DNA of 64,000 nucleotides, from the NCBI GenBank assembly GCA_019661785.1, contig JAIFWP010000003.1, positions 31,009-95,008 on the forward strand, read 5' to 3'. Of the stretch, positions 1 through 64,000 are shown in pieces. The DNA is from Candidatus Parcubacteria bacterium. Its GTDB lineage: Bacteria; Patescibacteriota; Minisyncoccia; Phycocordibacterales; Zambryskibacteraceae. Under the pieces are notes generated by a model. The model made no database searches, was not told the origin of the DNA, and saw only the letters and a list, made by a program, of their open reading frames with translations. How positions within the stretch are numbered: the first letter of the stretch is position 1; every line of letters starts with the position of its first letter. The translations under genes and the position numbers were made by a program.

Positions 1-724
1 CGTGCTTCGCCGAGTCTGTGGGCTCGACGTCAACTGCTTGTACTACGCCCATGAGCTCAGGCCTGAGACCAAGGGTGAGCACCTTGTCGCCTGGCTCGAC
101 CGTTATCTCGCGTGGCAAGTCGAGCTTGAAGGTTCCTCCGCCCTTGCCCACAAGCGTCACCTGAACACCGCCCCTCTCAAGGACAGCTTGGGTCTCCTCG
201 CCGCTCCCAGAGTAGAGAGCGACCTTTGACTCGTGGCTCATGGTCTCGCGCACGAGACCAAGTGCCCCACCCAAAGGAAGCGATGCTCTCTGCCCCACCC
301 TTACCCCCTCGCCCTCACCAGCATCTACCACGAGTATGTCGTAGGGAGTCTCGGGCGGATGTACTAGCACTCCAGCGGCAACTCCTGCCACACTCTCATC
401 ACGACCGTATCGTGAGAGGACCTCGTCCCGGCCGCCTTCGAGAGTGCGGTAGGACAGAAGTAAGGTCTCGTAGGATGAGAGCTCCTGCTTTAGAAGCTCG
501 TTCTCTCTTATAAGAGCGTCTTTGCTTCGTACGAGGTCGATAGTGTTGCGCAGCGTCGTTGAGAACACGTTCTCCGCTCGCCAGACTGGCGAGACAGCCG
601 TGACTATATATGAGCGCAGGAGGACAAAAACTATGATGGCAAGCGCGAGAACAGACGCCACCAAGGTGAGGCGCTTCCTCCCTGCTAGCCCGGGATCAGA
701 TCTTCTGCGGAAGTTCGTCTTCAT
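1..724 (-). CDS. mreC: Rod shape-determining protein MreC (partial, C-terminus runs off the window). The start is uncertain and overlaps the mreB stop by about 29 nt if ATG 724 is used.
   Basis: The minus-strand translation downstream of mreB reads MKTNFRRRSDPG..TLVASVLALAIIVF(TM)..coiled-coil ENELLKQEL..VGKGGGTFKLDLPREITVEPGDKVLTLG, which matches the MreC beta-domain. It is missing from the ORF track because no stop falls inside the window. Confidence 0.6.
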   Translation of the reverse strand, partial: MKTNFRRRSDPGLAGRKRLTLVASVLALAIIVFVLLRSYIVTAVSPVWRAENVFSTTLRNTIDLVRSKDALIRENELLKQELSSYETLLLSYRTLEGGRDEVLSRYGRDESVAGVAAGVLVHPPETPYDILVVDAGEGEGVRVGQRASLPLGGALGLVRETMSHESKVALYSGSGEETQAVLERGGVQVTLVGKGGGTFKLDLPREITVEPGDKVLTLGLRPELMGVVQAVDVEPTDSAKH

Positions 725-1757
725 TTTCTATAAGGATATCTCTAAAGCGCTCGACGTCCTCGAGCACCACTCCGGTGCCGCGAGCCACAGCCGAGAGCGG
801 GTCAGAAGCCACATGTATAGGTATGCCTAACTCCTCCTCAAGGAGCTCCGGAAGGCCTCGGAGGAGCGCACCGCCGCCTGAGAGGAAGATGCCTCGGTCT
901 ATGACATCCGCGAGTATCTCTGGCGGCGTGGCCTCGATGACCTCGCGCACGGCATTCACTAAAGCCTCGATAGAGCCTCCCAAAGCCTCGCGTATGTCAG
1001 CGTCGGTGATGATAACCTCTCGAGGCAAGCCGGTAACTAAGTCGCGGCCCTTGACCCTCGCCTCATACAAAGTGTCGCTTGGGATGAGAGCCGTGGCGGA
1101 GAACTTGACTGCTTCGGCGGTCTTCTCACCAATGAGGATTTTAAATTGGTTCCTCACATACGAGATGATGTCTTGGTTGAAGCGGTCGCCTGCAATGCGC
1201 AGATTCTTCGTCCTCACCATGCCGCCAAGCGAGAGCACTGCGATGTCTGATGTGCCGCCGCCGATGTCTAGCACCATGCTCCCTACTGGGTCATGTATAG
1301 GTAGGCGCATGCCGATGGCTGCGGCCATCGGCTCCTCGATGATGTGCACAATACCCGCGCCGGCGCTCCGCGCTGCGTCCCGCACGGCGCGTATCTCAAC
1401 CGAGGTAATGCCTGAGGGCACTCCGACAATCACCCTTGGGGCGAGTATCTTTCTTGAGTGGCCTTGAGCCTTGCCCAAGAGGTATGCGAGCATCTCCTCA
1501 GTGACCTCGAAGTCAGAGATGACTCCGTCGACAAGCGGGCGGATAGCCTTGATGTGGCCGGGCGTGCGCCCGAGCATGGCCTTGGCCTCCGCGCCGACAG
1601 CTACTACCTGACCTGTCTTCTGGTTTACCGCTACTACCGACGGCTCATTCAAAACTATGCCTCTGCCACGCACATAGACCAAGGTGTTGGCTGTGCCTAA
1701 GTCGATGCCAATATCATGGGAGAAGAGTCTCCGCAGTTTTTCCTTAAACCCGGCCAT
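696..1757 (-). CDS. mreB: Rod shape-determining protein MreB (actin-like ATPase)
   Basis: 353 aa. Actin-fold motifs are present: DLGTANTLVYV, LDIGGGTSDIAVLSLGG and GGGALLRGL. Confidence 0.92.
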   Translation of the reverse strand: MAGFKEKLRRLFSHDIGIDLGTANTLVYVRGRGIVLNEPSVVAVNQKTGQVVAVGAEAKAMLGRTPGHIKAIRPLVDGVISDFEVTEEMLAYLLGKAQGHSRKILAPRVIVGVPSGITSVEIRAVRDAARSAGAGIVHIIEEPMAAAIGMRLPIHDPVGSMVLDIGGGTSDIAVLSLGGMVRTKNLRIAGDRFNQDIISYVRNQFKILIGEKTAEAVKFSATALIPSDTLYEARVKGRDLVTGLPREVIITDADIREALGGSIEALVNAVREVIEATPPEILADVIDRGIFLSGGGALLRGLPELLEEELGIPIHVASDPLSAVARGTGVVLEDVERFRDILIENEDELPQKI

Positions 1758-1761
1758 GGCA

Positions 1762-3015
1762 TTAATCCTTAAGCTCCTGAAGCAAATGCTCGAGGCTCAC
1801 CTCGCTAGTCTTGCCAGTCTCTCGGTCAGTAAGTTCGTAGAGCTTCGACTCGAGAGTCTTCTTGCCAACAGTGATGCGGCTAGGGATGCCTATGAGGTCC
1901 GCGTCAGCGAACTTCTCCCCCGCTCTAGCGTCACGGTCGTCAAAGAGGACTTCAATACCTTCCGCAGTGAGGGTCTTGTAGACCTCATGAGCCAATGCCT
2001 TGATATCGGCATCGTCATGCACCGCGAGTATAAGATGCGCGCGGAAAGGAGCGATGGACTTGGGCCAGACTATGCCCTTCTCGTCGCTTAGAGCCTCGAC
2101 TACCACTCCCATGAGGCGAGTGACGCCAATACCGTATGAGCCGAGATGCACAGGCACGCTCTTGCCCCCCTCGTCCTTGTACATGAGTCCAAGCTGCTCT
2201 GACTTAACCCCGCCAAAATCGAATATGTTGCCAACCTCTGCCGCCGTCTCCTCTACGAGGTCAGCGCGATTCACCCCGAGGTCGCTTAGGACTTCGTCAG
2301 TGAGCACTTCTTTATTGATAGCGATACCCTTCTTCGTATCTACATATATAGTATCCTCGCCGGCAGGCAAGATGGTTTGGAACTCGTGGCTAAACTTAGT
2401 GAAGGCCCCTCCAGAGGCAAAGGTGAGGCGGGTCAGCTCTCCTAGCCCTACTCTCTTGAATACATTGAGGTACGCCTCGATAACCGAATCATAGAACTTC
2501 TTGTGCTCCTCAGGATTAGTGGTGTACGAGTACATGTCCTTCATGAGGAACTCTCTGCCTCGCATGATGCCGCTCTTGGCGCGGAGCTCGTTCCTTAGCT
2601 TAGTTTGGAATTGGTACACATACGCAGGTAGGTCGCGGTAGCTACTGACGAAGTTCTTCATCATGTCGGTGATAGGCTCCTCATGCGACCAGCCAAAGCC
2701 AACCTCCGCTCCGCTCTTGAGTGCAGATTTGAACCAAACATCCACCTTCTCGTCACTCCAGCGATCAGTCTTCTCCCAAAGCTCCTTGCGCTGGAGAGTG
2801 GTCATAGATATCTCCTCCCCGCCGAGCCTGTTCATCTCCTCGCGCACAATGTGCTTTATCTTCTCTAGCACTCTGAGGCCGAGAGGCAAGTAGGCATATG
2901 CTCCGGCCATCTCCTTGTGTATGTATCCTCCTCGTATCAAAAGTTCGGCATTCCTAGAGACCTCGTCCTTGGGCGCATCCTTGCGAGTCTTCGTGAAAAG
3001 CCTGCTCTGTAACAT
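1762..3015 (-). CDS. proS: Proline--tRNA ligase (short bacterial type without the editing insertion)
   Basis: 417 aa with class II aaRS motifs (FKSALKSGAEVGFGWSHEEP..RGREFLMKDMYS) and a C-terminal anticodon-binding domain. Confidence 0.88.
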   Translation of the reverse strand: MLQSRLFTKTRKDAPKDEVSRNAELLIRGGYIHKEMAGAYAYLPLGLRVLEKIKHIVREEMNRLGGEEISMTTLQRKELWEKTDRWSDEKVDVWFKSALKSGAEVGFGWSHEEPITDMMKNFVSSYRDLPAYVYQFQTKLRNELRAKSGIMRGREFLMKDMYSYTTNPEEHKKFYDSVIEAYLNVFKRVGLGELTRLTFASGGAFTKFSHEFQTILPAGEDTIYVDTKKGIAINKEVLTDEVLSDLGVNRADLVEETAAEVGNIFDFGGVKSEQLGLMYKDEGGKSVPVHLGSYGIGVTRLMGVVVEALSDEKGIVWPKSIAPFRAHLILAVHDDADIKALAHEVYKTLTAEGIEVLFDDRDARAGEKFADADLIGIPSRITVGKKTLESKLYELTDRETGKTSEVSLEHLLQELKD

Positions 3016-3047
3016 GGCACTATAGTACCCGAAAAACGGAGGTAAAA

Positions 3048-3344
3048 CTAGGCAGCCAGATCTTTCTTGATATCCAAATCGTTTAGCTTCTCATGGAACA
3101 TATTGCATATCATGTCCCGGTCCGAATTCCATAAGTTGAGCACATCTTTATTGTTGGCTATAAAGTCGTTGAAGAATGACTCAAAATCATCATTATGCTT
3201 TTCAAACCAAACCTTCTCGCATTCGCCGTCCTCATCAAAGGCACATACGCCAGCAAGCAGCGCGCCGCGAATCTCCTCTCTGACTATATTGATATCCTCA
3301 ACTGACTCCCGGCTTTCGCTTGATTTTGGTATTTCGAAATTCAT
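3048..3344 (-). CDS. Hypothetical small acidic protein
   Basis: 98 aa ORF lying co-directionally between rseP and proS. No recognisable motif. Confidence 0.35.
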   Translation of the reverse strand: MNFEIPKSSESRESVEDINIVREEIRGALLAGVCAFDEDGECEKVWFEKHNDDFESFFNDFIANNKDVLNLWNSDRDMICNMFHEKLNDLDIKKDLAA

Positions 3345-3351
3345 AGGGATA

Positions 3352-4059
3352 TTATACCAAGTGGGCGATGTCTCGAACAGTGATTAACACCATAAGGATA
3401 ATGAGGAGAGCGAAGCTCACAAGGTTGAGTTTATTGAAGAGCTCCTTAGACAAACGCCTCTTACGCAGGCGCTCGACTATGACGATGAGGAGTCTGCCTC
3501 CATCTAGAGCCGGTATAGGGATGAGGTTAATGATAGCGAGGTTCACCGAGATGAGAGCGGCGAAGTAGAGTATGTATGAAAGGCCGAGCGACTTGGCCAT
3601 GCCGACGATGGATACTAGGCCGACAGGTCCGACTACGTCCTTCACCTCAGAGCTAAATATGGATGTGATGGTGAGCCAAGTAATCTTCCCTGTAGTGAGG
3701 AGACCATGCCATATGCCAGCAAAGAAGCCATGTTGTACAAAGCTCCCTCCGCTCTCTATGCCATGCATGAGCATGATAGAGAAGAGGAGCCAAGCAAGGG
3801 CGAAATTGGCAAGAACACCTGCTAGGAGAACAAAGGGCTTCCTCTCCCCTTCCTCCTCCATGCGCACAAAGCCGCCAAATGGCAGCCAGTTGAGAGTGAA
3901 GTCAGTATCCTTCCACCTGAAGAGCTTCTTTGCCCTGGGCGGGAAACCGACACCAAACTCCTCGACCTTTACCCCAAGCCTCTTGGCTACGACGAAGTGA
4001 CCCAATTCATGGACAATGACTAAGACAGACAGAATGATGAGGAATAATAAAATTGTCAT
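3352..4059 (-). CDS. rseP: Site-2 protease, M50 family zinc metalloprotease (RseP-like, no PDZ domain)
   Basis: 235 aa multi-TM protein with an HELGH zinc motif near the N-terminus and an LDGG motif in a C-terminal TM helix. Confidence 0.8.
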   Translation of the reverse strand: MTILLFLIILSVLVIVHELGHFVVAKRLGVKVEEFGVGFPPRAKKLFRWKDTDFTLNWLPFGGFVRMEEEGERKPFVLLAGVLANFALAWLLFSIMLMHGIESGGSFVQHGFFAGIWHGLLTTGKITWLTITSIFSSEVKDVVGPVGLVSIVGMAKSLGLSYILYFAALISVNLAIINLIPIPALDGGRLLIVIVERLRKRRLSKELFNKLNLVSFALLIILMVLITVRDIAHLV

Positions 4060-4078
4060 ATGCCGAGCCTGCGAGGCA

Positions 4079-4630
4079 TCATTCAGAGATTTCTTTCTCC
4101 TTCTTTGCTAAGAGCTCTTCGAGCTTCTTGTTCGACTCGTCTACGAGCTTCTGCAAATCTTGCTTAGCGCGGAAAGCATCGTCCTTGCCCATCTTGCTAT
4201 CCTTCTCCTGCTTGTCGACGTCGGAGTGTATCTTCTCGCGCTCGGTGCGGACGCGGATGCGGGCTTCCTCGAGCTTCTGCTTCGCCACTTTGGCAAGCTC
4301 GGTGCGTCGCTCAGCCGTGAGCGAGGGGAAGTTCACTCGTATACCTTTATCGTCCATAGACACCGAGAGTCCTAGGCTCGACTGGCCTATGGCTGTCTCT
4401 ATAGCCTTCGACACTGCGGCATCCCAAGGCACTATGCGGATAGACTGCGGGCCTTCGACATTTATATTGGCTACTTGGCTAATGCTCATCTTGCTGCCGT
4501 ATGCATCGACCTGTATGCCATCGAGGATAGCAGGCATAGCTTTGCCAGTACGAAGACCTGAGTACTCCTTCTTGAGCCACTCCACAGCATTGTCCGCCCC
4601 AGCCTTGAATTGAGAAAAGTTATATGCCAT
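4079..4630 (-). CDS. frr: Ribosome recycling factor
   Basis: 183 aa. Conserved RRF segments are present (MPAILDGIQVDAYGS..LTAERRTELAKVAKQKLEEARIRVR) and frr classically lies near rseP. Confidence 0.9.
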   Translation of the reverse strand: MAYNFSQFKAGADNAVEWLKKEYSGLRTGKAMPAILDGIQVDAYGSKMSISQVANINVEGPQSIRIVPWDAAVSKAIETAIGQSSLGLSVSMDDKGIRVNFPSLTAERRTELAKVAKQKLEEARIRVRTEREKIHSDVDKQEKDSKMGKDDAFRAKQDLQKLVDESNKKLEELLAKKEKEISE

Positions 4631-4694
4631 TTCTGTTTATTATCTTTGAATTTTAGCATGAATTCTGCGTATGTTTATAGGCCTATTTTAGAGC

Positions 4695-4723
4695 TTGACA
4701 AATGGCTATATTTATGATAGTAT
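4695..4723 (+). promoter_or_regulatory. Sigma70-type promoter: TTGACA, 17 nt spacer, extended -10 TGA-TAGTAT. Member of a repeated promoter family.
   Basis: Sequence is cTTGACAaatggctatatttaTGATAGTATataagaag. The stretch TATGATAGTATATAAGAAG is identical to the promoter at 52271. Confidence 0.55.
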
Positions 4724-4784
4724 ATAAGAAGATGTACGGTTCGGGGATTTCCCCCGGAACGGAACTCCTGTACTGGAGCTTACA

Positions 4785-5240
4785 ATGCCGAGCAACGAGA
4801 TTAACCTGAGCAGCTCAGTCCTCACTTCCTTCGAGGTTGTGCGCAAGGCGCTGGAGATTCGCTACGGAGCTCAAATCAGCTTCGTAGGTTCGATGAAAAT
4901 CACGCCCGACGATCCGGACAGAACGCCCGGCTCGAAACGCCAGGTCGTTCTACAGACCAAGTTCGACACGATGAAGGGGACCCTTCGTATCATGGTCGAA
5001 CTGGGACTCAGCGCAATCGTGTTCCTCGAGTATATCGACTGCGCATGGCGCTTCGATTACGCCGAGGTGCGGGTGCAGAATCCGAACGACCAATCGGCAC
5101 GCACCGACGGGAGCTACCGGTACACTGTTTGCTATGCGAAGGAGCGCCAGTATGACACCCATCTGTTTGTCGGAGACCCGCTAGACAACATCAGCTATCG
5201 CGGCCATGATATGAGCGATAGGGTCGAAGTGAAGTGGTGA
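4785..5240 (+). CDS. Hypothetical protein (151 aa)
   Basis: ORF with GGAG 6 nt upstream of the ATG. A strong promoter lies upstream and an intrinsic terminator downstream. No recognisable domain. Confidence 0.55.
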   Translation: MPSNEINLSSSVLTSFEVVRKALEIRYGAQISFVGSMKITPDDPDRTPGSKRQVVLQTKFDTMKGTLRIMVELGLSAIVFLEYIDCAWRFDYAEVRVQNPNDQSARTDGSYRYTVCYAKERQYDTHLFVGDPLDNISYRGHDMSDRVEVKW

Positions 5241-5249
5241 GTGGCTCAC

Positions 5250-5298
5250 GCCGCCCGAGAGTTAGAGTCGCCCGACTCAACTCGGGCGGCTTTCTTTT
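5250..5298 (+). terminator. Rho-independent terminator
   Basis: 10 bp GC stem gccgcccgag/ctcgggcggc with a nested inner hairpin, followed by TTTCTTTT. Confidence 0.55.
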
Positions 5299-5932
5299 AT
5301 AAAACCAGTGCTAAGTGTTCGAGGATAAGCCTCGGCATGGCACCGGAGTCGCGGGCATAGGTGCGGAGTTCTAGGACCTTCTTCTGCATTTCAAGCGGGG
5401 CCCCATCGGCGCGGAGCTTGAGGAGGAGTGAGTCGAGGAATAAGGCCAAAGCACCGGCTCCCCTCTCTTCCTTCTCATCGGCGAACTTCTTGGCGAAGTC
5501 GATACGCTGCTTGAGAGTCTTCGTAAGAAATTTCTCCACCTCTTTGTTCTTGCCTAGTTCGCCTCCGACTCTAACTTGATGCAATCGTGACAGAAGCGTG
5601 GGCAGGAAGACGCTCGACTCCCTAGCCGAGATGAAGAAGTGGGTATTCGCTACTGGGTCCTCAAAGGTTTTGAGGAGCGCATTCTGCGCCTCGGAGGTGA
5701 ACTTGTTTGCATGTATGACGAAGACCTTCCGCGCCTTATCTCCTTTGCCAAAAGCCTTCTCTATAGCCCTGTCACTTAGCTCTCTCGCATCATCTACGCC
5801 AAAGACATCTTGAGAGATGACGAAGACATCCGGATTGCCGACAGGGCTAATGCCAGACTCATCAAAAACATCCTTGAGATACTCGTCTGCTTCATCTCGC
5901 TCACCTATTAGTAGATAGGCGTGATGCTGCAT
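5297..5932 (-). CDS. holB: DNA polymerase III delta-prime subunit (short form)
   Basis: 211 aa. Degenerate AAA+ clamp-loader motifs: HAYLLIG, VFVIHANKFTSEAQNALLKTFEDP, and SRL as sensor-1. Confidence 0.7.
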   Translation of the reverse strand: MQHHAYLLIGERDEADEYLKDVFDESGISPVGNPDVFVISQDVFGVDDARELSDRAIEKAFGKGDKARKVFVIHANKFTSEAQNALLKTFEDPVANTHFFISARESSVFLPTLLSRLHQVRVGGELGKNKEVEKFLTKTLKQRIDFAKKFADEKEERGAGALALFLDSLLLKLRADGAPLEMQKKVLELRTYARDSGAMPRLILEHLALVL

Positions 5933-5954
5933 GTTCTACTTGATTACCGAATTT

Positions 5955-6422
5955 TTAGTGTGGCTTCTCGACCTTCAAGAGTTCAACGTCGAAGATGAGG
6001 GTAGAGTTCCCTGGTATAGGACCGACTGCCTGAGCGCCGTAACCGAAGTCAGGAGCGATAGTGAGGCGTCTCTTGCCTCCGACCTTCATACCAACAACAC
6101 CCTGGTCCCAACCCTTGATAACCTGGCCTGTGCCGAGGACGAAAACGATAGGCTGGCCTCTGTCGTGAGAGCTGTCGAAGACCTTGCCATCAGTGAGAGT
6201 GCCTACATAGTGGACGGTAACGGTGTCGCCAGGCGCAGCTATGGCTCCGCTGCCTACTACTGTATCTGTGGTCTTAACTCCGGTTGGTTGGGTATTCACT
6301 TGTGCTGGGTTAGCTTGTGTCTTAGGGGTAAAAAGGCTCATGAACAGGTTCCCGTAGAAGAGGAAGCCGACTGTGCCGAGAGCCGCTGCCACTCCTATGG
6401 CGATATTTGTATTCTTTTTCAT
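5955..6422 (-). CDS. FKBP-type peptidyl-prolyl cis-trans isomerase (membrane-anchored or secreted)
   Basis: FKBP core [47 protein letters not shown]. The N-terminal hydrophobic segment starts at [10 protein letters not shown]. The ORF track extends the start upstream, but the internal ATG at 6422 fits better. Confidence 0.8.
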
Positions 6423-6456
6423 AATAATCTTAAGAGTATATGTTATTATACCGCGT

Positions 6457-7176
6457 ATGGAGAAAGAACAAAACGTCCACACTCTGACCAAAGAGGAGAT
6501 ACAGGGCGTCGCCAGAGAGCGCGTGGAGGAAATAGCCAAGGAGTTCAAGGCCGGATTCAAGTTCCTCGAGGACTACCCTAAGTCAGTAACCTTCTTCGGC
6601 TCATCTCTCATGAAGGAGGACAATCCTTATTGCCTCTCAGCCCGCAAGCTCGCAGGACGCATATCTACTGAACTTGGATACTCAGTGCTCACTGGTGGAG
6701 GTCCGGGCATCATGGAGGCAGCCAATCGAGGCGCGACTGAAGCCGGCGGCACCTCGCTCGCCATCACTATCAAGCTCCCTACGCCTCAGACCATAAACCA
6801 TTTCATAACTAGTGAGATAGACCCTTACTACTTCTTCGTGAGGAAGGTCTGTCTCGGCTTCTCGGCAGAGGCTTTCATCTTCTACCCAGGAGGCTTTGGC
6901 ACTCTCGACGAGTTCTTCGAGATAATCACTCTTATACAGACAAGGAAGATTGTTGGCGTGCCTCTTATCTGCGTCGGTAGCGACTACTGGAAGTCTCTTG
7001 AGCGCTTCATGCAAGCTGAGCTCCTCTCTCGAGGCACGATACTCCCTGAGGACCTCCTCTTATACAACATCACTGACGACCACGACGAAATACTTGAGAT
7101 TATCAAGAAAGCTCCTATAAGAAACGGTCTGGAATTCCACCTTAATGCTGAAGTGCCTACCTCGCCTACAGTCTAA
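6457..7176 (+). CDS. LOG family protein (cytokinin riboside 5'-monophosphate phosphoribohydrolase-like, TIGR00730 type)
   Basis: Contains [14 protein letters not shown] and PGGFGTLDE. Start placed at MEKEQNV, since the upstream extension is hydrophobic junk overlapping the divergent gene. Confidence 0.8.
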
Positions 7177-7178
7177 AT

Positions 7179-7694
7179 TTACTTAAAGAAGATGGGTACT
7201 GCGTAGTATCGCGCGTTGGCCTCAAGGCCTGAAGGATTGTCATTCATGAAGACGACTGCACCCTCGTTTGAAGTATTGCCGGAGAACACAATCGTACCAG
7301 TGAAGGGTACCGTGCCAGTAGCCTGCATCCAATCCCCCTGCGCGGTAATGGTGCCGCGGCCAAGGACCTTACCGTTCGTGTCTATGACCATGACAGGAGC
7401 CGATGCCTCGAAGTACCATCCGCCCTTGGCTCTGCCCGTAACAGTGAGAGGAGAGGTTATCTTGTCGCCGAGCTTGGGCTTAGTTATCACTATGTCCCCT
7501 GCGCTTGCCTGTGTGCCGACTATAGGGAGTATAGGCGTGCCTTTGACAGCGCCATTGTTGCCAGATGATGGGGTCGAGGTAGCTGTCTGGCCATCATCTA
7601 TAGCATCCACAGAATCTCCCCTCTGGCTGTATATAAGCCATCCCAAAAGCACTACCACTACGAGCGCAACAACCCAAACGACGGATTTTTTCAT
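7179..7694 (-). CDS. Secreted or membrane-anchored protein, GerMN/Gmad2-like immunoglobulin-like domain (tentative)
   Basis: N-terminal TM/signal segment (VVWVVALVVVVLLGWLIY), a Thr/Gly-rich linker, then a beta-rich domain. Confidence 0.45.
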   Translation of the reverse strand: MKKSVVWVVALVVVVLLGWLIYSQRGDSVDAIDDGQTATSTPSSGNNGAVKGTPILPIVGTQASAGDIVITKPKLGDKITSPLTVTGRAKGGWYFEASAPVMVIDTNGKVLGRGTITAQGDWMQATGTVPFTGTIVFSGNTSNEGAVVFMNDNPSGLEANARYYAVPIFFK

Positions 7695-7708
7695 ATGTCT
7701 ATAGACGT

Positions 7709-8947
7709 TTACTTGAATAGATTCTTAACTGCGCCGCCCACGAATTCCTCGGCATAGTCACGGAATTTGTATAGGAGGGGTTTGCCGGCGAGACTCCTCT
7801 TGGGGTCATAGAGTTCCTTGTACTTGCTCCCCCTATCCATTATAAGGTCAGTTAGGATTTTCCCCGATATGGCGGAGTAAGTCATGCCGTTCCCTGAGAA
7901 GGCCGCCGCGACGTATTGATGCTCTGCATATTCGCCAATGAGAGGTAAGCCGTCCGAGGGCTCAAGTATCCCGCCCTGCCACTTGTGCGAGACTTTATAT
8001 TTAAGACCGGTGAAGGTGTCATCGATGAACTCCTTCAAAGCCCTGAAGCTCTTGCCCTCCTCGAAGCCGAGCTCGGCCCTGTGGTCCTCCCCGCCGACTA
8101 TCATGGTCTGCTTGTCCTCCTCATCATCAACGCGGAAGTAGTGGTACGGATTGCGATTGTCCTCGTATAGGCCCACTTCGAGAGAGTCTTTGGGTATCTC
8201 GAGAGCGTATACATAGGTCACATACATACCCTTCTTGAAGTGGGTCGGCTTAGGATTGTTGAAGGGTTCATAGGTTGCGACGACCACGTCCTTAGCCTCG
8301 ACAGACCTACCCGACTTCGTGAGTATGTGCACGCCGCCCGCGCTTGGAGTGAGCTCTGCGGCCTCAGCCTTCTCGTGGAATTTAACGCCATTCTTCTCCG
8401 CAGCTTTTATAAGCCCCCTTAGGAACTTCATCGGGTGATATTTGGCTTGGCCGGGCATTTTCATCGCTCCGGCATTAGTGAAGCCCTTGAGCGGACTCTC
8501 TAAGAGTCCAGCATTGAAGCCGAGTCTCCTTACCTCGGACTCTTCATCGCGCAGAGTCTCAAGCTCCTTATCGTCCTTGGCATAAGTGTGTATTGGCACT
8601 CTCATGAAGTCGCAGTCTACCTTCTCCTCTTGTATGACCGCCTCTATCTGGTCGATAGCCTCGCGGCCGGCAAGCCAGGAGAGTTTGGCCTTCTCGTCAC
8701 CAAACATTTTTACAAGGTCAGAAAGGTCGGTATCGATGACTTGTGTGATGAAGGCTGTGGTATAGAGAGTGGCCGCGCGGCCGAGCTTGTCCGCCTCAAG
8801 CAAAATGACCGACTTGCCCGCCTTAGACAGAAGATACGCTGTCCATATGCCAGCTATCCCGCCGCCGACTATGCAGACGTCTGCCTGAGCGTCCTCGCGT
8901 AGAGGCTCGAACTCTGGCATGTCTTCGATTTCCCAAACGCTAGACAT
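7709..8947 (-). CDS. FAD-dependent oxidoreductase (DAO family)
   Basis: 412 aa with an N-terminal dinucleotide-binding motif VCIVGGGIAGIWTAYLLSKAG. Confidence 0.8.
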   Translation of the reverse strand: MSSVWEIEDMPEFEPLREDAQADVCIVGGGIAGIWTAYLLSKAGKSVILLEADKLGRAATLYTTAFITQVIDTDLSDLVKMFGDEKAKLSWLAGREAIDQIEAVIQEEKVDCDFMRVPIHTYAKDDKELETLRDEESEVRRLGFNAGLLESPLKGFTNAGAMKMPGQAKYHPMKFLRGLIKAAEKNGVKFHEKAEAAELTPSAGGVHILTKSGRSVEAKDVVVATYEPFNNPKPTHFKKGMYVTYVYALEIPKDSLEVGLYEDNRNPYHYFRVDDEEDKQTMIVGGEDHRAELGFEEGKSFRALKEFIDDTFTGLKYKVSHKWQGGILEPSDGLPLIGEYAEHQYVAAAFSGNGMTYSAISGKILTDLIMDRGSKYKELYDPKRSLAGKPLLYKFRDYAEEFVGGAVKNLFK

Positions 8948-8963
8948 AAGTTAAGATGTGGTT

Positions 8964-9713
8964 ATGAAGAAAATAATACTCATAGTACTGGCCCTACTTC
9001 TCATAGTCGGACTAGGGATAGGACTCTCTTTACGACGAGCCGGCGCGCCGACCGTGACACAGGATGAGCTCACAGCCACCTCAACTGCGGCTACGACAAC
9101 TACAGTGGTCTCTCCTTTGCCGAAGCCCACTCCGGGAATCCGGAGTGACAAGGACAGGGCTTGGGACCTCTTTCAAAAGTATCTCCAAGCTGCCAAAGAC
9201 CACGACCTAGCTACAGTGAAGTCTCTCTCCTACCAAGTATCGCCAGACTGCTTTGATGCTGCTAAGACAAAGGAGTGCAACGCTCGCATGGACACGGCCT
9301 ACTACTATGGAAGCGCTATAGAGAAGAGCTCGCTCACGCATGTGGTCGGCGATGCTAAGCAGCTCATACTAGTCGGAGATTATAAGGAAAAGATAGATGA
9401 GGAGGCAATAACCCTGACGAGGCGCATTGTCTATTTTACAAAACAAGATGGGGATATAAAATTCCTCTCCCTGAGCCCGTTTGACGGATTCTTCAAGCTC
9501 ATCGTCGCAGGCTCGGCTGACGCCACCTCAACTACTGAAACTAGGCTCAAGGCTCTCATAGTAGACACAGATATGGATATCGCACCTGATGCCATCGAGA
9601 CCTGTACTGACCCAGGCGCGCCAGCAGATTGTGCAAAAACCGACCCAAATAAAAAAGACTCCAACGGGAACGGATGGTGGGACTCCATAGAAGCGCTATT
9701 CTATAAGAAATAA
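8964..9713 (+). CDS. Hypothetical membrane-anchored extracellular protein
   Basis: N-terminal TM (MKKIILIVLALLLIVGLGIGL) followed by a Thr-rich linker. No known domain recognised. Confidence 0.5.
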   Translation: MKKIILIVLALLLIVGLGIGLSLRRAGAPTVTQDELTATSTAATTTTVVSPLPKPTPGIRSDKDRAWDLFQKYLQAAKDHDLATVKSLSYQVSPDCFDAAKTKECNARMDTAYYYGSAIEKSSLTHVVGDAKQLILVGDYKEKIDEEAITLTRRIVYFTKQDGDIKFLSLSPFDGFFKLIVAGSADATSTTETRLKALIVDTDMDIAPDAIETCTDPGAPADCAKTDPNKKDSNGNGWWDSIEALFYKK

Positions 9714-9739
9714 CGGGAGTAACCCTCTGAGAAGGAACT

Positions 9740-9940
9740 CTAGAGCTCTACTGGGAGCTTCACTGCCCTCGGCTTCTTGAAGAAGTTCAAGAATGCTGCC
9801 CACATAGAGAGCTTTACTGGCTTGTGGCTCTCGGCGTAGCGAGAGAGCACGGCGAACATCTCGCCCTTCTGTCGCGAGGTTAAAGAGACCTTCCTAACCT
9901 TATCTAAACTATTTTCGAACTGTGATTTGTGTATTGTCAT
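9740..9940 (-). CDS. Hypothetical 66 aa protein translationally coupled to the ECF sigma factor (possible anti-sigma or partner)
   Basis: Its ATG immediately follows the TAA of the upstream sigma-factor gene. No TM segment or zinc motif. Confidence 0.4.
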   Translation of the reverse strand: MTIHKSQFENSLDKVRKVSLTSRQKGEMFAVLSRYAESHKPVKLSMWAAFLNFFKKPRAVKLPVEL

Positions 9941-10444
9941 TTATTTTACGTCATAGTGCATAGCCTCTCGTAAGATCCTAAGCCCTCTGTTAATGCGCAC
10001 GGACACAACATTGGCAGACTCCCCTATTATCTCTGCTATCTCCTTGGGCTTAAGTCCTTCTACGCAGCGCAGGTATACCGCGTCGCGGTAGGTCTCGTCC
10101 AAAGCGTTTATCTTCCTCACCAGGTTCTTGGCCTCCGCCTCTATCTCTATGCCGGCGGATGAGGAAAGGAGCTCGTTCTTGTCCTCGGAGCCCTCGATGA
10201 GCATGCTCTCTAAGGAGACTGCCTTCTTCTTCCTATACCAGTCAATGATGAGGTTCCTTGCTACAGCGAAGAGGAAGGCTCTGCAGTTCTTTATCTGCTT
10301 GTCCTTGCAGAGCGTATCCCAGAAGCGCATGAAGGTGTCCTGGGTCAAATCAAGGGCCAAATCATGATCAGAAGTGCGCAAAAGGCAAAATCGAAAGACC
10401 GAGTCGGCCTCTGTTCCATATACTTGTTCGAACTGTTGTTGCAC
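9941..10444 (-). CDS. RNA polymerase sigma factor, ECF subfamily (sigma-70 regions 2 and 4)
   Basis: 167 aa. Region 2 (DLTQDTFMRFW..NCRAFLFAVARNLIIDWYRKK) and a region 4 helix-turn-helix (YRDAVYLRCVEGLKPKEIAEIIGESANVVSVRINRGLRIL). Confidence 0.85.
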   Translation of the reverse strand: MQQQFEQVYGTEADSVFRFCLLRTSDHDLALDLTQDTFMRFWDTLCKDKQIKNCRAFLFAVARNLIIDWYRKKKAVSLESMLIEGSEDKNELLSSSAGIEIEAEAKNLVRKINALDETYRDAVYLRCVEGLKPKEIAEIIGESANVVSVRINRGLRILREAMHYDVK

Positions 10445-10625
10445 TTGGTTCTGAATGGCGATTGAGTCCTTAATCCGCCCAAACAGTCTAGACGGTCGAA
10501 GAGGTCTATTATTACAGGTAAGAGCCCCTCTCTACAAGCGTCATTGGTTGTACAGACAGGGTGTGGCAATAGAGAAGCCTCCACTCTGCTGACACAGCAT
10601 TAGCATTAATTAAATAACAGATAAC

Positions 10626-11318
10626 ATGTCTAGAATTACAAACAGATTTATGAGCATTCCGCTCGGCCTCTCGCTCCTAGCAATGGCAGCGACTGCAAAC
10701 GCACAAGTAGCTCAGCCTATGGTTGGCATCCAGCTCTTGAGCTCAGGACTTACTTCGCCATTGGTTGCATCCTCTACTGGTGCCACCATCGCGCGCCTCG
10801 TCCTCGACACCACAGGATCTCCTGAGGCAGTCAGGATCTCGAGCCTCCCATTCGCACTCTCACTCGGCAACGGCGCAGTAGCCTCGACCCTCACCAACTG
10901 TAGAGTTGCGAACGAGTCGAACTCAGGAGTCAACTTGAGCACCCCAACTGGCTCAACTTCAGGCTTGGTCTCCGGTCTCAACACCGTAACCTTGAGCTCG
11001 CCTCTCGTATTGCAGGCAGGCACCGTTACCACTCTTGACCTCGTCTGCGACCCTTCGGCAGGACTCGTCACTGGCGGTACCTTCACTGTAAGCGTGAACA
11101 CAGCTAACGTAGCAGCTACTGGCAACTCTACTGGTCTCCCAGCAGTCGTTACCGTACGCGGAGCTACTCCAGTAGTTATCCCTCCGGTCATCATCCCTAC
11201 TGTTCCTAACACAGGTGCAGGCGGCGATGCTTCCACGAACGTCGCTCTCCTCTTCGGCGCCATCACCTTGGCAGTCGCAGGTATAGCACTTACCAGGAAG
11301 ACAGCACAGGCTCGCTAA
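10626..11318 (+). CDS. Secreted surface protein with a C-terminal cell-wall sorting signal (VPNTG + hydrophobic segment + RK tail); putative sortase substrate
   Basis: Signal peptide ..AMAATANA|Q, a Ser/Thr/Gly/Val-rich body, and the C-terminus VPNTGAGGDAS-NVALLFGAITLAVAGIAL-TRKTAQAR. Confidence 0.7.
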   Translation: MSRITNRFMSIPLGLSLLAMAATANAQVAQPMVGIQLLSSGLTSPLVASSTGATIARLVLDTTGSPEAVRISSLPFALSLGNGAVASTLTNCRVANESNSGVNLSTPTGSTSGLVSGLNTVTLSSPLVLQAGTVTTLDLVCDPSAGLVTGGTFTVSVNTANVAATGNSTGLPAVVTVRGATPVVIPPVIIPTVPNTGAGGDASTNVALLFGAITLAVAGIALTRKTAQAR

Positions 11319-11397
11319 TAGTAGATTAGCTAAAGCAATGAAAGCGGGCGCCCTTGCTACCAAAATAGAAGGCGCCCGCTTTCGTTATACTACTAAA

Positions 11398-12069
11398 ATG
11401 CAAAGCAACCCCCACAAGTCCTTAGGCATCCTCCTCATAGTCCTTGGAGTTGCCCTAGCGAGCTTCATCATAGTGCGCTCCACTCTCTACGCGCCGGATA
11501 CCGAGCTAGAGCCTCCTATAAACGAGCCCGTAGCCTCGGTCGTGATGGCTACAAGCTCGGTCATTGCGAGCGTCGCTACAGGGACTCCCAAGACCACTCC
11601 TGCTGTGACTGCAGTCCCCTCCCACTACCCTGTGAGACTCTCTGTGCCAAGCGCTAATGTGAATGCTGGTGTCCAGTATGTAGGTATAAAAGCTGACGGC
11701 TCTATGGCCAATCCCTCGAACTTTACCGATGTGGCTTGGTACAAGCGCGGTACAACACCAGGCGAGCCCGGTAGCGCGGTCATTGCGGGACATGTCGACA
11801 ACGCTCTCGCTCTCTCCGGAGTCTTCAAGCATCTTGCCGATACCAAAGTCGGCGACGATGTCTACATAACGCGCAAAGATGGGGTGAAGCTCCACTTCAG
11901 AGTGACCAAGGTAGCCTACTACCCGTACAAGGAAGCGCCCAACCGAGAGATATTCCTCTCTAGCGACGGCAAGGCGCACTTGAACCTAGTAACCTGTGCC
12001 GGCACTTGGATATCCTCCGCCCACTCCTACGACAAGAGGTTGGTGGTCTACACCACGTTAGTGGAATAG
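11398..12069 (+). CDS. Sortase (transpeptidase), membrane-anchored
   Basis: N-terminal TM, then the catalytic His (VIAGHVD), Cys (LNLVTCAG) and Arg (RLVVYTTL). The start is placed after the 12 bp hairpin that follows the substrate gene. Confidence 0.8.
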   Translation: MQSNPHKSLGILLIVLGVALASFIIVRSTLYAPDTELEPPINEPVASVVMATSSVIASVATGTPKTTPAVTAVPSHYPVRLSVPSANVNAGVQYVGIKADGSMANPSNFTDVAWYKRGTTPGEPGSAVIAGHVDNALALSGVFKHLADTKVGDDVYITRKDGVKLHFRVTKVAYYPYKEAPNREIFLSSDGKAHLNLVTCAGTWISSAHSYDKRLVVYTTLVE

Positions 12070-12077
12070 ATAGGGAA

Positions 12078-12120
12078 AGATGAAAGCCCCGCTCCGACCT
12101 AGGTCGGAGCGGGGCTTTTT
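12078..12120. terminator. Bidirectional intrinsic terminator between convergent genes
   Basis: aaaGCCCCGCTCCGACctagGTCGGAGCGGGGCttttt is a 13 bp stem with A-run and T-run flanks. A near-identical copy sits at 57258. Confidence 0.65.
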
Positions 12121-12796
12121 AGTACTCGGCGTTGAGCCGTTGCCAGTTCTCTAAGCCCTTTGGCCAGATTGCTTCGGAGTTCTGCTTGCAAAGCGGGCAC
12201 TCCTCCGGTTTCCAGCGCGGCATGGGGTAGTTCACAAGCGAGACTATCTGCTTGCCTCCCACTTCTTCCAAGCCAGAGCGATTGACGAGACTTGCGACGA
12301 AAGGTACGACCAGGGCTCCTGCGCGCGAAACCGCCTCAGCCATCACCTCGACACTTCCGCCTGAAGTGATGACATCCTCGACGATGAGCACGCATTCGCC
12401 TTTGCGAACTGAGCGCCTCTTGAAGGCCATGGCCGGTTCACCATTCACGATCTCTTTTTCGGCGTATACGTTTCGGCATACAGGTAGGCCACGGCGATTG
12501 GTGACGTGTCGAGACAGATCGTGCGCCAGGGAGACAGCGCCCATCGCAGGACCGACAACGCAATCAATCACCCTGTGATCTAGGTCGTGTCCACGCAGCA
12601 GATTGAGAAGCTCCTGAGTTGCCTGACTCACAAGAGTGGCATCCTCGAGCACCTGCTCGGCGTCGAAGAAGCCATTCGAGTGCATGCCCGACGTCGTGAG
12701 TAAGGCATGTGGCCGCTTGGGGTCTCCATCATGAGCCCAGAACGCTGACATCTTCCGGAACTCGTCTATCCAATACTGTTGGTCGCGAACTCGCAT
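12119..12796 (-). CDS. Phosphoribosyltransferase, orotate phosphoribosyltransferase-like
   Basis: PRPP-binding motif VLIVEDVITSGGS in a 225 aa type-I PRTase fold. Confidence 0.7.
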   Translation of the reverse strand: MRVRDQQYWIDEFRKMSAFWAHDGDPKRPHALLTTSGMHSNGFFDAEQVLEDATLVSQATQELLNLLRGHDLDHRVIDCVVGPAMGAVSLAHDLSRHVTNRRGLPVCRNVYAEKEIVNGEPAMAFKRRSVRKGECVLIVEDVITSGGSVEVMAEAVSRAGALVVPFVASLVNRSGLEEVGGKQIVSLVNYPMPRWKPEECPLCKQNSEAIWPKGLENWQRLNAEY

Positions 12797-12876
12797 CTGA
12801 ACCTCCAGGGTTCGTTAAGGTCTGGCGCTACCTTAGCCCAGCCAGATATTTAAATCAAACGGAAACTAAAACAGAT

Positions 12877-14088
12877 TTACTCTATGAAAGTAAGTGCCTT
12901 ACCCTTCTTCTGTGCACGGCCTGTGCGGCCGATGCGGTGAACATAGTCCTCGTAGGTGGCTGGGAGGTCGAAGTTGATGACGTGAGAGACATCATTGATG
13001 TCGAGACCTCTCGCAGCCACGTCGGTAGCTATGAGAGCCTTGGTCTTGCCCGCCTTAAAGTCGGCGAGAGCCTTCTGTCTCGCGTTCTGGAGCTTGTTGC
13101 CGTGGATGGCCTCAACGGAGACGCCGCTCTCACGGAGGAACTTAGTTAGCCTGTCAGCGCCGTGCTTAGTACGGGTAAAGACGAGTACCTTGTCGAAGTC
13201 CTCTTGTATCAAAAGGTCGAGTAGTATCTCTGCCTTGTTCTCGCCCGGAGCCACGCGGATGACATCTTGGTCGATGTTCTTCGAGGTGTCGCGAGTCTTC
13301 ACTGAGATGCGAGCCGGCATAGTGAGGAAGTCCTTGATGAGCCTCTCTATCTCAGGCGAGAGCGTTGCGGAGAAGAAGAGCGTATGCCTGTCCTTAGGCA
13401 TCTTGTCCATCATGAAGCGCATATCGTTTATGAATCCCATGTCGAGCATCCTGTCGGCCTCGTCGAGGACTACAGTATTGAATTTAGACAGGTCTAGGTT
13501 CCTAGACTCTATGTGGTCCTTCAAGCGGCCGGGCGTGCCAATGACAAAGCTGTGCTTGTGGCGAAGCTCTGATATCTGCTTGCCCATGCCTGCGCCGCCG
13601 ATGCAAACTACAGAGAAGAGTCCTGACCCCTTAGCGAAGGCGCGGAGCTCCTCGTCTATCTGGTATGCAAGCTCGCGGGTAGGGACAACGATGAGCACCT
13701 TGGTCATAGGCGCCTTAAGTATCTTGTCGATGAGCGGTATGAGGAAGGCGGCTGTCTTACCGGTACCAGTGTTCGCAATACCTACGATGTCCTCACCGCG
13801 GAGTATGTGAGGGATGGACTTGTCCTGTATGGGAGTCGGGGTTATGTAGCCCTTCTCCTCGATATTGTTTTTCAAGAGCTCGTCTACGGCAAAGTCCCTG
13901 AACTTGTGCTCAGGTATGTAGACCTCAACCTCCTCAGTGATAACCGCCTTGTTGACGAACTTGGTTATGTCGAAAAAGGACTTCTGTGGGCGTTTGCCGG
14001 CAGGTCGTGAGAATCTATTTGTATGTTGCGATCGACCGTGGAAGGGTCTTCCGCTCTGCGGCCTAAAACCGCGGCTTCTTTCTGGCAT
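12877..14088 (-). CDS. DEAD-box ATP-dependent RNA helicase with an N-terminal Arg/Gly-rich extension
   Basis: Q-motif (TPIQ), motif I (ANTGTGKT), PTRELA, DEAD (VLDEAD), SAT, and HRIGRTGR. Confidence 0.9.
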   Translation of the reverse strand: MPERSRGFRPQSGRPFHGRSQHTNRFSRPAGKRPQKSFFDITKFVNKAVITEEVEVYIPEHKFRDFAVDELLKNNIEEKGYITPTPIQDKSIPHILRGEDIVGIANTGTGKTAAFLIPLIDKILKAPMTKVLIVVPTRELAYQIDEELRAFAKGSGLFSVVCIGGAGMGKQISELRHKHSFVIGTPGRLKDHIESRNLDLSKFNTVVLDEADRMLDMGFINDMRFMMDKMPKDRHTLFFSATLSPEIERLIKDFLTMPARISVKTRDTSKNIDQDVIRVAPGENKAEILLDLLIQEDFDKVLVFTRTKHGADRLTKFLRESGVSVEAIHGNKLQNARQKALADFKAGKTKALIATDVAARGLDINDVSHVINFDLPATYEDYVHRIGRTGRAQKKGKALTFIE

Positions 14089-14159
14089 ATGTGTTAAACC
14101 TCGCTCGTGAGGTTTAAGGCGAGTGCCTAACGTAGTAGATGAATCTAAAACGAAACCTT

Positions 14160-14190
14160 ATGAGTGTTAGTTACTTAGTGAGTATATACC
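14160..14190 (-). promoter_or_regulatory. Candidate sigma70 promoter plus structured 5' UTR hairpin for the DEAD-box helicase
   Basis: Minus strand reads cTTGACAagtaactcctgctggTATATAct. A hairpin aaacctcacgagcgaggttt lies immediately before the ATG. Confidence 0.4.
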
Positions 14191-14211
14191 AGCAGGAGTT
14201 ACTTGTCAAGT

Positions 14212-14883
14212 CTAGTTGCTTGAGATGTTCCACTTCACGCTCTCTGCCATCTGCTCGAGGGTGTCCTCAATCTTGCCTTTGTCGAACTCCTTCACACCGA
14301 GCTCTGGAGGATAATTGCCGATATTCGTCGAGTGGATAGTGTACTCGATAGCGTAACAGTCGCCGTCGAAGATGCCGTGATATACGGTCGAGTCATAGCG
14401 GTTCCCTGCCGCAGCATCACTTTGGTTAAACTTTGTGAATTGGTAACCCGAGATGGTCACTGTGCTCTTGTCAGTAAAGTTGTCATGCACTACGGCGCAG
14501 TTCTTTATCTCAGCGGCATCCGCTGACCTCCCTACGGTGAATCGCGCCTCGGAGAAGTTGGTCCCGGGCATGTAGGACTTGGGTATGCGTATGTCTACCA
14601 AGAGAGTACCCTTGGGTGTCGTAGCATCTACTCTCCACTCTTGGGTAAGGCCTGTGGGAGGAGTCTTTATCTCTGCCTCCGTCGGATGCTTTATGCTCAC
14701 GGTGCCAGTAGGGTCAGTGTAGACCTGCCAGCCTTTGACATTGCCCGTGTCCGTATTGGTCACTCCCCCCTCCACTCCCTGTTGCGTGCTCTCATGGGTG
14801 CTCTTGTGCGTAAATCTGAAGCCATAGTAAACGCCAAAGAAGAGCACTATGAGACCCGCAGTTGTGAGGATGACGTATTTCAT
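14212..14883 (-). CDS. Hypothetical membrane-anchored protein
   Basis: 223 aa with an N-terminal TM segment. No recognised domain. Confidence 0.5.
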   Translation of the reverse strand: MKYVILTTAGLIVLFFGVYYGFRFTHKSTHESTQQGVEGGVTNTDTGNVKGWQVYTDPTGTVSIKHPTEAEIKTPPTGLTQEWRVDATTPKGTLLVDIRIPKSYMPGTNFSEARFTVGRSADAAEIKNCAVVHDNFTDKSTVTISGYQFTKFNQSDAAAGNRYDSTVYHGIFDGDCYAIEYTIHSTNIGNYPPELGVKEFDKGKIEDTLEQMAESVKWNISSN

Positions 14884-15135
14884 ATTTATTTATTGTACTC
14901 TATGGCGCGCTTGGGAACAGGTTCTCCTCCACATCGTCAATGTCTTCCGGCAAGGAAGTTGGCGTATCCTCGGCCTCTCCAGGCCTTGGCAAATCCTGGT
15001 CGAGCTGTTTGTCGCCGTAGAGCTTCTCCGTATTCTTTGGAGAGACTATGGCATTGGCATCAACCTCCGGCTTGTCGTCTTCATTGTTCATCATATTTAA
15101 GACGAAGCGCCTCTGGCGTTATGACCATCACCAGT

Positions 15136-15209
15136 TGGCTGGGAGACAGGGATTCGAACCCCGATTAAAGGCTTCAAAGGCCTCTGTCCTACCATTAGAC
15201 GATCTCCCA
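15136..15209 (-). tRNA. tRNA-Gln (anticodon UUG), CCA encoded
   Basis: Hand-folded cloverleaf: 7 bp acceptor stem, D-arm with GG, anticodon loop CUUUGAA, T-loop UUCGAAU, discriminator G. Confidence 0.85.
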
Positions 15210-15257
15210 ATATATCTAACTTATCAGATTTCCAGCCAATTTAATAGAAAAACTCCG

Positions 15258-15297
15258 AGAGGTATTACCTCTCGGAGTTTTGATTTGTTCGACCAAC
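15258..15297. terminator. Bidirectional intrinsic terminator
   Basis: aaaaaCTCCGAGAGGTattaCCTCTCGGAGtttttg. Confidence 0.6.
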
Positions 15298-15300
15298 TGC

Positions 15301-16653
15301 TCAGGCCCACGCCTTGTTCAAAAGCGTTTCCTCGAGCTTGTCGCGAAGGAGCATGTACACGAGCGGGCTGCGGAGAGCCAGGATCTCGAGTGCGGCCATT
15401 GCTGCATTCGATGGTTCGAGGACAGTCATGACCGGCACCCGGGATGGCGTGCGCAGCGACGACCAGACATCGTCTGGAAAGTCCTTGTAACCAGCTGGCA
15501 CGGTAATCACCGGAATGGTGGTCGAGGCCGACAGAGTCGGACCGGCACCATTCGAGCGACCGATGTAGGCGATAACTACCGCATCGGGTATCTCATGCGT
15601 CAGACGCTGGAGCTCGTCGAGCCCCCTGACCGGCTCCTTGTGAATGGAGCAGACCACCCGTCTGACCTTCACATATTCCCCGGAAGAGATTGCGGCGATG
15701 CCGAATTCACGGATACCATCTATCAGTGGAGCCACATCGTCCTTCGAGGAACCGCACCAGATGATGATCTGCTGAACCGGAAGATTGAATCGGTCCGTTG
15801 CATCGGCGACGCGGCGATACTTCTCTGCCACATCGCTCAGATCGCCGCCTTCACGGTAGACCTGCTTGTCGATGTAGGACCCGTTCTCGAGAACTCGCCA
15901 CGAATCGTTGTCGATGACGTCGGCGAGCAGAAGACCTCCATGCTGGTTCAGGCCAAACTCGACCTTAAAGTCGACGAGCACGCGCCCCTCCAGCTGCCAG
16001 GCCTTCTCGAGGATGAGGAAGGTGCGCCGAGCCATATTGATCATCTTCTCGAAGAGTTTCCACTCCTCCGGATAACCGAACACCTCGTCCTCACGAAGCG
16101 TCAGGAAGGGTTCCTGACCTCGCATTGGCTTGGCCGGATCGTAGAGGGCAATGTTGTCACTGCCGACCACAGGACCCATGAACGGATCGTCGCACGGCAG
16201 ATCATGCTGCTTCCACTTCTTGCCGCTCGTCTTCAGGAAGAACTCCCACACGAGCTTCGGGAAGTGATGTCCCTTGCGCAGGTGCGGCTCCCTCTTGAGA
16301 TACGAGCCGTGCGCTTCGCGCCGGATCACCACTTCGTACGGGAGCATCTTGCACAGCGGGGCGCTGAACGTCGTCTCGTTGACCTGCTCGATGAACGCCA
16401 CCGGAATCCCGCAGGCCCTGAGCAGGCGAAACACGTTGCAGGTTGTACGAGTTGCCCAAGCGCCCTTCCCAGGGATGATGTCGTGCTTGGCGCCGTCGCC
16501 TGCGGTGATATCATCCTTGGAAATGATGTTGACGTCGTCGGTGTCACCTTCGCGCTTGGCAATGATCTTCGTCTTGCCTTCGCTTAGGACCAGACCTCCA
16601 GCACGGGCTGAAGCTTCTGGGCCAGTTGCCACAGTAGTCATGTCTTTTCTCAC
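15301..16653 (-). CDS. Bifunctional SAICAR synthetase (PurC) fused to AIR carboxylase or N5-CAIR mutase (PurE), PAICS-like architecture
   Basis: The N-terminal half carries PurC motifs (KTKIIAK..AGDGAKHD..LVDFKVEFGL). The C-terminal roughly 160 aa carries PurE motifs (IIIWCGSSKDDVAP..SIHKEP..GRSNGAGPTLSASTTIPVITVP). Confidence 0.8.
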   Translation of the reverse strand: MRKDMTTVATGPEASARAGGLVLSEGKTKIIAKREGDTDDVNIISKDDITAGDGAKHDIIPGKGAWATRTTCNVFRLLRACGIPVAFIEQVNETTFSAPLCKMLPYEVVIRREAHGSYLKREPHLRKGHHFPKLVWEFFLKTSGKKWKQHDLPCDDPFMGPVVGSDNIALYDPAKPMRGQEPFLTLREDEVFGYPEEWKLFEKMINMARRTFLILEKAWQLEGRVLVDFKVEFGLNQHGGLLLADVIDNDSWRVLENGSYIDKQVYREGGDLSDVAEKYRRVADATDRFNLPVQQIIIWCGSSKDDVAPLIDGIREFGIAAISSGEYVKVRRVVCSIHKEPVRGLDELQRLTHEIPDAVVIAYIGRSNGAGPTLSASTTIPVITVPAGYKDFPDDVWSSLRTPSRVPVMTVLEPSNAAMAALEILALRSPLVYMLLRDKLEETLLNKAWA

Positions 16654-16811
16654 TCAATGTTCAAGATACGGTGAGCCGTATCAGCTTTTGGGATATCCCA
16701 GTACATCTGGTCGCATACTACTGAAAAAGGGCCCGAAAAACAAGAAACTTAACTGGGTTTGATTTATTGATAAAGAGGGTTAGTATTGCCGGCAGGACAA
16801 CTAGGAGGCCT

Positions 16812-17087
16812 ATGGCAGGAGACATGTACATAACAGAGTGCTGGGTCGACAATAAGCTCGACCCAACGGAATTCGCAAAAGCCTTCGAGGCTCACTTCGA
16901 GGGTGGCAAAGCCGAGGAAAAGCCCATGGTAGTGGATGCGGGAGAGGGTTATCGTCTCTTTCAACTATGGGTAGCCATGGAGAGAGGCGGTGAAGTTCTC
17001 CCCTTCATCGACCAGTACGCGGCAACTCACGGAACGGTGAATGAGCAGAAGCCCTCAGGCACCTTCCCCTTCGCGGCGGGCGCATAA
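16812..17087 (+). CDS. Hypothetical small protein
   Basis: ORF with AGGAGG upstream and a terminator downstream. Confidence 0.45.
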   Translation: MAGDMYITECWVDNKLDPTEFAKAFEAHFEGGKAEEKPMVVDAGEGYRLFQLWVAMERGGEVLPFIDQYAATHGTVNEQKPSGTFPFAAGA

Positions 17088-17118
17088 GCCTCGGACCAAC
17101 GGTCCGAGGCTTTCAGTT
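17088..17118 (+). terminator. Intrinsic terminator
   Basis: GCCTCGGACCaacGGTCCGAGGCtttcagtt. Confidence 0.6.
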
Positions 17119-17134
17119 ATGCATACTTCCGAAT

Positions 17135-17392
17135 TTACCCTGTTGCGAGTTTTATCCAGATAAAGGCGAAGACAGCTACGATGGCTATGCCTGCAATGGT
17201 TCTATATGTGCGGTTAGATATTTTGCTCATTACAAACTTAGTAGTGAGGCTCAAGATTACGAAGAACACCCACGCAAATATAAAGTCTCCTAGTCCCCAG
17301 TTCCATCCGTCTACATACATATTTCCAAAAAGCGGGATGAGCAGTGCGACTGCCGCTACTAGCATGGTCTTTATGATGTATATTCGTGTCAT
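17135..17392 (-). CDS. Small membrane protein (85 aa, 2-3 TM)
   Basis: Hydrophobic ORF whose start overlaps the stop of the upstream gene. Confidence 0.4.
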   Translation of the reverse strand: MTRIYIIKTMLVAAVALLIPLFGNMYVDGWNWGLGDFIFAWVFFVILSLTTKFVMSKISNRTYRTIAGIAIVAVFAFIWIKLATG

Positions 17393-18039
17393 TTCTGTCC
17401 GTACCTTTCTAAGAATTTATCTCTAGATATTTCCACCATCGCGGCGATTTGTCCAGTCTGCTTTATTTCGAAGCCCAGCGCTTCAGCTAGCCTGGGGTAC
17501 TGTTTGGCTATCCAAGTCGCGCCAGTGAGCTTCTCGACATTGGCTAACTTCTCATTGCTCTGCAACTCTTCCGCCAACTTCTTCAGGCCTTGGAAGACAA
17601 GCGTGCGCAGTTCCATAGGATTGTCTGTAATAACCGTCGGGATATGCAACTCAAGATGTGATCCATGTTCCCCGCTTAGTTTATACGCAATAGCCTGATT
17701 AATAGGTTCCAGGTTCAGAGAATCGACGAATCTCTCGCCCACCCTCTGGCCGAAGTCCTCTGCCTCAAAGTGCGATGCTAAGAATTTAATCGTAGTATCT
17801 ACTATAAGGTCCAGTGCATCGCTTTCATCGACTTCCAGAGATTCTAGTTCAGTAGTGAGCTCTGCATAGTCTTTTCCTGCTGGCAATATACCCATAAGCG
17901 AGGAGATGAGGAAGCTCTTGATACTCTCCTCATCCTGTTTCAAGTTGAGTGTCTCCGCTAGCTGTCTGCTTATGATTTTGGCATACAAAGCAAATTTTCT
18001 CTCGTTCTCTTCGTTTAGATTTAATCGTTCTGGATTCAT
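17389..18039 (-). CDS. Hypothetical protein in the dnaX operon (start/stop overlap with dnaX)
   Basis: 216 aa with an ATGA overlap with dnaX. It does not look like YbaB or RecR. Confidence 0.5.
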   Translation of the reverse strand: MNPERLNLNEENERKFALYAKIISRQLAETLNLKQDEESIKSFLISSLMGILPAGKDYAELTTELESLEVDESDALDLIVDTTIKFLASHFEAEDFGQRVGERFVDSLNLEPINQAIAYKLSGEHGSHLELHIPTVITDNPMELRTLVFQGLKKLAEELQSNEKLANVEKLTGATWIAKQYPRLAEALGFEIKQTGQIAAMVEISRDKFLERYGQK

Positions 18040-19061
18040 GGATTAATACTCTCACTTAGAGCTATCTCAAGCGGGAGTTCGGGGATAGTGCTGCGGCCGG
18101 AGGCCTCGGCAGCGTCGATAAACTTGAGCAGGATGTCAGCGGTGAGGCTCTTGTCCGCTTTCCCTGCTAAGTCCTTCATAAAGTTGAAGTCATCTTCAGA
18201 CGTCTCGCCGAGGATGTAGTCGTCGAGCCCAGCCTTGAGTCGGATAAGGAAGAGGTAGCGCAAGTTCTCAAGTATGAGCCGAGCAAAGATCTTCATGTCG
18301 GCATTGCTCTCCCGCGCCATTGCAAGAGCCTGCATGCCCCTCTTCAAGTCGTGCTCGACGATGGATGCCAATACATCGCGGACTAGGCCCGCGCGCGGAG
18401 CGCCAGTGACTCTCTCAACTTCTTCTCTACTTACCTGCTTCTCTTGTGAACTCGAGAAGATTTTATCGAGGATGCCGGCAGTATCGCGGAAGGAGCCATC
18501 CCCTAGCAAGGAGACGAGCTCGGCCGACTCTGGGTCTAGCTTCCTCCCCTCTTCCTTAGATATATGCAGAGCGAACTCTCTTAGGATTTTCTGGTTTGGC
18601 CGCTTGAAGACGAAGGCCTGGCACCTGCTCTGCACTGTATCAGGGACCTTCTCTAGCTCGGTTGTAGCGAGTATGAATATGACATGCGCTGGCGGCTCCT
18701 CAAGGGTTTTGAGGAAGGCGTTCCAAGCGCCCTTCGAAAGCATGTGAGCCTCGTCGAGGATGTAGACCTTATACTTCGACTCGAAGGGCAGTGTGTGCAC
18801 GGCCTCGTTCAAAGCCCTTATCTCATCCACGCCGTTCTGCGAGGCGGCGTCTATCTCATAAATGTCTGAAGCCGAGGTACCGAGCTCAGAGGCAAAAATC
18901 CTCGCCACCGAGGTCTTGCCTGTACCGCGCGAACCAGCAAAGAGGTATGCGTGCGCCATAGTACCGAGCTTGACCTCATTGCTCAAGACCGAGACGATGG
19001 ACTCTTGGCCCACGACATCCTTCCACGCCTTGGGGCGATACTTGCGATATAGGACCGACAT
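18036..19061 (-). CDS. dnaX: DNA polymerase III subunit gamma/tau (short form)
   Basis: Walker A (GSRGTGKTS), Walker B (ILDEAHML) and sensor/Arg finger (SRCQ). Confidence 0.9.
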   Translation of the reverse strand: MSVLYRKYRPKAWKDVVGQESIVSVLSNEVKLGTMAHAYLFAGSRGTGKTSVARIFASELGTSASDIYEIDAASQNGVDEIRALNEAVHTLPFESKYKVYILDEAHMLSKGAWNAFLKTLEEPPAHVIFILATTELEKVPDTVQSRCQAFVFKRPNQKILREFALHISKEEGRKLDPESAELVSLLGDGSFRDTAGILDKIFSSSQEKQVSREEVERVTGAPRAGLVRDVLASIVEHDLKRGMQALAMARESNADMKIFARLILENLRYLFLIRLKAGLDDYILGETSEDDFNFMKDLAGKADKSLTADILLKFIDAAEASGRSTIPELPLEIALSESINP

Positions 19062-19128
19062 GGCAAAAGTATATAAGAAAAAACCCCACGAGACGAATCT
19101 CGCAGGGCCTTTGTTTTCCTCCGCCTTG

Positions 19129-20427
19129 TCAGGGCGTTACCCAAGCCCAGGTGGCCTTGAGTGTGGCGTTGGTGAGCGAAGCCTGGACGCTAATGAGAGA
19201 CGTCCCGGATGCTATCGACACCACCTTGCCGTGCGGTCCGACTGGCCAGTTGAAGCCGCTCACGTTCTGGAATCCATCCGTCGCGTTGACGTCGTGGATC
19301 TCAGGGTGAGTGCTCGACCAGAACTCCTTGTCACCGCAGGTTGCCCCGCCGGACAGGTTGCACGTTGCGAGCGTTGTAACGGTCGCATTGAGCGCGATGT
19401 TACCCCCATGCGGCGTGTAGTCGATGGAAGGTCCGCCAGTAGTGCACGGCGTGTTGGTAACGACTATCGGCACCTGCACCGAGATGCCCCCGGCCGAGAC
19501 TGTAGCTGTCGCGTTTCCTACTGCGACTCCTGTAAACGTCCAGCTCCCGCCGGAACCACTCACCGTAGCCACTGTCGTTGGAGATATGGTTACAGTTACC
19601 GGTATCGTTGGTGCCGCGCCGTTGACAGAGACCGCGAAGGTCTGCGTGTTCGTGCACCCTGTCCCGATATTGATGTTGATACTCGTCGGGAGTGTCTGTA
19701 TCTGGATGCCGGATGTGACATTTACGGCCTGCACCGTGCAAACCGTGGTACTGCCTGTAGCGCAGAAGGTGACATTGACTGTCCCTACTCCTACTCCGCT
19801 TTCCTGGCACGTGCTCGTGTTGACGATAGCCACGATGCCCGAGTTAGCACTCGTACAGGTGAAGCTGCCCGCCGCCGTACTCGTCGTATTGTCCGAGTAG
19901 TGGACTGTCACCGTCGGAGTCTTCACCGTGCCGACTGGATACGTATCCGGATTCGGCTGAACGGTGATGCTCGTCGGGGTCTTGCCCGTGGGGACAATCC
20001 CATTCACCTGAACAGTGAAGCAGAACATGATGGTCGGCGCGGCATCGATGATGTCGCAGACCTGAGCCGTACCCGCACGGATAGCCGTGACGAGTCCAGT
20101 GGTCGTGCCGACCATCACCACCGTGGTGTCCGAGGACGTCCAGTGGTGCGCCGTCGAGACGCAGCCCCTCGGGTTCGTTGTGATGGAGTCCGAGAGCTGG
20201 GCCGTCTCCCCCACGTTGAGGATGAGTATCCCGCCCGAGAGCGCCTTCGAGGAGTTCTCGAAGATGGTGGCCGAACAGTTGCCGTTCGTGGTCTGGCTGG
20301 TGATCTGGCCCACCGGCACACCGATAGAGCCCTGCGAATCGCTATCTGAGATAGCCGTTATCTGACAGCCCACGAGTGTGAGCACGGTAGCGGCCAAGGC
20401 CGCTCCGAAACACAGCTTTGCCCGCAT
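19129..20427 (-). CDS. Cys/Thr-rich surface lipoprotein with repeated bacterial Ig-like (Big_2-like) domains
   Basis: Signal peptide with lipobox LTLVGC, then roughly 400 aa of Thr/Val/Ser/Cys-rich beta repeats. The ORF is visibly GC-richer than its neighbours. Confidence 0.65.
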   Translation of the reverse strand: MRAKLCFGAALAATVLTLVGCQITAISDSDSQGSIGVPVGQITSQTTNGNCSATIFENSSKALSGGILILNVGETAQLSDSITTNPRGCVSTAHHWTSSDTTVVMVGTTTGLVTAIRAGTAQVCDIIDAAPTIMFCFTVQVNGIVPTGKTPTSITVQPNPDTYPVGTVKTPTVTVHYSDNTTSTAAGSFTCTSANSGIVAIVNTSTCQESGVGVGTVNVTFCATGSTTVCTVQAVNVTSGIQIQTLPTSININIGTGCTNTQTFAVSVNGAAPTIPVTVTISPTTVATVSGSGGSWTFTGVAVGNATATVSAGGISVQVPIVVTNTPCTTGGPSIDYTPHGGNIALNATVTTLATCNLSGGATCGDKEFWSSTHPEIHDVNATDGFQNVSGFNWPVGPHGKVVSIASGTSLISVQASLTNATLKATWAWVTP

Positions 20428-20533
20428 AGTTTCTGCCTCTGAATCTGGGTTGACCTACATTAACTGACGAGGAACATGGGTTTCCTTACCCATTCCTAGC
20501 ACAGGAGACGCACCGTGTCAAAACTCCTTACAG

Positions 20534-21472
20534 CTAAGCTCGGCCCAAGTAGTGGTCTATTATTTGAGCCACATTTTCGGCATTTGGAGCTTCCATAAGC
20601 CTCACGCGGAGTTCGACTGCCCCGTCAAAGCCGTTCACATAAGCCTTGTAGTGCTTCTTCATGATGTTGAAGCTCTTAGTATCCCCAAGCAGTTCCTCGA
20701 ATAGCTTGGTATGCTCGACCATAACATTTAACTTCTCCTCTAAGGTCGGTGTACGCTCGCTAAAGAGCCAAGGATTGCCAAAGATTGCCCGGCCTATCAT
20801 GACGCCGTCCGCTCCTGTCTCTGCCGCCTTATCCCTTGCCTCGGCTAAGCTCCTAATGTCGCCATTGCCCAGTATCAAAGTCTTAGAGCCAAGCCCATTG
20901 CGTATCTCTACAGCACGCTTAACTCTCTCCCATCTGGCGGGGACCTTTGACATATCCTTCTTGGTCCTTGCATGTATGGTGATGTGGGCCAAGTCCTCCT
21001 TCAAGAGCTCAGGCAGCCACTCCTCAAGCTCATCCTTATTGAAACCGAGACGCGTCTTCACCGACACAGGTAGACCGCCCGCTCCCTCTATAGCCGCGTG
21101 GATAACCTCTCTCGCAAGCTCGGGTGTTTTGATGAGGCATGCACCGGCGCCTTGGTGGACCACGTTGTCCTGCGGACAGCCCATGTTGATATCCACTCCG
21201 TCAAATCCTAAGCTCTTCGCGAGCTCGGCGGCCTTCCGCATGTTCTCAGGACTTGAGGTGAAAAACTGCGCGATTATTGGGCGTTCCGCTTCTGCGAACA
21301 CGAGATCTTTCAAAAGTTTTTGCCTCCCCTCTTCAGGCGCGAGCGCCAAGCCATCTGCCGAGACGAACTCTGTGTACATCAAATCAGGCTTGCCATACTT
21401 GGCAATAATCCTTCTATAAGCCGCGTCGGTGACATCGGCCATGGGTGCAAGGACAAATATCGGCTTGGTCAT
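20534..21472 (-). CDS. dus: tRNA-dihydrouridine synthase
   Basis: TIM-barrel FMN motifs LAPMADVTD, INMGCP and catalytic K (VSVKTRLG). Confidence 0.9.
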   Translation of the reverse strand: MTKPIFVLAPMADVTDAAYRRIIAKYGKPDLMYTEFVSADGLALAPEEGRQKLLKDLVFAEAERPIIAQFFTSSPENMRKAAELAKSLGFDGVDINMGCPQDNVVHQGAGACLIKTPELAREVIHAAIEGAGGLPVSVKTRLGFNKDELEEWLPELLKEDLAHITIHARTKKDMSKVPARWERVKRAVEIRNGLGSKTLILGNGDIRSLAEARDKAAETGADGVMIGRAIFGNPWLFSERTPTLEEKLNVMVEHTKLFEELLGDTKSFNIMKKHYKAYVNGFDGAVELRVRLMEAPNAENVAQIIDHYLGRA

Positions 21473-22281
21473 CTGTAGAAGACTTTGTTATCGAAACGCA
21501 GGTCAATATACTGCATAGCTCGGATATCCGCCATCTTGAGACCAGAGTTCCTTATGAAAGACTCCAAATTTACGAGTATCGGCTCTAAGTCTTTGGCCGA
21601 TCTCCACTTCACGACTGGACCTAATTTCTGAGTGAGTTCGTACTCATCTCCGCTCCTATTTAAGACTTCGGGCTCAATCCCAAGACTCTTCATGCCTGAC
21701 AGGAACTGCTCAATAGAATTTAAATCTTCTGGCTTGAAGAGCTCTGTCCCTATGGGCGAGTTTAAGGCCGGAGAAGTCGTATAAGTCATATATACGTCAG
21801 GCGAGAAACCGGGCGCCAGGGCAAAGATGTATCCACTCTCGTCTAAGAAGTAGCACTTGTCCACTCCCTCTATCTCGCAATATAGAGCATGAGGCTGTCT
21901 CTCGGTAACAGAGACTTTCAAAGAGTGTGGATTGGCAAGAGAGACATCGACGCTCAAGAGTCTAGGCACAGCACTCAAGAGATCGTTCTTCATCTTGGTC
22001 TTGGCATAGAGGAGTGCGCTATCCTTAGGTATCACCGTGAAGTAATAGCCAGAGAGATCGTTATAGATGACAGTCTCCAAATCCTCGCTCTTCGTGACCT
22101 CGTTGCCCATGATGTTCACTTGGCTTATGCGGACTTGGGGACTCCGCAGGAGGAGCACTGGCCCGACAAATATCACCAATATGACTGCGACTATGGCTAT
22201 GGCCCAAAGCCACCTCATCACCATCTTCTGCTTGTGGAACTCAGGAGAGCGTATGGCCTCTCTGCTGCCGACTAATTTCAT
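21469..22281 (-). CDS. ftsQ: Cell division protein FtsQ/DivIB (POTRA domain)
   Basis: N-terminal TM, then POTRA and beta domains. ATGA overlap with dus. Confidence 0.65.
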   Translation of the reverse strand: MKLVGSREAIRSPEFHKQKMVMRWLWAIAIVAVILVIFVGPVLLLRSPQVRISQVNIMGNEVTKSEDLETVIYNDLSGYYFTVIPKDSALLYAKTKMKNDLLSAVPRLLSVDVSLANPHSLKVSVTERQPHALYCEIEGVDKCYFLDESGYIFALAPGFSPDVYMTYTTSPALNSPIGTELFKPEDLNSIEQFLSGMKSLGIEPEVLNRSGDEYELTQKLGPVVKWRSAKDLEPILVNLESFIRNSGLKMADIRAMQYIDLRFDNKVFYR

Positions 22282-22309
22282 CTTGGAAGTATATCAAAAC
22301 AAACTCCCC

Positions 22310-22699
22310 CTACGACTGCGTAGGGGGATCGGGTGCCTCTGAGAGTGACGGCTCTGGCGATGGCGATGTCTTACTCCGCTTCTGCTTCGGCTTCCTCGCC
22401 TGGTCGATGAAAGTGAGGGCTATCACTACCACCCACCCAATGACCGAGAAGAAGAGCGCCAAATTCAGAAAGTCGGGGAACGCCGTGAAGAGCCCTGCGG
22501 CAAGGACGAGAGCAACCATAATGCTGACCCATCTTGCCACTCTAGACTGGCTCGACAGCAAGGCGACGAACACGAAGGCCAATGCCTGAACGGAGAGCCA
22601 GCGAGCCTTCACAAACGGGTCGTCAGGGAGCGTGAGAGTCATGGCGAAGGACAAAATGGCCACGAGATACACAACCCAGCGGTATATCCGATTTTTCAC
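22310..22699 (-). CDS. Hypothetical membrane protein
   Basis: 129 aa, 3-4 TM helices, Pro/Ser-rich tail. Confidence 0.45.
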   Translation of the reverse strand: MKNRIYRWVVYLVAILSFAMTLTLPDDPFVKARWLSVQALAFVFVALLSSQSRVARWVSIMVALVLAAGLFTAFPDFLNLALFFSVIGWVVVIALTFIDQARKPKQKRSKTSPSPEPSLSEAPDPPTQS

Positions 22700-22762
22700 A
22701 TGAGTCTCCCGATGAGGTGGACGTGCGCGTAAGTGTCTATGCCCACTATGCCGAAAACTGAC

Positions 22763-24028
22763 CTACTTTGTCAAACGAGTTTTGCCTCCCATATAAGGCA
22801 CCAATGCATCGGGGATCTTAATAGAGCCGTCAGCCTGCTGGAAGTTCTCTATGATAGCTATGAGCGGCCTGCCTGAGAGAGCTGTGTTGTTTAAAGAGTG
22901 GGCATACTTCAACTTGCCGTCGGCATCCTTGTATCTAATGCCTAGGCGCCTGGTCTGGAAGTCGTGGAAGTATGATGACGAGTGCGTCTCACGGTAGGTC
23001 TTCTCTGACGGCACCCAAGCCTCGATGTCGTACTTCTTGACCTGACCGAGGCCTAGGTCGGCGCCGCAGTTGACCACGACTCTATAAGGTATGCCGAGAG
23101 CCTGCATCATCTCCTCCGAGTTGAGCGTTATCTCCTCATGGAGACGCACAGACTCCTCATGCGAGGCCTCGCACAGAAGGACCTGCTCGAATTTATAAAA
23201 CTCGTGGACTCTTATGAGGCCCTTAACATCCTTGCCATGACTCCCTGCCTCGCGCCTAAAGCATGGTGAGAAGGAGAAGAACTTCTTGGGCAAATCTTTT
23301 TTATCTAAAGTCTCGTTCATGTAGTAGCCCATAGTCGCAACTTCGGCCGTGCCAGCTAAGTACTCTCCGTCTTGCGTCTTGTATAGGTCTTCCTCGCTCT
23401 GGGGTATCATGCCTGTGCCAAGGAGCGACTCCTTGCGCACCAAGGATGGCACCATCATAGTAGTAAAGCCTCCCTTCTTCCTGAAGAAATCATTTACGAA
23501 ATTCCAAAGAGCGAACTCGAGCTCGACGCCAGCGTTCTTCAAGAAGTAGCCACGGAAGCCCGCGACCTTAGCGCCGCGCTCAAAGTCGACCATGTCTAGG
23601 TCGAGCATTAGGTCCGAGTGCGATTTGGGCTCGAAGTCGAACTTGGGTATCTCTCCCCACTGCCTAATCTCCATATTGTCCGCATCGCTCTCGCCCTCAG
23701 GCACAGAGATGTCGGGAACATTGGGCACTTGGAGCATGAGGGCTTGCCACTCCTTCATCACTTCCTTGAGCTCTTCCTCACTCTTAGACAAATCCTCTTT
23801 GACGAATTTCATCTTTTCGAGAATCTGCGACTTCTCCGGTCCTGTGGCGCGGACTATCTCTTGGCTCGCTTGGTTCTGCTCGGCCCGCTTCTCCTCTACC
23901 TTGGTCTGGAGAGCGCGGCGCTTGTCGTCAATAGCAATGAGGGTCTCGACGTCGAAGTTGATGCGCTTCTTCTTCGCAGCCATCTGTACAAGCTCCTTCT
24001 GCTCTCTTATGAATTTAATATCTAACAT
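22763..24028 (-). CDS. serS: Serine--tRNA ligase
   Basis: N-terminal coiled-coil arm plus class II core (FRREAGSHGKDVKGLIRVHEF..). Confidence 0.9.
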   Translation of the reverse strand: MLDIKFIREQKELVQMAAKKKRINFDVETLIAIDDKRRALQTKVEEKRAEQNQASQEIVRATGPEKSQILEKMKFVKEDLSKSEEELKEVMKEWQALMLQVPNVPDISVPEGESDADNMEIRQWGEIPKFDFEPKSHSDLMLDLDMVDFERGAKVAGFRGYFLKNAGVELEFALWNFVNDFFRKKGGFTTMMVPSLVRKESLLGTGMIPQSEEDLYKTQDGEYLAGTAEVATMGYYMNETLDKKDLPKKFFSFSPCFRREAGSHGKDVKGLIRVHEFYKFEQVLLCEASHEESVRLHEEITLNSEEMMQALGIPYRVVVNCGADLGLGQVKKYDIEAWVPSEKTYRETHSSSYFHDFQTRRLGIRYKDADGKLKYAHSLNNTALSGRPLIAIIENFQQADGSIKIPDALVPYMGGKTRLTK

Positions 24029-24050
24029 TCCCTAATAGTATAATACAGGG

Positions 24051-24911
24051 ATGCAGGATATTCGAACTTTGAAAAAAACCGACTGGCCGGAACTCCTGCA
24101 GGAGATTAATGACCCGCCGGAGAAGCTCCGCCTCTGGGGCAATCCTCCTATAGAAGGCAACAAGCTCCTTGCTGTGGTCGGCTCGCGCAAGTACACCTCG
24201 TATGGCTCAGAGGTTTGCGACTCTCTTATACAAGGGCTCGTTGGTTACCCTATTACCATAGTCAGCGGCCTTGCTCTCGGCATAGACGCCATCGCGCATC
24301 GTGCCGCGCTCCGCGCCGGCCTCCAGACCATAGCCATCCCAGGCTCTGGTCTCTCGACTACAGTCCTCCACCCTCACTCACACAGAGACTTGGCTGGAGA
24401 GATTGTCGATGCTGGCGGCGGACTTATGACTGAGTACGACGATGAGATGCCCTCAGGCGCATGGGCCTTCCCCCGCCGCAACAGGATTATGGCCGGCATG
24501 TGCCACGCTACACTCGTCATCGAAGCGGAGAAGAAGTCCGGCACCCTCATCACCTCTCGCCTAGCTACCGAATATAATAGAGAGGTTGGCGCTGTCCCTG
24601 GCCCTATCACATCCTCAACCTCCGAGGGCCCGCACATGCTTATACGCCTTGGCGCGGCGCTCATACGCGACTCTCACGACCTGCTAGAGCTCCTAGGACT
24701 CCGCAGTGAGGGTCATGACACTCTATTTAATACCGACGACCTCACAGATGAGGAAAGGGTCTTTATTAAGATACTCGACAACCCCTGCGAGCGGGATGTC
24801 CTCATCCGCACCTCGAAGTTTGATATCTCCAGGGCAAATGCAGTCCTATCACTACTAGAAATCAAAGGCCTGATTGTTGAACAACTCGGCGAAGTACGAA
24901 AGACATTTTGA
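24051..24911 (+). CDS. dprA: DNA processing protein DprA (Smf)
   Basis: Rossmann-like DprA motifs VVGSRKYTSYG and GLALGIDAIAH. Confidence 0.85.
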   Translation: MQDIRTLKKTDWPELLQEINDPPEKLRLWGNPPIEGNKLLAVVGSRKYTSYGSEVCDSLIQGLVGYPITIVSGLALGIDAIAHRAALRAGLQTIAIPGSGLSTTVLHPHSHRDLAGEIVDAGGGLMTEYDDEMPSGAWAFPRRNRIMAGMCHATLVIEAEKKSGTLITSRLATEYNREVGAVPGPITSSTSEGPHMLIRLGAALIRDSHDLLELLGLRSEGHDTLFNTDDLTDEERVFIKILDNPCERDVLIRTSKFDISRANAVLSLLEIKGLIVEQLGEVRKTF

Positions 24912-24968
24912 GCACTTAGTCTGCGTTTAAATTTGCAATAAAAACGTATCCATAGTATTTGTTACGTG

Positions 24969-27137
24969 ATGCGATTAGTTATTGTTGAGTCTCCGTCGAA
25001 AGCGAAGACGATAGAAAAATATCTTGGTAAGGACTTCCGCGTGGTCGCCTCTGTGGGCCATGTGCGCGACTTGCCTAAGTCTCAGAAGGCCGCCATCGAC
25101 ATTGAGGCTGGCTTCGTGCCGCACTATGAGGTGAGCAAGGGCAAGGAGGCTGTCATAGCCGAGATAAAGAAGCTCGCAGCCAAAGCTGAGGAAGTAATAC
25201 TCGCTACCGACCCCGACCGCGAGGGCGAGGCCATAGCTTGGCATATAGCCCAAGCTGTGGGGTTGAAAAATCCTAAGCGGAGCACCTTCCACGAGATCAC
25301 CAAGGAGGCCGTGGAGGAGGCCATAGCTCATCCAAGACAGATTGATGAAAACTTGAAAGAGGCTCAGGAGGCTCGCCGAGTCCTCGACCGCCTCGTAGGC
25401 TACGACCTCTCGGGCCTCATATGGAAGAAGGTGCGCTACGGCCTCTCTGCTGGACGCGTGCAGTCCCCGGCTCTCCGCATATTAGTAGAGCGCGAGCGCG
25501 AGATACGTGCCTTCAAGCCGGAGACCTTCTGGAAGATAGTGGCCATTTTGAATAAGTTGGGTTTCGAATGCTCCATAGAACCGCGAGACAAGAAGGAGGT
25601 GGACAGAATACTCTCTGAGGGCAAGAGCGGCGACTGGCGTATCACAGATGTTAAGGAGAGTGAGGTCAAACGCGCTCCCCGACCGCCCTTCATCACCTCA
25701 ACTCTCCAACAGGCGGCATCGTCACGACTTGGCTTCGCACCATCACGCACTATGGGTGTGGCGCAGAAGCTCTATGAGGCAGGACACATCACCTACATGC
25801 GTACAGACTCCTTCAACCTCGGAGCACAAGCCAAGGCCGACATAGCAGGAGTCATTAAGAATAAGTTTGGTGAGCAATACTACGAGTCACATGCCTTCGC
25901 CAATAAGTCGAAGAACGCTCAAGAGGCTCACGAAGCTATCCGCCCTACACACATGAGCACGCTGAGTGCCGGCTCAACAGACGAGCAGAAAAGTTTGTAC
26001 AAACTAATCTGGAGCCGCACCCTCGCCACACAGATGAAGGATGCTATCGTCATGCGCACCAAGGTTGTAGCGAATATAGATGGCTCTTCAATACCAGACT
26101 TTTGGTTGAATGGTTCCAGGATACTCTTTGACGGTTGGACCAAGGCCGACCCTGCTGCACAAGGCGAGGATGTCATCCTCCCAGCCCTGAAGATTGGTGA
26201 GAAGCTCAAACTAAGCGACATCGTCGCTGAGGAGAAGCAGACCGAGCCGCCTCCACGCTACTCCGAGGCAGGGCTAGTGAAGGAGCTTGAGAAGCGCGGT
26301 ATAGGCCGCCCATCGACGTACGCATCCATCATCAAAACCGTGGTCGACCGCGGCTATGTGGAGAAGTTGCAAAAGGCCTTGAAGCCGACCGACGTAGGTG
26401 AGGTGGTCTCCGGATTCCTCGAGGAGAATTTTGATAAGTACATCTCGGACTCCTTCACCGCTGAGATGGAGGACGAGCTCGACGAGATAGCCGAGGGCAA
26501 ACGCACATATCTCAAAACCCTGACAGACTTTTATAAACCTTTCCACGCAGATGTGAAGAGCAAGGACAAGCTCGCCAAAGCTACTGACCTCGGCGCGGCT
26601 CCCGCAGAGTTCAAGTGCCCTGTCTGCGGCTCGGACATGATAGTAAAGCTCGGACGTGGAGGACGCTTCCTCTCCTGCTCGCGCTTCCCCGACTGCACAG
26701 GCGCTCTTACTATTAATGGCGAGGAGATTAAGCAAGACACTCCTATAGGCACTGACCCTGAGTCTGGACTGCCTGTGTATCTTAAGACCGGCCGCTTCGG
26801 CCCATATGTGCAAATAGGCGCAGATGACAAGAAGAAGAAACTTAAGGCCAAGAAAGCCAGCGTACCAAAAACTAAGGATCTCGGCAGCCTCACACTCGAG
26901 GATGCTCTTGTCTATCTAACTTTGCCGAGGAAACTTGGCAAACACCCTGAAACAGGAGAGGACATCTCCGCCAATGTAGGACGCTTCGGCCCATACATCG
27001 CACTTGCCTCCAAGCCCAAACCCGACTTCCGCTCTCTTAAAACAGATGATGTATACAAGATTACTCTCGAACGTGCGCTAGAGATTTTGAAAGAGCCCAA
27101 GAAACAGCGCGGTTTCGCACGGAAAGCGAAAAAATAG
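24969..27137 (+). CDS. topA: DNA topoisomerase I with C-terminal zinc ribbon
   Basis: Toprim (VIVESPSKAKTI), active-site region and C-terminal CPVCGSDM..CSRFPDC. dprA-topA linkage is common. Confidence 0.9.
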   Translation: MRLVIVESPSKAKTIEKYLGKDFRVVASVGHVRDLPKSQKAAIDIEAGFVPHYEVSKGKEAVIAEIKKLAAKAEEVILATDPDREGEAIAWHIAQAVGLKNPKRSTFHEITKEAVEEAIAHPRQIDENLKEAQEARRVLDRLVGYDLSGLIWKKVRYGLSAGRVQSPALRILVEREREIRAFKPETFWKIVAILNKLGFECSIEPRDKKEVDRILSEGKSGDWRITDVKESEVKRAPRPPFITSTLQQAASSRLGFAPSRTMGVAQKLYEAGHITYMRTDSFNLGAQAKADIAGVIKNKFGEQYYESHAFANKSKNAQEAHEAIRPTHMSTLSAGSTDEQKSLYKLIWSRTLATQMKDAIVMRTKVVANIDGSSIPDFWLNGSRILFDGWTKADPAAQGEDVILPALKIGEKLKLSDIVAEEKQTEPPPRYSEAGLVKELEKRGIGRPSTYASIIKTVVDRGYVEKLQKALKPTDVGEVVSGFLEENFDKYISDSFTAEMEDELDEIAEGKRTYLKTLTDFYKPFHADVKSKDKLAKATDLGAAPAEFKCPVCGSDMIVKLGRGGRFLSCSRFPDCTGALTINGEEIKQDTPIGTDPESGLPVYLKTGRFGPYVQIGADDKKKKLKAKKASVPKTKDLGSLTLEDALVYLTLPRKLGKHPETGEDISANVGRFGPYIALASKPKPDFRSLKTDDVYKITLERALEILKEPKKQRGFARKAKK

Positions 27138-28091
27138 TTATATAGAAAAGTTTTTGACGGAGTAGAGGTCTTCTTCTGGCGCTTCCATAGCCTCTTTAGA
27201 GCCCTCGGCCATGTCGACCTTCTCCTCCTCGGTTGGCGGTACTATGTCGGCAACTTTCTTCGGCATTGTGAGCTCGTGCTTAGAGAGCTTCTCTAACAGA
27301 GTCAGGAGGTCTCCCTTGGAGAAGAAGTCTATGGTAATCTTGCCGCCATCATCCTTCTTCTCTATCCTCACGCGGGTGCCAAGAGTGTCCTTGAACTTCT
27401 CCTCCAAGTCGACAAGGTCTGGGTCCATGAGCTTGCGCGCCTTCTCGAAGGCGATGCGACGAGCGATGCCCTCGGCCTCGCGGACGTTAACTTTTTTGAA
27501 TAAAATCTCCTTGAAGAGGGTCATCTGCTCCTCTGGCCTGTCGACAAGCATCATAAGCGGACGTGTGTGGCCCTCCGTCATCTTGCCCTCAGCGAGAGCA
27601 TTCAGCATCTCGTCCGGGAGCATGAGGATGCGGAGAGTGTTAGAGACATACTCACGGCTCTTGCCCACCTTCTTGCCAATCTCCGCATGCTTGAAGCCGA
27701 ATTCTTTAGCCAACTTCTCGAAGGCCCTTGCTCTGTCAACTGGATTCAAGTCCTCTCGTTGGATGTTCTCTATGATGGCTAGCTCGAGCTTCATGAGGTC
27801 GGTCTCCTCTCCTGAGCGCACTTGGGCTGGCACCTGAGTGAGACCCGCGAGCCTTGCCGCTCTGAGACGCCTCTCGCCGGCTATGAGCTCATACTGGACA
27901 TCTATGCCGCCCTCTGGCTTCTCCGTCTCCTTGCGGGTCACCACAAGGGCCTGGAGGACTCCGTACTGGCGGATAGAGTCAGCGAGCGAGCGGAGAGCAA
28001 GCTCATCAAATTCCCTCCTCGGCTGGTATGGGTTTGGATGTATCTTCTCGACCTCTATCCAGAAGATGGCATCGTTGTAGATCTGAGACAT
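27138..28091 (-). CDS. parB: ParB/Spo0J-like partition protein (no parA partner in the window)
   Basis: ParB box GERRLRAARLAGL plus HTH. Its stop abuts the topA stop with no gap. Confidence 0.8.
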   Translation of the reverse strand: MSQIYNDAIFWIEVEKIHPNPYQPRREFDELALRSLADSIRQYGVLQALVVTRKETEKPEGGIDVQYELIAGERRLRAARLAGLTQVPAQVRSGEETDLMKLELAIIENIQREDLNPVDRARAFEKLAKEFGFKHAEIGKKVGKSREYVSNTLRILMLPDEMLNALAEGKMTEGHTRPLMMLVDRPEEQMTLFKEILFKKVNVREAEGIARRIAFEKARKLMDPDLVDLEEKFKDTLGTRVRIEKKDDGGKITIDFFSKGDLLTLLEKLSKHELTMPKKVADIVPPTEEEKVDMAEGSKEAMEAPEEDLYSVKNFSI

Positions 28092-28134
28092 GCATAGATT
28101 TTAACACTGTTTTAATGTAAGTTGGTAGGTACAA

Positions 28135-28215
28135 GCCGGAGTGGCGGAATGGTAGACGCGCACGACTCAAAATCGTGTATCGCAAGGTGTGAGAGTTCGA
28201 GTCTCTCCTCCGGCA
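28135..28215 (+). tRNA. tRNA-Leu (anticodon CAA), long variable arm, CCA not encoded
   Basis: Acceptor GCCGGAG/CTCCGGC, anticodon loop CUCAAAA, T-loop TTCGAGT. Confidence 0.85.
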
Positions 28216-28218
28216 CAG

Positions 28219-28815
28219 ATGTTAAATAACGCTATGCATAATTGGCACTCCATCCTAGGAGCTATCTCGGGTATCATGGCCATGCTGGCTGTAATTCCTT
28301 ATATAAGAGATATCTTCAAAGGACAAACTAGGCCGAACATATTTTCCTGGGCGCTCTGGGTACTCTTGTTATCAATTTCTATAGCAGCACAAGTAAGTGC
28401 TGGCGCCTCTTGGTCTCTATATCTCCTTATTGGAGACTTGATTGGTACCTCTACGATATTCTTCCTGTGCATTAGTGGTTATGGCTACAAAGAATACGGC
28501 CGTGTTGAGTGGATATGCACAGCTCTGGCTATTATCGCTATCGTGTCATGGCAGATTACCAGCCAGCCAGTGTTGGCCATTATCTTTTCAGTAATTGCAG
28601 ACTCCTTGGCCTCAGTCCCAACTATCATTAAGGCTTACAAAGACCCTTCGTCTGAGCATTCTGCGCAATGGCTCATCATCGCAAGCGCGGCTGTCTTGGC
28701 TGTAATCTCCACTACCATATGGGATGCATCTAACCTCATCTTTCCTATCTACTTATTCTTAGTGAATGGATCTATAGGATTAATTTCTCTTATTAGAGGG
28801 AAATCTACTACATGA
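28219..28815 (+). CDS. Hypothetical polytopic membrane protein (start uncertain; the track's upstream start overlaps tRNA-Leu)
   Basis: 5-6 TM helices. ATGA overlap with miaA. Confidence 0.45.
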   Translation: MLNNAMHNWHSILGAISGIMAMLAVIPYIRDIFKGQTRPNIFSWALWVLLLSISIAAQVSAGASWSLYLLIGDLIGTSTIFFLCISGYGYKEYGRVEWICTALAIIAIVSWQITSQPVLAIIFSVIADSLASVPTIIKAYKDPSSEHSAQWLIIASAAVLAVISTTIWDASNLIFPIYLFLVNGSIGLISLIRGKSTT

Positions 28816-29672
28816 AAAAGGTTTTAGTCATAGTTGGACCTACCGCAAGCGGCAAAAGTGACTTGGCTGTGAAGCTGGCTCAGAAGCTCAATGGCGAGGT
28901 TATCTCTGCTGACTCACGCCAGGTCTACAAAGGCCTCAATGTTGGCACGGGCAAGATTACGAAGAAGGAAATGCGGGGCATTCCCCACCATATGCTTGAT
29001 GTGGCTGACCCAAAGAAACCATTTGCGGTATCCGAGTACAAGATCCTAGCCCTGAAAAAGATTGAGGAAATCTTGGGTAGAAATAAATTGCCGATAATAG
29101 TCGGCGGTACCGGCTTCTACATAGATGCACTCAGGATGAGCCTGCCTGAAGTCCCGCCTAATCCAAAACTGAGGAAGAAGCTCGCTCTAAAATCAGTTGA
29201 GGAGCTCTCCCTTATACTCGGCGAGCACAAGGTTGCGGATAGGAACAATAAAGTTAGGCTCATAAGGGCTATCGAGATAGTAGAGGCCTTAGGCCATATC
29301 CCTAAGATTAAAGCTGAAAACAAATATGACTTCGTATTTGTTGGATTGAATCCCAAAGACTTATACAAGAGGATACTTGAGCGCTTGGCCAAACGACTTA
29401 CTCCCATGGTTAAGGAAGCCCGGAAGCTTCACAAACAAGGCCTCACCTACGAGCGCATGGAGGAGCTTGGGCTCGAGTACCGATACCTAGCAAGACTTTT
29501 GCAAAAGAAGATTACCCAAAAGCAATTTGTGGACGAGCTCTATGCAGAAACTAAAAAATACTCGAAGCGCCAGATGACCTGGTTTAAGAAGAACAAAAAT
29601 ATTACTTGGTTCGGCTCCTCGAAGAGCGCTCTCGCCACCACTCCAAAGCTATTGGCAAGAGTGAGACGATAA
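28812..29672 (+). CDS. miaA: tRNA dimethylallyltransferase
   Basis: P-loop GPTASGKS and ADSRQVY. Confidence 0.9.
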   Translation: MKKVLVIVGPTASGKSDLAVKLAQKLNGEVISADSRQVYKGLNVGTGKITKKEMRGIPHHMLDVADPKKPFAVSEYKILALKKIEEILGRNKLPIIVGGTGFYIDALRMSLPEVPPNPKLRKKLALKSVEELSLILGEHKVADRNNKVRLIRAIEIVEALGHIPKIKAENKYDFVFVGLNPKDLYKRILERLAKRLTPMVKEARKLHKQGLTYERMEELGLEYRYLARLLQKKITQKQFVDELYAETKKYSKRQMTWFKKNKNITWFGSSKSALATTPKLLARVRR

Positions 29673-30204
29673 CAATACCGACCACAAAGTACGACAAGTA
29701 GTCCTTTATCTGCGGGAAAGCTTGTCCTAGGTAGTAGCCGAGGAGAGTTACGATAGTCGACCAGAGCAAGCTCGATATGAGGCTGTAACGGAGGAAACGG
29801 CTCATATTCATCCTTGCTACACCGGCTGCGATAGGCGCGAAGGTGCGTATGATGGGCACGAAGCGGCCAAGGATAATAGCGAGCGCGCCATGCTTATCGA
29901 AGAAGGCTTCAGTCCTCTGCATATGCTCCTCTTTAAGGATTCTCCGGAAGAGCGTGTAACGGCTCAGCCGCTCGATGTATACGCCAATGAAGTATCCTGC
30001 GACGCCGCCCAGGAACCCAGCTACAAATATGAGCGGTATAAGCAAGTATAAATTGAAGCCAACTGTGGCCGCTAGGAGACCCGCGGTAAAGAGGAGTGAG
30101 TCCCCCGGCAGAGCGAAGAAGATGCCCGACTCAAGGAAGACTATGATGAAAACACCGATATATCCGTAGGTCGTAAGGAGATGTGTGGGGTCAAAGAGTG
30201 ACAT
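29602..30204 (-). CDS. DedA family (SNARE-associated/TVP38) membrane protein
   Basis: DedA signature FLESGIFFALPGDSLLFTAG..ILGRFVPIIRTF. It overlaps miaA convergently by 71 nt. Confidence 0.8.
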   Translation of the reverse strand: MSLFDPTHLLTTYGYIGVFIIVFLESGIFFALPGDSLLFTAGLLAATVGFNLYLLIPLIFVAGFLGGVAGYFIGVYIERLSRYTLFRRILKEEHMQRTEAFFDKHGALAIILGRFVPIIRTFAPIAAGVARMNMSRFLRYSLISSLLWSTIVTLLGYYLGQAFPQIKDYLSYFVVGIVIVSLLPIALEWWRERSSRSRTK

Positions 30205-30351
30205 GGGTGATGAAGGAATCGGTCACAGGTCCTCGCGTACTGCGAGGCCTGCGACCCCGCCTCGCGCCGTCGCGCTCCGGCTTTCGATTCCTTATCGCCG
30301 CGCGCTGATGTTCCACTCATAAGCCGTTATAGGCTTCTTCGTGGATCATTG
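30205..30351 (-). repeat. tRNA-Trp-associated element: spacer, conserved core (GAAAGCCGGAGCGCGACGGCGCGAGGCGGGGUCGCAGG), hairpin, ACCUGUGACC, then a duplicated 3' end of tRNA-Trp
   Basis: Coordinates 30205-30227 repeat the last ~18 nt of tRNA-Trp (CGATTCCTTCATCACCCA versus the tRNA's CGATTCCTTCATCGCCCG). The core is shared with the elements at 62899-63014 and 40416-40503. Confidence 0.6.
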
Positions 30352-30422
30352 CGGGCGATGAAGGAATCGAACCCTCGCCAGCGGTTTTGGAGACCGCTGT
30401 TCTACCACTAAACTAATCGCCC
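30352..30422 (-). tRNA. tRNA-Trp (anticodon CCA)
   Basis: Acceptor GGGCGAT/ATCGCCC, anticodon loop CUCCAAA, discriminator G. Confidence 0.85.
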
Positions 30423-30467
30423 TTACGAGGCATATTAACACAAAAGCGCCTTTCGGCGCCTTTGGAC

Positions 30468-30641
30468 TTAAGCCTTCTTTTCTTTATAGATCGTGTGCTT
30501 GCGAGCTACCGGATTGTATTTCTTGAGCTCGATCTTCCTCTCGACGGACTTCTTGTTCTTGGTCGAATAGTAGGTGTGGCCCTTGCCCACTCCCTTCTCA
30601 TCTCCGACGGAGACCAGCTTTATGAGGTGTAACTGTGACAT
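30468..30641 (-). CDS. rpmG: 50S ribosomal protein L33
   Basis: 57 aa ending [34 protein letters not shown], which matches the L33 consensus. It is below the ORF-track size cutoff. A terminator GGCGCCgaaaGGCGCtttt follows it. Confidence 0.8.
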
Positions 30642-30692
30642 AGGGTATTAGAATAACTTACTTTACGAATTTTGCAAGTGGGCCCAAATGCG

Positions 30693-33407
30693 CTAAGATG
30701 ACCCCATTGCGTCGGTGGTAGAGTGGTCAAATACAACAGACTGTAAATCTGTCGCCCATTGGGCTTCGTTGGTTCGAATCCAACCCGGCGCACTCACATC
30801 GAAGGTAAATTCCCCACCCTTCACATCCACGACGACTGTGCCTCCGGAGAGAACCTTGTTGCCTATCATCATAGTGGCCACAGGGTTCAAAATCTTCGTC
30901 TGTATCAAGCGCTTGAGCGGCCTTGCTCCGTATTGCGGATTGTAGCCCTCCTTGCTCAAGGCCTCTAGCACGGCAGGGCTCACTATGAGCTCAATCTCCT
31001 TCTCTGCCAAGCGCTTCTTGATAGAGTCTATCTGGATGTTCACTATCTCCTTGATAGTATCTTGGCGCAGCACGTCGAAGACCGCTATCTCGTCGAGACG
31101 GTTTAGGAACTCCGGTCGGAACTGGTCTTTGAGCGCGTCGAGGACCTTCTCCTTTATGTTTTCATAATTCTCCCTCTCTCCACCCTTAGAGAAGCCGATG
31201 GACTGCATCTTGTCTATATAATTGGCGCCGACGTTCGACGTGAGGATGATGATAGTGTTCTTGAAGTTCACTACTCTGCCCTTGGCATCGGTAAGCCTGC
31301 CGTTGTCGAGCACTTGGAGGAGGATGTTGAAGACCTCTGGGTGCGCCTTCTCTATCTCATCGAAGAGGATAACCGAGTATGGCCTGTGGCGCACAAGCTC
31401 GGTGAAGTTGCCCGCATCCTCGAAGCCTACATAGCCAGGTGGCGCGCCAATGAGCTTCGACACAGAGTGCTTCTCCATGAACTCGCTCATATCTACGCGG
31501 AGGAGCGCCTTCTCGTCGTCGAACATGAACTCGGCCAAGGCTTTGGTGAGCTCTGTCTTGCCCACTCCGGTAGGACCAAGGAACATGAAGGAGCCGATAG
31601 GACGGTTGGGGTCTGAGATGCCAGCACGGCTCCTCTTCACCGTATCAGCAATCTTCTGCACAGCCTCGTCTTGGCCGACGATGCGGCGTCTTAGGAACTC
31701 TTCCATCCTGCCGAGCTTCTCTGCCTCTTCCTCAAGCATTCTTGATACTGGTATGCCGGTCCAGCGCGAGACCACATCGGCTATGTCTTGCTCGGTTATC
31801 TCTTCCTTCAATATGCGGCGCGAGCTTTGGAGCTTCTTCAGGCGCTTGCTCTTAGTGTCGAGGTCGCGCTCGAGCGCTGGTAGGCGCCCGTAACGAAGCT
31901 CGGCCGCTCGCGAGAGATCGGCTCGCGCCTCGGCTGCCTCGGCCTCTAGCCTCGTGGCTTCGAGAGCTTTCTTTATCTCCTTGATCTCGCCTACGGTCTC
32001 CTTTTCGTTCTTCCACTTCAGGTCTATCTCGGAGGTCTTCTCCTTGAGGTCGGCGATATCCTTCTCTATGACTTTAAGTCTTGCTGCGACTTTGGCACTC
32101 TTCGACTCCTTGCGCAGAGCCTCGCGCTCAATCTCCAATTTAACAACCTTAGAGTGAGTCTCCTGGAGCACAGGGGGCATGTTCTCAAGTGAGATTTTGA
32201 GGAAGGAAGCTGCCTCGTCGATGAGGTCTACAGCCTTGTCTGGGAGGAAGCGGTCTGTAATGTAGCGCGAAGAGAGGTTCACTGCGGCCTTGATAGCATC
32301 ATCGGTGATGTGCACGCCGTGGTAGAGCTCGTAGCGCTCTTTGAGTCCTCGGAGGATAGTCATGGCATCCTCGACGCTTGGCTCGTTGACGTAGACTGGC
32401 TGGAAGCGGCGTGTAAGGGCAGGATCCTTCTCTATGTGCTTCTGATACTCGCGTATGGTAGTGGCGCCGATAGCTCTCAGCTCGCCGCGAGCGAGAGGCG
32501 GCTTTAACATGTTTGACGCGTCGACAGAGCCCTCAGCTGCACCAGCGCCGACTATGGTGTGTATCTCGTCGATGAAAAGGATTATCTTGCCCTCGCTCTT
32601 CTCTATCTCTTTAATAATATTCTTCAAGCGCTCCTCGAACTCGCCTCGGTACTTGGTGCCGGCTATGAGGAGCCCCAAGTCGAGAGAGACCAGCTCTTTG
32701 TCGCGGAGTGACTCGGGCACATTGCCATTCGCCATCCTGAGAGCGAGACCCTCGGCAATAGCAGTCTTACCTACTCCAGCCTCGCCAATGAGTATTGGGT
32801 TGTTCTTCGTCCTTCTAGAGAGTATCTGTATGATGCGTGAAATCTCTTGGTCGCGTCCTATAACAGGGTCGAGCTTGTTAGCCTTAGCGAGCTTAGTGAG
32901 TGAGCGAGTGTATTTGGAAAGGGATTTGAACTTCTTCTCCTGCTTGGGCTCGGCTGGGCCAGCGTGCTTCAACTCCTCGACGAGCTTCACCACAGTCTGT
33001 CTATCAATCTTGAACTTAGTCAGGAGCTCGCGCGACTCACCTTGTACCTCAAGGACTGAGAGGAAGAGATGCTCTGTAGAAACAAATTCGTCTCCAAGTC
33101 CCTGAGCCACCTTGGAAGAAGACTCTATGATATGAGCTAGCTCTGGAGTGAGATATATCTGATATGAGGGCGAGAGGGTTTGGCTGGCTTCAGGATTCTC
33201 TATAGCCTCAAGCACTGAGTCAGTAAGTAGCAGAGTATCGACATCCATCTTGTCGAGTATGGAAATGACCATGCTCTCCTCTTGGAGGATAAGCGCTGCG
33301 AGGAGATGCATCGGGTTTACATGGTTCTGCCCACGCTCAATAGCGAGCTCATGAGCTCGGCGTATGGCCTCCTTGGCTTTGGTCGTGAAATTGCTGAAAG
33401 GTTGCAT
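30693..33407 (-). CDS. clpB: Chaperone ClpB (AAA+ disaggregase with M-domain). The annotated 3' end reads antisense through tRNA-Tyr, so the true stop is uncertain.
   Basis: Two Walker A/B modules ([10 protein letters not shown].., [10 protein letters not shown]..), a long coiled-coil insertion and Clp N repeats. The last ~30 residues are the reverse complement of the tRNA. Confidence 0.85.
30709..30792 (+). tRNA. tRNA-Tyr (anticodon GUA), long variable arm
   Basis: Acceptor GCGTCGG/CCGGCGC, anticodon loop CUGUAAA, T-loop TTCGAAT. Confidence 0.85.
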
Positions 33408-33430
33408 GGCTTTGTAGTTATGTATGAGCT

Positions 33431-34213
33431 CTACTGATGAGCCGAGATGAAGCGCGTGAGCGACGAGACCACAGTGTAGGTCCCCGCAGGCAAAGTGAGA
33501 TCAGTGTTTGAAGTCTTCAACCCGACGAGCTCGCCTGAGAGGTTCAAGAGCGCGCCGCCCTGGAGCTCACTGCCAGCAGAGATGTCTGTCGAGGCAAGTC
33601 CAGTCGAGGCGTCGAGTGAGAGAGTCCTACCTACAGCCACCGCAGTCCTGTCTTGGCCTTCTACCGCTATGACTGTCTGGCCAAGTTTAGGATCTGCCTT
33701 AGAGAAGACGGCTGGGACGAGGTCTTTTAGTTTGGCATCATCGGTAATCTTGAAGAGTACTAGGCTCCCTGTATCGCTTACGGCTGAGAGATTAGCTCCC
33801 GCTGTCGTGCCGTCTGAGAAGACTACTGTATATGTGCCGGCATTGCTCAAGTCGCGCTTGTCGGAGAGTATGAGGCCTAGCTTGCTGACCACTACACCGA
33901 GAGCGTAGAAGGAACCTGCCGGAGACTTGATGCGGACTACGGACTTAGTGCTTGAGTCCACGGCTCCGACGATGGCATCGCCTTCCTTGACTATGGTCAC
34001 CTCGCGCACAGTAGCAGGAGCGTTAGTGCCCGTGCTTGGGGCCACTCTCTCTACCGTACGCTCGACAACCCTGTCGATAGTCTGGGTGATGTTCTGCGGC
34101 GCCTGAGCCAGGAGAGAAGTCGTGATGATACCAGTCGCTATAGACGTGATGAAGCTCACTAAGAGCGTCAGGAGAACGATTTGGGTCTTTGTGAGATCTT
34201 CCATCGTCGTCAT
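33431..34213 (-). CDS. Membrane-anchored trypsin/HtrA-like domain protein, probably catalytically inactive (Ser replaced by Gln)
   Basis: N-terminal [19 protein letters not shown] aligns to GNSGGPLvNlnGEvIGI of HtrA but has no serine nucleophile. Confidence 0.45.
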
Positions 34214-34218
34214 AAAAT

Positions 34219-35214
34219 CTATTTTATCACGATTTTTTGCAAAATACTAATCACCTCCCTCACCTCAATTTCGCTCGTCTTTGGGCCAAAGGAGAACCGT
34301 AAAGCCTCCTTGTCAGGCTCATCCTTAGAGCTCGCGCATGAGCTCCCTGTTGAGACAGCGACACCCTTCTCATCAAGCTTAACGGCTAGGAACTCGTGAA
34401 GCTCGCCGGGGAAACTAACACTCACTATCGAGGGCAGGCTCTCGGCTGTAGAGTTCACCACTGCGCTTGGTAACTTCTCAACCTCCTCGATGAAGACTCT
34501 TTTAAGATCTGCGAGCCGCTCATACTCAGCCTCACGCACTCTCACTGAGGCCTCAAGGTCATTAACAAATTCGAGAATTGCCGAAACATTTTCTGTCCCA
34601 GCGCGCAGTCCTCTCTCCTGTCCGCCGCCGAAAATCAGAGGACGTATCTCTACTCTCGGCCTTACTACTAGTACCTTGTCGAGAGTTAGGAGGTCGACTG
34701 GGAGCTTGTTTATGTTTATCTCAAGGAGCCCGAAGCCCGCAGTCGCATCGGTGTGTATATAAGGATACTGACTTCCGCGCTTGTTGCGTAAAGCGGCTAT
34801 CTGTCTAGCGATCTTTGGTACAGGGTTAACTCTCCCTGTCTCGTTGTTAGCATATATAAGAGAGACAAGCACCGTATCGTCTTTTATCGTCTCAATAATT
34901 TTGTCGACAGGGACAATGCTCAATGTAGAGCCCCTGCGCTCGGCCTCCCTAGCAGCTTCGTACACTGCTGGGTGCTCCTCGTCAGAGATGATGATATGGC
35001 CCTGCTTTACTCCAAGGATTGCTAAGTTGTCGGACTCTGTGCCGCCTGATGTAAATATGATATCTCTAGTCTGGCACTCTAAAATGCGAGCGACTTTCTG
35101 CCTCGCATCCTCGAGCGACTTACGCGCCTCGACACCCTCCTTGTGTATGCCAGACGGATTCCCTACCCCACCAGCATAGTCGAGGAAAATCCGTTTCTTC
35201 TTGAAGAGATTCAT
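34219..35214 (-). CDS. Cysteine desulfurase / class V aminotransferase (IscS/NifS-like, short)
   Basis: PLP-fold motifs IFTSGGTESDN, HTDATAGFG and TLDKV (Lys). Confidence 0.75.
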   Translation of the reverse strand: MNLFKKKRIFLDYAGGVGNPSGIHKEGVEARKSLEDARQKVARILECQTRDIIFTSGGTESDNLAILGVKQGHIIISDEEHPAVYEAAREAERRGSTLSIVPVDKIIETIKDDTVLVSLIYANNETGRVNPVPKIARQIAALRNKRGSQYPYIHTDATAGFGLLEININKLPVDLLTLDKVLVVRPRVEIRPLIFGGGQERGLRAGTENVSAILEFVNDLEASVRVREAEYERLADLKRVFIEEVEKLPSAVVNSTAESLPSIVSVSFPGELHEFLAVKLDEKGVAVSTGSSCASSKDEPDKEALRFSFGPKTSEIEVREVISILQKIVIK

Positions 35215-35279
35215 GAAGACAATCTATCATGTTGAGCTGATTAGATATAGAGCCATATTTGTGATAAAGTACCCACACT

Positions 35280-36776
35280 ATGAAGGTAGCTCGTCCTCCG
35301 GTAGTAAGTCTTTTGGGCCACGTCGACCACGGCAAGTCGACGCTTCTTGACTATCTCCGCCAGGTCAACACTGTCGACAATGAAGCTGGGGGCATCACCC
35401 AACACGTTGCTGCATACGAAGTCAGGCACAAGCGCGACGATGGCACCGAGGCGAAAATCACTTTCCTCGACACTCCGGGCCACGAAGCCTTCCACGCTAT
35501 CCGCGCTCGCGGAGCTCGCGCGGCTGATATTGCTATCCTTGTCGTATCTGCCGAGGACGGAGTGAAGCCGCAAACCATAGAGGCGGTTAAGTGGATACGC
35601 GCGGAGAAGATACCCATGCTCGTTGCCATGACCAAGGTCGACAAGCCGAGTGCCGACATAGAGCGCGTGAAGCAGTCTCTCGCGGAGAACGATGTCTACG
35701 TCGAGGGATACGGCGGTGATGTGCCCTTCGTGCCAGTGTCAGCCAAGACCGGCGCAGGCGTGAAGGATCTCCTCGACATGATCCTCCTCCTCTCAGAGCT
35801 CGAACATTGTACCGGCGAGACAGACAGATGGGGCTCAGGAGTCATTATTGAGAGCAGACTTGATGCGAAGAAAGGCATTACCGCAGTGGCTGTGGTAAAA
35901 GATGGCACCGTGAAGGTGGGCCAAGTAGCTGCCTCTATAGGTGCCGTAGCGCCACTGCGCTTCATACTCGATGCTGAGGACAAGCAAGTGGACGAGCTCA
36001 CCTTCTCCTCCCCAATACAGATCATCGGCTGGGACAATCCACCACTCTCCGGAGCAACCTTTGAGATATTCGACGACAAGAAAGCAGCTCAGTTCTATGC
36101 CGACTCTGAAGCTGCCAAGTACGCTGTGGCCCCGAGACAGACTCGTGAGACGCCTATAGACGAGAACATGGCAACGCTCCCTATCATCATCAAGGCCGAT
36201 GCAGCAGGCAGCCTTGAGGCAATTGAGCACGAGCTAAAGAAGCTTAGCCACGAGCGCATTGCTATTAAGATAGTGAACTCCGCTGTCGGCACCATATCTG
36301 AGGGAGATGTGAAGACCTCTATGACGACTCCTGGCACTATCATCTTCGGCTTCAATACTAAGATAGACCCGCAGGCCGGAGCCTTGGCTGAGCGCACTCT
36401 CGGAGTGACGATAGAACTCTACGAGATTATCTACAAGCTCACCGAGAGAGTGGAGGAGCTGCTTAAGGAACAGGAACCTAAGGTAGAAACCGAAGAGGTG
36501 ATGGGCCGAGCCAAGGTGCTGAAGGTCTTCTCTAAGACGAAGGACAAGCAAGTCCTCGGCGCACGAGCCGAGAGCGGCATGCTTGAGAAGGGCTCAACAC
36601 TTAAGATTATGCGCCGCGATGAGGAAGTCGGCCGCGGCAAAGTGAAGGAGCTCCAGCAGTCTAAGGTGGATGTCGAGACCGTCTCTGAGGGCAACGAGTT
36701 CGGCGCCCTTGTAGAGTCGAAGGTCGACATAGCACCGGGAGACTACCTTGAGCGCATCGTCACTGTCACTAAATAA
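35280..36776 (+). CDS. infB: Translation initiation factor IF-2 (G-domain to C-terminus; no long N-terminal region)
   Basis: G1 [10 protein letters not shown]3 DTPGH, G4 TKVD. Confidence 0.9.
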
Positions 36777-36779
36777 ATT

Positions 36780-37109
36780 ATGAACGGAGTAAAACGAGAG
36801 AAGATAGAGGAGATACTGCGCCACTTGGCGGCGGAGTTCATATTGCGCGAGGCCACCTCCGCCTCGCTCATAACCGTTACAAGAGTTGCACTCTCTGACA
36901 CAGCCAAAGTCGCCAATATATACTTCACCACTCTCCCCGACTCCGAGGAGGATACAGCGCTCAAATTTTTACAAAGGAAAGCCCCTGAGTTTAAGGACTA
37001 CGCTCGTGACAACTCACGCGTAGGCATGCTCCCAGAGCTCCGCTTCCAGATAGACTACGGCGAGAGGAACAGGCAAAAGCTAGACGACCTTAGCCGAGGC
37101 CTTGAGTAG
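36780..37109 (+). CDS. rbfA: Ribosome-binding factor A
   Basis: 109 aa KH-like RbfA fold (ITVTRVALSDTAKVANIYFT). It sits immediately after infB, as is typical. Confidence 0.85.
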   Translation: MNGVKREKIEEILRHLAAEFILREATSASLITVTRVALSDTAKVANIYFTTLPDSEEDTALKFLQRKAPEFKDYARDNSRVGMLPELRFQIDYGERNRQKLDDLSRGLE

Positions 37110-37883
37110 ATTCTCAAACAGAGAGTAAACCGTCATCGGCCCGACTCCACCGGGTACAGGGGTGATAGCCCTTACAAGGCCTTTGACCTTTTTATAATCC
37201 ACGTCGCCGACAACCTTCTTGCCAAGGACGGTGATGCCGACATCGATGACTACCTGGTTTTTATTAACATGTGCCGGACCTATGAGACCAGGCTTCCCCA
37301 CCGCGACTATCAAGATGTCGGCAGTCTTCGTCTTCTTAGCCAAATCCTTGGTTTTATCGCTAAGTAGGGTGGCATGAGCTCCAAGGTCCTTAAGAGCCTT
37401 GTGCGTTGGTCTGCCCACGAGCTCTGAGTCTCCCACTATGACAACCTTCTTTCCAGTAACAGCGATTTTATAATACTTGAGCAAAGTAAGGATGCCCTGA
37501 GTGGTAGCCGGGGTAAAGCTCTTCCCAGTCAGGCCGTCCACATCTTTGCTTGGGTCTATGGCGCGGACGATCTTGAAGGAATCAAGCCTGGCCGGTATAG
37601 GCAGCTGGACCATGATGCCATTTATACTTTTGTCTGAATTATATCTGCGGATATCGGCCACAATCTCCTTCTGCGAAATGTTTTCTGGATACTTTTTGTG
37701 CAGTGCTACCGCACCAACTTTTTTGGCAAATAACATCTTCTTCTTTATATATGAGTTCGACTCCTTCAAGTCCCCCACTTGCACGATAACAATCTTCGGC
37801 ATGAGTCGTGACTTGCGTATCTGCTTTATGAGATCAAGGGAGAGCTTGTCTCGGAGTTTCTTGCCATCTAACGTTACTGACAT
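37080..37883 (-). CDS. folD: Bifunctional methylenetetrahydrofolate dehydrogenase/cyclohydrolase
   Basis: Contains YIKKK, VQLPIP, DVDGL and VIVGDSELVGRP. It overlaps rbfA convergently by 30 nt. Confidence 0.9.
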   Translation of the reverse strand: MSVTLDGKKLRDKLSLDLIKQIRKSRLMPKIVIVQVGDLKESNSYIKKKMLFAKKVGAVALHKKYPENISQKEIVADIRRYNSDKSINGIMVQLPIPARLDSFKIVRAIDPSKDVDGLTGKSFTPATTQGILTLLKYYKIAVTGKKVVIVGDSELVGRPTHKALKDLGAHATLLSDKTKDLAKKTKTADILIVAVGKPGLIGPAHVNKNQVVIDVGITVLGKKVVGDVDYKKVKGLVRAITPVPGGVGPMTVYSLFENLLKASAKVV

Positions 37884-38009
37884 AGGGGTTTTAGATTGGA
37901 CAAGAATGTAGCATATCTTTTGACAAAATGCTATAAAAGTTCTACTTTTGGATCAGACGGAGCTGAACCTTCAGCCAGAGACATCCACCATAAGCCCTAG
38001 GGCAAACTC

Positions 38010-39029
38010 ATGAAAAAGAAACATGCATCAAAGGAGTCCTGGGGGCTCGGACGGCTACTCAGGAAGATCGCCCCGAAGATTGGCGCGACGGTTGTCCTCG
38101 AACCTGAGTGGGAGGTCGTAGGCCAGATTGCCTTCAAGAACGGTCGGCGTTCGTACTTCCGCTACAACACGCTCGACTTAAACCCGATGGGCAGCTCGGA
38201 GATAGCCAAGGACAAGGACTATGCCAACTTCTTCATGAACGGCATGGGCTACCCTACAGTGCCAGGGAGCAAGGCCTTCTACTCCGAGGAGTGGGCCAAG
38301 GCCATCGGCTCTCCTAGCCGCAGCATCGACGCAGCATATCATCATGCACAGAAGCTCGGCTTCCCTGTCATCGTGAAGCCGAACAGTGGTAGCCAAGGTG
38401 CTGGAGTCATGCTCGTCCACAACAAGCATGAGTTCTACAAAGCCGCGCGAGCCGTCTTCAAGCGCGACAGAGTCATGCTGGTGCAGGAACAACTCCATGG
38501 CAAAGATTATCGACTGGTCGTACTCGACAAGAAGGTCATCTCGGTCTACGAGCGCATCCCGCTCTCGGTCGAAGGCAACGGCAAGTCTACAATCGGACAG
38601 CTCTTGAAGAAGAAACAGGCGCTTTTCATTGAGCTCGGCCGCGATACGAAGATCAAGGCTAAAGATCCGCGCATAGCCGCGAAGTTGAAGCACCAAGGTC
38701 TGGGACTACGTTCCGTATTGCGGAAGGGCCAGAAGATTTTCCTCCTCGACAATGCCAACCTGTCTACTGGAGGAGACTCCGTGGATGTTACCGACAAGGT
38801 GCATCCTGGGTTCAAGAAGCTCGCAGTCGAGATTACTCGCAACATGGGTCTGCGGCTTTGCGGAGTGGACTTCATGGTTGATGGAGACATCAGTGAGAAG
38901 CCGGGCGCGTACTGGGTGCTTGAGATTAACTCTGCCCCTGGTCTCGACCACTACTCAAGGATGGGCAAGGCCCAGGAGAAGATTGTCGAAGGCCTCTACC
39001 TCGAGGTCCTGAAGCACATGGAGCGCTAG
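38010..39029 (+). CDS. ATP-grasp ligase (RimK / cyanophycin-synthetase / MptN-CofF-like)
   Basis: ATP-grasp motifs FPVIVKPNSGSQGAGV, VEGNGKSTIGQL and VLEINSAPGL. Confidence 0.7.
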   Translation: MKKKHASKESWGLGRLLRKIAPKIGATVVLEPEWEVVGQIAFKNGRRSYFRYNTLDLNPMGSSEIAKDKDYANFFMNGMGYPTVPGSKAFYSEEWAKAIGSPSRSIDAAYHHAQKLGFPVIVKPNSGSQGAGVMLVHNKHEFYKAARAVFKRDRVMLVQEQLHGKDYRLVVLDKKVISVYERIPLSVEGNGKSTIGQLLKKKQALFIELGRDTKIKAKDPRIAAKLKHQGLGLRSVLRKGQKIFLLDNANLSTGGDSVDVTDKVHPGFKKLAVEITRNMGLRLCGVDFMVDGDISEKPGAYWVLEINSAPGLDHYSRMGKAQEKIVEGLYLEVLKHMER

Positions 39030-39096
39030 CCTTTGGCAAGGCCAGCCTCGATGCCGGAGTGTTCCAACACTCCGGCATTTTCTATATACTGGTCGC

Positions 39097-39585
39097 ATGG
39101 TAGAGAAACAATACTCATGCGTTATCTCATATCTGCCGCTAGAGAACGAGCCCGACTATACGCACACGGCTTTCCCGCTATCCATTGGTCCAAACTACTT
39201 GGAACTCTCTAGCGACAAAGGGAGCGACCCTTATGCATGGGCGGAAAAGTGCGTATCCACTTTTAGCAAAGACGTGCCTTGCGTGCTTGTGCCTGGTACC
39301 CGCTTCGACATGAGTGGCACTCGACACGGCAAAGGCGGTGGCTGGTATGACCGCTTCCTATCTAAAATACCTTCTCATTGGACTCGCATAGGCATCGCTC
39401 ATAAGCGTCAGCTCTCAGACCAGAAACTCCTAAGACAAGCATGGGACCAACCCGTAGACTTGTTAGCTATATATGATGGTTCATACTGGAGCTTGATCGA
39501 AACGCACGCACGCACGGATGTGCGAGATGCGAGAATCGAACTCGCGCCCGATGCTTGGGAAGCACCAGTTCTACCACTAAACTAA
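39097..39585 (+). CDS. 5-formyltetrahydrofolate cyclo-ligase family protein
   Basis: Signature GKGGGWYDR. The stop overlaps the 5' end of tRNA-Gly on the opposite strand by 9 nt. Confidence 0.65.
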
Positions 39586-39591
39586 TCTCGC
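39521..39591 (-). tRNA. tRNA-Gly (anticodon CCC)
   Basis: Acceptor GCGAGAT/ATCTCGC, anticodon loop UUCCCAA, T-loop TTCGATT. Confidence 0.8.
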
Positions 39592-39593
39592 AG

Positions 39594-39676
39594 TGCCCGG
39601 GGTGAGACTCGAACTCACAAGGCCTTGCGGCCAAAGGATTTTAAGTCCTTCGTGTATACCATTCCACCACCCGGGC
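39594..39676 (-). tRNA. tRNA-Leu (anticodon UAA), long variable arm
   Basis: Acceptor GCCCGGG/CCCGGGC, anticodon loop CUUAAAA, T-loop TTCGAGT. Confidence 0.8.
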
Positions 39677-39678
39677 AG

Positions 39679-39750
39679 AGGCCTAGGGCGGAATCGCACC
39701 GCCGTATAACTCTTTTGCAGAGAGTTGCCTTACTACTTGGCGACTAGGCC
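39679..39750 (-). tRNA. tRNA-Cys (anticodon GCA)
   Basis: Acceptor GGCCTAG/CTAGGCC, discriminator U, anticodon loop CUGCAAA. Confidence 0.75.
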
Positions 39751-39834
39751 GTCCGCTCTACATTATCACAATTTCTTTTGATTACCTGAGCTTAATCTGT
39801 TACCCTCAACAGAGACTTCTTTCAGGAGACATTT

Positions 39835-40260
39835 GTGTCGCATACTCAATCGAGGGGCATCTACCGCCCCAAGCATTGGCACGCTGCTGCTGTGGCTGTA
39901 GAAGCGGGGCTCCATGCTCGCTATGGCAAGACATGGGAAGCTACCAAGTATCCCATCGGCGCTCTGGCCTCCATAGGACGCCTCTTCTACTGGGCGCTCG
40001 AAGGTCTGAAGCAGGCTGCCGGCGAGGAGACTCACTCCAAGATGCCAAGCATGGCTGGCACAGCGTGCGTCAGAACTGTGACAGCAGTGATGGAAGGGAT
40101 GGGACGCAAGGCCACTTCGAGGAATATCGGCAAGCTAGCCCTCGGCCATCATGACCTTATCCGGCGGATACAGCAGAACTACCTCATCACGGGGTCTGAC
40201 GCCGAGCGCCGGAGGTTGAGACAGTTCCTGCAAAAGCTCATAGAGCTTGGTGAATCGTAG
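39835..40260 (+). CDS. Hypothetical protein (GTG start; low confidence)
   Basis: 141 aa GC-rich ORF with no recognisable motif. Confidence 0.3.
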   Translation: MSHTQSRGIYRPKHWHAAAVAVEAGLHARYGKTWEATKYPIGALASIGRLFYWALEGLKQAAGEETHSKMPSMAGTACVRTVTAVMEGMGRKATSRNIGKLALGHHDLIRRIQQNYLITGSDAERRRLRQFLQKLIELGES

Positions 40261-40342
40261 CCGCGAGCAATCGCGGCTTCATCATTCACTTTTCATAATT
40301 TGTATTGAAAAAAAGCCAGTTTCTTGAGATACTCAACTGCAC

Positions 40343-40415
40343 GCACCCTTAGCTCAGCTGGTAGAGCAGATCCCTCTTAAGGATAAGGTCGTTGGTTCGA
40401 TCCCAACAGGGTGCA
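40343..40415 (+). tRNA. tRNA-Lys (anticodon CUU)
   Basis: Acceptor GCACCCT/AGGGTGC, anticodon loop CUCUUAA, T-loop TTCGATC. Confidence 0.8.
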
Positions 40416-40503
40416 CAAGTGCGGGGCACTTGTGCAAGCCGGAGGCCGACGGGCCGAGGCGGGGTCGCACAAATCCCGAGCACGGGATTATGTGTGACCA
40501 CAT
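40416..40503 (+). repeat. Third copy of the tRNA-associated conserved element, here filling the tRNA-Lys to tRNA-Leu spacer
   Basis: AAGCCGGAG-GCCGACGGGCC-GAGGCGGGGUCGCA-caaAUCCCGagcaCGGGAUua-UGUGUGACC. The core is conserved and both hairpins are maintained by compensatory changes relative to the other two copies. Confidence 0.55.
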
Positions 40504-40587
40504 GGGCGGGTGGTGAAATGGTAGACACGCCAGTTTTAGGAACTGGTTCCGCAAGGAGTGGAGGTTCAAGTCCTCTCCCGCCCACCA
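40504..40587 (+). tRNA. tRNA-Leu (anticodon UAG), CCA encoded
   Basis: Acceptor GGGCGGG/CCCGCCC-A-CCA, anticodon loop UUUAGGA, long variable arm. Confidence 0.85.
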
Positions 40588-40690
40588 CATAGTTTGTATT
40601 TGACTTTTTTATATTTCGTGATACAGTCGAGCTAGTACCGGTCTTTAACACTGCTACACACTTATATGCGGCTCGTCCGCGGAGGGAGGG

Positions 40691-41977
40691 ATGGGAACCA
40701 TCGTATTGTTTCTGATTCTGCTCGGTATCTCCTACTTTGCCGTAGGATGGTTCGTGCGGAGATGCGCAAGAAGGATGCTGCCATCGGGCAAGAAGGATGC
40801 GGAAGGCAACGAAATTATGGTGCCGAAGCCTCTCTTCTGGTACTTCCAGCCGGCCAACACCACTGCTTACCAGCAGAAGGCAGGCAACGATGCCGACTCA
40901 ATCGGCAAAGGCTCGAAGGCCACACCAGGAAAAGGGAGCGGCATCCTGCATGTCACCCACGAAGTGCCGGGCAAAATCCTCGACAGGAGCGACCCCGACA
41001 ACACCAAGTGGACATTCGTTGACCGCGCGGCAGGCCAGTTTGAGACAGGCCACAGGAGTCGCAGAGGGCTCTTCTACTACCTCTACGGCGTGCACAGCCT
41101 GGGTCCGTGGAACGAGCTCCGCACCGTGAAGGTGCGCGAAGTCCGCCTCACTATCGACGAGGACGAGCTCAAGGCCTATCGCAAAGACATGGCGAAGTGG
41201 GAAGAAGGCGGCAAAGAAGGCCCAAAGCCCAAAGAGCCGACCTACCAGGAGCATGTCAAGGACTACGAAACCCTCTTCCCCTACTACTCACGCGAGCATG
41301 GGGTTGCGGTTCGGAAGTCCGAGACGACGGGCGCTTACCCGCTCGATGTCTACAACAATGTCATCTACGAGGAGACCCACCCAGTCAAGGCCCGGCTCGA
41401 AGTGGCCGACCCCAACGCTACGCTCGCCGAGTTCGTCGAGCAAAGCGTCAACACTGAGACGGGTGGTCACGTACCAGAGTACTTCGTCTCCGAGAAGCTC
41501 GTGAACGAGACTACCACTCTCACTTTGAGGGAGCGGAAGGCGGCGTTCATCGATACTGTTACGGCAGAAGTCGCCAAACAGGCTCTCGAAGGCATCGGAC
41601 TCAAGGTGAAGAAGTTCATCCTCTACTCCATCGACATGGACGAGGAGATGCGGAGGCTCCTCGAGCTTCAGCAGACGACGGAGCGAGAGGAGCAGGCACG
41701 GATACTCACCGCCAGACGCGAGGTCACGGTCGCAATCCAAACAGCTCGCAAAAGAGCCGTTGAGGCTGCAGGCGAGCGGCGAGCGGAAATCGAGTTGAAC
41801 ACGGCCGAAGCTGACCGTGTGGCGAGAGTCATCCTGCCTATCGCGCGTGAACCCCGGGCAGCCGCTGTACGATTCTTCGAGGCTTACGAGAACAACAAGA
41901 CAGTAACCTCATTCGCCATGGGTGGGGACTTGTCCAAGATGATGCCTGACAACATTATCGTTCCAGTGAGCAAGTAG
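40691..41977 (+). CDS. Membrane-anchored protein with a C-terminal coiled coil; SPFH/band-7-like (tentative)
   Basis: N-terminal TM and a C-terminal Ala/Arg/Glu-rich coiled coil. GC-richer than the window average. Confidence 0.4.
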   Translation: MGTIVLFLILLGISYFAVGWFVRRCARRMLPSGKKDAEGNEIMVPKPLFWYFQPANTTAYQQKAGNDADSIGKGSKATPGKGSGILHVTHEVPGKILDRSDPDNTKWTFVDRAAGQFETGHRSRRGLFYYLYGVHSLGPWNELRTVKVREVRLTIDEDELKAYRKDMAKWEEGGKEGPKPKEPTYQEHVKDYETLFPYYSREHGVAVRKSETTGAYPLDVYNNVIYEETHPVKARLEVADPNATLAEFVEQSVNTETGGHVPEYFVSEKLVNETTTLTLRERKAAFIDTVTAEVAKQALEGIGLKVKKFILYSIDMDEEMRRLLELQQTTEREEQARILTARREVTVAIQTARKRAVEAAGERRAEIELNTAEADRVARVILPIAREPRAAAVRFFEAYENNKTVTSFAMGGDLSKMMPDNIIVPVSK

Positions 41978-41993
41978 CAGTTTGCATTACTAG

Positions 41994-42024
41994 GGCCGGG
42001 AGACCTCGTCTCCCGGCCCTTTTG
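41994..42024 (+). terminator. Intrinsic terminator
   Basis: GGGCCGGGAGAcctcgTCTCCCGGCCCtttt. Confidence 0.65.
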
Positions 42025-42025
42025 C

Positions 42026-42053
42026 TTGACAATACATTTTATAATGATATAAT
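42026..42053 (+). promoter_or_regulatory. Sigma70 promoter TTGACA-N16-TGa-TATAAT
   Basis: cTTGACAatacattttataaTGATATAATccc. Confidence 0.55.
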
Positions 42054-42100
42054 CCCAAAAGACTTTCAACCAACCGTTCATCTCATCTGTGGAGGTTCCT

Positions 42101-43063
42101 ATGTGGTTCAGAAAAAAGGATGCGGGGCCCAAAAGGCTCATGCCGAGGGGGCCCAAAGCCAAAAAGCCGAAAAGCCGCTTTAGGCTCTGGATGTCCGACC
42201 TTCCCTCGCGTGCAAGCACGAGGCTCGGGAAGAGCGCTGCATCGGCGAAGATCTTCTTCGCCGCTCGGTGGGCAAAGCTCGTGCCTTGGCTCAAGAGCAA
42301 GGCTCGCGTGCCAGACACAGGCCTGCCTGTCGGGATTATCGTGCAAGGCGTAGTAGCCATTGTAGTCGTCGCTATCCTGTGCTGGAAGGCGAGCGCGGCA
42401 ACCACGCACACGTGGGATAGCCTCAAGGCAATTCGCTGGCCCGTTCTGTCCCTGGCTTGGATTAGCGGAGTCGCCGTCGTACTCATGGCCTTGCTACTTA
42501 TCACTCTTGTCGTCATGAGACGCCGAGAGGCTAAGACAGCCCCAGCGCCGGAAGGACGTCCGTCTGCATCTACGTCAGGAACTCCCCCGCCGAAAAAGAA
42601 GAACGCGGGCAACGCACTCATTAACTTGGCGTTCAGCCTCGCAATCGTGGCGGCGCTCGTCTTCTTCGGTGTCCGCTTCTGGCAGATTTATCCAGAAGAG
42701 AAGCAGAAGGACAGGGAGTCGAAGGAGCGAATCGCCATTGCAGAGAGAGACCGAGTGGTCGGCTGCAAGACGAACGCCTGGGTAGACGGCTGCTCTACCC
42801 GTCCGAGGAAGTTCACCCGCATGATTTATGCGAGCGAACCGACCGAGGTCATCATGAATCCGGGTGACAAGCTCGTGTGGGTGGTCGACATCGGCCGCTG
42901 CAATGACTTGCTGACCTCGGCGCGCATGGAGGGCGAGTACAAGATCAGATCTTTCCGTACCAGACCGGGTGTCGACTCGCTGCAGGTGACCTTCCTCCTG
43001 CAGAAGACCGATGAACCTGAGAACCGCAAATGCGGCAAAACACCTACGACAGACATGTCGTAG
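42101..43063 (+). CDS. Hypothetical membrane protein (3 TM), Lys/Arg-rich N-terminus
   Basis: Start at MWFRKK with GGAGG upstream. No known domain. Confidence 0.45.
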   Translation: MWFRKKDAGPKRLMPRGPKAKKPKSRFRLWMSDLPSRASTRLGKSAASAKIFFAARWAKLVPWLKSKARVPDTGLPVGIIVQGVVAIVVVAILCWKASAATTHTWDSLKAIRWPVLSLAWISGVAVVLMALLLITLVVMRRREAKTAPAPEGRPSASTSGTPPPKKKNAGNALINLAFSLAIVAALVFFGVRFWQIYPEEKQKDRESKERIAIAERDRVVGCKTNAWVDGCSTRPRKFTRMIYASEPTEVIMNPGDKLVWVVDIGRCNDLLTSARMEGEYKIRSFRTRPGVDSLQVTFLLQKTDEPENRKCGKTPTTDMS

Positions 43064-43095
43064 GTGTTTTTCTTTCCATTTATCTCCTTGTCAGC

Positions 43096-43362
43096 TTACT
43101 GGCTTAGGTATGCAGGATCTTTGAGGCCGAAGGTGCCAAGGACAACGTGGATGAGACCGTAGGCGCTAAACATGATGAGCATGCCGATGAGGCCGTAGAC
43201 TATTTTCTTTTTGCCCGTGTCTCTCTCTGCACCATCTCCGGCAGAGCGGATGAACTGGAAGAGCCCAATGAAGAAGACGACGAAGGCTATGCCAAACAGG
43301 AGAAGGATTATCGGGTTAAGGATAGCGTCGTTGAACTTGTTCAGGAATGGAGTTATATCCAT
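43096..43362 (-). CDS. Small two-helix membrane protein, paralog family member 1 (TrbC/VirB2 pilin-like; no signal peptide)
   Basis: Shared core FIGLFQFIRSAGDGAERDTGKKKIVYGLIGMLIMFSAYGL. Confidence 0.55.
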   Translation of the reverse strand: MDITPFLNKFNDAILNPIILLLFGIAFVVFFIGLFQFIRSAGDGAERDTGKKKIVYGLIGMLIMFSAYGLIHVVLGTFGLKDPAYLSQ

Positions 43363-43373
43363 CTCCCAGTAGA

Positions 43374-43751
43374 CTAGTTAACTGTAGGGTTGATGCCAGG
43401 AACAGTAGGAAGCGAGCCGGATGAACCGCCAGTGCCGATACCAAGCGAGCTAGCTACGAACTTGACGAGGCCCCAGACTGCGACCATCACGAAGAGGGTG
43501 ACGATGCCGTAAATCATAATCTTCTTGCCCTCTTCCTTAGCCTCTTCGTTGCCTGCATTGAAGATGAACTTCATGAGACCCCAGAAGAATCCGAGGAGCG
43601 CAAGACCTACTACTATAGGAAGTGCTGTACCTACCCATCCAGCGACCGTGGTCATGAATGCGCTAAGGCCGGTCGTAGTGTTGGTAGTGGTTATCTGTGC
43701 CATGGCCAAACCCGGAGCGAGAGCGGCAAGAGCGATAATAATCTTTTTCAT
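43374..43751 (-). CDS. Small secreted/membrane protein, paralog 2 (signal peptide plus two hydrophobic helices; TrbC/VirB2 pilin-like)
   Basis: Signal peptide ..GLAMA|Q, core LLGFFWGLMKFIFNAGNEEAKEEGKKIMIYGIVTLFVMVAVWGLVKFV. Confidence 0.6.
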   Translation of the reverse strand: MKKIIIALAALAPGLAMAQITTTNTTTGLSAFMTTVAGWVGTALPIVVGLALLGFFWGLMKFIFNAGNEEAKEEGKKIMIYGIVTLFVMVAVWGLVKFVASSLGIGTGGSSGSLPTVPGINPTVN

Positions 43752-43872
43752 TAACTCTGTACTTGTTATTTGTAATATACCCTGTGGTATCCCTCAATGA
43801 TACGCCCTTTTGGGCCAAATGCTACGCCTGAGCTGGCTGACCTGTGGACTATTAAGCTTGGCTTTAGACCAC

Positions 43873-44181
43873 CTACTTCGAAATAGGCACCTGGATAATA
43901 CCCGACACAGTGCCGCCAGTGCCGATGCCAAGCGACTCGGCTACGAACTTGACGAGGCCCCAGACTGCGACCATCACGAAGAGAGCGATGATACCCCAGA
44001 GCATGACACGCTTGCCCTCCTCCTGCGCCGACTCATCGCCCGCCTTGAAGACAAACTTCATGAGTCCAAAGAGGAAGGCTAGAAGCGCCAAAGCTACTGT
44101 AAGCGGTATAGCTCGGCTGATTATGGTATTGGTTGCCTGTATGGCTTGGAGTATGCCGGTTGCTGCTAGTTGGTTGAACAT
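43873..44181 (-). CDS. Small membrane protein, paralog 3
   Basis: Core LLAFLFGLMKFVFKAGDESAQEEGKRVMLWGIIALFVMVAVWGLVKFV, about 75% identical to paralog 2 over this stretch. Confidence 0.6.
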   Translation of the reverse strand: MFNQLAATGILQAIQATNTIISRAIPLTVALALLAFLFGLMKFVFKAGDESAQEEGKRVMLWGIIALFVMVAVWGLVKFVAESLGIGTGGTVSGIIQVPISK

Positions 44182-44468
44182 TATTTTGAATGAGGTAATA
44201 AAGGTATCCCTAGTGACTTAGGCAAAGCAAGGCTCGTGTAAGCAAAGCTCAATATCCCCCACAGTGAGACCATGACGAAGAGTCCTACAAGGCCCCAAGT
44301 CATGAGACCCTTACCTTCCTCAAGGGCCTTCTCATCCCCACTTTTGAATATAAATGCCGCCAAGCCCTTGAAAAAGATGAGGAGCGACGCTCCGGCGATG
44401 AGCAGAAGCAAGGGGTTAATGATACCTATGAACAGGTTCACAAGCTCCTTCACGTTCGTGGGTGTCAT
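44181..44468 (-). CDS. Small membrane protein, paralog 4
   Basis: Core LLIFFKGLAAFIFKSGDEKALEEGKGLMTWGLVGLFVMVSLWGIL. Confidence 0.55.
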   Translation of the reverse strand: MTPTNVKELVNLFIGIINPLLLLIAGASLLIFFKGLAAFIFKSGDEKALEEGKGLMTWGLVGLFVMVSLWGILSFAYTSLALPKSLGIPLLPHSK

Positions 44469-44469
44469 C

Positions 44470-44850
44470 TTATTTTAGAGAGTTAATGGTGTTCTGCAGT
44501 ACAGTCGTGATAGCGGCCGCACCCAAGAGCACCGCCGTGCCTATGGCCGCGTATAGGAGAGCGGCCTTGGCAGTCTTTATCTGGCCCTCATCGCCGCCAG
44601 CCGTAACGAAGAGGAAGCCGGCCCAGATAAAGGCGACCACGGCGAGGACCGAGCCGATAGGAATGATGATTTTGTTTATGATAGCAGTGAAGAGGTCTGT
44701 CAGAGTGTTGCCTGCTCCCTTGAATGGATTCTCTAGCTTAGCTCCCACGTTTGAGTCAGAGCCTGAGTCAGCATGCACGGATACGAAGGACAAGAGCGAG
44801 AAGCAGATGAGGATGCCGAAGAGATATTTTTTCATCTGTTTTTGCATCAT
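44470..44850 (-). CDS. Small secreted/membrane protein, paralog 5 (signal peptide)
   Basis: Signal peptide ..VSVHA|D, core VVAFIWAGFLFVTAGGDEGQIKTAKAALLYAAIGTAVLLGAAAI. Confidence 0.55.
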   Translation of the reverse strand: MMQKQMKKYLFGILICFSLLSFVSVHADSGSDSNVGAKLENPFKGAGNTLTDLFTAIINKIIIPIGSVLAVVAFIWAGFLFVTAGGDEGQIKTAKAALLYAAIGTAVLLGAAAITTVLQNTINSLK

Positions 44851-45179
44851 GGAGCGCCAAGGATAGAGTATCCCTTATTCAAAAGCGCGTTGGTAATAGT
44901 ATATACGATGAGCCAGGCCGCCAGTATCCACACATAGCCGATAACCACCTTCATGAATATGCTCTTGGCCTCCTTTAGAGCTCCCGGGTCCCCGCCCGAA
45001 GTAAGGAGCTTGAAACCCGCATAGGCGAAAACTGCTGTCGCAAGGAGAGTAGAGATAATGACTAGGTCTTGTATCAGATTCTGCGACAGGAGAATGAGCT
45101 TCGCGTATGTACACGGATCTGCTTTCGTCCCATTGCACACTATGAGGTTAGCCCAGCCTGCAGCAAGATTGTTAATCAT
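44847..45179 (-). CDS. Small membrane protein, paralog 6
   Basis: Core AVFAYAGFKLLTSGGDPGALKEAKSIFMKVVIGYVWILAAWLIV. Confidence 0.55.
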   Translation of the reverse strand: MINNLAAGWANLIVCNGTKADPCTYAKLILLSQNLIQDLVIISTLLATAVFAYAGFKLLTSGGDPGALKEAKSIFMKVVIGYVWILAAWLIVYTITNALLNKGYSILGAP

Positions 45180-46456
45180 TTTATAAGAGCGCTAAGAGCA
45201 CTGTTCGCTACATTCACTGCCTCCTCGACTCTCGCGCGACCCGAGGTCACAGACTCAGCCATGGTACCGAATATGGCCTTAGACTTGGCCGGGTTTGGGT
45301 CGAGCCAACCTCTCGCTTGGAGACCAGCGCCGTAGAAGACGAACCCAGCCTGGTCAACAGGTTTAGCAGAGAGAAGGTCTCGTCGAGCAGGTACATATGA
45401 GGACCCGGTAGTGAGGCCCGCTACACCCGACTTGCTTACGAGAGACAATGCGCCTTGCAGTGCTGTAGCAGGATCCTTGCTGCCACGAGAGATAGCTACT
45501 CCGTAGAGCCTGCCGAATGTGATGGCCTTGCCAGAGACTCTCGACTGCGGCACTGGAGCGATAGAGAGATTCAAGGTCGGGTTCTTGGCCTTGAGCACAG
45601 GCAGCTCGCTTGCGAAGCCGAGATACATGGCGGACTTGCCAGAGGCGAAGCTAGTATCAGCTGCGAGGAGAGAGCGGTTCCAAGTATTGAAGGATTTGGT
45701 CGGGTCAGAGAATTGGGTATAGAAACTAAGTGCCGACTGAGCCGGGCTCTCTACGGTGTTGGCGCCTTGGTTCATGACAGCGACTAGAGACTGTCCCGAG
45801 TACGCAGTTATAGGCGTACCCGCCTGGAGCATAAGGAGAGAGAGTATCTCCTTCTCATGGGGGATGTTCTTGACCTCACCGAGCGCTATGGCTGAAGAAG
45901 TAATGTTGCCCGCTCCATCCTTAGCGGTAAGCTTATTTATATATTCATATATCTCGTCCCAATACACGAGAGGCTTGGCGAGAGAAGCCTTGGAGAAGAG
46001 GTCTCTGTTCCAATACAAGACCATAGGGTCCACATATAAAGGGAGAGCGTAAGTGCCGCTCCCTGCTTGGAAGAGCTCTCCCTCCTCTATGAAGGTCGAG
46101 ACAAAGTCAGAAGGCGTCACGCTCGAGCTCGGTATAAGTAGAATCCTGCTCTTCTCTGTAAGCAGGCTCTCGACAGGGATGATGACGAGGTCTGGACCTC
46201 TGCCTTCAGCCAAGGCCTCAACGAAGTCAGTGTCGAGAGAGTCGGCGGACTTCTCTGTATAGTTGAAGGTAACTGTCTCGCTCTTGTCGAGCCCAGTGCC
46301 GGCAAGGAGATTGTCGAAGTCATAACTAGAGAGCGAACCCCAGACCGAAAGGTTGATCTGTGCGGTACTGCTCCCCTTCGAACGCGAGAAGAGGATAACA
46401 GCCAATATGATGAAGGCGCCGAAGACGATAAGGAGCCCTACTTGGAACTTACTCAT
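45176..46456 (-). CDS. Extracellular solute-binding protein (ABC transporter substrate-binding, family 1-like), membrane-anchored
   Basis: N-terminal TM anchor, roughly 400 aa periplasmic-binding-protein fold. Confidence 0.6.
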   Translation of the reverse strand: MSKFQVGLLIVFGAFIILAVILFSRSKGSSTAQINLSVWGSLSSYDFDNLLAGTGLDKSETVTFNYTEKSADSLDTDFVEALAEGRGPDLVIIPVESLLTEKSRILLIPSSSVTPSDFVSTFIEEGELFQAGSGTYALPLYVDPMVLYWNRDLFSKASLAKPLVYWDEIYEYINKLTAKDGAGNITSSAIALGEVKNIPHEKEILSLLMLQAGTPITAYSGQSLVAVMNQGANTVESPAQSALSFYTQFSDPTKSFNTWNRSLLAADTSFASGKSAMYLGFASELPVLKAKNPTLNLSIAPVPQSRVSGKAITFGRLYGVAISRGSKDPATALQGALSLVSKSGVAGLTTGSSYVPARRDLLSAKPVDQAGFVFYGAGLQARGWLDPNPAKSKAIFGTMAESVTSGRARVEEAVNVANSALSALIK

Positions 46457-46461
46457 TAACT

Positions 46462-47004
46462 CTATTGTAGAGGCTTTTTGAAAATGAGGCCATAGTGGTG
46501 TTCCCCAGCCTCGAACTTCCTCTCGAAGTTGAGCCCGAGAGTGATAAAGAGCTCTTTGGCCTCTGTCTCGCTTGTAGGCTTCCTGTCACTTGCCTTTAAG
46601 GTGTCCGCGAGGAACGACAAGTCAGCCCACTCAACCACGCAGACCTTGCCTCCAGGGCGCAAAATGCGCACAGCCTCTCTTACCGCGCCCAGCTTGTCGC
46701 CTAGCTGGAAGAGGATATTGGAGAATATCACTCCATCGACGGCTCCATCTCGGAGCTTAGTGCCATGCGGCTTCTCTATGTCGCCATGGACGACCTCTAT
46801 GTTGCCGCGACCGCTCTTAAGAGCCTCACTTTTGAGCTTAACGAGCATATCCTCGCTTAGGTCTATGGCATATACGGCGCCGCTCTCGCCAAGAGACTTC
46901 GAGAGAGCGACAGCATAGTGCCCCGCCCCGCTGCCGAAGTCGGCCACCTTCTGCCCCGGCGTAAAGCCGAATTCCAAAACATTTCTCTCCGGATCAGTGA
47001 ACAT
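46462..47004 (-). CDS. Class I SAM-dependent methyltransferase
   Basis: Motif I VADFGSGAGHYA, post-I acidic residue (AIDLSE), motif II/III. Confidence 0.8.
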   Translation of the reverse strand: MFTDPERNVLEFGFTPGQKVADFGSGAGHYAVALSKSLGESGAVYAIDLSEDMLVKLKSEALKSGRGNIEVVHGDIEKPHGTKLRDGAVDGVIFSNILFQLGDKLGAVREAVRILRPGGKVCVVEWADLSFLADTLKASDRKPTSETEAKELFITLGLNFERKFEAGEHHYGLIFKKPLQ

Positions 47005-47153
47005 ATATTAATTGTATCCTACTTCGCTCTCGCTACGCAGAACAAGTCAGATATTTGACAAGCATAGATAATAAGGATACAGTGAGCTGAGTAAGCACAA
47101 GCGTGGACACACGTCTTCACTTGGAGTCACCCGAACCTTTAGGAGATTTGCAG

Positions 47154-47618
47154 ATGAGAATGATACGCATTAGCGCAGTGCTCGGCTGCTTGGCAGCTCT
47201 CTCGCTCGCGGCACCCGCCGTGGCGCAGCAGAAGGTCTCCATGACGCTCCAGGCGCGCGAAGCCAGCAGTCAGGGCCTCGGAGGCCCCTCGGCCCTCATG
47301 TCGCTCTACGCGACGCCGGATAGCGCAAGCGGCGTCACCCGCGTGGTGAGCGTCGCGAAGGGCAAACCCTACACCCTCGACATGCGGCCGACCGGCGCGA
47401 ACCTGTGCCAGGTCTGGAATCCTGACCCCAGGGTTCAGAACTGGAGCAACATCGCGCTCGAGAACGGCGCCTACCACTCGAGGCAGATCGATAAGACGCA
47501 TTCATGGTATGGGAAGGACATCAACATGCGGTGCGGCGTCGCCCATGAGAACGAGCTCACTCACGCAATCGAGTTCTCTCAAGTCGCCGTCGCGAAGCTC
47601 ACCTTCGTAGCCAAGTAG
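47154..47618 (+). CDS. Hypothetical secreted protein (start at MRMIRIS; GC-rich)
   Basis: Signal peptide MRMIRISAVLGCLAALSLAAPAVAQQ and a strong downstream terminator. Confidence 0.5.
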   Translation: MRMIRISAVLGCLAALSLAAPAVAQQKVSMTLQAREASSQGLGGPSALMSLYATPDSASGVTRVVSVAKGKPYTLDMRPTGANLCQVWNPDPRVQNWSNIALENGAYHSRQIDKTHSWYGKDINMRCGVAHENELTHAIEFSQVAVAKLTFVAK

Positions 47619-47649
47619 CGGAGCGAAGAAGGCGGAGAGCGGAGCTGTC

Positions 47650-47690
47650 CCCGGCACACACTTGTGTGTGCCGGGGATTTTCTATATTAC
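47650..47690 (+). terminator. Intrinsic terminator
   Basis: CCCCGGCACACACttgtGTGTGTGCCGGGGattttct. Confidence 0.7.
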
Positions 47691-47830
47691 TAAAAGAAAC
47701 TGAAGAATTATCTTGCGTCACGGAAAGAGCCGAAAGGATTTTCGAGCCTCTCGCAGCGCGACTGGCGCGAGAGAGCGAAATTTTCACCAGAAAATTATCG
47801 CGAGGCTAAGAAAATCTTTTCGGCTCTGAA

Positions 47831-50290
47831 CTACAAGCAGATAAGCGAAGCCAAACTATCCCCTTCTCTCAATTTCATAATCCTGACTCCCTGAGTCGAG
47901 CGGCCGAGCACTGGCACTTCATTCAAATCCACTCGGACCACTTGAGACTTCTTCGATATAGCTATGACCTCAGACTCTTCCTCAGTCACTAGCTGCGAGG
48001 CCATCACCGGACCGGTCTTGGCTGTAACCTTCGAGGTCAGTATCCCTGAGCCTCCCCTGCCCTGTGTCTTATATTCGCCAAGATCAGTGCGCTTGCCGTA
48101 GCCGTTGCCAGAGATGACGAGGAGGCAAGCACCCTTCCACTTAGGCTTTATGATATGCGCTCCAACTACCTCATCCTTCTTATCGAGCTTAATAGCTCTA
48201 ACACCGCCAGCAGCACGACCCATCTCGCGGATGTCCGAATCCTTGAAGCGTATAGACATGCCCTCCTTGGTTACTATAGATATGTCGTCCCCCTTCTCCG
48301 CATGTCCGACAGCCATGAGCTTATCTCCGGCATCTAGGCGGATAGCGATGATGCCGCTAGCCCTTACATCGTGGAAGCTCTTGGCCGAGACGCGCTTGCC
48401 TGTGCCGTTCTTAGTCACAAGCACTAGCGAGCCCTCAATGTTCTTAAGCTCCTTCGGCATGGCGAGGATAGACGTCACCTTCTCGTCATCTGAGAGCGAG
48501 ATGAAGTTCATAATGGACTTACCCCTCGTAGCGCGCTTACCCTCCGGTATGTCATACATCTTTATCTGATAGGCCTTGCCCTTGTCGGTGAAGAAGAGAA
48601 GGTCCGAGTGCGTCGAAGCCGTGAGGAATATGGTGACGAAGTCCTCTTCCTTAGTATCGAGGTCGATGACGCCCACGCCTCCGCGCTTCTGTCTCTTGTA
48701 CTCATGAGGGTCTGTGCGCTTCACATATCCACCGCTCGTGAGGACGAGTGCTTGCTCCTCGTCAGGTATTAGGTCCTCGACTGATATAACCTTGGCTCCG
48801 CCCTTCACCACCTTGGTCCTGCGCTCGTCACCATACTTAGTCTGGATGTTTACTAGTTCGTCTTTCACCACGCTGCGAATCTTTTTTTGCGAGCCGAGCA
48901 AGTCCTTGAGTTCTGCAATGAGAGCTTGGACCTCCTTTAACTCGTCTTCTATCTTCTTCCTCTCAAGGCCGGCAAGCTTCTGCAAGCGCATCTCAAGAAT
49001 GGCGTTGGCCTGTAGCTCGCTAAACTTAAACTCCTTCATGAGCGCAGCTCTCGCATCGTCAACGGTCTTCGAGGCGCGTATGAGCTTAACAATGGCATCG
49101 ATATGGTCGAGGGCCTTCTTGAGTCCAAGGAGTATATGTTCGCGAGCCTCGGCTTGCGCAAGGTCGAAGGCCGAGCGGCGTCGCACCACCTCCTCTCGGT
49201 GCTTTATGAATTCGACAAGCATCGACTTCAAGCTCATGGTCTGCGGCACGCCGTCGACGAGGGCAACCAAGTTCACATGGAAGGTCTCTTCAAGCTGAGT
49301 ATGTTTATATAGAGCGTTCAAGACCTTCTGCGGCTGGCTGCCCTGCTTTAAGTCTATGGCGATGCGGATATCCTTGGTCGACTCGTCCCGGAGACCCTTC
49401 ACGCCTTCGATCTTCTTCTCTCTCACGAGGTCGGCAATCTTGCCTATGAGGTCGGCTTTGTTCACCCTATAAGGAATCTCGGTGATGATAATCTGATTGC
49501 CGCCCTTAGTCTCCTCCACAATCTCCGCCACTCCACGCATGAGGATGCCTCCGCGGCCAGTAGCATACGCGTGAGCAATGTCCTTCTGATTGAAAATGAT
49601 TCCGCCTGTTGGGAAGTCAGGACCCTTCACAAACTCCAAGAGGTCCTCAGTAGTAGCCTCAGGATCATTAATAAGCATGATGGTCGCGTCTATGACCTCG
49701 TTCATGTTGTGCGGAGGGATGTTCGTAGCCATACCAACGGCAATACCAAGAGTGCCGTTTAGGAGCAGGTTCGGCGCTGCTGAAGGCAAGACGACGGGCT
49801 CCTTCTTCGTCCCGTCGTAGTTGGGTCGGAAGTTCACCGTATCCTTCTCTATATCCGCAAGGAGCTCGCCCGCAACGCGAGACATCTTGGCCTCGGTGTA
49901 ACGATATGCGGCTGCGCCGTCGCCGTCTATGGAGCCAAAGTTACCCTGGCCGATGACAAGCGGATAGCGCGTAGCAAAGTCCTGCGCGAGCTTGACCATG
50001 GCGTCATATACAGACGCGTCGCCGTGCGGGTGGTACGAGCCGAGCACCTCTCCGACTACCGTAGCGCTCTTACGAGTCTTAGCCGAGGCCGAGAGGCCTA
50101 TCTGGTTCATGGCAAAGAGGATGCGGCGATGCACCGGCTTCAACCCATCTCGCACGTCAGGCAAGGCGCGGTCGGTGATGACCGACATAGCATAGTCGAT
50201 GAAGGACTCCTTCATCTCTGTCACGATGGACCTCGAGACGACCTTGTCCTGCCTGCCGGCAGGGATGTTTGTATCTTTAGTTTCCGCCAT
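47831..50290 (-). CDS. gyrA: DNA gyrase subunit A (type IIA topoisomerase A subunit)
   Basis: Catalytic Tyr region [13 protein letters not shown] region, and C-terminal beta-pinwheel repeats. Confidence 0.88.
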
Positions 50291-50549
50291 TGGTGAGTAT
50301 CTTGGTTAAGGAGAGCCAGCTAGACTCAATGCCGTGGAAGATGTTCTGGAAAGGAGTGACGCCTGAAGTTGGCACTGCGGCGAGATTCACTGCAGTGTCG
50401 GCGCTCTCTACAACCTTCGAAGGAGCAGCAAACATGATAGCCGACCAGAAAGCGAAGATAACCAAGGTCGTGCTACCTGCTGTGAGCAGAGCAAAGCGCT
50501 TCTTGTGGTGAAGGGGCTTCTTGTGCAACTCCATTATATATTTCTTCAT
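50277..50549 (-). CDS. Small membrane protein (90 aa)
   Basis: Single TM ORF overlapping the gyrA start by 14 nt. Confidence 0.35.
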
Positions 50550-51100
50550 TCCTCTTTTAGCACTACTATATCACCCTCCTTGCCCTCAAGATCCTTCTTC
50601 TTCACTACGAGTTTGTCGAGATGCTCGCCGTCCTCGCCAGCTTCCTTCAAGAACTTCTTTAGGCTCTCGGGCGAGTAGCTTATAGGTATGATGAGCGACG
50701 GCTCAAGAGAGACAGCGAGCTTGTATGCAGGAGCCGCCTCTAGCGTATCGACTGGCACGAAGAGGATATCGATGTCCTCTAAATTTTCTATTGTCTCTGC
50801 ATTTAAAGCAGGATTTGAGAGCGAACCAAGAAAACACAAATTCAATCCTTCAAAATTTATAAGATAGACAGTATTTATCTTCCCATCCTTGCCCTCAGAG
50901 AGAAAACCTTTAACCGAGATGTCCTTAACCTCGTACTCGCCAGGACCCGAAATGACGAAGCCCTTGCCCTCGACTGCAGAACCCCCAGTGCTCATGAGAG
51001 TGAGGTCGGCGTTGCCTCGGTTCGAGGTAGGGTTCACCGCAAGAGACAGGTCTCCTTGGGAAATCTTCACAGATTCCCCGCCCTGATAGCTGATTATCAT
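50546..51100 (-). CDS. MBL-fold metallo-hydrolase-like protein (degenerate)
   Basis: Beta-lactamase-fold-like pattern of short beta strands with Asp/His positions. Weak call. Confidence 0.4.
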   Translation of the reverse strand: MIISYQGGESVKISQGDLSLAVNPTSNRGNADLTLMSTGGSAVEGKGFVISGPGEYEVKDISVKGFLSEGKDGKINTVYLINFEGLNLCFLGSLSNPALNAETIENLEDIDILFVPVDTLEAAPAYKLAVSLEPSLIIPISYSPESLKKFLKEAGEDGEHLDKLVVKKKDLEGKEGDIVVLKEE

Positions 51101-51171
51101 GGCCCTATTTTAGCATATTTCCCGAGTTTCCGCCACCACAAATAACCTTATTCTTAGGCTTGATTTAATCC

Positions 51172-51200
51172 TTGACAAATAGGCTTAATTATGATAGTAT
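51172..51200 (+). promoter_or_regulatory. Sigma70 promoter of the TTGACA-N17-TGATAGTAT family
   Basis: cTTGACAaataggcttaattaTGATAGTATagaaggag. Confidence 0.55.
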
Positions 51201-51257
51201 AGAAGGAGAATCGGAGATGTGCGCAGTTCCCCACAACCAAGCTACAAGGAGGACGGG

Positions 51258-51692
51258 ATGCCCGCAAACAACAAAGGTTGGGCCCAGGCGATTGGCTACC
51301 TCATCGCCTTTGTGATGATGATGATCGGAGCTGGAGCCCTAGGCAGATACATGCATGGCCGCGAACGCGACCAGGCAGAGCGGGACAGCGCGCGAAAGTC
51401 CGCTGCCACCGACTCAGTCGTCGGTATCCGCGTCATCTGCGGGAAAGTGAAGAGCTTCGAGCGCATCACCTCCCACGAGTTCCCTGTCGTGCACATTATG
51501 ATGGAGAACGGCGATACGTACCGCCTCCTCGGCGATGTCGGGACGAACATGCCTCCCGTGCTCAGCCCGAGCGTCATCAGGTACATGGTGCCTGAGTGGG
51601 TGGAGGAGCATTCCTTACTGCACGCAGGCACCGGCGGGGTAATCCTCACCATGATGCCAGTTCGGAACTGCGACCAGCACAAAAAGAAGTAG
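51258..51692 (+). CDS. Hypothetical small membrane protein (144 aa, one TM)
   Basis: Start at MPANNKGW with AAGGAGGA 5 nt upstream. The track's GTG start at 51219 is an over-extension. Confidence 0.5.
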   Translation: MPANNKGWAQAIGYLIAFVMMMIGAGALGRYMHGRERDQAERDSARKSAATDSVVGIRVICGKVKSFERITSHEFPVVHIMMENGDTYRLLGDVGTNMPPVLSPSVIRYMVPEWVEEHSLLHAGTGGVILTMMPVRNCDQHKKK

Positions 51693-51706
51693 ACACGCAG
51701 CTTTAC

Positions 51707-51736
51707 GCCCCACTCTCACCGGTGGGGCTGCTTTTT
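51707..51736 (+). terminator. Intrinsic terminator
   Basis: GCCCCACtctcaccGGTGGGGCtgctttttt. Confidence 0.7.
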
Positions 51737-51752
51737 TATAACTTTTATCTCT

Positions 51753-51781
51753 ATTGACAATAGATAGATACTATGATAATC
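51753..51781 (+). promoter_or_regulatory. Sigma70 promoter (same family; -10 is TGATAAT)
   Basis: aTTGACAatagatagatactaTGATAATct. Confidence 0.5.
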
Positions 51782-51840
51782 TGGTCCCAGAACCAATGTA
51801 GTCCTAGTCTCACGCAGTCCCCCATCCGCACGGAGGATTC

Positions 51841-52165
51841 AATGATTCGCAAGTTCGCCACATCGATCGCACTCGCAGTTCTCTTTCTCGTCGCCGGCCT
51901 GTCTTATTTGAAGGCGCAGGGCGTCGAGCCGGAACCCTGCCTGAAGGCCATCAAGGTCTCAGAACTCCAGAAGAATGGCAAGCGCACGATCACCATGGCT
52001 TGGCCATCCGATACGACGAAGACCAGAACAATCGAGCGCAAGAATCGCCGCCCGACCATCGTCGTCGGCAAGTTCTACTGGCTGACCTACGACGGCGACC
52101 GTATCCAGGATATCTACCAGGGCAAGGGCTGTCCGGCGACGAAGTCTGGCAGCGTGAAGAAGTAG
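51841..52165 (+). CDS. Hypothetical small secreted protein (108 aa)
   Basis: Start at MIRKFATSIALAVLFLVAGLSYLKA with GGAGG upstream and a signal peptide. Confidence 0.55.
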
Positions 52166-52229
52166 CTTGCGGTTCCCCCACCGCGTGAACCCCTGATCCC
52201 GACATGAATCGTCGTCGGGACGGGGCATA

Positions 52230-52255
52230 AACCCAGGAAACTCCTGTGGTTTTTT
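52230..52255 (+). terminator. Intrinsic terminator
   Basis: CCAGGAaactCCTGTGGttttttt. Confidence 0.55.
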
Positions 52256-52270
52256 TCATCTTTAAAATCC

Positions 52271-52299
52271 TTGACAAAAAATATATAGTATGATAGTAT
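52271..52299 (+). promoter_or_regulatory. Sigma70 promoter (family member; 19 nt identical to the 4695 copy)
   Basis: cTTGACAaaaaatatatagtaTGATAGTATataagaag. Confidence 0.6.
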
Positions 52300-52305
52300 A
52301 TAAGA

Positions 52306-52839
52306 AGGTTGATAAATCACTTGGCAAAGCCTTGCGGCTGAGCTAGTGTAGTCATAGGCAAGATGTACCCTGAATTTGTCCCCTCTCGTACGATCGGAGG
52401 AGCTCTAGGGGCCGTGATTGTGCCGACGTAAGGGTCCTCGCACGAGGAACCAAGCAAGGCGCTAATGGCTTACTTATAGCTCAAGTTCGATACAGAGCGG
52501 ACCGTTCGTCCCTGCTTTGCTCGATGTGCAAGGCAGCGCCTTCGTTCACCCCCACTGCGAGGCCTCACGGCAACATGCAGACAAGACGATGGTGAAGCAT
52601 CGATAGGTTAAGGGCAATACCTTAAGCCCCAGCGCATGAGTGGTGAGACAGAGGGATTAAAACCCCTGCCGCGTAACCACACCCTGAGCTGAAGGCCGTC
52701 GGATCGCTAAAAACGCCGGCCACCGATTGAGAAGACGAATAGTCAGTAGCACGGGTCTGTCCCGCGGCCGCCATCCTCATGGTGGACGGCCGCGGGACAG
52801 AACCCCAGCAGTTACGCATGTTGCGTAGCTGTTTTTTTT
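52306..52839 (+). ncRNA. Candidate structured non-coding RNA, about 535 nt, family unassigned
   Basis: A consensus promoter lies 7 nt upstream. No plus-strand ORF longer than 35 codons in any frame. Multiple GC-rich hairpins, including a perfect 14 bp stem CUGUCCCGCGGCCG/CGGCCGCGGGACAG. It ends in an intrinsic terminator GUUACGCAugUUGCGUAGC followed by U8. Confidence 0.55.
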
Positions 52840-52944
52840 ATGTTAATTTACGCAGGTTCCTTACTAGAACCCGCTCTCCGATATCCCCTCTCGCCTAGGC
52901 AAACACTCTGAGGCTCGAGGACCGGAAGCGGCTTTAAACTCAAA

Positions 52945-54120
52945 ATGGCATTATTCGGCAGGAAAAAGGCTCCCGTCGCAGAGGCGTCGGACGAGCAGGT
53001 AGAGGTTAAGCAAGCAGTCAAAGAGAAGGTAAAGAAAGAGATCGCGGCGCCTGAGGCAGACAACTCCCTCATGGGCTCGCTTGTGGCCAAGTCTCCTAAT
53101 CCTCCCAAGGTGGACGATGTGGTCGAGGGTCCAGTGCTCTCTATAGACAAGGGTGCTCTATACATTGACCTTCCTCCCTTCGGCACAGGTATCATCTACG
53201 GACGCGAGTTCATGAACGCGCGCGACATTGTGAAGCGCGTCAATGTGGGCGACACCGTCGCGGGCAAGGTGGTCGGCATGGGCGGCAAGGATGGATACAT
53301 AGAGATATCTCTCAAGGAAGCTCGCCAGGCTCTCATCTGGAGCGAGGCTGAAGAGGCTATCCGCGACAAGCGCATATACGAGCTTGCTATCACCGACGCC
53401 AACAAGGGCGGACTCATACTTAACTGGCAAGGCATACCTGGCTTCCTCCCCGCTTCTCAACTCAAGCCAGAGCACTATCCTCGCGTTTCTGACGGCGACA
53501 AGGACAAGATACTCGACGAGTTGCGCAAGCTCGTAGGAGAGAAGCTGTCCGTCACTATCATCGGTGCTACTCCTAAGGAGGGCAAGCTCATCTTCAGCGA
53601 GAAGAGCCCAGAGTCGAAGAATAAGGAGAACATCATCGCCAAGTACTCTCTCGGCGACGAGCTCACTGGCGAGGTCACTGGACTCGTAGACTTCGGAGTC
53701 TTCGTTAAACTCGAAGAGGGACTCGAAGGCCTCGTGCACATCTCGGAAATTGACTGGGGCCTTGTAGAGAACCCTAAGGCCATGTTCAAAATCGGCGAGA
53801 AGGTGAAGGTCAAGATTATCGAGATTAAGGACGACAAGATATCTCTCTCCATCAAGGCCTTGAAGGAGAACCCATGGAAGGAGGCTTCGGAGAAGTATCA
53901 CAAGGACGAGGTAGTGGACGGCGTCATCATCAAGTACAACAAGCATGGAGCTCTCGCCTCACTCGAGGAGGGCGTCGCGGGTCTCGTGCACGTCTCTGAG
54001 TTCGGCTCTGAGGATAAACTAAGGGAGAAGCTAGAGATGGGCAAGACCTACAGCTTCAAGATAACCCTCTTCGACCCTAAGGAGCAGAAGATGGCACTCT
54101 CGTTCGTAGATAAAAAGTAA
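52945..54120 (+). CDS. rpsA: 30S ribosomal protein S1 (four S1 domains)
   Basis: Repeated S1 OB-fold motifs (G.V.G.V..G.FV). Confidence 0.88.
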   Translation: MALFGRKKAPVAEASDEQVEVKQAVKEKVKKEIAAPEADNSLMGSLVAKSPNPPKVDDVVEGPVLSIDKGALYIDLPPFGTGIIYGREFMNARDIVKRVNVGDTVAGKVVGMGGKDGYIEISLKEARQALIWSEAEEAIRDKRIYELAITDANKGGLILNWQGIPGFLPASQLKPEHYPRVSDGDKDKILDELRKLVGEKLSVTIIGATPKEGKLIFSEKSPESKNKENIIAKYSLGDELTGEVTGLVDFGVFVKLEEGLEGLVHISEIDWGLVENPKAMFKIGEKVKVKIIEIKDDKISLSIKALKENPWKEASEKYHKDEVVDGVIIKYNKHGALASLEEGVAGLVHVSEFGSEDKLREKLEMGKTYSFKITLFDPKEQKMALSFVDKK

Positions 54121-54133
54121 ATCGATCTTTGAA

Positions 54134-54170
54134 AAGCCCCGCAACTAAGTAGTTGCGGGGCTTTTCGTTT
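54134..54170 (+). terminator. Intrinsic terminator
   Basis: aaAGCCCCGCAACTaagTAGTTGCGGGGCTtttcgttt. Confidence 0.7.
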
Positions 54171-54226
54171 TATGTCTATATATAGACAGAACAAGCTCAC
54201 ATACACCACCCTTGCTAGGAGAGGCC

Positions 54227-54661
54227 ATGCCGTCAGCCACCAATATCCGACATGCGGATATGGAGCGCGTGACCCTGGCGCTCCTCTTACTACTCACGTT
54301 CAACCGAGAGAAACCGGGTTGCTACCCAGAACTCGACCTCGAAGGGTTCCTCGAGGCTTTGGACCAGGCGCTCGTCATCCTTGAGCGCAGCAACCCAGGC
54401 ACCGCTTCACGCATCAAGCTCGACAAGCCCGATCGGGAGACCTTCATCCAAGGCATCCTCGAGCACTACAGCAATGTGGTGAGCATCGGCAAGTGGCGAG
54501 GACAGCTCCTCATCCGCTTCAAGGCTCAGTCCGGACAGAACATCCGCAAGATACTGGGATATATCCAACTGGACCAAGCTTGGAAGATCGAGATAGAGCA
54601 CGCTTGCGAAGGAGGCCTGCGCATCTATCGCGGTCTCGTGAATCCGCCAGACACTGGGTAG
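54227..54661 (+). CDS. Hypothetical protein
   Basis: ORF with GGAG upstream. No known domain. Confidence 0.4.
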   Translation: MPSATNIRHADMERVTLALLLLLTFNREKPGCYPELDLEGFLEALDQALVILERSNPGTASRIKLDKPDRETFIQGILEHYSNVVSIGKWRGQLLIRFKAQSGQNIRKILGYIQLDQAWKIEIEHACEGGLRIYRGLVNPPDTG

Positions 54662-54716
54662 AGCACTCTTCCGGAAGACGGCTAACGCCTCGACTAATCC
54701 TCGGGGCGTTTCCTTT

Positions 54717-55208
54717 TTAATTATTGAACTCTGTCATCCCCTTTTCATAGCCTTGGGCCACTATGACCTCGACGGCATCGGCTACTTTTTTGAATATTTT
54801 CTTCAGTTCGAGCATTTCCTTCGGGGTGAACTTGCCGAGGATGTGCTTATCTACATCTGTTTTCTTCCCTATGCCTATGCGGATGCGGATGAAGGCCTTG
54901 GTCTTCACCGCATTTATTATAGACTCGACGCCCTTGTGCCCGCCTGAGCCTCTGTCGTATGAAATCTTCATGGTGCCTAGCGGCAAGTCGAGGTCGTCGT
55001 AGATGACTATGAGCTTTTCTGCTGCCTTCTTGCTCTTTATCGCCTTGGCTACGCCAGAGCCTGACTTGTTCATGAAAGTATCCAGATGAACTACCTTCAA
55101 CTTTGGTATTTCGCGCTTTTCCACCACCTCTAGAGCCAGCCGGCCCGTGTTGTGGCGGGTCTCGGCATACTCAGCACCCGGATTTCCGAGTCCGACAATT
55201 GTGTACAT
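54717..55208 (-). CDS. pth: Peptidyl-tRNA hydrolase
   Basis: Start at MYTIVGLGNPG. Contains HN.G and D..LP.G motifs. Confidence 0.9.
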   Translation of the reverse strand: MYTIVGLGNPGAEYAETRHNTGRLALEVVEKREIPKLKVVHLDTFMNKSGSGVAKAIKSKKAAEKLIVIYDDLDLPLGTMKISYDRGSGGHKGVESIINAVKTKAFIRIRIGIGKKTDVDKHILGKFTPKEMLELKKIFKKVADAVEVIVAQGYEKGMTEFNN

Positions 55209-55238
55209 GTGGGAAGTATAATACAATGTCCGAAAATT

Positions 55239-55793
55239 ATGCAGCAAGAAACGAGCTTCTGGAGGGAATTAGTCAAGCTCGCCGTCATAACGGCGGTAGT
55301 TGTCATCCCCTTCAGGCTCTTCGTGGCTCAGCCCTTCGTCGTAGATGGAGCATCCATGGATCCGACCTTCGCCTCGGGCCAATATCTCATCGTTGACGAG
55401 CTCTCGTACCACTTTGAGACCCCTCCCAGAGGCTCGGTCATCATCTTCCGCTACCCTAAGGACGAGTCCAAGTACTTCATAAAGCGCATCATCGGCTTGC
55501 CGAACGAAACGGTGAAGCTCGAGCACGGCAAAGTGACTATAGTGAACAAAGAGCATCCCGAAGGTTTCGCTCTCGACGAGCCTTATGTAGAGCTCACTAA
55601 GGACGATACATCAAGCTACAACCTCTCTGATGGCGAGTACTTCGTCATGGGCGACAACCGCGCAGGCAGCGCCGACTCGCGCTACTGGGGACCGGTGCCA
55701 ACGAGGGATATCATCGGCCGGCCAATACTACGCCTCTGGCCGCCAAGTCTCTGGCCGGGCAAATTTACCGAACCAACAAATGCGCAAAACTGA
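55239..55793 (+). CDS. lepB: Signal peptidase I
   Basis: S26 boxes: VDGASMDPTF, KRIIGLP, GDNRAGSADSRYWG. Confidence 0.85.
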   Translation: MQQETSFWRELVKLAVITAVVVIPFRLFVAQPFVVDGASMDPTFASGQYLIVDELSYHFETPPRGSVIIFRYPKDESKYFIKRIIGLPNETVKLEHGKVTIVNKEHPEGFALDEPYVELTKDDTSSYNLSDGEYFVMGDNRAGSADSRYWGPVPTRDIIGRPILRLWPPSLWPGKFTEPTNAQN

Positions 55794-56874
55794 GTTCGAC
55801 AAGCCTCTATGGATTGCGGCGCACTTCGGCTTCACGCCGATAGAGGCTCCTATAGTCGGAGATCTTGACCTGCGCATGACTGCCGACTGCGAGGAAAATA
55901 CAAAGAGCTTCTGCAATGCGCCTGAGAAAGCCGCCTTCCTCCGCACATATCTAGAGAAGAAATATTCAGACCTCCCCCATCCCTTGGCCCTCTCTTGGCG
56001 CAAGGCTCGTGACTACTCTCTTGAGCTCATAGGTTATCCGACGGGAGTAGCCGAGGCCAAGCTCATACGCACCTCTCTCTCGATCCTCTCCGAAGATCAC
56101 AAAGAAGGCATGACCGTCGAGATAAACTCTATAGGAGACAAGGACTCTGTGGCATCCTACGAACGCGAGCTCCACAACTTCGTCAGGAAAATTGCCGGCA
56201 ACCTCTCCGCCGAGATGAAGAAATTATTTAAAGAAGACATCTTCGCCGTGGCCAAAGTGAAGGACGAGGTAGTGAAAGGCGCTCCGCAGTCCATATCCTT
56301 CCTCTCGGGAGGGAGCCGAGAGCGTTTCAAGGACGTGCTCGAGTACCTTGAGGCGCTTGGGGTAGAGTACCGCTTCGCTCCAGACCTCGTGGGAGTCAAG
56401 AACCTCTGCTCAGAGACTCTCTTTGCCATCCGAGACAGCGAAGGCAGGCTCCTCGCCGCCGGATACCACTACTCGAGGCTCGGCAAAAGATTTGGCATCA
56501 AGAAGGAGGTCTCGCTCATTGGCGCAACTATATATGGCGAGAAGAAGCCCAAAGACCCTACTGCGAAGATTTACAAAGAGGCGCCGAAGCCTAAGTTCTA
56601 TCTCCTCCATCTTGGCCGCGAGGCCCGCATGAAGGCCCTCTCTCTCATCGAACTCCTGCGCGAGAACAAGGTCCCCATATACCACTTCCTCGGACGAGAG
56701 AAGCTCGGTGCCCAGATGGAGCTCGCCGACAAGCTCCGCACCCCATACCTTATGATTGTCGGACAGAAGGAGGCTCTCGACCACACTGTCACTATCAGGA
56801 ATGTTGCCAGCCGTGCCCAGGAGACAGTCCCCTTCGCCACCCTGCCTCAATACTTGAAGCACTTGCCTTTTTAG
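55780..56874 (+). CDS. Histidyl-tRNA synthetase-like protein with degenerate catalytic motifs (HisZ-like paralog)
   Basis: It aligns to HisRS along the catalytic core (MTVEINSIGDKDSV versus VTLELNSIGSLEAR) and has a class IIa anticodon-binding domain (KFYLLHLGREARMKALSLIELLRENKVPIY..). It lacks motif 2 FRYERPQ/GRYRQF. Confidence 0.65.
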   Translation: MRKTEFDKPLWIAAHFGFTPIEAPIVGDLDLRMTADCEENTKSFCNAPEKAAFLRTYLEKKYSDLPHPLALSWRKARDYSLELIGYPTGVAEAKLIRTSLSILSEDHKEGMTVEINSIGDKDSVASYERELHNFVRKIAGNLSAEMKKLFKEDIFAVAKVKDEVVKGAPQSISFLSGGSRERFKDVLEYLEALGVEYRFAPDLVGVKNLCSETLFAIRDSEGRLLAAGYHYSRLGKRFGIKKEVSLIGATIYGEKKPKDPTAKIYKEAPKPKFYLLHLGREARMKALSLIELLRENKVPIYHFLGREKLGAQMELADKLRTPYLMIVGQKEALDHTVTIRNVASRAQETVPFATLPQYLKHLPF

Positions 56875-56921
56875 CCAACTTGTGTTAATGTTGAGCTAGA
56901 ACCCCAGCGGAGAAATCCCAG

Positions 56922-57239
56922 ATGGCAGATAGGCTCGACTTCGTGATGAACGACAGGCTCGGCTATGGCCGTCTCCTGACGCCGGACGGCAAGTCTCGCA
57001 TCGTGCTTTCAAAATGCATGGGCAGGGAGATGGTGAGATACTTGCTCGAGAGGAAGGAAGCGGGCGATGCAGAAGCTCGTAGCACGCTCGACAAAATCGA
57101 CGCCGCGACGAATCTCGACGAGAGAATCGCACTGGGCAAGAGTCTCATCGGGGTGAAAGGTCCCATGGGCCGTGCCGAAGTCGTGTCCGGACTCATGAGC
57201 CTCAACACGATGGACAGCCCTCGCCTGTTGCCAAACTAG
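56922..57239 (+). CDS. Hypothetical small protein
   Basis: 105 aa ORF followed by a strong terminator. Confidence 0.4.
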   Translation: MADRLDFVMNDRLGYGRLLTPDGKSRIVLSKCMGREMVRYLLERKEAGDAEARSTLDKIDAATNLDERIALGKSLIGVKGPMGRAEVVSGLMSLNTMDSPRLLPN

Positions 57240-57257
57240 CGCTCCTCGCCTCCCCCA

Positions 57258-57295
57258 GAGCCCCGTTCCGACCTAAGTCGGAACGGGGCTTTTTG
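57258..57295 (+). terminator. Intrinsic terminator, twin of the one at 12078
   Basis: gaGCCCCGTTCCGACctaaGTCGGAACGGGGCttttt. Confidence 0.7.
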
Positions 57296-57353
57296 ATTTA
57301 CTGGCCCTTGCCACAGCGACAATGATGTGCTAGATTATCCACTCATGTTAGGA

Positions 57354-57605
57354 ATGACAAACGTCGAAGTGGTCAAAGGACCCAACGAGAACAACTTAAG
57401 CGTCCTTAGACGCTTTCAAAAGCGCGTCCAGGGTTCCGGAGTCCTTATGAAGGTCCGCTCCAAGCGCTACAGCGAGCGCGTCAAGAGCGAGAATGTGAAG
57501 CGAGCCAAGACCCTCGCCTACCTGAAAAAGAAGGACGAGATGAACGAGCTCGTGAAGCTCGGCAAGGTCAATGAACTCCAAAAGTTTGGCCGCAAAAGGA
57601 GATAA
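57354..57605 (+). CDS. rpsU: 30S ribosomal protein S21
   Basis: LRRFQKRVQGSGVLMKVRSKRYSE..KRAK matches the S21 consensus (LRRFKR..GVL.E.RRR.YEKP...RKR). Confidence 0.7.
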   Translation: MTNVEVVKGPNENNLSVLRRFQKRVQGSGVLMKVRSKRYSERVKSENVKRAKTLAYLKKKDEMNELVKLGKVNELQKFGRKRR

Positions 57606-57987
57606 CAGAGACGATAACAAGGGCGCCAAGATAAGCGACGAGTTAGTCGGGCTAGCCAAAGATGCTGTCCTCGGCAACGCGTACGAGCTCTCTCTCGTCT
57701 TCTGCGGCAACAACCTCTCTCAAGAACTGAATCGTACCTACAGAGGCAAGGACAAGCCGACTAACGTACTCGCCTTCCCGCTATCGAAGACCTCAGGCGA
57801 GATATTCATAAACACCGAGCATTTGGACGGATTCAGAGTCGAGGAACTGCTTGTCCACGCACTCCTCCATTTGAAAGGAATGCTCCACGGCGCTAAAATG
57901 GAGAGCGAGGAAAAACGATTTTTAAAATTACTCTTTAATGGCACGACCACTCTCAGTCGGGATAGACATAGGCAGCCAAAACGTTAA
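57571..57987 (+). CDS. ybeY: Endoribonuclease YbeY
   Basis: Zinc-binding H..H.LHL.G..H motif (VHALLHLKGMLHG). Confidence 0.75.
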   Translation: MNSKSLAAKGDNRDDNKGAKISDELVGLAKDAVLGNAYELSLVFCGNNLSQELNRTYRGKDKPTNVLAFPLSKTSGEIFINTEHLDGFRVEELLVHALLHLKGMLHGAKMESEEKRFLKLLFNGTTTLSRDRHRQPKR

Positions 57988-59140
57988 GGTCGTCATCGCC
58001 CATGAGATAGAGGAGAACGGGCGCATAGTGCCAAAGGTCATCGGTCAGGCCACTGCTGAGACCAAGGGCCTCCACAGGGGCTATATATTGAATCCCTCTG
58101 AGGCCTCTAGGAGCGTCCGCTTAGCCATAGACAAGGCGGAGAAGGCCGCAGGGGTCACTGTGAAGCGCGCCTTCGTCTCAGTAGGCGGAGTAGGCCTAGG
58201 GAGCGCCGTAGCCTCTGGCTCGGTAGCTATAGCAAGGGCTGACCTCGAGGTCACCAACCTCGACCTGGAGAGCGCCCAGGAGGCTGCCGAGGCCGCCATC
58301 CCCGAGGCGCTCATTTTAAACAGGAAGGTCATCAACACTATCCCCCTCCTCACGCTCCTAGACGGCAAGCCTGCTCTTGGGCGCATTGAGGGCATGAAGG
58401 CTGGCAAGCTAGAGGTTAAAGTGCTTTTCATAACATGCCTCGAGCATCACTTGGAGGACCTTATACGCGTAGTAGAGGGAGCCGGAGTCGAGGTGGTCGA
58501 CGTTGTAGCCGCACCCATAGCTGCCTCCTTCGTGACTCTGTCTAAGAAGCAGAAGCGCGCCGGCTGCGCACTCATAAATATTGGAGCCGAGACACTCTCA
58601 CTCGTTGTCTTCGAGAACTCGAACCCCATCTCGCTCGAGGTCTTCGAGATGGGCGGAGCCGACGTGACGAACGACATGGCTCTCGGCTTGAAGATATCCC
58701 TTGAGGAAGCTGAGTCCGTTAAACTCGGCTCCTGGACTCGGAGCGACTATCCGAAGAAGAAGATTGAGGACCTTATCGGACGCAGATTGTCTGACATGTT
58801 CGACCTCGTGGCCGCACACTTGAAGAGGATAGGCCGACACTCTCTCCTCCCCGCCGGTATCGTCATCACTGGCGGCAGCGCCGGACTTGCCGGACTGCGC
58901 GACTTCGCCGTTGAGGTGCTGAAGCTCCCTGCTAAAGTGGGCGAGATCCACTTCGGCGAGGAGGAGAAGTATGCTACCAAAGACCTCCCTTGGTCGGTCG
59001 CCTACGGGCTAGCTATAGTGGGCTTCAACTCCGACAATGAGCAGGGTCTCGTGGGCCAGAGAGGTATGGACAAGCTCGCCGAAGGCGGCAAGAAGGGTCT
59101 CCGCACCCTCACCCACTGGTTCAACAAGTTCATACCCTAG
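57938..59140 (+). CDS. ftsA: Cell division protein FtsA
   Basis: Actin-like ATPase (VGIDIGSQNVKVV, INIGAETLSLVVF, ITGGSAGLAGL). Confidence 0.9.
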   Translation: MARPLSVGIDIGSQNVKVVIAHEIEENGRIVPKVIGQATAETKGLHRGYILNPSEASRSVRLAIDKAEKAAGVTVKRAFVSVGGVGLGSAVASGSVAIARADLEVTNLDLESAQEAAEAAIPEALILNRKVINTIPLLTLLDGKPALGRIEGMKAGKLEVKVLFITCLEHHLEDLIRVVEGAGVEVVDVVAAPIAASFVTLSKKQKRAGCALINIGAETLSLVVFENSNPISLEVFEMGGADVTNDMALGLKISLEEAESVKLGSWTRSDYPKKKIEDLIGRRLSDMFDLVAAHLKRIGRHSLLPAGIVITGGSAGLAGLRDFAVEVLKLPAKVGEIHFGEEEKYATKDLPWSVAYGLAIVGFNSDNEQGLVGQRGMDKLAEGGKKGLRTLTHWFNKFIP

Positions 59141-59269
59141 GCCGTCTTACGAGACCCCGCTTTCCAAAAACCGATTTGACTCTGTTGTCAACGGTTTCTT
59201 TTTTATTTGCGTTTGTGTACTATGTTTGCACCTCAAATTTAGAGGCGACATTCTCACTAAATCATACTT

Positions 59270-60448
59270 ATGCCACAAGTCAAACCTGATATAGAATCCT
59301 TCGCCCGCATCAAGGTCATCGGTGTCGGAGGCTCCGGCGGCAATACGGTAAACCACATGATCAACTCCAAGGTCCGCGGAGTCGACTTCATTGCTGTGAA
59401 CACGGATGCTCAGGATCTCCATAAATCCCTAGCTAAAAGAAAGGTTCATGTAGGCAAGAACCTCACACGAGGCCTCGGTGCTGGCATGAATCCAGAGCTC
59501 GGCAAGCGCGCTGTTGAAGAGACCAAGGAAGAAATACAGGAAGCTATCAAGGGTGCGGACATGGTCTTCGTCGCTTGCGGCATGGGTGGAGGCACCGGCT
59601 CCGGAGCTGCTCCCGTCATCGCCCGCACCGCGAAAGAAAATGGCATTCTCACAGTGGCTGTTGTGACAAAACCATTCTTCTTCGAGGGTGTCCAGCGCAT
59701 GAAAATCGCCGAGCAGGCCATCGAGGAATTGAAGGGCGCCGTCGATGCCATCATCATCATCCCTAACGACCGCCTGATGGCGACTATCAATAAGGATACG
59801 AGCGCCAAGAACGCCTTTGCCATCTGCGACAACATCTTGAAGGAGGCTGTCGAGGGCATCTCGGACCTCATCACTATGCCGGGCATCATCAACATCGACT
59901 TCGCTGACATCAGAGCCGTCATGGAGAATGCGGGTGCCGCACTCATGGGCATCGGTACCGGCCAAGGCGACAAGCGTGCCGAGGAAGCCGCCCGCGCTGC
60001 CATCTCCTCCCCTCTCCTTGAGATATCAATTAACGGCGCTAAGGGTGTACTCTTCTCCATCGCCGGCGGAGACGACCTCACCATGTTCGAGATACAGGAT
60101 GCTGCCAAGGTCATCACTGAGTCGGTGGATCCTAATGCCAAGATTATCTTCGGCACAGTCCACGACGAGAAGCTCAAAAAGGGCGAGGTCAAGGTCACGG
60201 TCATAGCAGCCTCCTTCCCTGAGAACGCTCAGCGCAAGGTCACAACCCTCTTCGGCAAGGATGCAGCGAATGAAGCTGAGAAGTCGAAGATGTTCAGCTC
60301 CTTCAGCACCTCTAAAAACGAGAAAGGCGAGAAGTCAGAAGAACTCCCCCTACCACCAAAGAAGGAAGTTGTGGTAGCTAAGATAGATAATGAAGAAGAC
60401 GACTGGGGCGCAGTTCCCTCTTTCCTACGCCGTTCAAAGTTGAAGTAA
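59270..60448 (+). CDS. ftsZ: Cell division protein FtsZ
   Basis: Tubulin signature GGGTGSG, T7 loop NIDFADI. Confidence 0.95.
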   Translation: MPQVKPDIESFARIKVIGVGGSGGNTVNHMINSKVRGVDFIAVNTDAQDLHKSLAKRKVHVGKNLTRGLGAGMNPELGKRAVEETKEEIQEAIKGADMVFVACGMGGGTGSGAAPVIARTAKENGILTVAVVTKPFFFEGVQRMKIAEQAIEELKGAVDAIIIIPNDRLMATINKDTSAKNAFAICDNILKEAVEGISDLITMPGIINIDFADIRAVMENAGAALMGIGTGQGDKRAEEAARAAISSPLLEISINGAKGVLFSIAGGDDLTMFEIQDAAKVITESVDPNAKIIFGTVHDEKLKKGEVKVTVIAASFPENAQRKVTTLFGKDAANEAEKSKMFSSFSTSKNEKGEKSEELPLPPKKEVVVAKIDNEEDDWGAVPSFLRRSKLK

Positions 60449-60470
60449 GCTGCCAGCTTCTTTCTACTAC

Positions 60471-60510
60471 GGCACAAAAAAGCTCCATTCTTTGGAGCTT
60501 TTTTGTGCTT
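60471..60510. terminator. Bidirectional intrinsic terminator (15 bp perfect palindrome)
   Basis: GCACAAAAAAGCTCCattctttGGAGCTTTTTTGTGC. Confidence 0.7.
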
Positions 60511-60563
60511 TGACAAATGCTCACAGAGGAGTAGGGTTGAGTCAGACCCCACAGGAGCAAAGC

Positions 60564-60992
60564 ATGATAATCGACCGTGCGATACGGTACTTCCTCGCTG
60601 GACCGTTCCTCATCTGCGCACTCGGCATACTCTTGCCGAGAGAGGCTATGGGCACCGTGATCTACGCGGCTATCATCCTCTCGTGCTCCATGTTTGTCGT
60701 CTGCGGCTTCGGACTCGTGAGCCTGGGCTCGGAGAAGAAGAAACTCCTGAGCCTGCGCGCGACGGCAAGCATCCTTGGCACGACCTTGTCCATGGGCATC
60801 ATGCTCATGATTGGGCTCGGCACTGCCTGGGCGGGAGCGGCTCGCGTGCTGGACTCAAGGATGGAGCAGACGTTCTACATCTCTCCGTTCGTCTCCTGGC
60901 CCATGCTCTGGGCAGGCACGCTGCTCTACGGCATAACCCTGTTCAAGCTGTACCTGGACAAGCCCCCGCGGCTGACGATTGAGCACCGCTAA
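60564..60992 (+). CDS. Hypothetical membrane protein (4 TM)
   Basis: Start at MIIDRAIRYF with GGAG upstream. Confidence 0.45.
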   Translation: MIIDRAIRYFLAGPFLICALGILLPREAMGTVIYAAIILSCSMFVVCGFGLVSLGSEKKKLLSLRATASILGTTLSMGIMLMIGLGTAWAGAARVLDSRMEQTFYISPFVSWPMLWAGTLLYGITLFKLYLDKPPRLTIEHR

Positions 60993-60993
60993 G

Positions 60994-61038
60994 ACGGCGC
61001 TCCGACACATTACATAGTGTCGGAGCGCTTTTCGTTTT
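60994..61038 (+). terminator. Intrinsic terminator
   Basis: GGCGCTCCGACACattacataGTGTCGGAGCGCttttcgtttt. Confidence 0.65.
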
Positions 61039-61067
61039 CCAAATAGCCTGTGGTATCCTTATGTCCT

Positions 61068-61988
61068 ATGTATGAACTCATTATCGTTGGAGGAGGCCCA
61101 GCCGGAGTAGCTGCCGGAGTTTACGCCGCTAGGAAGCGCCTTCGCACCCTGCTCATCACAGAGAGCTTCGGCGGACAGTCCATAGACTCTATGGGTATAG
61201 AGAACTGGATAGGCACAGTGAACATCTCCGGCCCAGACTTAGCCAAGTCGCTAGAGACTCATATAAGGACTTATGCCGAGAGCACAGTGGATATCAAGAC
61301 CGGCATAAGGGCATCAAAGATAGAGAAGACTGAAGGAGGCTTCAAGGTAGAGGTCGGCGGCGAGACCCTTGAGACTAAGACCATCCTCATAGCCACAGGC
61401 TCCTCAAGGAGGAAGCTCGAGGTGCCTGGCGGCAAGGAGTATGAGAACAAGGGTATAACCTACTGTGCTTCATGCGATGGACCGCTCTTCTCCGGGGCTG
61501 ATGTGGCTGTGGTCGGCGGGGGCAATGCTGGCTTCGAGACGGCGGCGCAGCTCTTGGCCTATGCCAAGTCAGTCACTCTATTGAACCGCTCGGACAAATA
61601 CAAAGCCGACGAGATGACCGTGGAGAAGGTCCTCGCCCACCCCAACATGCGCGCGATACCAAACGCCATTCCTAAAGAAGTCCGCGGGGATAAGTTCGTG
61701 AACTCTCTTATATATACTGATGCCGTAACTAATGAAAAGCACTCACTCCCTGTGACAGGCATCTTCGTGGAGATTGGACTCATGCCAGCTACTGAGGTGG
61801 TGAAGGGTATCGTTGAGTTGAATGAGCGCAACCAAATTGTGATAGACCCGCGCACTCAGAGCACTCGCACAAATGGCATATGGGCCGCCGGGGATGTCAC
61901 TGACACTCTGTATCATCAGAACAACATCGCCGCCGGAGACGCCGTGCGTGCTCTCGAAGATATATATCTGCACTTGCGAGCTAGGTAG
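61068..61988 (+). CDS. trxB: Thioredoxin-disulfide reductase
   Basis: FAD motif IIVGGGPAG, redox CASCDG, NADPH motif VVGGGNAGFE, and C-terminal GDV. Confidence 0.85.
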   Translation: MYELIIVGGGPAGVAAGVYAARKRLRTLLITESFGGQSIDSMGIENWIGTVNISGPDLAKSLETHIRTYAESTVDIKTGIRASKIEKTEGGFKVEVGGETLETKTILIATGSSRRKLEVPGGKEYENKGITYCASCDGPLFSGADVAVVGGGNAGFETAAQLLAYAKSVTLLNRSDKYKADEMTVEKVLAHPNMRAIPNAIPKEVRGDKFVNSLIYTDAVTNEKHSLPVTGIFVEIGLMPATEVVKGIVELNERNQIVIDPRTQSTRTNGIWAAGDVTDTLYHQNNIAAGDAVRALEDIYLHLRAR

Positions 61989-62005
61989 CTTATAGAAAAT
62001 GCAAT

Positions 62006-62042
62006 AAAAAAAGAAAGGGCGGGCATCTCACGATGCCCGCCC
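62006..62042 (-). terminator. Intrinsic terminator for the minus-strand gene
   Basis: GGGCGGGCATCgtgaGATGCCCGCCC followed on the minus strand by TTTCTTTTTTT. Confidence 0.6.
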
Positions 62043-62060
62043 GTTGCCGCGTTAGCGGCC

Positions 62061-62762
62061 CTACTTGCCAGTGCCGCTGCTGCTGCTGCTCTTTACCCTG
62101 ATGTTGATGCAATACGGCTGCCGCCAGTCCCTGTTGACGAACATGCCTTCAGCCATGCAGGCTGCTCCAGCCAGGGCTCCCCACTTGGCCAAGCCCTTCC
62201 AGTGAATACCGCCGCGGTCCGTGAGAGTCTTCGTCACGTACACCGTGTCGTAGTGGGTCTGCCATACGATAGTGGTATCGTGGACGAAAACCGGGAACGG
62301 CACGCTGTCGATGCGCGCTATCTGTCTCTCCGTTTTCACGACAGGCACGTTCTGTGACGGCTGAGCAACTCGAGTAACGGCCGACTTGGTGCCCACCGGT
62401 CGAGGTGTTGGCCTTGGCGTCGAGACTACAGGCAACTTTGCCGGCCCTTGCGTGAGATTCTGCTGAGCAAGCTGGAGCGCAACGATCTTCTTTTTGAGCG
62501 AGTCAGCCATGGTCTTGCAGGCCACCGCGCAGGCCGAGCCATTCTCATATGCCGTGACCTTCTGTCGAAGCGAGTCTGCAACCCTCTGGAGTGCTCGCTC
62601 CTGCTTGCACTGAGCCCCGAAGACGGCGCAGTAAGCAGAAGTATGTTTCTCCTCTTCGGCCTGCTGTGCCTTCTTGCTTGTGTCCTGAGCCCAGGTGTTG
62701 CTCGCTCCGATCACCGAAGCGAGGCACATGACGGCCGCCCAAACGTGAGTTCGGAGTCGCAT
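62061..62762 (-). CDS. Hypothetical secreted protein (signal peptide, Cys pairs, Pro-rich linker)
   Basis: Signal peptide MRLRTHVWAAVMCLASVIGASNTWA|Q. GC-rich. Confidence 0.5.
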   Translation of the reverse strand: MRLRTHVWAAVMCLASVIGASNTWAQDTSKKAQQAEEEKHTSAYCAVFGAQCKQERALQRVADSLRQKVTAYENGSACAVACKTMADSLKKKIVALQLAQQNLTQGPAKLPVVSTPRPTPRPVGTKSAVTRVAQPSQNVPVVKTERQIARIDSVPFPVFVHDTTIVWQTHYDTVYVTKTLTDRGGIHWKGLAKWGALAGAACMAEGMFVNRDWRQPYCINIRVKSSSSSGTGK

Positions 62763-62898
62763 TTCGATACCTCTGGTTGAGTTCCTATACTAGTGAGAAG
62801 ACCTTTCCGGGGCTCACCTTATCACGCCAAATGGCATGTGTAAATAGCCCTAGATTCCTTGTATATAAACGTATCGATGAGGTGCGACTTACCTACAA

Positions 62899-63014
62899 AT
62901 TGGCGGAAGAGGTGAGATTTGGTCACAGGTCTCGGCTTGCTAGCCAAGCCTGCGACCCCGCCTCGCGCCGCCGCGCTCCGGCTTTCAAATCGTCCTCGCA
63001 AACGGGTTTTGCTG
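62899..63014 (-). repeat. tRNA-Ser-associated element: conserved core plus hairpin plus ACCUGUGACC plus a duplicated tRNA-Ser 3' end including CCA
   Basis: 62901-62923 = CAAATCTCACCTCTTCCGCCA repeats the last 18 nt of tRNA-Ser. The core GAAAGCCGGAGCGCGGCGGCGCGAGGCGGGGTCGCAGG is about 95% identical to the copy at 30205-30351. Confidence 0.6.
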
Positions 63015-63101
63015 CGGAAGAGGTGAGATTTGAACTCACGGTAAGGTTGCCCCTACGCTGGTTTTCGAAACCAGTGCCTTAAACCACTCAGCCACTCTTC
63101 C
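63015..63101 (-). tRNA. tRNA-Ser (anticodon CGA), long variable arm
   Basis: Acceptor GGAAGAG/CTCTTCC, anticodon loop UUCGAAA, T-loop TTCAAAT, discriminator G. Confidence 0.85.
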
Positions 63102-63155
63102 AAGGCCATAACTCTAGCATTTTCGGCGAAAAATGTTAATATTTGCCCTGCTTAA

Positions 63156-63227
63156 GGCCCTATCGTCTATCGGTTAGGACACGAGCTTTTCAAGCTTGGA
63201 AGCCGGGTTCGACTCCCGGTAGGGTCA
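63156..63227 (+). tRNA. tRNA-Glu (anticodon UUC)
   Basis: Acceptor GGCCCTA/TAGGGTC, anticodon loop UUUUCAA, T-loop TTCGACT. Confidence 0.8.
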
Positions 63228-63236
63228 TCGCAACAT

Positions 63237-63848
63237 ATGAAGAAGCTTACGATTGCAGTTGATATTGATGATGTCATTGCGGCAAGTGCGCCGGCCTTTA
63301 TTGCATATAGTAATGAGAAATTTGGTACGCATTTAACGGTTGATGATTATCACGAACGATGGGGTGATGTTTGGAAAGTTGAACAGGAAGAACTCATTAA
63401 GCGGGCACACGAATATCATGAATCTGGAGACCATGCGAAATACGGAGTCATAGATGGAGCCAAAGATTCTCTTAAAGAACTCAGGAGGAATTTTAGACTA
63501 ATAGTATTGACTACTAGGCGCAATTCTATCAATCAATTGACAAGGGATTGGATAAATAAATTTTATCCAGATATTTTTGACGACTTTGTCTTTACTGGAT
63601 TTTATGATGACCCAACCGTTGGCGGCGCGCACATGACTAAGGCCGAATTGGCCCGAGGAGTAGGCGCACAGTACTTAATTGATGACCAGCTCAAGCACAT
63701 TTTAGCTTCTGCTGAGATTGGCATAAAAGGGTTGCTGTTTGGAGATTATTTTTGGAATAAAGCTGACCATCTTCCGACTAATGTGGAAAGAGTGAGAAAT
63801 TGGACCGAGGTTCTTGAGTATTTTGGAAGAGAAATTAACCCACTTTAA
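63237..63848 (+). CDS. HAD-superfamily 5'(3')-deoxyribonucleotidase-like protein
   Basis: Motif I DIDDV at the N-terminus and a NT5C-like fold. The ORF is noticeably AT-richer than the rest of the window. Confidence 0.65.
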   Translation: MKKLTIAVDIDDVIAASAPAFIAYSNEKFGTHLTVDDYHERWGDVWKVEQEELIKRAHEYHESGDHAKYGVIDGAKDSLKELRRNFRLIVLTTRRNSINQLTRDWINKFYPDIFDDFVFTGFYDDPTVGGAHMTKAELARGVGAQYLIDDQLKHILASAEIGIKGLLFGDYFWNKADHLPTNVERVRNWTEVLEYFGREINPL

Positions 63849-63880
63849 TCTCGGTCAATTTTGTTGTAAAGTAGTCAAAC

Positions 63881-63953
63881 GCGCGGTTAGCTCAGTTGGT
63901 AGAGCATCCCCTTGACGTGGGGAGGGTCAGAGGTTCGAATCCTCTATCGCGCA
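63881..63953 (+). tRNA. tRNA-Val (anticodon GAC)
   Basis: Acceptor GCGCGGT/ATCGCGC, anticodon loop UUGACGU, T-loop TTCGAAT. Confidence 0.85.
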
Positions 63954-64000
63954 CAGATGAGACATGTTCTAGCAAGATGGGAATGGTTTCTAGTATTAAT

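Follow-up and report, generated by a model that had tools for sequence, protein, structure and literature searches.

A stretch of 64,000 nucleotides from a Candidatus Parcubacteria bacterium (the window) carries several near-identical promoters with a perfect -35 box, which raises the question of whether these form a set of their own or are what any promoter of the lineage looks like. A sequence-only reading had taken them for a co-regulated, very highly expressed group that serves small hypothetical genes and a candidate ncRNA and possibly stems from a duplicated promoter cassette. It had added that dozens of similar promoters in front of ordinary genes would make them simply the lineage's consensus sigma-A promoter.

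The window is cellular and encodes ClpB/C, GyrA, TopA, IF-2, SerRS, RRF, S1, FtsZ, ParB, and 12 tRNAs. The best relatives of its GyrA, at 88-89% identity, are from Zambryskibacteria, Parcubacteria, and Paceibacterota MAGs (CPR). IF-2 (35280-36776) is short, with 498 aa that comprise the GTPase, IF-2, and domain-2 parts and lack the typical bacterial long N-terminal region, which would fit a reduced genome. The gene for tRNA-Tyr (30709-30793, +) overlaps the 3' end of the ClpB/C ORF (30693-33407, -) by ~30 codons on the opposite strand. A 57-nt GC-rich direct repeat occurs at 30242-30298 and 62943-62999 (86% identical); the copies lie just 3' of the minus-strand tRNA-Trp and tRNA-Ser genes, in ORF-free gaps of 678 and 251 nt, respectively. 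Two adjacent small genes, 43374-43751 (-) and 43873-44181 (-), share a 186-nt repeat with 78% identity and thus look like tandem paralogues.

Complete promoters in the window

The promoters first described at 4695, 51172, 52271, and 42026 are present as reported, and a fifth, placed at 51753, starts one base later, at 51754 (Table 1). Each is oriented toward a transcription unit, and the distance from the site to the ORF or ORF-free unit is 24-70 nt. The products attributed to the five sites also agree with the earlier description: proteins of 151, 144, 107, and 320 aa, of which the second has a TM segment, the third a signal peptide, and the fourth 3 TM, and one stretch that is ORF-free. The extended -10 flank reads TATGA at 4695, 51172, 51754, and 52271 and AATGA at 42026. 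The p151 promoter additionally has a T-rich upstream region, the discriminator ATAAG, and an AAG/AGA start region at ~4729-4732.

TTGACA followed by N15-19 and TANNNT occurs nine times in the window, compared to 1.31 +/- 1.02 expected from dinucleotide shuffles. The 12-mer TATGATAGTATA is found three times (0.01 expected from shuffles), in all three cases in register with TTGACA. The 19-nt identity claimed for the 4695 and 52271 copies is exact: TATGATAGTATATAAGAAG occupies both 4713-4731 and 52289-52307, and the copy at 51190-51208 differs from it at two of 19 positions. The TAGTAT hexamer of these three copies matches the consensus -10 at four of six positions.

The five promoters had been called the only ones with a full consensus in 64 kb, none of them driving a housekeeping gene. 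The first statement is too strong, as further TTGACA-N17 sites exist at 14209 (-), 47055, and 37920, and a TTGACT-N16 site exists at 40600. The second holds for most sites, which precede mainly small, non-housekeeping, envelope proteins, but the site at 14209 (-) precedes a DEAD-box helicase gene.

Table 1. Promoters, genes, and terminators of the units discussed, with positions in the window
Feature	Position	Strand	Details
Extra 665-bp segment	4639..5303	.	Holds p151 together with its promoter (4695) and terminator; absent from L190
frr promoter, divergent	4650..4658	-	Extended -10 without -35; TGCTAAAAT
p151 promoter	4678..4732	+	TTGACA 4695-4700, N17, TATG-A, TAGTAT 4718-4723
p151, ORFan cargo, 151 aa	4785..5240	+	NCBI KW800_02320, 'Candidatus Parcubacteria bacterium'; GC3 0.73
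p151 intrinsic terminator	5264..5301	+	5264-5293 and T-tail GGCTTTCTTTTATAAAA; T-tail common to L192
DEAD-box helicase gene promoter	14181..14209	-	TTGACA-N17-TATACT, no TG
ATP-grasp enzyme gene promoter	37920		TTGACA-N17, weak TACTTT
SPFH/Band-7 gene promoter	40600..40627	+	TTGACT-N16-TGATACAGT, with TG
SPFH/Band-7 membrane protein gene	40691-41977		Homologues in 10 loci
320-aa gene promoter	42026..42053	+	Perfect TTGACA-N16-TGATATAAT (TATAAT with TG); directly 3' of terminator 41992-42020
320-aa protein, 3 TM	42101..43063	+	Fast-evolving; no Pfam match above threshold; terminator 43037-43070
171-aa secreted protein promoter	47055..47083	+	TTGACA-N17-TACAGT, no TG
MBL-fold gene promoter	51107-51115	-	TGCTAAAAT; divergent from p144 promoter
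p144 promoter	51155..51209	+	TTGACA at 51172, N17, TG; TGATAGTAT at 51192-51200
p144, 144 aa	51258..51692	+	ATG 51258; N-terminal TM segment; no Pfam match
p144 terminator	51707..51735 (or 51707-51728)	+	
p107 promoter	51754..51782	+	TTGACA-N17-TAATCT with TATG
p107, 107 aa	51842..52165	+	Signal peptide; no Pfam match
p107 unit terminator	near 52250		T-run
Promoter of ORF-free unit	52266..52307	+	TTGACA at 52271, N17, TG; TGATAGTAT at 52291-52299
ORF-free transcription unit	52306..52842	+	Hairpin 52753-52804; terminator 52807-52833 and T-run

An extended -10 default and a minority class

Genes were called in the window and in 80 gyrA-centred loci of relatives (1.3 Mb), and 714 upstream regions were classified and compared with composition-preserving shuffles. 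The extended -10 alone is the most frequent arrangement (267 regions; 121 +/- 10 expected). An exact TTGACA with N16-18 and TGnTAnnnT occurs in 27 regions compared to 0.1 expected, a 5/6 -35 with TG in 34 (0.8 expected), and an exact TTGACA without TG in 14 (1.3 expected). Counted over the whole window, TGNTANNNT shows no excess (78 against 81.6 expected); the signal appears only within upstream regions.

A reading of the upstream region of each transcription unit in the window showed that its housekeeping genes mostly follow the frequent pattern. TGnTAnnnT without a recognisable -35 precedes frr, parB, folD, rpsA, and the IF-2, aminotransferase, and MBL-fold genes, as well as the genes for tRNA-Gln, tRNA-Trp, tRNA-Cys, and tRNA-Glu; tRNA-Ser has the same box and a 5/6 match, TTAACA, at -35. 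In the extended -10 class, the logo carries almost zero information at -35, whereas in the full class it reads as a T-rich stretch, TTGACAAAta, N, TATGATAnnAT, aAa, and AGA, the last at +7 to +9 past the -10. Judged by these motifs, the predicted default promoter of the clade is the extended -10 alone, and a consensus -35 is a rare add-on that marks a minority class. Extended -10 promoters that work independently of a -35 are known as the E. coli galP1 type and are common in Streptococcus, Campylobacter, and Mycoplasma. The defaults of this genome (frr, IF-2, rpsA, tRNAs) resemble them in having TGnTAnnnT without a -35, whereas the flagged sites differ by adding a perfect one. We found no promoter or start-site studies for CPR in the literature.

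The genes behind full promoters differ from those behind the default. Among the relatives (window excluded), 21 of 24 full-promoter genes have few homologues (present in <5 of 80 loci, with conservation scored within +/-10 kb of gyrA) compared to 47 of 257 genes with only an extended -10 (Fisher p = 9e-12); the 24 examples are not independent, since ~18 of them lie at three orthologous positions. On the same basis, again with the window excluded, a hydrophobic N-terminus is predicted for ~70% of the full-promoter genes and for 28% of the others (p = 1e-5).

These counts bear on the two plainest alternatives. The sites could represent a generic sigma-A consensus that stands before all kinds of genes and defines no distinct set. 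The motif is indeed the textbook consensus, TGnTAnnnT is common to housekeeping promoters, and some core genes have a -35, namely the DEAD-box helicase at 14209 (-) and gyrA, which carries a 5/6 -35 promoter in four distant relatives (L046, L054, L067, L077). But exact TTGACA with TG stands at only 27 of 714 transcription-unit starts, the extended -10 class is nearly devoid of -35 information, the tRNA, frr, IF-2, and rpsA promoters of the window mostly have no -35, and the cargo is strongly biased toward non-conserved genes with a hydrophobic N-terminus. Dozens of full promoters in front of ordinary genes were therefore not seen, because housekeeping and tRNA genes, here and in the 80 relatives, mostly use the -35-less extended -10. 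We consider a generic consensus improbable. Chance promoter-like strings could be expected in AT-rich intergenic DNA, and the intergenic regions do have a GC content of 37-45% compared to 53% overall; with 27 sites observed against 0.1 expected in shuffled upstream regions and nine against 1.3 in the window, fixed positions and orientations relative to genes, and conservation at orthologous positions, this explanation is effectively refuted by shuffle controls and orthology and retains a negligible probability.

The full promoters also resemble a known architecture. Published descriptions include a TRTG motif for Firmicutes, AG/AT-rich discriminators for Terrabacteria, start sites centred 7 bp past the -10, and a 3-bp "start" element (bioRxiv 10.1101/2025.01.23.634641). 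The full promoters show the TTGACA, 17-bp spacer, and TRTG-n-TAnnnT of canonical sigma-70/SigA promoters with an extended -10 of the Gram-positive form, and share with Firmicutes and Terrabacteria promoters the A/T tract by the -35, the AG/AT-rich discriminator, and a purine start ~7 bp past the -10. They differ from canonical SigA promoters, in which the -35 is general if degenerate, in that the -35 is confined here to a small subset of units, in a CPR host. The shared 19-mer is the sum of known modules (TRTG, -10 hexamer, discriminator, and purine start), because the full-class logo shows the same elements.

We put at roughly 0.7 the probability that the full promoters are of the housekeeping-sigma type of Parcubacteria-type CPR, as a predicted minority class that would head insulated units with lineage-specific cargo. 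They would be recognised by a sigma-A of the sigma-70/SigA type, and transcription would start 7-9 bp past the -10 in the purine AGA region, consistent with the conserved AGA. The combination of an extended -10 with a consensus -35 would give the tightest binding of RNA polymerase and could drive high constitutive expression. Since every core element is present (a T-rich upstream region, TTGACAAAt, a spacer of 17 bp or, once, 16 bp, TRTG, TAnnnT, an A/G-rich discriminator, and AGA), RNA polymerase probably binds them more tightly than any other promoter of this genome, which otherwise depends on the extended -10. The full promoters are thus a distinct class in strength and architecture, not a different kind of promoter. 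We infer from the motifs that the units they head could be very highly expressed, as the sequence-only reading had proposed. Genes for tRNAs are normally among the most heavily transcribed. Most of them have no -35 here, so a -35 may not simply mean the strongest promoter.

Insulated units at size-variable junctions

Each full promoter of the window heads an insulated monocistronic unit of promoter, ORF, and terminator, and terminators flank every unit. Conserved housekeeping genes border the units, which as a rule are antisense or divergent to these neighbours and lie at junctions that vary in size (holB|frr, MBL|rpsA, gyrA|methyltransferase). At the gathering threshold, Pfam gave no match for any cargo protein. 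The GC3 of the cargo ORFs is 0.72-0.80, compared to a long-gene mean of 0.64 +/- 0.06 and 0.70 for rpsA. Such values speak for genuine coding sequence and would fit either high expression or a history of their own.

At the holB|frr junction, the closest relative (L190, frr 92% identical) has a gap of 25 nt. A more distant relative (L192) has an insert at the same junction that encodes a 179-aa ORF. The promoter regions of the window and L192 align as AGCTTGACAAAT.GCTA.AT...TATG.TA.TAT, whereas p151 and the 179-aa ORF give no BLASTP alignment at E <= 100. The only homologue of p151 among 5.8 billion proteins is itself. L190 and L192 have equivalents of the frr promoter, TGTGATAAAAT and ATGATAAAAT; the frr neighbourhoods in the gyrA loci are uninformative because the relatives they come from are distant and differ in gene order. 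A hairpin in the p151 5'-UTR was considered as an mRNA-stabilising element and set aside, as its folding is not significant (z = -0.8).

The MBL|rpsA junction spans 37 nt to 7.4 kb among relatives. In 16 of them, a promoter with TTGACA/T and TRTGnTAnnnT points toward rpsA, mostly 37-124 nt from the MBL start (~210 nt in L020), and the 51172 promoter of the window has the equivalent position relative to the MBL gene. Downstream of these MBL-divergent promoters, the genomes have unrelated content, be it lipoproteins, possible LysM-like proteins, small ORFs, or sequence without an ORF. No homologue of p144 was found in the 80 related loci.

The unit at 52306-52842 had been put forward as a candidate ncRNA. 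It is indeed ORF-free from promoter to terminator, and its GC content is flat across codon positions, but no homologue was found in 80 related loci (blastn, nhmmer), and the excess structure in its body is modest. Folding gives z = -6.9 for the whole unit, due mainly to two 3' hairpins, -2.2 for the body, and -1.0 for the antisense of the body. No Rfam family matched at the gathering threshold, the E-value mode gave weak miRNA-like matches to the hairpin only, and ARAGORN was negative. When a profile was built from the ORF-free junction transcripts of L009, L011, and L035, its matches were confined to the promoter and the rpsA leader. The unit is best described as a putative ORF-free cargo unit that may be either a lineage-specific RNA or decayed cargo.

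Stretches of 0.5-0.9 kb without a convincing ORF also separate the MBL-divergent full promoter from rpsA in four relatives (L009 8161-9024, L011 1499-2131, L035 7992-8958, L040 419-948). They contain only short low-complexity frames and are weakly conserved even among L009, L011, and L035. The rpsA leader (window 52794-52933) is kept in L003, L005, L009, L011, L012, and L035 as ...GGCAAACACTCT..GAGGC..GGACCG.AAG, and the sequence upstream of it varies; an extended -10 that belongs to rpsA itself, TGTTAATTT, is located at 52841. The conserved leader may be an S1 autoregulatory leader.

The 47055 unit, which encodes the 171-aa secreted protein, is antisense and occupies the gap that separates gyrA from the methyltransferase gene, which ranges from 12 nt to 3.5 kb among relatives. 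Antisense promoters of the form TTGACAAA... (TTGACA) occur at this junction in the close relatives L001, L002, L003, and L005, and the 171-aa protein is weakly similar to its L003 counterpart (32% identity, E = 5e-6). Full promoters are also conserved across many relatives at the SPFH gene and the adjacent 3-TM gene. The orthologous SPFH promoter reads TTGACTTTT...TGTGATAAAAT in several of them, and a promoter of the 42026 type stands before positional orthologues of the 320-aa gene in at least 10. The comparison of orthologous promoters thus bears out the sites as genuine and positionally conserved.

Since relatives keep full promoters at the same junctions with differing cargo, it is the promoter that is conserved and the cargo that turns over. 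The cargo is lineage-specific and consists of ORFans, of small proteins that are secreted or in the membrane, or of non-coding sequence. A bolder proposal is that holB|frr, MBL|rpsA, and gyrA|methyltransferase are fixed expression slots of Parcubacteria, in which a resident promoter of maximal strength and a terminator tail would bracket a segment that unrelated ORFan genes or non-coding DNA replace time and again; we regard this as speculative and on balance unlikely. Replacement might proceed by an unrecognised cassette exchange or recombination, or the slots might be cradles for de novo genes. The arrangement recalls integron-like or expression-slot systems in that the same conserved promoter precedes unrelated genes at one chromosomal junction across genomes. 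It differs from them in that a repeat scan of two junctions detected no attC-like repeats, no integrase occurs among the Pfam-scanned subset of ORFs, and every unit comes with a promoter and terminator of its own, whereas integron-like arrays have one promoter for the array.

Origin of the shared block and meaning of the class

The likeness of the three TAGTAT promoters could reflect common descent instead of function, either as copies of a recently duplicated or mobile cassette or as sites homogenised by gene conversion. The duplicated cassette suggested earlier finds weak support in a similarity of 76-79% identity over 42-55 nt that reaches 17 nt upstream of the -35, and the 12-mer, present three times here, never occurs in 1.3 Mb of related genomes. 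But the similarity is concentrated in functional blocks, the -35 block (aatCCTTGACAAA) and the -10/discriminator/start block, and the spacers of the three copies largely differ. Neither terminal inverted repeats nor target-site duplications were found at 4639-5303 or in the region 51080-52960, and many relatives have full promoters at the same junctions; the sites are therefore old. When metagenomes and viral contigs were scanned with the 19-mer TATGATAGTATAKAAGRAG, all matches were unrelated: none of 101 metagenome-contig and eight viral-contig matches was similar to the window, and two had a -35. They comprise one repeated, mostly human-gut sequence, AT-rich stretches, many able to encode YDSIEE, and other singles. 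The orthologous promoters in the L003/L192 genome, TATGGTATTATGTAGAAGT and TATGCTACTATTAAAGCAG, have a different -10/discriminator block, yet the 4695 spacer is orthologous to the L192 spacer, which suggests homogenisation of the 3' block within the genome. Common descent is thus possible, though we doubt that it accounts for the likeness as a whole. We take the three TAGTAT copies to be paralogous or homogenised within this genome. A degree of such homogenisation, or an optimum specific to the genome, is likely; a recent wholesale duplication is not.

The co-regulation also proposed for these sites found no support, as no shared element was detected beyond those of standard sigma-A promoters, and orthologous promoters differ in the -10 and discriminator. 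A regulon under a dedicated transcription factor or alternative sigma would have to recognise the shared TATGATAGTATAKAAGRAG block. This near-identical block does overlap the -10 and start, is partly palindromic (TAT..TA..ATA), and occurs in a window that also encodes an ECF-type sigma factor. However, the block decomposes fully into clade-wide standard sigma-A elements, the L192 and L003 orthologues do not keep its non-consensus positions, and the sites at 42026 and 51754 do not have it. ECF (group 4) promoters have -35 and -10 elements such as GAAC ... CGTC, and the motif is unlike these in reading TTGACA / TGnTAnnnT. We consider such a regulon very improbable. The ECF-type sigma factor itself (9941-10444, -; Sigma70_r2 and r4_2, 167 aa) is divergent from a 230-aa ORF (10626-11318, +) with no Pfam match.

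The promoter type to which we assign the full promoters, that of a housekeeping sigma with a complete -35 and extended -10, is already known. Modestly new is the finding that, across the clade, the complete promoter goes with insulated, fast-turnover cargo at junctions that stay fixed. CPR/Patescibacteria account for much of bacterial diversity, and the survey provides a testable promoter grammar for one of their clades, with the extended -10 as default and the -35 as a rare add-on. The full motif flags lineage-specific envelope and ORFan genes, which are plausible candidates for host interaction. In practice, the motif could help to find accessory genes that are probably well expressed in MAGs of this kind, or could serve as a strong part for driving expression in CPR or Gram-positive-like hosts. 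If the junctions do act as expression slots, the reduced genomes of episymbionts could use them to express a fast-changing repertoire for the cell surface and host interaction.

Follow-up and report, generated by a model that had tools for sequence, protein, structure and literature searches.

The 64,000-nucleotide stretch of Candidatus Parcubacteria DNA analysed here (the window) places a gene for an ECF sigma factor back to back with a sortase gene and the gene for a secreted protein bearing a VPNTG sorting motif, raising the questions of whether these genes form a functional unit and how enzyme and substrate are expressed. To our knowledge almost nothing is known of transcription signals, regulons or envelope assembly in the CPR/Patescibacteria, because most of these organisms are uncultured, and we found no description in the literature of ECF regulons or promoters in the CPR, or of a sortase cassette of the present type. 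The features expected from the original prediction are all present, namely the ECF sigma gene, a 66-codon open reading frame (ORF) beside it, the substrate gene, an intergenic hairpin, and a sortase with its catalytic triad.

The sortase and its substrate

The sortase gene (11398-12069, plus strand) codes for a membrane-anchored protein of 223 residues, of which residues 81-222 span the whole of the Pfam peptidase C60 profile (PF04203; 72.8 bits, threshold 26.6). The catalytic residues H132 (within AGH; codon 11791-93), C200 (within L[VI]TC; 11995-97) and R214 (within RLV; 12037-39) are invariant in 17 orthologs. The sortase had been proposed to be class-specific, and class F is by far its best match, with the NCBIfam model class_F_sortase (NF033748) scoring 129.6 bits, although this is below the cut-off of 166; the generic TIGR01076 scores 30.4 bits and the class E, GN, D and C models no more than 26.3. 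It is best described from these profile scores as a divergent, class-F-related enzyme. A phmmer search of solved structures with the sortase found nothing, and a profile search of the same structures recovered only distant sortases, the best being a class C enzyme (E = 2e-7). Ortholog N-termini consist of methionine and 3-8 residues including K/R, followed by a transmembrane helix, and match a start at ATG 11398 (MQSNPHKSLGILLIV...) rather than at ATG 11338, the earlier assignment that put the hairpin inside the reading frame. With the start at 11398 the hairpin is intergenic, within a gap of 79 nt.

The substrate gene (10626-11318, plus strand) encodes a 230-residue protein that is identical (100%) to KW800_02365 of a Candidatus Parcubacteria metagenome-assembled genome (MAG). 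It has a signal peptide with cleavage at ANA|Q27, a beta-sandwich domain of about 150 residues with two invariant cysteines, a Pro/Val linker, and a C-terminal sorting signal, VPNTG-AGGDAS-TNVALLFGAITLAVAGIAL-TRKTAQAR, whose pentapeptide is encoded at 11202-11216. The signal thus comprises the pentapeptide, a hydrophobic segment (a C-terminal helix at residues 202-229 in the AF2 model) and a positively charged tail. The substrate family is without a family annotation.

VPNTG, with Val in place of the Leu of LPXTG, was originally put forward as a separate specificity, an idea that does not survive comparison with the homologs. The family-wide signal is [VLMI]PxTG-AGG[ED]A followed by a transmembrane segment and basic tail, and VPNTG (31 homologs) occurs alongside LPTTG (26), LPATG (11), MPATG (9), IPATG (5) and others. 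Across 105 homologs the first position is V, L, M or I, and once F, with P2, T4 and G5 conserved; because these residues interchange, we take position 1 to be no more than a variable hydrophobic site, and VPNTG to be a clade variant of [VLMI]PxTG. The sortase presumably cuts at this linked signal and joins the protein to an acceptor in the envelope.

Substrate and sortase genes are adjacent and in this order in every related locus having downstream sequence, with gaps of 60-122 nt between them. No other protein with a sorting signal was found in the window and about 180 kb of related loci (about 244 kb in total), a survey that takes in 64 kb of this Parcubacteria genome, so that further sortase substrates may be encoded elsewhere in it. 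In the DNA scanned, the two genes thus behave as the dedicated pair that had been proposed, and they probably constitute a conserved Parcubacteria cell-surface module. The sigma gene lies beside the cassette in one subclade only (the window, L001, L006, L029 and L031), and outside that subclade the cassette adjoins a 23S rRNA gene. A conserved block, AACATTTCTAGGTAA...TATACCC...GTGTCAAA, was considered as a second regulatory element of the cassette and rejected; most probably it serves the neighbouring 23S-5S rRNA operon as a divergent sigma-70 promoter.

The mature domain of the substrate has no lysine in 87 of 92 homologs, and its N-terminal glutamine is invariant. N-terminal glutamine can cyclise to pyroglutamate. 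A substrate free of primary amines could enter sortase transpeptidation as acyl donor only, the part of nucleophile being closed to it. A bolder reading, which we offer as doubtful speculation, is that this family is a major Parcubacteria coat protein selected to lack any primary amine, and that its synthesis is the main conserved output of the ECF system across the CPR.

The intergenic hairpin and expression of the sortase

The hairpin between the two genes (AAAGCGGGCGCC...GGCGCCCGCTTT) spans 11341-11382 on the plus strand. RNA of the intergenic region has a folding energy of -35.2 kcal/mol (z = -6.0), which none of 200 shuffled sequences equals. The 12-bp stem consists of a 9-bp GC core and an A3/T3 pairing. 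A strong hairpin of differing sequence is found at the equivalent position in all 18 orthologous loci, with stems of 11-22 bp and loops of 3-6 nt, and in the alignable subset of 12 loci compensatory changes occur in 12 of 16 pairs. The stem typically ends about 14 nt from the sortase ATG (9-17 nt in 16 of the 18 loci). An Rfam search of the window returned only tRNAs, and no known riboswitch or leader is therefore present in this region or in the 5' UTR of the substrate gene.

Immediately 3' of the hairpin is a -10-like hexamer, TATACT (11386-11391, plus strand), at positions -12 to -7 as counted from the sortase ATG. It has the form expected of a leaderless promoter, TANNNT ending 6-7 nt before the start codon, with 6 nt separating hexamer and ATG. 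This placement is common in the window: such hexamers start exactly at -12 in nine of 42 ATG-start genes, where 0.54 are expected (about 17-fold), and between -14 and -11 in 13 of the 42, against 2.1 expected. Of the 18 loci with sortase orthologs, nine have a hexamer at -13 to -11 and four more have one at -15 or -17, several with a preceding TGn; the other five have no convincing -10 box before the sortase gene. The position of the box, which like the hairpin covariation is a computed result, suggests that the sortase has a promoter of its own giving a leaderless mRNA. A consensus scan reported no relevant sigma-70 promoter or terminator at the locus, with a loop-size limit that excludes the hairpin.

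The principal alternative is that one ECF promoter co-transcribes both genes and that the hairpin, as originally suggested, is a leaky attenuator keeping substrate high relative to enzyme, the sortase having no promoter of its own. The genes are co-oriented, in an invariant order and closely spaced, and the room 3' of the hairpin is too small for a full -35/-10 promoter. Most of these hairpins lack a strong U-tract (the orthologs average 2.3 T over the 8 nt that follow the complete stem), so that termination should be incomplete; in the window the GC core is followed by TTTCGTTA, five T in eight, which could make it a partial terminator allowing read-through. Hairpins 3' of the sortase gene, unlike the intercistronic one, carry clear T-runs. 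That of the window is a canonical bidirectional intrinsic terminator at 12084-12120 (A-tract, 17-bp GC stem and T-tract) where the sortase and phosphoribosyltransferase genes converge, so this lineage does use U-tract terminators. Co-transcription does not, however, account for the hexamer at the leaderless position in the window and most orthologs, nor for the constant spacing of stem and ATG, which a hairpin followed by a -10 box and a 6-7-nt discriminator predicts and an attenuator does not. Read-through RNA would also carry a very stable stem 11-17 nt 5' of a start codon lacking any Shine-Dalgarno sequence.

We therefore retain the proposal of a genuine hairpin, which the covariation indicates to be under structural selection, and regard its attenuator role by read-through as unlikely, though still the strongest competitor. 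The scarcity of U-tracts, the stem about 14 nt from the ATG and the -10 box at -12 together favour a hairpin that would terminate the substrate mRNA or stabilise its 3' end, followed by a separate leaderless promoter for the sortase. An attenuator and a separate promoter both give an excess of substrate over enzyme.

The ECF sigma factor and a shared promoter motif

The sigma gene (9941-10444, minus strand, GTG start) encodes a group 4 (ECF) sigma factor of 167 residues in which Pfam recognises Sigma70_r2 and Sigma70_r4_2 and no other sigma regions, and which scores 78.3 bits against TIGR02937 (sigma70-ECF; cut-off 42.9). None of the specific ECF equivalog models scores it at or above cut-off. 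It has 718 homologs at E<=1e-30, many of them 56-92% identical, and those bearing source names are annotated as Parcubacteria/Patescibacteria.

The sigma TAA directly abuts the ATG of the 66-codon ORF (9740-9940, minus strand; TAAATG, with neither gap nor overlap). Homologous small ORFs with the motif LRKVSLTxxEK lie 3' of the sigma gene in L001, L006, L029, L031 and L034, and unannotated ones in L028 and L030; most loci have an ORF of about 62-69 codons at this position, and no homolog was detected in L007 or L010. The 66-residue product has no Pfam or NCBIfam match, transmembrane segment or HxxxCxxC motif, and Pfam scans at relaxed thresholds, run on this protein and its homologs, turned up no meaningful match. 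We regard it as a candidate soluble anti-sigma factor or co-factor. The suggestion of envelope-stress control finds no support here, as the partner lacks both a transmembrane segment and a recognisable anti-sigma domain, and no membrane anti-sigma factor or stress sensor is evident at the locus.

The suggestion of ECF control itself fares better, in that the motif 5' of the sigma gene is found again ahead of 10626, and relatives keep it in both places. The predicted substrate promoter (10518-10542, plus strand) is GTAAGA-N15-CGTC, and nothing else in the window matches GTAAGA-N15-CGTY exactly; when G is tolerated at the variable position, the only intergenic exact matches immediately 5' of genes are this one and 20507-20531. 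The substrate gene is preceded by GTAAG[AG]-N15-CGT[CT] in the window and in 24 related loci with 5' flanking sequence (L001-L021, L023, L026, L029, L031; L024 has only a truncated match and gives no motif hit), and the 15-nt spacer is unchanged regardless of the presence of a sigma gene close by. The predicted autoregulatory promoter of the sigma gene (10491-10515, minus strand) is GTAATA-N15-CGTC, with one mismatch, 46 nt 5' of the GTG, and its -35 box stands back to back with that of the substrate promoter across a 2-nt gap. GTAAKA-N15/16-CGTC is found directly 5' of the sigma gene in ten of 12 loci, its end typically 8-9 nt from the start codon of the sigma ortholog; these ten include L028, L030, L032, L033 and L034, in which no cassette is annotated beside the sigma gene. 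Upstream of the sigma genes of L007 and L010 there is no motif with up to two mismatches.

Autoregulatory ECF promoters are bipartite, with a -10 element that contains CGT, and the predicted sigma promoter conforms to this. The usual ECF promoter has a -35 core of AAC. The -35 element here, GTAAGA, departs from it, a point against the model given below.

Nine further motif sites were examined, some with one mismatch, a kind of match expected by chance about six times per 128 kb. One has no ORF in range, and seven of the remaining eight precede signal-peptide or membrane-anchored proteins, the pattern expected of an ECF regulon. This computed distribution of the motif fits an autoregulated ECF sigma factor that drives the substrate gene, and the predicted regulatory link is independent of whether the sigma gene adjoins the cassette.

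The transcript from the substrate promoter would have a leader of about 77 nt with a stem-loop near its predicted 5' end (CAGGGTG...CACTCTG, 10557-10588, plus strand). CAGRG...CYCTG arms around a variable apical insert occur in all 21 leaders inspected, and RNAalifold finds six pairs, three with compensatory changes. This stem-loop presumably stabilises the mRNA.

The arrangement could instead be coincidental synteny, the upstream element being the promoter of another sigma factor or regulator, or no promoter at all, and the sortase a housekeeping enzyme with many substrates elsewhere. Such an explanation accommodates the restriction of sigma adjacency to one subclade with the cassette elsewhere beside a 23S rRNA gene, the sigma genes of L007 and L010 that have no upstream motif, the second ECF sigma gene close to the L031 locus, and the fact that each genome is seen in part. 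We nevertheless consider it improbable, because it leaves unexplained why two non-homologous upstream regions have ten specified bases in common at identical spacing, and why this sharing is kept across loci whose proteins have 45-90% sequence identity. The enrichment of further sites 5' of envelope proteins and the single sorting-signal protein in the DNA surveyed also argue against it. Autoregulation points the same way, transcription of its own gene from the promoter that it recognises being reportedly a hallmark of ECF sigma factors. Because some genomes, such as L031, hold a second ECF sigma factor, we infer rather than assign the cognate one, and the sigma factor encoded beside the cassette is the probable candidate.

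A model for the locus and its known counterparts

These data lead us to a model that, taken as a whole, we consider likely. A widely conserved ECF sigma factor would recognise GTAAGA-N15-CGTC and transcribe its own gene, giving positive autoregulation, and from the same type of promoter would produce a monocistronic mRNA for the secreted 230-residue beta-sandwich protein, flanked by the 5' stem-loop and the strong 3' hairpin, which would terminate the transcript, stabilise it, or both. That the palindrome acts instead as DNA, whether as an operator bound by a dimeric regulator or as a target of recombination or of a nuclease, is very improbable: its RGATG...CATCY core is invariant in 16 loci and absent elsewhere in 221 kb, with the 4-bp GATG/CATC fixed while flanking pairs vary, but those flanking pairs co-vary so as to keep complementarity, for which a DNA-binding protein has no need, unrelated stems occupy the same position in the window, L001, L006, L013, L016 and L019, and the stem and loop lengths are typical of RNA hairpins.

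In the favoured model the sortase would be made from its own housekeeping-type -10 promoter on a leaderless mRNA, perhaps supplemented by read-through, and enzyme and substrate levels would in consequence be uncoupled. Sec export and signal-peptide cleavage would expose the N-terminal Gln of the substrate, and the sortase would cut [VLMI]PxT|G and attach the protein to an acceptor in the envelope, presumably a precursor of peptidoglycan. Transcript ends, termination efficiency, acceptor molecule and the biological role of the protein are, like the cognate sigma factor, predicted parts of this model.

A conserved ECF promoter motif together with its probable sigma factor should permit regulon prediction across hundreds of MAGs and testing in heterologous hosts. 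The surface protein with its dedicated sortase may have a part in host attachment or in envelope structure, and could perhaps be used as a tag to label or enrich the cells. The signs that many mRNAs of this genome are leaderless also bear on the prediction of gene starts in CPR MAGs. If the amine-free coat protein reading were true, the locus would provide a first regulon and surface-assembly pathway open to experiment in a lineage that is uncultured and dependent on hosts, with an ECF promoter code, GTAAGA-N15-CGTC, readable directly from genomes.

The locus leaves the accepted picture of sortase and ECF sigma function unchanged, and cassette and sigma factor are a fresh example of a type of system already known. 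Its sortase is closest to class F enzymes (SrtF of Cutibacterium/Propionibacterium acnes and the Streptomyces class F paralogs), by about 100 bits over other classes, and shares with them the N-terminal membrane anchor, the His/Cys/Arg triad, the L(I/V)TC motif and an LPXTG-type substrate signal; it differs in falling under the NCBIfam cut-off and in its CPR lineage. P. acnes SrtF recognises LPXTG (PMC8225981) and is described as a housekeeping enzyme, whereas the Parcubacteria sortase is consistently coupled to one substrate gene, whose motif has V, L, M or I at position 1.

The combination of an ECF sigma factor with small, secreted, sortase-anchored proteins, for which control is here predicted, recalls Streptomyces, in which Sigma-BldN directly activates the chaplin genes, the long chaplins are sortase substrates, and the bldN sigma gene has an adjacent, fast-evolving partner gene (PMC4255298). 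The Parcubacteria sigma factor is not a BldN ortholog (67.5 bits against the BldN-family model, cut-off 206), its 66-residue partner has no transmembrane segment whereas RsbN is membrane-bound, the substrate is a beta-sandwich rather than a chaplin amyloid domain, and the sortase is class F-like rather than class E. A specialised sortase beside one cognate substrate, in conserved order, is also found in SrtB-IsdC, in class D SrtD with its targets and in the class GN 'marine' sortase; unlike in those cassettes, the class B, D and GN models score no more than 24 bits here, and unlike NPQTN or LPXTA the Parcubacteria motif is still essentially LPXTG-like.

Intercistronic hairpins are associated with differential expression within gene clusters at the papA/fimA fimbrial major-subunit genes, the malEFG REP element and pufBA. 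As in those clusters, a stable stem-loop lies here 3' of the gene for a putatively abundant structural protein and 5' of that for an assembly enzyme; unlike them, the Parcubacteria hairpin is abutted by a predicted leaderless promoter, and its role in termination, processing or stabilisation is putative.

Gene content and the substrate-sortase cassette

All of the features in the original prediction were found in the window, which has a GC content of 53%. The minus-strand ECF sigma gene (9941-10444) encodes matches to Pfam r2 and r4_2 and scores 78.3 bits on TIGR02937 (cut-off 42.9), with none of the specific ECF equivalog models matched at or above its cut-off; a 66-aa ORF on the same strand starts directly 3' of its stop codon (TAAATG). 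The plus-strand substrate gene (10626-11318) codes for a 230-aa protein with a signal peptide (ANA|Q), the VPNTG signal, a hydrophobic segment and the tail TRKTAQAR. This protein matches hypothetical protein KW800_02365 from a Candidatus Parcubacteria MAG at 100% identity, which places the window in a CPR bacterium. The sortase gene lies 3' of it on the same strand, its product matching PF04203 (72.8 bits) and containing H132, C200, and R214, which are invariant in orthologs. Every orthologous sortase opens with a short basic stretch and then a TM helix, which fits a start at ATG 11398 and not at ATG 11338. The hairpin placed at the substrate-sortase junction is indeed present (11341-11382, plus strand) and, with ATG 11398 taken as the sortase start, is therefore intergenic; the 79-nt intergenic RNA folds with -35.2 kcal/mol (z = -6.0).

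The cassette was compared across 27 related loci drawn from genome and metagenome collections: wherever the contig extends far enough, the sortase gene lies 3' of the substrate gene and in the same orientation, and two more loci reached via the sigma factor have the same arrangement. Across ~244 kb scanned, covering the window and every retrieved locus, no further credible sorting-signal ORF was found, and together with the conserved gene order this supports the proposal of a dedicated pair. The sortase reaches 129.6 bits on the class F model of NCBIfam, short of its cut-off (166), and every other sortase model is ~100 bits below that score; we therefore call it a divergent, class-F-related sortase and not a certified class F member. 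Sortases are common in CPR genomes (PMC6744442), and the characterised class F sortase of P. acnes uses LPXTG (PMC8225981). Two substrate copies may be pseudogenes or misassemblies: that in L026 (5001-5679) falls into a pair of tblastn segments, a sign of a frameshift or assembly error, and that in L024 (5001-5342) is reduced to residues 9-125, with no match to a sortase.

A predicted ECF-type promoter motif and its candidate regulon

Alignment of the regions upstream of the substrate gene revealed a bipartite element whose spacing does not vary, GTAAG[AG]-N15-CGT[CT]. The window carries it at 10518-10542, and 24 related loci retaining upstream sequence carry it too; L024, with its truncated match only, has no motif match. 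An opposite-facing copy with one mismatch (10515-10491, GTAATA...CGTC) lies 5' of the sigma gene in the window, and the motif also precedes the sigma gene in L001 and L006 and the sigma orthologs in L028 to L034, five of which have no cassette annotated beside sigma. This amounts to 10 of 12 loci, the motif being absent upstream of the sigma gene in L007 and L010; one-mismatch matches are expected by chance about 6 times per 128 kb. In L028 to L034 the motif usually ends 8-9 nt 5' of the sigma start codon, implying leaderless sigma mRNAs in several relatives. Known hallmarks of ECF sigma factors are a -10 element that contains CGT and a sigma gene read from the very promoter that its product recognises. 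The simplest reading is that the sigma factor regulates its own expression, with the substrate gene as a conserved target in its regulon. ECF control of the substrate, and with it the suggested recurrence of the sigma gene's promoter motif upstream of 10626, thus gains computational support, and envelope stress as its trigger is left without any: the 66-aa partner is conserved (motif LRKVSLTxxEK) but has neither a TM segment nor a recognisable anti-sigma domain.

Divergent adjacency of sigma gene and cassette is found only in the window, L001, L006, L029, and L031. The two are about 3.2 to 3.5 kb apart in L007 and L010 and on the same contig but >6 kb apart in the L002 genome, and in L003, L004, L005, L008, L012, L019, L021, and L026 the cassette instead adjoins, divergently, a 23S(-5S) rRNA operon, with sigma not adjacent. 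The predicted sigma-cassette link resides in the promoters rather than in adjacency. The rRNA-adjacent loci share a conserved block ~110-190 nt 5' of the substrate ATG that reads TTGACA...TATAGAAT on the opposite strand and is probably the rRNA promoter. Where the sigma ortholog is away from the cassette (L028, L032, L033, and L034), its surroundings are conserved: a divergent gene for an uncharacterised ~200-244-aa protein, then ABC genes of the ftsE/ftsX type, and in many cases Gmad2-domain and GGDEF genes on the upstream side. In the window, the divergent ECF promoters have their -35 boxes back to back with a 2-nt gap (TATTAC AG GTAAGA, 10510-10523), so that two holoenzymes may compete or interact there; the gap is 15-90 nt in relatives.

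Nine further motif sites were examined, some with one mismatch, and eight have an ORF in range; seven of these precede signal-peptide or membrane-anchored proteins and the eighth a small KGG-repeat stress protein. One of these seven sites, a second intergenic copy in the window (GTAAGG-N15-CGTC, 20531-20507, minus strand), lies 79 nt 5' of a gene for a 432-aa lipoprotein (19129-20427, minus strand). This candidate further regulon member has the lipobox LVGC and, on visual inspection of its sequence, predicted Ig-like repeats. A longer Arg-rich antisense ORF opposite this gene (18862-20349, plus strand) is probably spurious.

The substrate leader of ~77 nt contains a conserved stem (CAGRG...CYCTG; 10557-10588 in the window) whose apical insert varies. 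RNAalifold finds six pairs in it, three with compensatory changes; it may act as a 5' stabiliser. Between this stem-loop and the substrate ATG (10589-10625) the window and orthologous leaders have conserved AT-rich blocks (ATTA..TTAA..ATTAT), often palindromic (ATTAGAATTCTAAT in L008, AATAATTAATTATT in L006), which might serve as an operator, fold into a weak hairpin, or act in translation initiation without a Shine-Dalgarno sequence.

The intercistronic hairpin and sortase transcription

Strong, almost perfect hairpins, 11-22 bp long, with z between -4 and -12 and of differing sequence, are present in 18/18 orthologous substrate-sortase intergenic regions. Among the 12 alignable regions, compensatory double changes affect 12 of 16 pairs around an invariant GATG/CATC core, and the RGATG...CATCY palindrome has no other occurrence in 221 kb. 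The hairpin structure is thus under selection. The RGATG...CATCY core is common to 16 loci (including L002, L003, L005, L007, L008, L014, L015, L021, L022, and L026), so that it is fixed in one clade; the window, L001, L006, L013, L016, and L019 have stems of unrelated sequence at this position.

The hairpin had been proposed to set the substrate:enzyme ratio as an attenuator. The hairpin itself is real and structurally selected, but simple read-through attenuation is less likely. It stays viable particularly because the window hairpin is followed by TTTCGTTA. Against it, a U-tract is generally missing (mean 2.3 T in the 8 nt 3' of the stem); the lineage's hairpins 3' of the sortase gene have the classical terminator form of A-tract, stem and T-tract. 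Also against it are the distance from stem end to sortase ATG, 9-17 nt in 16/18 loci, and a clear leaderless-promoter signature in the genome. Shine-Dalgarno-like sequences are rare in the window, and a -10-like hexamer starts exactly at -12 in 9 of its 42 ATG-start genes (0.54 expected) and between -14 and -11 in 13 (2.1 expected), suggesting that leaderless-type gene starts are common. Examples are the ATGs at 24051 (TATAAT at 24038-24043), 28091 (minus strand; TAAAAT) and 39097 (TATACT), the hexamers of the latter two lying 6 nt upstream of the start. In front of the sortase gene, TATACT is found at -12 (11386-11391). Of 18 sortase orthologs, nine carry a comparable hexamer between -13 and -11 and another four carry one at -15 or -17; several of these boxes are extended by TGn.

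These observations lead us to favour two separate transcription units. An ECF-driven monocistronic substrate mRNA would be ended or stabilised by the hairpin, and a leaderless sortase mRNA would arise from a separate housekeeping-type promoter; the hairpin, -10 box and 6-7-nt discriminator would together account for the constant stem-ATG spacing. Both this model and attenuation predict substrate in excess over enzyme.

The substrate family and comparison with known systems

The 107 substrate homologs are all ~230 aa, none has a Pfam domain, and those with a named source are annotated as Parcubacteria, Minisyncoccota or Zambryskibacteria. Their motifs vary (VPNTG 31, LPTTG 26, LPATG 11, MPATG 9, IPATG 5, plus minor variants), giving [VLMI]PxTG as the family signal; AGG[ED]A, a TM segment and a short basic tail usually come after it. 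Valine at position 1 marks the clade nearest the window, and with such variation among homologs a special specificity for VPNTG is not borne out.

Lysine is absent from the mature domain (10704-11213 in the window) in 87 of 92 homologs (set P0001-P0107), with averages per 172 residues of 0.05 Lys vs 5.5 Arg. The window's proteins average 7.4% Lys, from which zero Lys in 171 residues has a chance probability of ~2 × 10−6, and among 59 ORFs the substrate ORF is the poorest in Lys. The first mature residue, directly after the cleavage site, is an invariant Gln, and two cysteines (C92 and C141) are also invariant. We speculate that the anchored substrate may carry no primary amine if this Gln cyclises, in which case it could not act as a sortase nucleophile. 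A general compositional bias of surface proteins is also possible, because the candidate-regulon lipoprotein (19129-20427) is likewise Lys-poor (1.6%).

A literature search found no paper on this cassette or on any ECF promoter in CPR, and the locus provides useful, testable regulatory predictions for an uncultured lineage. It belongs to known kinds of system, as a surface protein, predicted to be ECF-driven, with a dedicated sortase. Class F sortases are the nearest enzyme family, and other dedicated sortase-substrate cassettes have a like architecture. The nearest functional analogue is the sigma-BldN/chaplin system of Streptomyces, in which an ECF sigma factor drives genes for sortase-anchored coat proteins (PMC4255298).

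Follow-up and report, generated by a model that had tools for sequence, protein, structure and literature searches.

Tyrosine-integrase integrative elements insert in the T-loop region of tRNA genes, supply a working 3' part and displace the native part as a repeat; tmRNA genes are also targeted, and empty sites occur in relatives. In Williams's 2002 survey of tRNA and tmRNA integration sites, duplications starting in the T-loop and tmRNA targets are reportedly hallmarks of integrase attL/attR pairs. One integrase family uses one or few specific attB sequences. The element described here, which lies downstream of tRNA genes in the window (the whole 64-kb stretch of DNA that was analysed), resembles these systems in insertion region, repeat layout, tmRNA targets and empty sites. 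However, it measures 110-250 nt, is gene-less, carries a target-complementary arm and displays RNA-type covariation, and its core occurs at at least 35 tRNA species and is absent from viral, phage and plasmid collections.

The PATEs and MITEs of IS200/IS605 and the attC cassettes of integrons are likewise short, non-coding and multi-copy, with a conserved strand-specific fold, and in IS608 short base-paired 'guide' segments help to define the site. The present element differs from them in having no subterminal hairpin pair, fixed target tetranucleotide or R-box, in its target-derived arms of 9-20 nt and in a target repeat of about 18-20 nt. It departs from the definition of a MITE or PATE in that its arms differ from site to site, its repeat is of variable length (5 to 85 nt) and the analysis turned up no autonomous relative; genes for TnpA or IntI were likewise not seen with it.

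The bridge RNA of IS110 and the omega RNA (reRNA) of IscB/TnpB may also be compared with it, as structured scaffolds flanked by variable target-matching segments, a resemblance offered as an analogy. On the other hand, the present element has no recombinase or nuclease gene, its scaffold is just 63 nt, and its variable segments pair together instead of lying in internal loops. In tRNA-like structures and minihelices (viral TLS, bacterial YrlA and mascRNA), a helix copies the 3' strand of the acceptor/T-arm, sometimes with CCA, as one does here. In the present element, however, the 5' strand is simply complementary and its pairing extends over the T-loop bases and the discriminator as well; neither a T-loop nor a D-loop is mimicked, and each copy is tied to the neighbouring tRNA. 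The tRNA introns of Patescibacteria share the hosts, the location in tRNA genes, the RNA nature and the lack of an own protein gene, but they interrupt the gene in the anticodon loop and are Rfam-recognisable group I ribozymes (PMC13011429), whereas the present element is found at T-loop position 55/56, with an intact tRNA upstream of it, and fits none of the intron models. No known mobile-element family accounts for it, and full-text literature searches found no published description.

Anatomy of the copies in the window

The window holds three clear copies of the element, after tRNA-Trp, tRNA-Ser and tRNA-Lys (3 of its 12 tRNAs), and one diverged copy. In the features below, D1 denotes the 3' part of the tRNA itself, arm' the segment complementary to it, and D2 the second copy of that part.

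30351-30422, minus strand: intact tRNA-Trp(CCA) (ARAGORN; Rfam tRNA, 70 bits; sequence)
30369 to 30352, minus strand: D1 of the Trp copy, the tRNA-Trp 3' part from T-loop C56 (30369) to the discriminator (30352)
30304-30350, minus strand: spacer hairpin of the Trp copy, CAAUGAUCCAC-GAAG-hairpin-AUGA-GUGGAACAUCAG
30285-30303, minus strand: arm' of the Trp copy, GCGCGGCGAUAAGGAAUCG, reverse complement of the tRNA-Trp 3' part
30222-30284, minus strand: conserved core of the Trp copy (95 bits)
30248-30285, minus strand: 38-nt core stretch of the Trp copy, GAAAGCCGGAGCGCGACGGCGCGAGGCGGGGTCGCAGG
30204-30221, minus strand: D2 of the Trp copy, second tRNA 3' part (C56 to discriminator) with one G>A change, CGATTCCTTCATCACCCA
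63014-63101, minus strand: intact tRNA-Ser(CGA), whose 3' part is D1 of the Ser copy (ARAGORN; Rfam)
63000-63013, minus strand: short spacer of the Ser copy
62986-62999, minus strand: arm' of the Ser copy, GCGAGGACGAUUUG
62922-62985, minus strand: conserved core of the Ser copy (94.8 bits)
62901-62921, minus strand: D2 of the Ser copy, an exact 18-nt C56-to-discriminator copy followed by CCA
40412-40522, plus strand: third copy, between tRNA-Lys (40343-40416) and tRNA-Leu (40504-40587) (90.6 bits)
47724-47829, plus strand: diverged fourth copy (24.2 bits, E 8.5e-8)

The features that an earlier note on this DNA had described at the first site (tRNA-Trp, core, hairpin and duplicated 3' end) are all in place. 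The spacer that it had placed after tRNA-Trp exists but is not inert, its last 17-19 nt (30285-30303) being the reverse complement of the tRNA 3' end. From C56 to arm', the Trp copy folds as a single long hairpin (-42.5 kcal/mol), in which the terminal G of arm' pairs with C56, and arm' fits D1 (AUCGCC) better than the mutated D2 (AUCACC). The same spacer type is found at Ser and Trp tRNA elements elsewhere (L001, L040, L041, L066, L078, L098). A derivation of the Trp spacer from the old flank by snap-back folding was rejected, since the spacer is missing from the empty site of relatives and belongs to this cross-genome family; such an origin is possible for terminator-type spacers.

The Trp core runs in the order AAA, P2a (GCC/GGC), internal loop (GGA/GA), P2b, a GNYG loop, GG and P3, the last with an invariant G.U pair and a bulged A, and it ends in GUGAC. 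GAAAGCCGGAGCGCGACGGCGCGAGGCGGGGTCGCAGG is followed by a hairpin, then ACCTGTGACC and then CGATTCCTTCATCACCCA (30221-30204). The hairpin has the 6 bp reported for it (CCUCGC-AGUAC-GCGAGG), with a loop of 5 nt and not 'agua', and the second end of tRNA-Trp, about 18 nt with one G>A change, lies at 30221-30204 as described. D2 does meet the DedA start at 30204; more exactly it overlaps it, since its final base is the A of the ATG (30204-30202), the position held by the tRNA 3' end in relatives with an empty site, and the empty-site alignment verified that D2 carries the native flank. The Trp copy folds into a closed three-way junction with a 3' tail (-57.4 kcal/mol, z = -6.9). What had been considered a possible T-arm mimic is a long helix that the tRNA 3' strand forms with the complementary arm, with no T-arm in it.

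The near-identity of the copy behind tRNA-Ser was borne out, with 1 mismatch in 38 nt of core (0/100 shuffles gave any 38-mer match) and 19 nt of tRNA-Ser repeated exactly; CCA is present on its D2 and not on D1, the tRNA gene itself. In the window, neither a terminator nor a promoter is predicted between tRNA-Trp or tRNA-Ser and the element, which indicates that tRNA and element are co-transcribed. The third copy has its core at 40435-40498 (plus strand), with compensatory changes in P2 and P3 and a short closing helix that is not tRNA-derived (5' hairpin GCACAAGUGC-GGG-GCACUUGUG, 3' CACAU). The fourth, located between two convergent genes, retains P2b and P3b, has a changed junction and is closed by an 18-bp non-tRNA helix.

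A covarying core behind many tRNA genes

The core pattern matched at least 120 loci, of which 91 are real, placing the 63-nt core in at least 91 loci of Patescibacteria and Elusimicrobia genomes. It forms a three-way junction of about 63 nt with strong covariation: in 64 copies among the matches listed, 90.3% of cells pair, against 73.0% after shuffling, double-change cells number 356 against 109 (a value reached in 0/500 shuffles), and 21 of the 31 pairs change on both sides, while slid controls reach only 35-43% pairing. A G.U pair at columns 68:97 is present in 64/64 copies among the matches listed, on the tRNA sense strand, which fixes the strand of the core. Compensatory helix changes and a strand-specific wobble pair, the generic marks of a structured RNA, are both found, in line with the conserved structure that the earlier note had considered.

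The junction nucleotides are the same in Saccharibacteria, Paceibacteria and Elusimicrobia, the invariance of the 20 bases of the pattern being partly built in because all loci came from core-pattern matching. Peripheral domains vary between copies, and in the orthologous copies L073 and L107 P3 is maintained through compensatory changes. The fold occurs in two connectivities, with an open P1 or with a hairpin-closed P1 whose loop is GAAUACUUGGA, and the closing pair covaries, from G:C56 to C:G in the hairpin-closed copies; one of these (L082) lies between UU and CGAUU of a tRNA-Glu-like T-loop. The P3-P1 junction has zero length and falls exactly at the repeat boundary.

In Rfam, at the gathering score, the window and 18 loci returned tRNA, tmRNA and rRNA alone, the core being unmatched, and at E<=10 three element regions gave only noise of 7-18 bits; the classes covered without a match were hammerhead, twister, twister-sister, pistol, hatchet, HDV-like, group I/II introns, riboswitches and tRNA-like RNAs. 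Comparison by eye set aside hammerhead, twister, hairpin and group II domain V, as well as the k-turn, the integron R-box (G|TT) and guanidine-II ACGR loops, whose conserved positions do not fit. It is likely that the core represents an abundant structured-RNA family new to Rfam and to the literature searched.

At least 86 tRNAs, of at least 35 anticodon species, have a core within 330 nt downstream on the same strand, and tmRNA bears one as well (L068, L071); copies are nearly always adjacent to tRNA or tmRNA. Upstream of the core lies an arm complementary to the tRNA 3' part, and downstream of it that part recurs as a direct repeat, in a unit of about 110-250 nt with no ORF inside. A repeat from C56 to the 3' end was found in 51 loci among the matches listed, and in 41 of these 51 exact-repeat pairs it begins exactly at C56 (..GGTT|CGA.. 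versus ..GTGAC|CGA..). In L008, L032, L079 and L105, 33-85 nt are duplicated, through the tRNA's own terminator. The inverted arms are site-specific copies of their target, and D1 and D2 are interchangeable pairing partners of arm'; where the repeats differ, D1 pairs better in 22 cases and D2 in 7 (among the matches listed). D2 is shortened or decayed in about half of the copies among the matches listed, whereas the core stays intact.

CCA is encoded in 26/104 tRNAs without an element. Among the matches listed, D2 carries it at this background frequency (11/40, p=0.83) and D1 in just 4/40 (p=0.07). An origin of D2 as a retro-copy of mature tRNA, considered on account of D2 copies with a CCA where the gene copy has none, was rejected on this ground, because the frequency makes an RNA origin unneeded. 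The CCA frequencies, together with the native flank on D2 at the Trp site, suggest that D2 is the displaced native gene end and D1 the supplied replacement.

Many loci have an intrinsic terminator separating the tRNA from arm', and a 'long' class has an extra hairpin exactly at the acceptor/T-stem boundary. Tandem or nested copies and pseudo-tRNA arrays occur in L071, L082, L033, L101 and L105. AT-rich, -10-like stretches were seen by eye upstream of arm' in many loci.

Empty sites and the search for a partner gene

Sites without the element were found in relatives for both tRNA-Trp and tRNA-Ser. In L161 and L162, where L33 is 96% identical and the order rpmG - tRNA-Trp - DedA - miaA is shared, the tRNA-Trp end directly adjoins the DedA ATG with no insert; in L175, the order of tRNA-Glu and tRNA-Ser(CGA) is retained and the element is absent. 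The core model had no match in the 14 rpmG loci of relatives that were searched. DedA relatives sought in metagenome contigs were at best 45% identical and showed no tRNA-Trp synteny, and an exact-sequence look-up of the DedA protein returned no record. Many loci hold 2-3 copies per 8 kb, core divergence is 0.26 within genomes and 0.34 between them (among the matches listed), and in L085 P3 is identical at tRNA-Gly and tRNA-Arg. Orthologous presence and absence and multiple dispersed copies, both expected of a mobile element, are observed, and the earlier proposal that these are miniature inserts of one family, with the tRNA 3' end duplicated in the manner of attL/attR, is supported. The empty sites could instead be precise losses through the 18-20-nt direct repeat.

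A tyrosine integrase had been named as the agent of such duplications, and this was not supported, given that one core serves at least 35 tRNA species with arms matched to each target. No integrase, reverse transcriptase or transposase was found near copies or among the window ORFs tested, and no recombinase beside 8 copies without a tRNA, among 10 unannotated ORFs of the window, or as a recurrent neighbour across the 91 loci (among the matches listed). All-against-all clustering of 599 ORFs from the loci returned housekeeping neighbourhoods only, the recurrent neighbours being IF-2 and a block beside tRNA-Arg(TCG) that was named from sequence motifs as CCA-adding-enzyme-like/YraN-like/Xer-like; this one conserved tRNA-Arg neighbourhood holds the sole Xer-like genes seen. 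Copies numbered 0 in the viral contigs of IMG/VR (2.9 million), 0 in 50,697 phage records and 0 in 72,556 plasmids, and no full-length parent element was present among the 91 loci, among the matches listed.

Candidate origins of the element

With a probability of roughly 0.45, we read the element as an insertion element that is non-autonomous and docks on the T-loop by means of target-matched arms and a structured core, acting as RNA or single-stranded DNA. The arrangement is best read as one that resembles att-type integration yet is no classical integrase scar. The unit would start at T-loop C56 with a working tRNA 3' part (D1), continue with a hairpin spacer, often the terminator, and with arm' complementary to D1, and end with the 63-nt core closing in GUGAC. 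It would be seated between U55 and the native C56, so that the native 3' part (D2) would be displaced downstream as a direct repeat, free to decay, in a layout like the attL/attR of integrative elements which restore the tRNA they target. Specificity would then come from nucleic acid and not from an integrase tuned to a single site: the D1:arm' helix would match the target, and the junction would be recognised by a candidate machine or by the element's own chemistry. Since only the sense strand of the tRNA gives the fold, the element would act as RNA or single-stranded DNA. We infer that mobility caused the distribution, that the event ran with D2 native and D1 supplied, and that the arms serve as guides. 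A narrower form, possible but doubtful, has the 63-nt junction, as a small ribozyme or as the scaffold for a conserved host enzyme, for the active part of a new kind of gene-less mobile element, which would insert at U55|C56 with arms rebuilt from each new tRNA.

Several points weigh against mobility. Neither a transposition or recombination enzyme nor an autonomous relative was found. D1 and arm' must be rewritten for each new tRNA, by mechanisms that are only proposed, and the 33-85-nt duplications require secondary tandem duplication. In addition, the phylum-wide junction identity and the compensation between L073 and L107 fit at least as well a host-useful cis-acting RNA in the tRNA trailer, the serious rival, if an unlikely one on balance. 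There, core and helix would make up a tRNA-like module for processing or quality control, and the repeats would belong to its design. The module might be a minihelix that punctuates the transcript and serves RNase P, RNase Z or the CCA-adding enzyme, or else a switch, with arm' as a competitor for the tRNA 3' end. Covariation around the invariant junction bases, co-transcription of tRNA-Trp and tRNA-Ser with the element in the window, where D2 adjoins the DedA start codon, the extra hairpin of the 'long' class, which makes arm' resemble a tRNA 5' half, and peripheral variation like that of functional RNAs agree with such a role. However, occupancy is sporadic, at 3/12 tRNAs in the window and with the same tRNA unoccupied in close relatives, about half of the D2 copies among the matches listed are truncated while the core is intact, and the tandem, nested and pseudo-tRNA-embedded copies resemble insertion debris. 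The intrinsic terminator between tRNA and arm' in many loci would leave most tRNA transcripts without the module, and a separate design for at least 35 tRNA species would still require a copying mechanism. Insert and trailer structure, the two alternatives that had been set against each other from the start, each proved half right.

A role at the RNA level, with the core as a small cleavage/ligation or self-splicing ribozyme, is distinctly unlikely. Arm' and the tRNA 3' part would form the substrate helix and GUGAC|C56 the reactive site of an 'intron' in the T-loop. Since this intron would bring along a mimic of its 3' exon, splicing would be optional, and spread would proceed by the reverse reaction into tRNA transcripts and copying into DNA. 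The zero-length P3/P1 junction at the repeat boundary, the interchangeable pairing of arm' with D1 or D2, and the hairpin-closed form inside the tRNA-Glu-like T-loop of L082 are consistent with it, as are the open and GAAUACUUGGA-closed connectivities, which natural self-cleaving ribozymes also vary. Self-splicing tRNA introns are, moreover, abundant in Patescibacteria, but group II introns are reportedly absent from them (PMC13011429) and no reverse transcriptase lies near copies; Rfam ribozyme families remained unmatched even at E<=10, and the CCA frequencies favour D2 as native gene end over a copy of mature tRNA. Improbable, too, is a stand-alone small RNA gene, whose arm'-core-D2 transcript would be a tRNA-like RNA acting in trans, for instance by decoying a factor that binds tRNA, with an acceptor/T minihelix, the junction in place of the T-loop and sometimes a CCA end. 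The fold energy of the Trp copy, the CCA ends on about a quarter of D2 copies among the matches listed and the -10-like stretches seen by eye would suit it, but frequent D2 truncation would destroy the minihelix, arm' follows D1 and not D2, CCA on D2 is merely at background, and no promoter is predicted before the window copies. The least probable origin is the classical one of deletion remnants of phages or islands integrated at tRNA genes by tyrosine recombinases, with the core as the attP-flanking arm region. It would account for the duplication starting in the T-loop, the tmRNA targets, the unoccupied sites and a D2 that seems native beside a supplied D1, but not for a single core at so many tRNA species and tmRNA, arms complementary to each target, RNA-type covariation with a strand-specific G.U pair, the empty searches of viral, phage and plasmid collections, or the lack of a full-length parent and of an integrase in or beside copies, Xer-like genes being limited to one neighbourhood.

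For annotation, the partial tRNA duplicates and pseudo-tRNA arrays can mislead tRNA calling and prophage att-site prediction in these genomes. If the family is as described, a new RNA family would extend through the candidate phyla radiation, in whose reduced genomes junk should not be tolerated, and a classical integration hot spot, the T-loop of tRNA and tmRNA, would be targeted without an integrase by arms matching at least 35 tRNAs. This would imply either that insertion is guide-based or that the handling of tRNA transcripts includes a layer not recognised so far; should the gene-less junction reading be true, the smallest bacterial genomes would carry an insertion system that is guided by nucleic acid and reprogrammable by nature.

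Copies in the window and the fold of the core

It was verified that, as the earlier note had described, tRNA-Trp and tRNA-Ser(CGA) are each followed by a conserved core and a second copy of the 3' part of the tRNA (D2, the copy within the working tRNA being D1). The layout is identical at both sites, where a spacer, an arm complementary to that 3' part (arm'), the core and D2 succeed one another. The 38-nt core string did not occur in shuffled sequence. The hairpin previously reported after the Trp core is also present, with a loop of 5 nt and not of 4 nt. In the Trp copy, D2 ends on the A of the DedA start codon. In the Ser copy, D2 is followed by CCA, which the tRNA-Ser(CGA) gene copy lacks.

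Copies of the element in the window and their parts
30351-30422, minus strand: tRNA-Trp, followed in the tRNA orientation by spacer, arm, core and repeat
directly 3' of tRNA-Trp, minus strand: hairpin spacer of the Trp copy, 47 nt
30285-30303, minus strand: arm of the Trp copy, 19 nt, reverse complement of the tRNA-Trp's own 3' part
30222-30284, minus strand: core of the Trp copy, 63 nt
30221-30204, minus strand: repeat (D2) of the Trp copy, spanning T-loop C56 to the discriminator and differing by a single G>A change
62986-62999, minus strand: arm of the Ser copy
62922-62985, minus strand: core of the Ser copy
62904-62921, minus strand: repeat (D2) of the Ser copy, an exact copy of the tRNA 3' part
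40412-40522, plus strand: third copy, between tRNA-Lys and tRNA-Leu
47724-47829, plus strand: diverged fourth copy (24 bits), preceded by a terminator and flanked by two convergent genes

Compensatory changes are seen in the copy between tRNA-Lys and tRNA-Leu, whose short closing helix is not derived from a tRNA. In the fourth copy, P2b and P3b are kept, the junction is rebuilt and the closing helix consists of 18 non-tRNA base pairs; because this relative sits between convergent genes, the association of the core family with tRNAs is not a strict one. No terminator or promoter was predicted between the tRNAs of the window and their elements, and therefore they are probably co-transcribed. Downstream of tRNA-Gln (15040-15135, minus strand), a hairpin CGUCUU..AAGACG is directly followed by ACAAGCCGGAG, which corresponds to the initial 11 nt of the core. 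It lies about 63 nt past the tRNA, in the same orientation, and the remaining core is absent; this fragment may be a truncated relic or a chance occurrence (a 9-mer is expected 0.8 times per window). The tRNA genes for Cys, Leu and Gly at 39520-39750 (minus strand), separated by 1-nt spacers, carry no element.

The fold computed for the Trp copy is a closed three-way junction (-57.4 kcal/mol, z = -6.9). In the structure derived from an alignment of 64 copies, helix P1, in which arm' pairs with the tRNA 3' part, is followed by AAA, by P2a (GCC/GGC), by an internal loop GGA/GA, by P2b, with 4 bp under a GNYG loop, by GG and by P3, of about 15 bp with a bulged A and an AGCA loop, the GUGAC end directly abutting C56. 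Near the junction, arm' takes either a Watson-Crick form (GAUUCG/CGAAUC) or a tandem G.A form (GAUGAG/CGAAUC). Across these 64 copies, 90.3% of the cells were paired versus 73.0% after shuffling, and 356 versus 109 were changed on both sides. The covariation score was reached by none of 500 shuffles, which bears out the conserved structure previously suspected, and a slid-partner control left 35-43% of the cells paired. Because a pattern of 20 core bases served to gather the loci, those bases are invariant partly by construction; this does not apply to the covariation of P2b and P3. One G.U pair is invariant in 64/64 sequences and becomes a C.A mismatch on the opposite strand; therefore, the fold is a property of the tRNA sense strand, as RNA or single-stranded DNA. 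No Rfam family matches the element, even at E ≤ 10.

Empty sites and the probably displaced tRNA end

Two relatives (L161 and L162), whose L33 protein is 96% identical to that of the window, keep its gene order rpmG, tRNA-Trp, DedA and miaA, with the 148-nt insert absent and the tRNA-Trp end adjoining the DedA ATG, and a third (L175) keeps the tRNA-Glu/tRNA-Ser(CGA) pair without the element. The empty sites that the earlier note had proposed to look for thus exist in relatives for both tRNAs. Therefore, the element is an insertion/deletion polymorphism, whose direction is either gain or precise loss via the direct repeat. In eleven more distant rpmG loci just about 85-100 nt remain after rpmG, and no match to the profile model of the core was found in 14 rpmG loci of relatives. 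In the relatives (L161, ~595-610), the DedA start codon abuts the tRNA-Trp 3' end (..CGCCCGCATGTCG), so that tRNA 3' processing would yield an almost leaderless DedA mRNA; in the window (30202-30222), the displaced tRNA end occupies the corresponding place next to the ATG.

It is the downstream copy that carries the native flank at the Trp site, namely the DedA ATG. CCA is encoded in 26 of 104 element-free tRNAs of the same loci, the background against which 11 of 40 D2 copies (p = 0.83) and 4 of 40 D1 copies (p = 0.07) were compared. The flank and these counts fit a unit of D1, spacer, arm' and core inserted between U55 and C56; D1 would then have been brought in as a replacement, and D2 would be the native end pushed downstream. 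An origin of D2 as a retro-copy of the mature tRNA is not needed, since its CCA frequency approximates the background.

The repeat has a constant left edge, which, among the matches listed, lies at C56 in 41 of 51 exact-repeat pairs (..GGTT before CGA.. in the tRNA, ..GTGAC before CGA.. after the core) and is blurred by a mismatch or small indel in the remaining ten. The right edge is variable, mostly the tRNA 3' end plus 0-4 nt, with some repeats of only 5-11 nt and four loci where 33-85 nt extend through the tRNA terminator, again among the matches listed. In nearly all listed loci, the segment that runs from the live tRNA's C56 through arm' forms a single long hairpin. Where D1 and D2 differ in sequence, D1 is the better partner for arm' in 22 cases and D2 in 7. 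The spacer is either a terminator-like hairpin (A-tract/GC-stem/U-tract) or a conserved CAAUGAUCCAC-type hairpin, and a 'long' class has an extra CUGC-loop hairpin exactly at the acceptor/T-stem boundary of arm'. In some copies, P1 is closed by its own hairpin with loop GAAUACUUGGA; these lie within degenerate partial tRNA copies, with GUU directly 5' in all six cases seen and a C:G closing pair instead of G:C. Such degenerate arrays (L082 2389-2760; L033 2400-2700; L019 and L011 just upstream of tRNA-Ser(GGA)) adjoin an intact copy of the same tRNA and hold this core together with other small inserts in the D-loop, anticodon loop and T-loop.

Distribution and neighbouring genes

A search for the core pattern in one-genome-per-species contigs returned at least 120 matches; among those listed, 91 are real loci and the rest are chance matches in GC-rich coding DNA. 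The listed hosts comprise Saccharibacteria, Paceibacterota/Parcubacteria groups, Berkelbacteria, WWE3 and three Elusimicrobia MAGs. A 100% protein match places the window itself in a Candidatus Parcubacteria bacterium. The core lies 3' of at least 86 tRNAs of at least 35 anticodon species (same strand, within 330 nt) and, among the matches listed, 3' of two tmRNA genes (L068 2580-2726; L071 1151-1419, a tandem pair), where the arm is complementary to the tmRNA 3' end; many 8-kb loci among them hold two or three copies. The Elusimicrobia MAGs (L008, L088, L105), outside Patescibacteria, bear bona fide copies with tRNA arms, which could reflect horizontal transfer, common descent or mis-binning. 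Wrong binning is a risk for MAG contigs, notably for a 'Bdellovibrionales' host, and could extend to the Elusimicrobia hosts. Collections of 2.9 million viral contigs, of 50,697 phage records and of 72,556 plasmids contained no copy.

The inserts contain no ORF. Neither beside eight copies without a nearby tRNA nor among ten unannotated ORFs of the window was a recombinase, transposase or reverse transcriptase found, and none was a recurrent neighbour among 599 clustered ORFs from the loci, where recurrent neighbourhoods were conserved housekeeping ones only. The tRNA-Arg(TCG) neighbourhood is conserved in six loci (L003, L073, L076, L089, L093, L099), with neighbours resembling, by sequence motifs, a CCA-adding enzyme, a YraN-like endonuclease and a Xer-like recombinase; the element forms there are very different (tRNA arms, short non-tRNA arms or long class), which suggests that the element either settled there long ago or inserted repeatedly at this single locus.

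Proposed docking on the T-loop and its alternatives

The best reading, with a probability of roughly 45%, is a non-autonomous insertion element that docks on the T-loop of tRNA and tmRNA genes. A trailer RNA useful to the host, acting as a tRNA-like processing signal or folding switch, is the chief competing explanation, though appreciably less likely: the deep conservation and the compensatory change between orthologous copies speak for it, but occupancy is sporadic, repeats are truncated, terminators are located ahead of arm' and tandem and nested debris occurs. A ribozyme or 'optional intron' appears improbable, and a stand-alone tRNA-like small RNA still more so. In its working, the element would resemble the att-type integration first proposed for the duplicated ends, but it failed the tests for membership among classical integrase scars, a reading that is very improbable.

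Regarding known systems, tRNA-targeting integrative elements have the same geometry but another agent. The folded-strand logic, though not the anatomy, is shared with single-strand structured non-autonomous elements and attC sites, and the likeness to IS110 and IscB/TnpB guide-RNA scaffolds is by analogy only. Group I introns were recently reported in Patescibacteria tRNA genes (PMC13011429); the hosts are shared, but site and RNA differ from those of the element. No description of this element was found in the full-text literature covered, which excludes subscription journals. In L101 (6120-6245), L022 (~150-300) and L050 (upstream of core 5579-5689), the place between an arm complementary to the tRNA and the repeat of the tRNA 3' part is taken by other structured cores, unrelated to this one. 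One runs from G through AACCGAGGGCUGACGAAG...GAGAGUGAC to C56 and another contains AAAACCUUCUCC...GGUGUACUGAyCCUGUAAGG, which suggests a wider superfamily of T-loop-docked modules.

For the T-loop-docking element, copying between sites is supported by core divergence (0.26 within genomes versus 0.34 between), by a P3 identical at tRNA-Gly and tRNA-Arg in L085, and by cores only 7% different at two Ser tRNAs of a Taylorbacteria MAG. Both arms could be rewritten for a new tRNA by, for example, a nick between positions 55 and 56 and subsequent strand-displacement synthesis switching to the displaced strand, or RNA-level cleavage and ligation between GUGAC and C56. Specificity would come from a target-matched helix joined to a conserved junction, and, with the replacement 3' part placed ahead of the displaced native one, the tRNA gene would stay functional.
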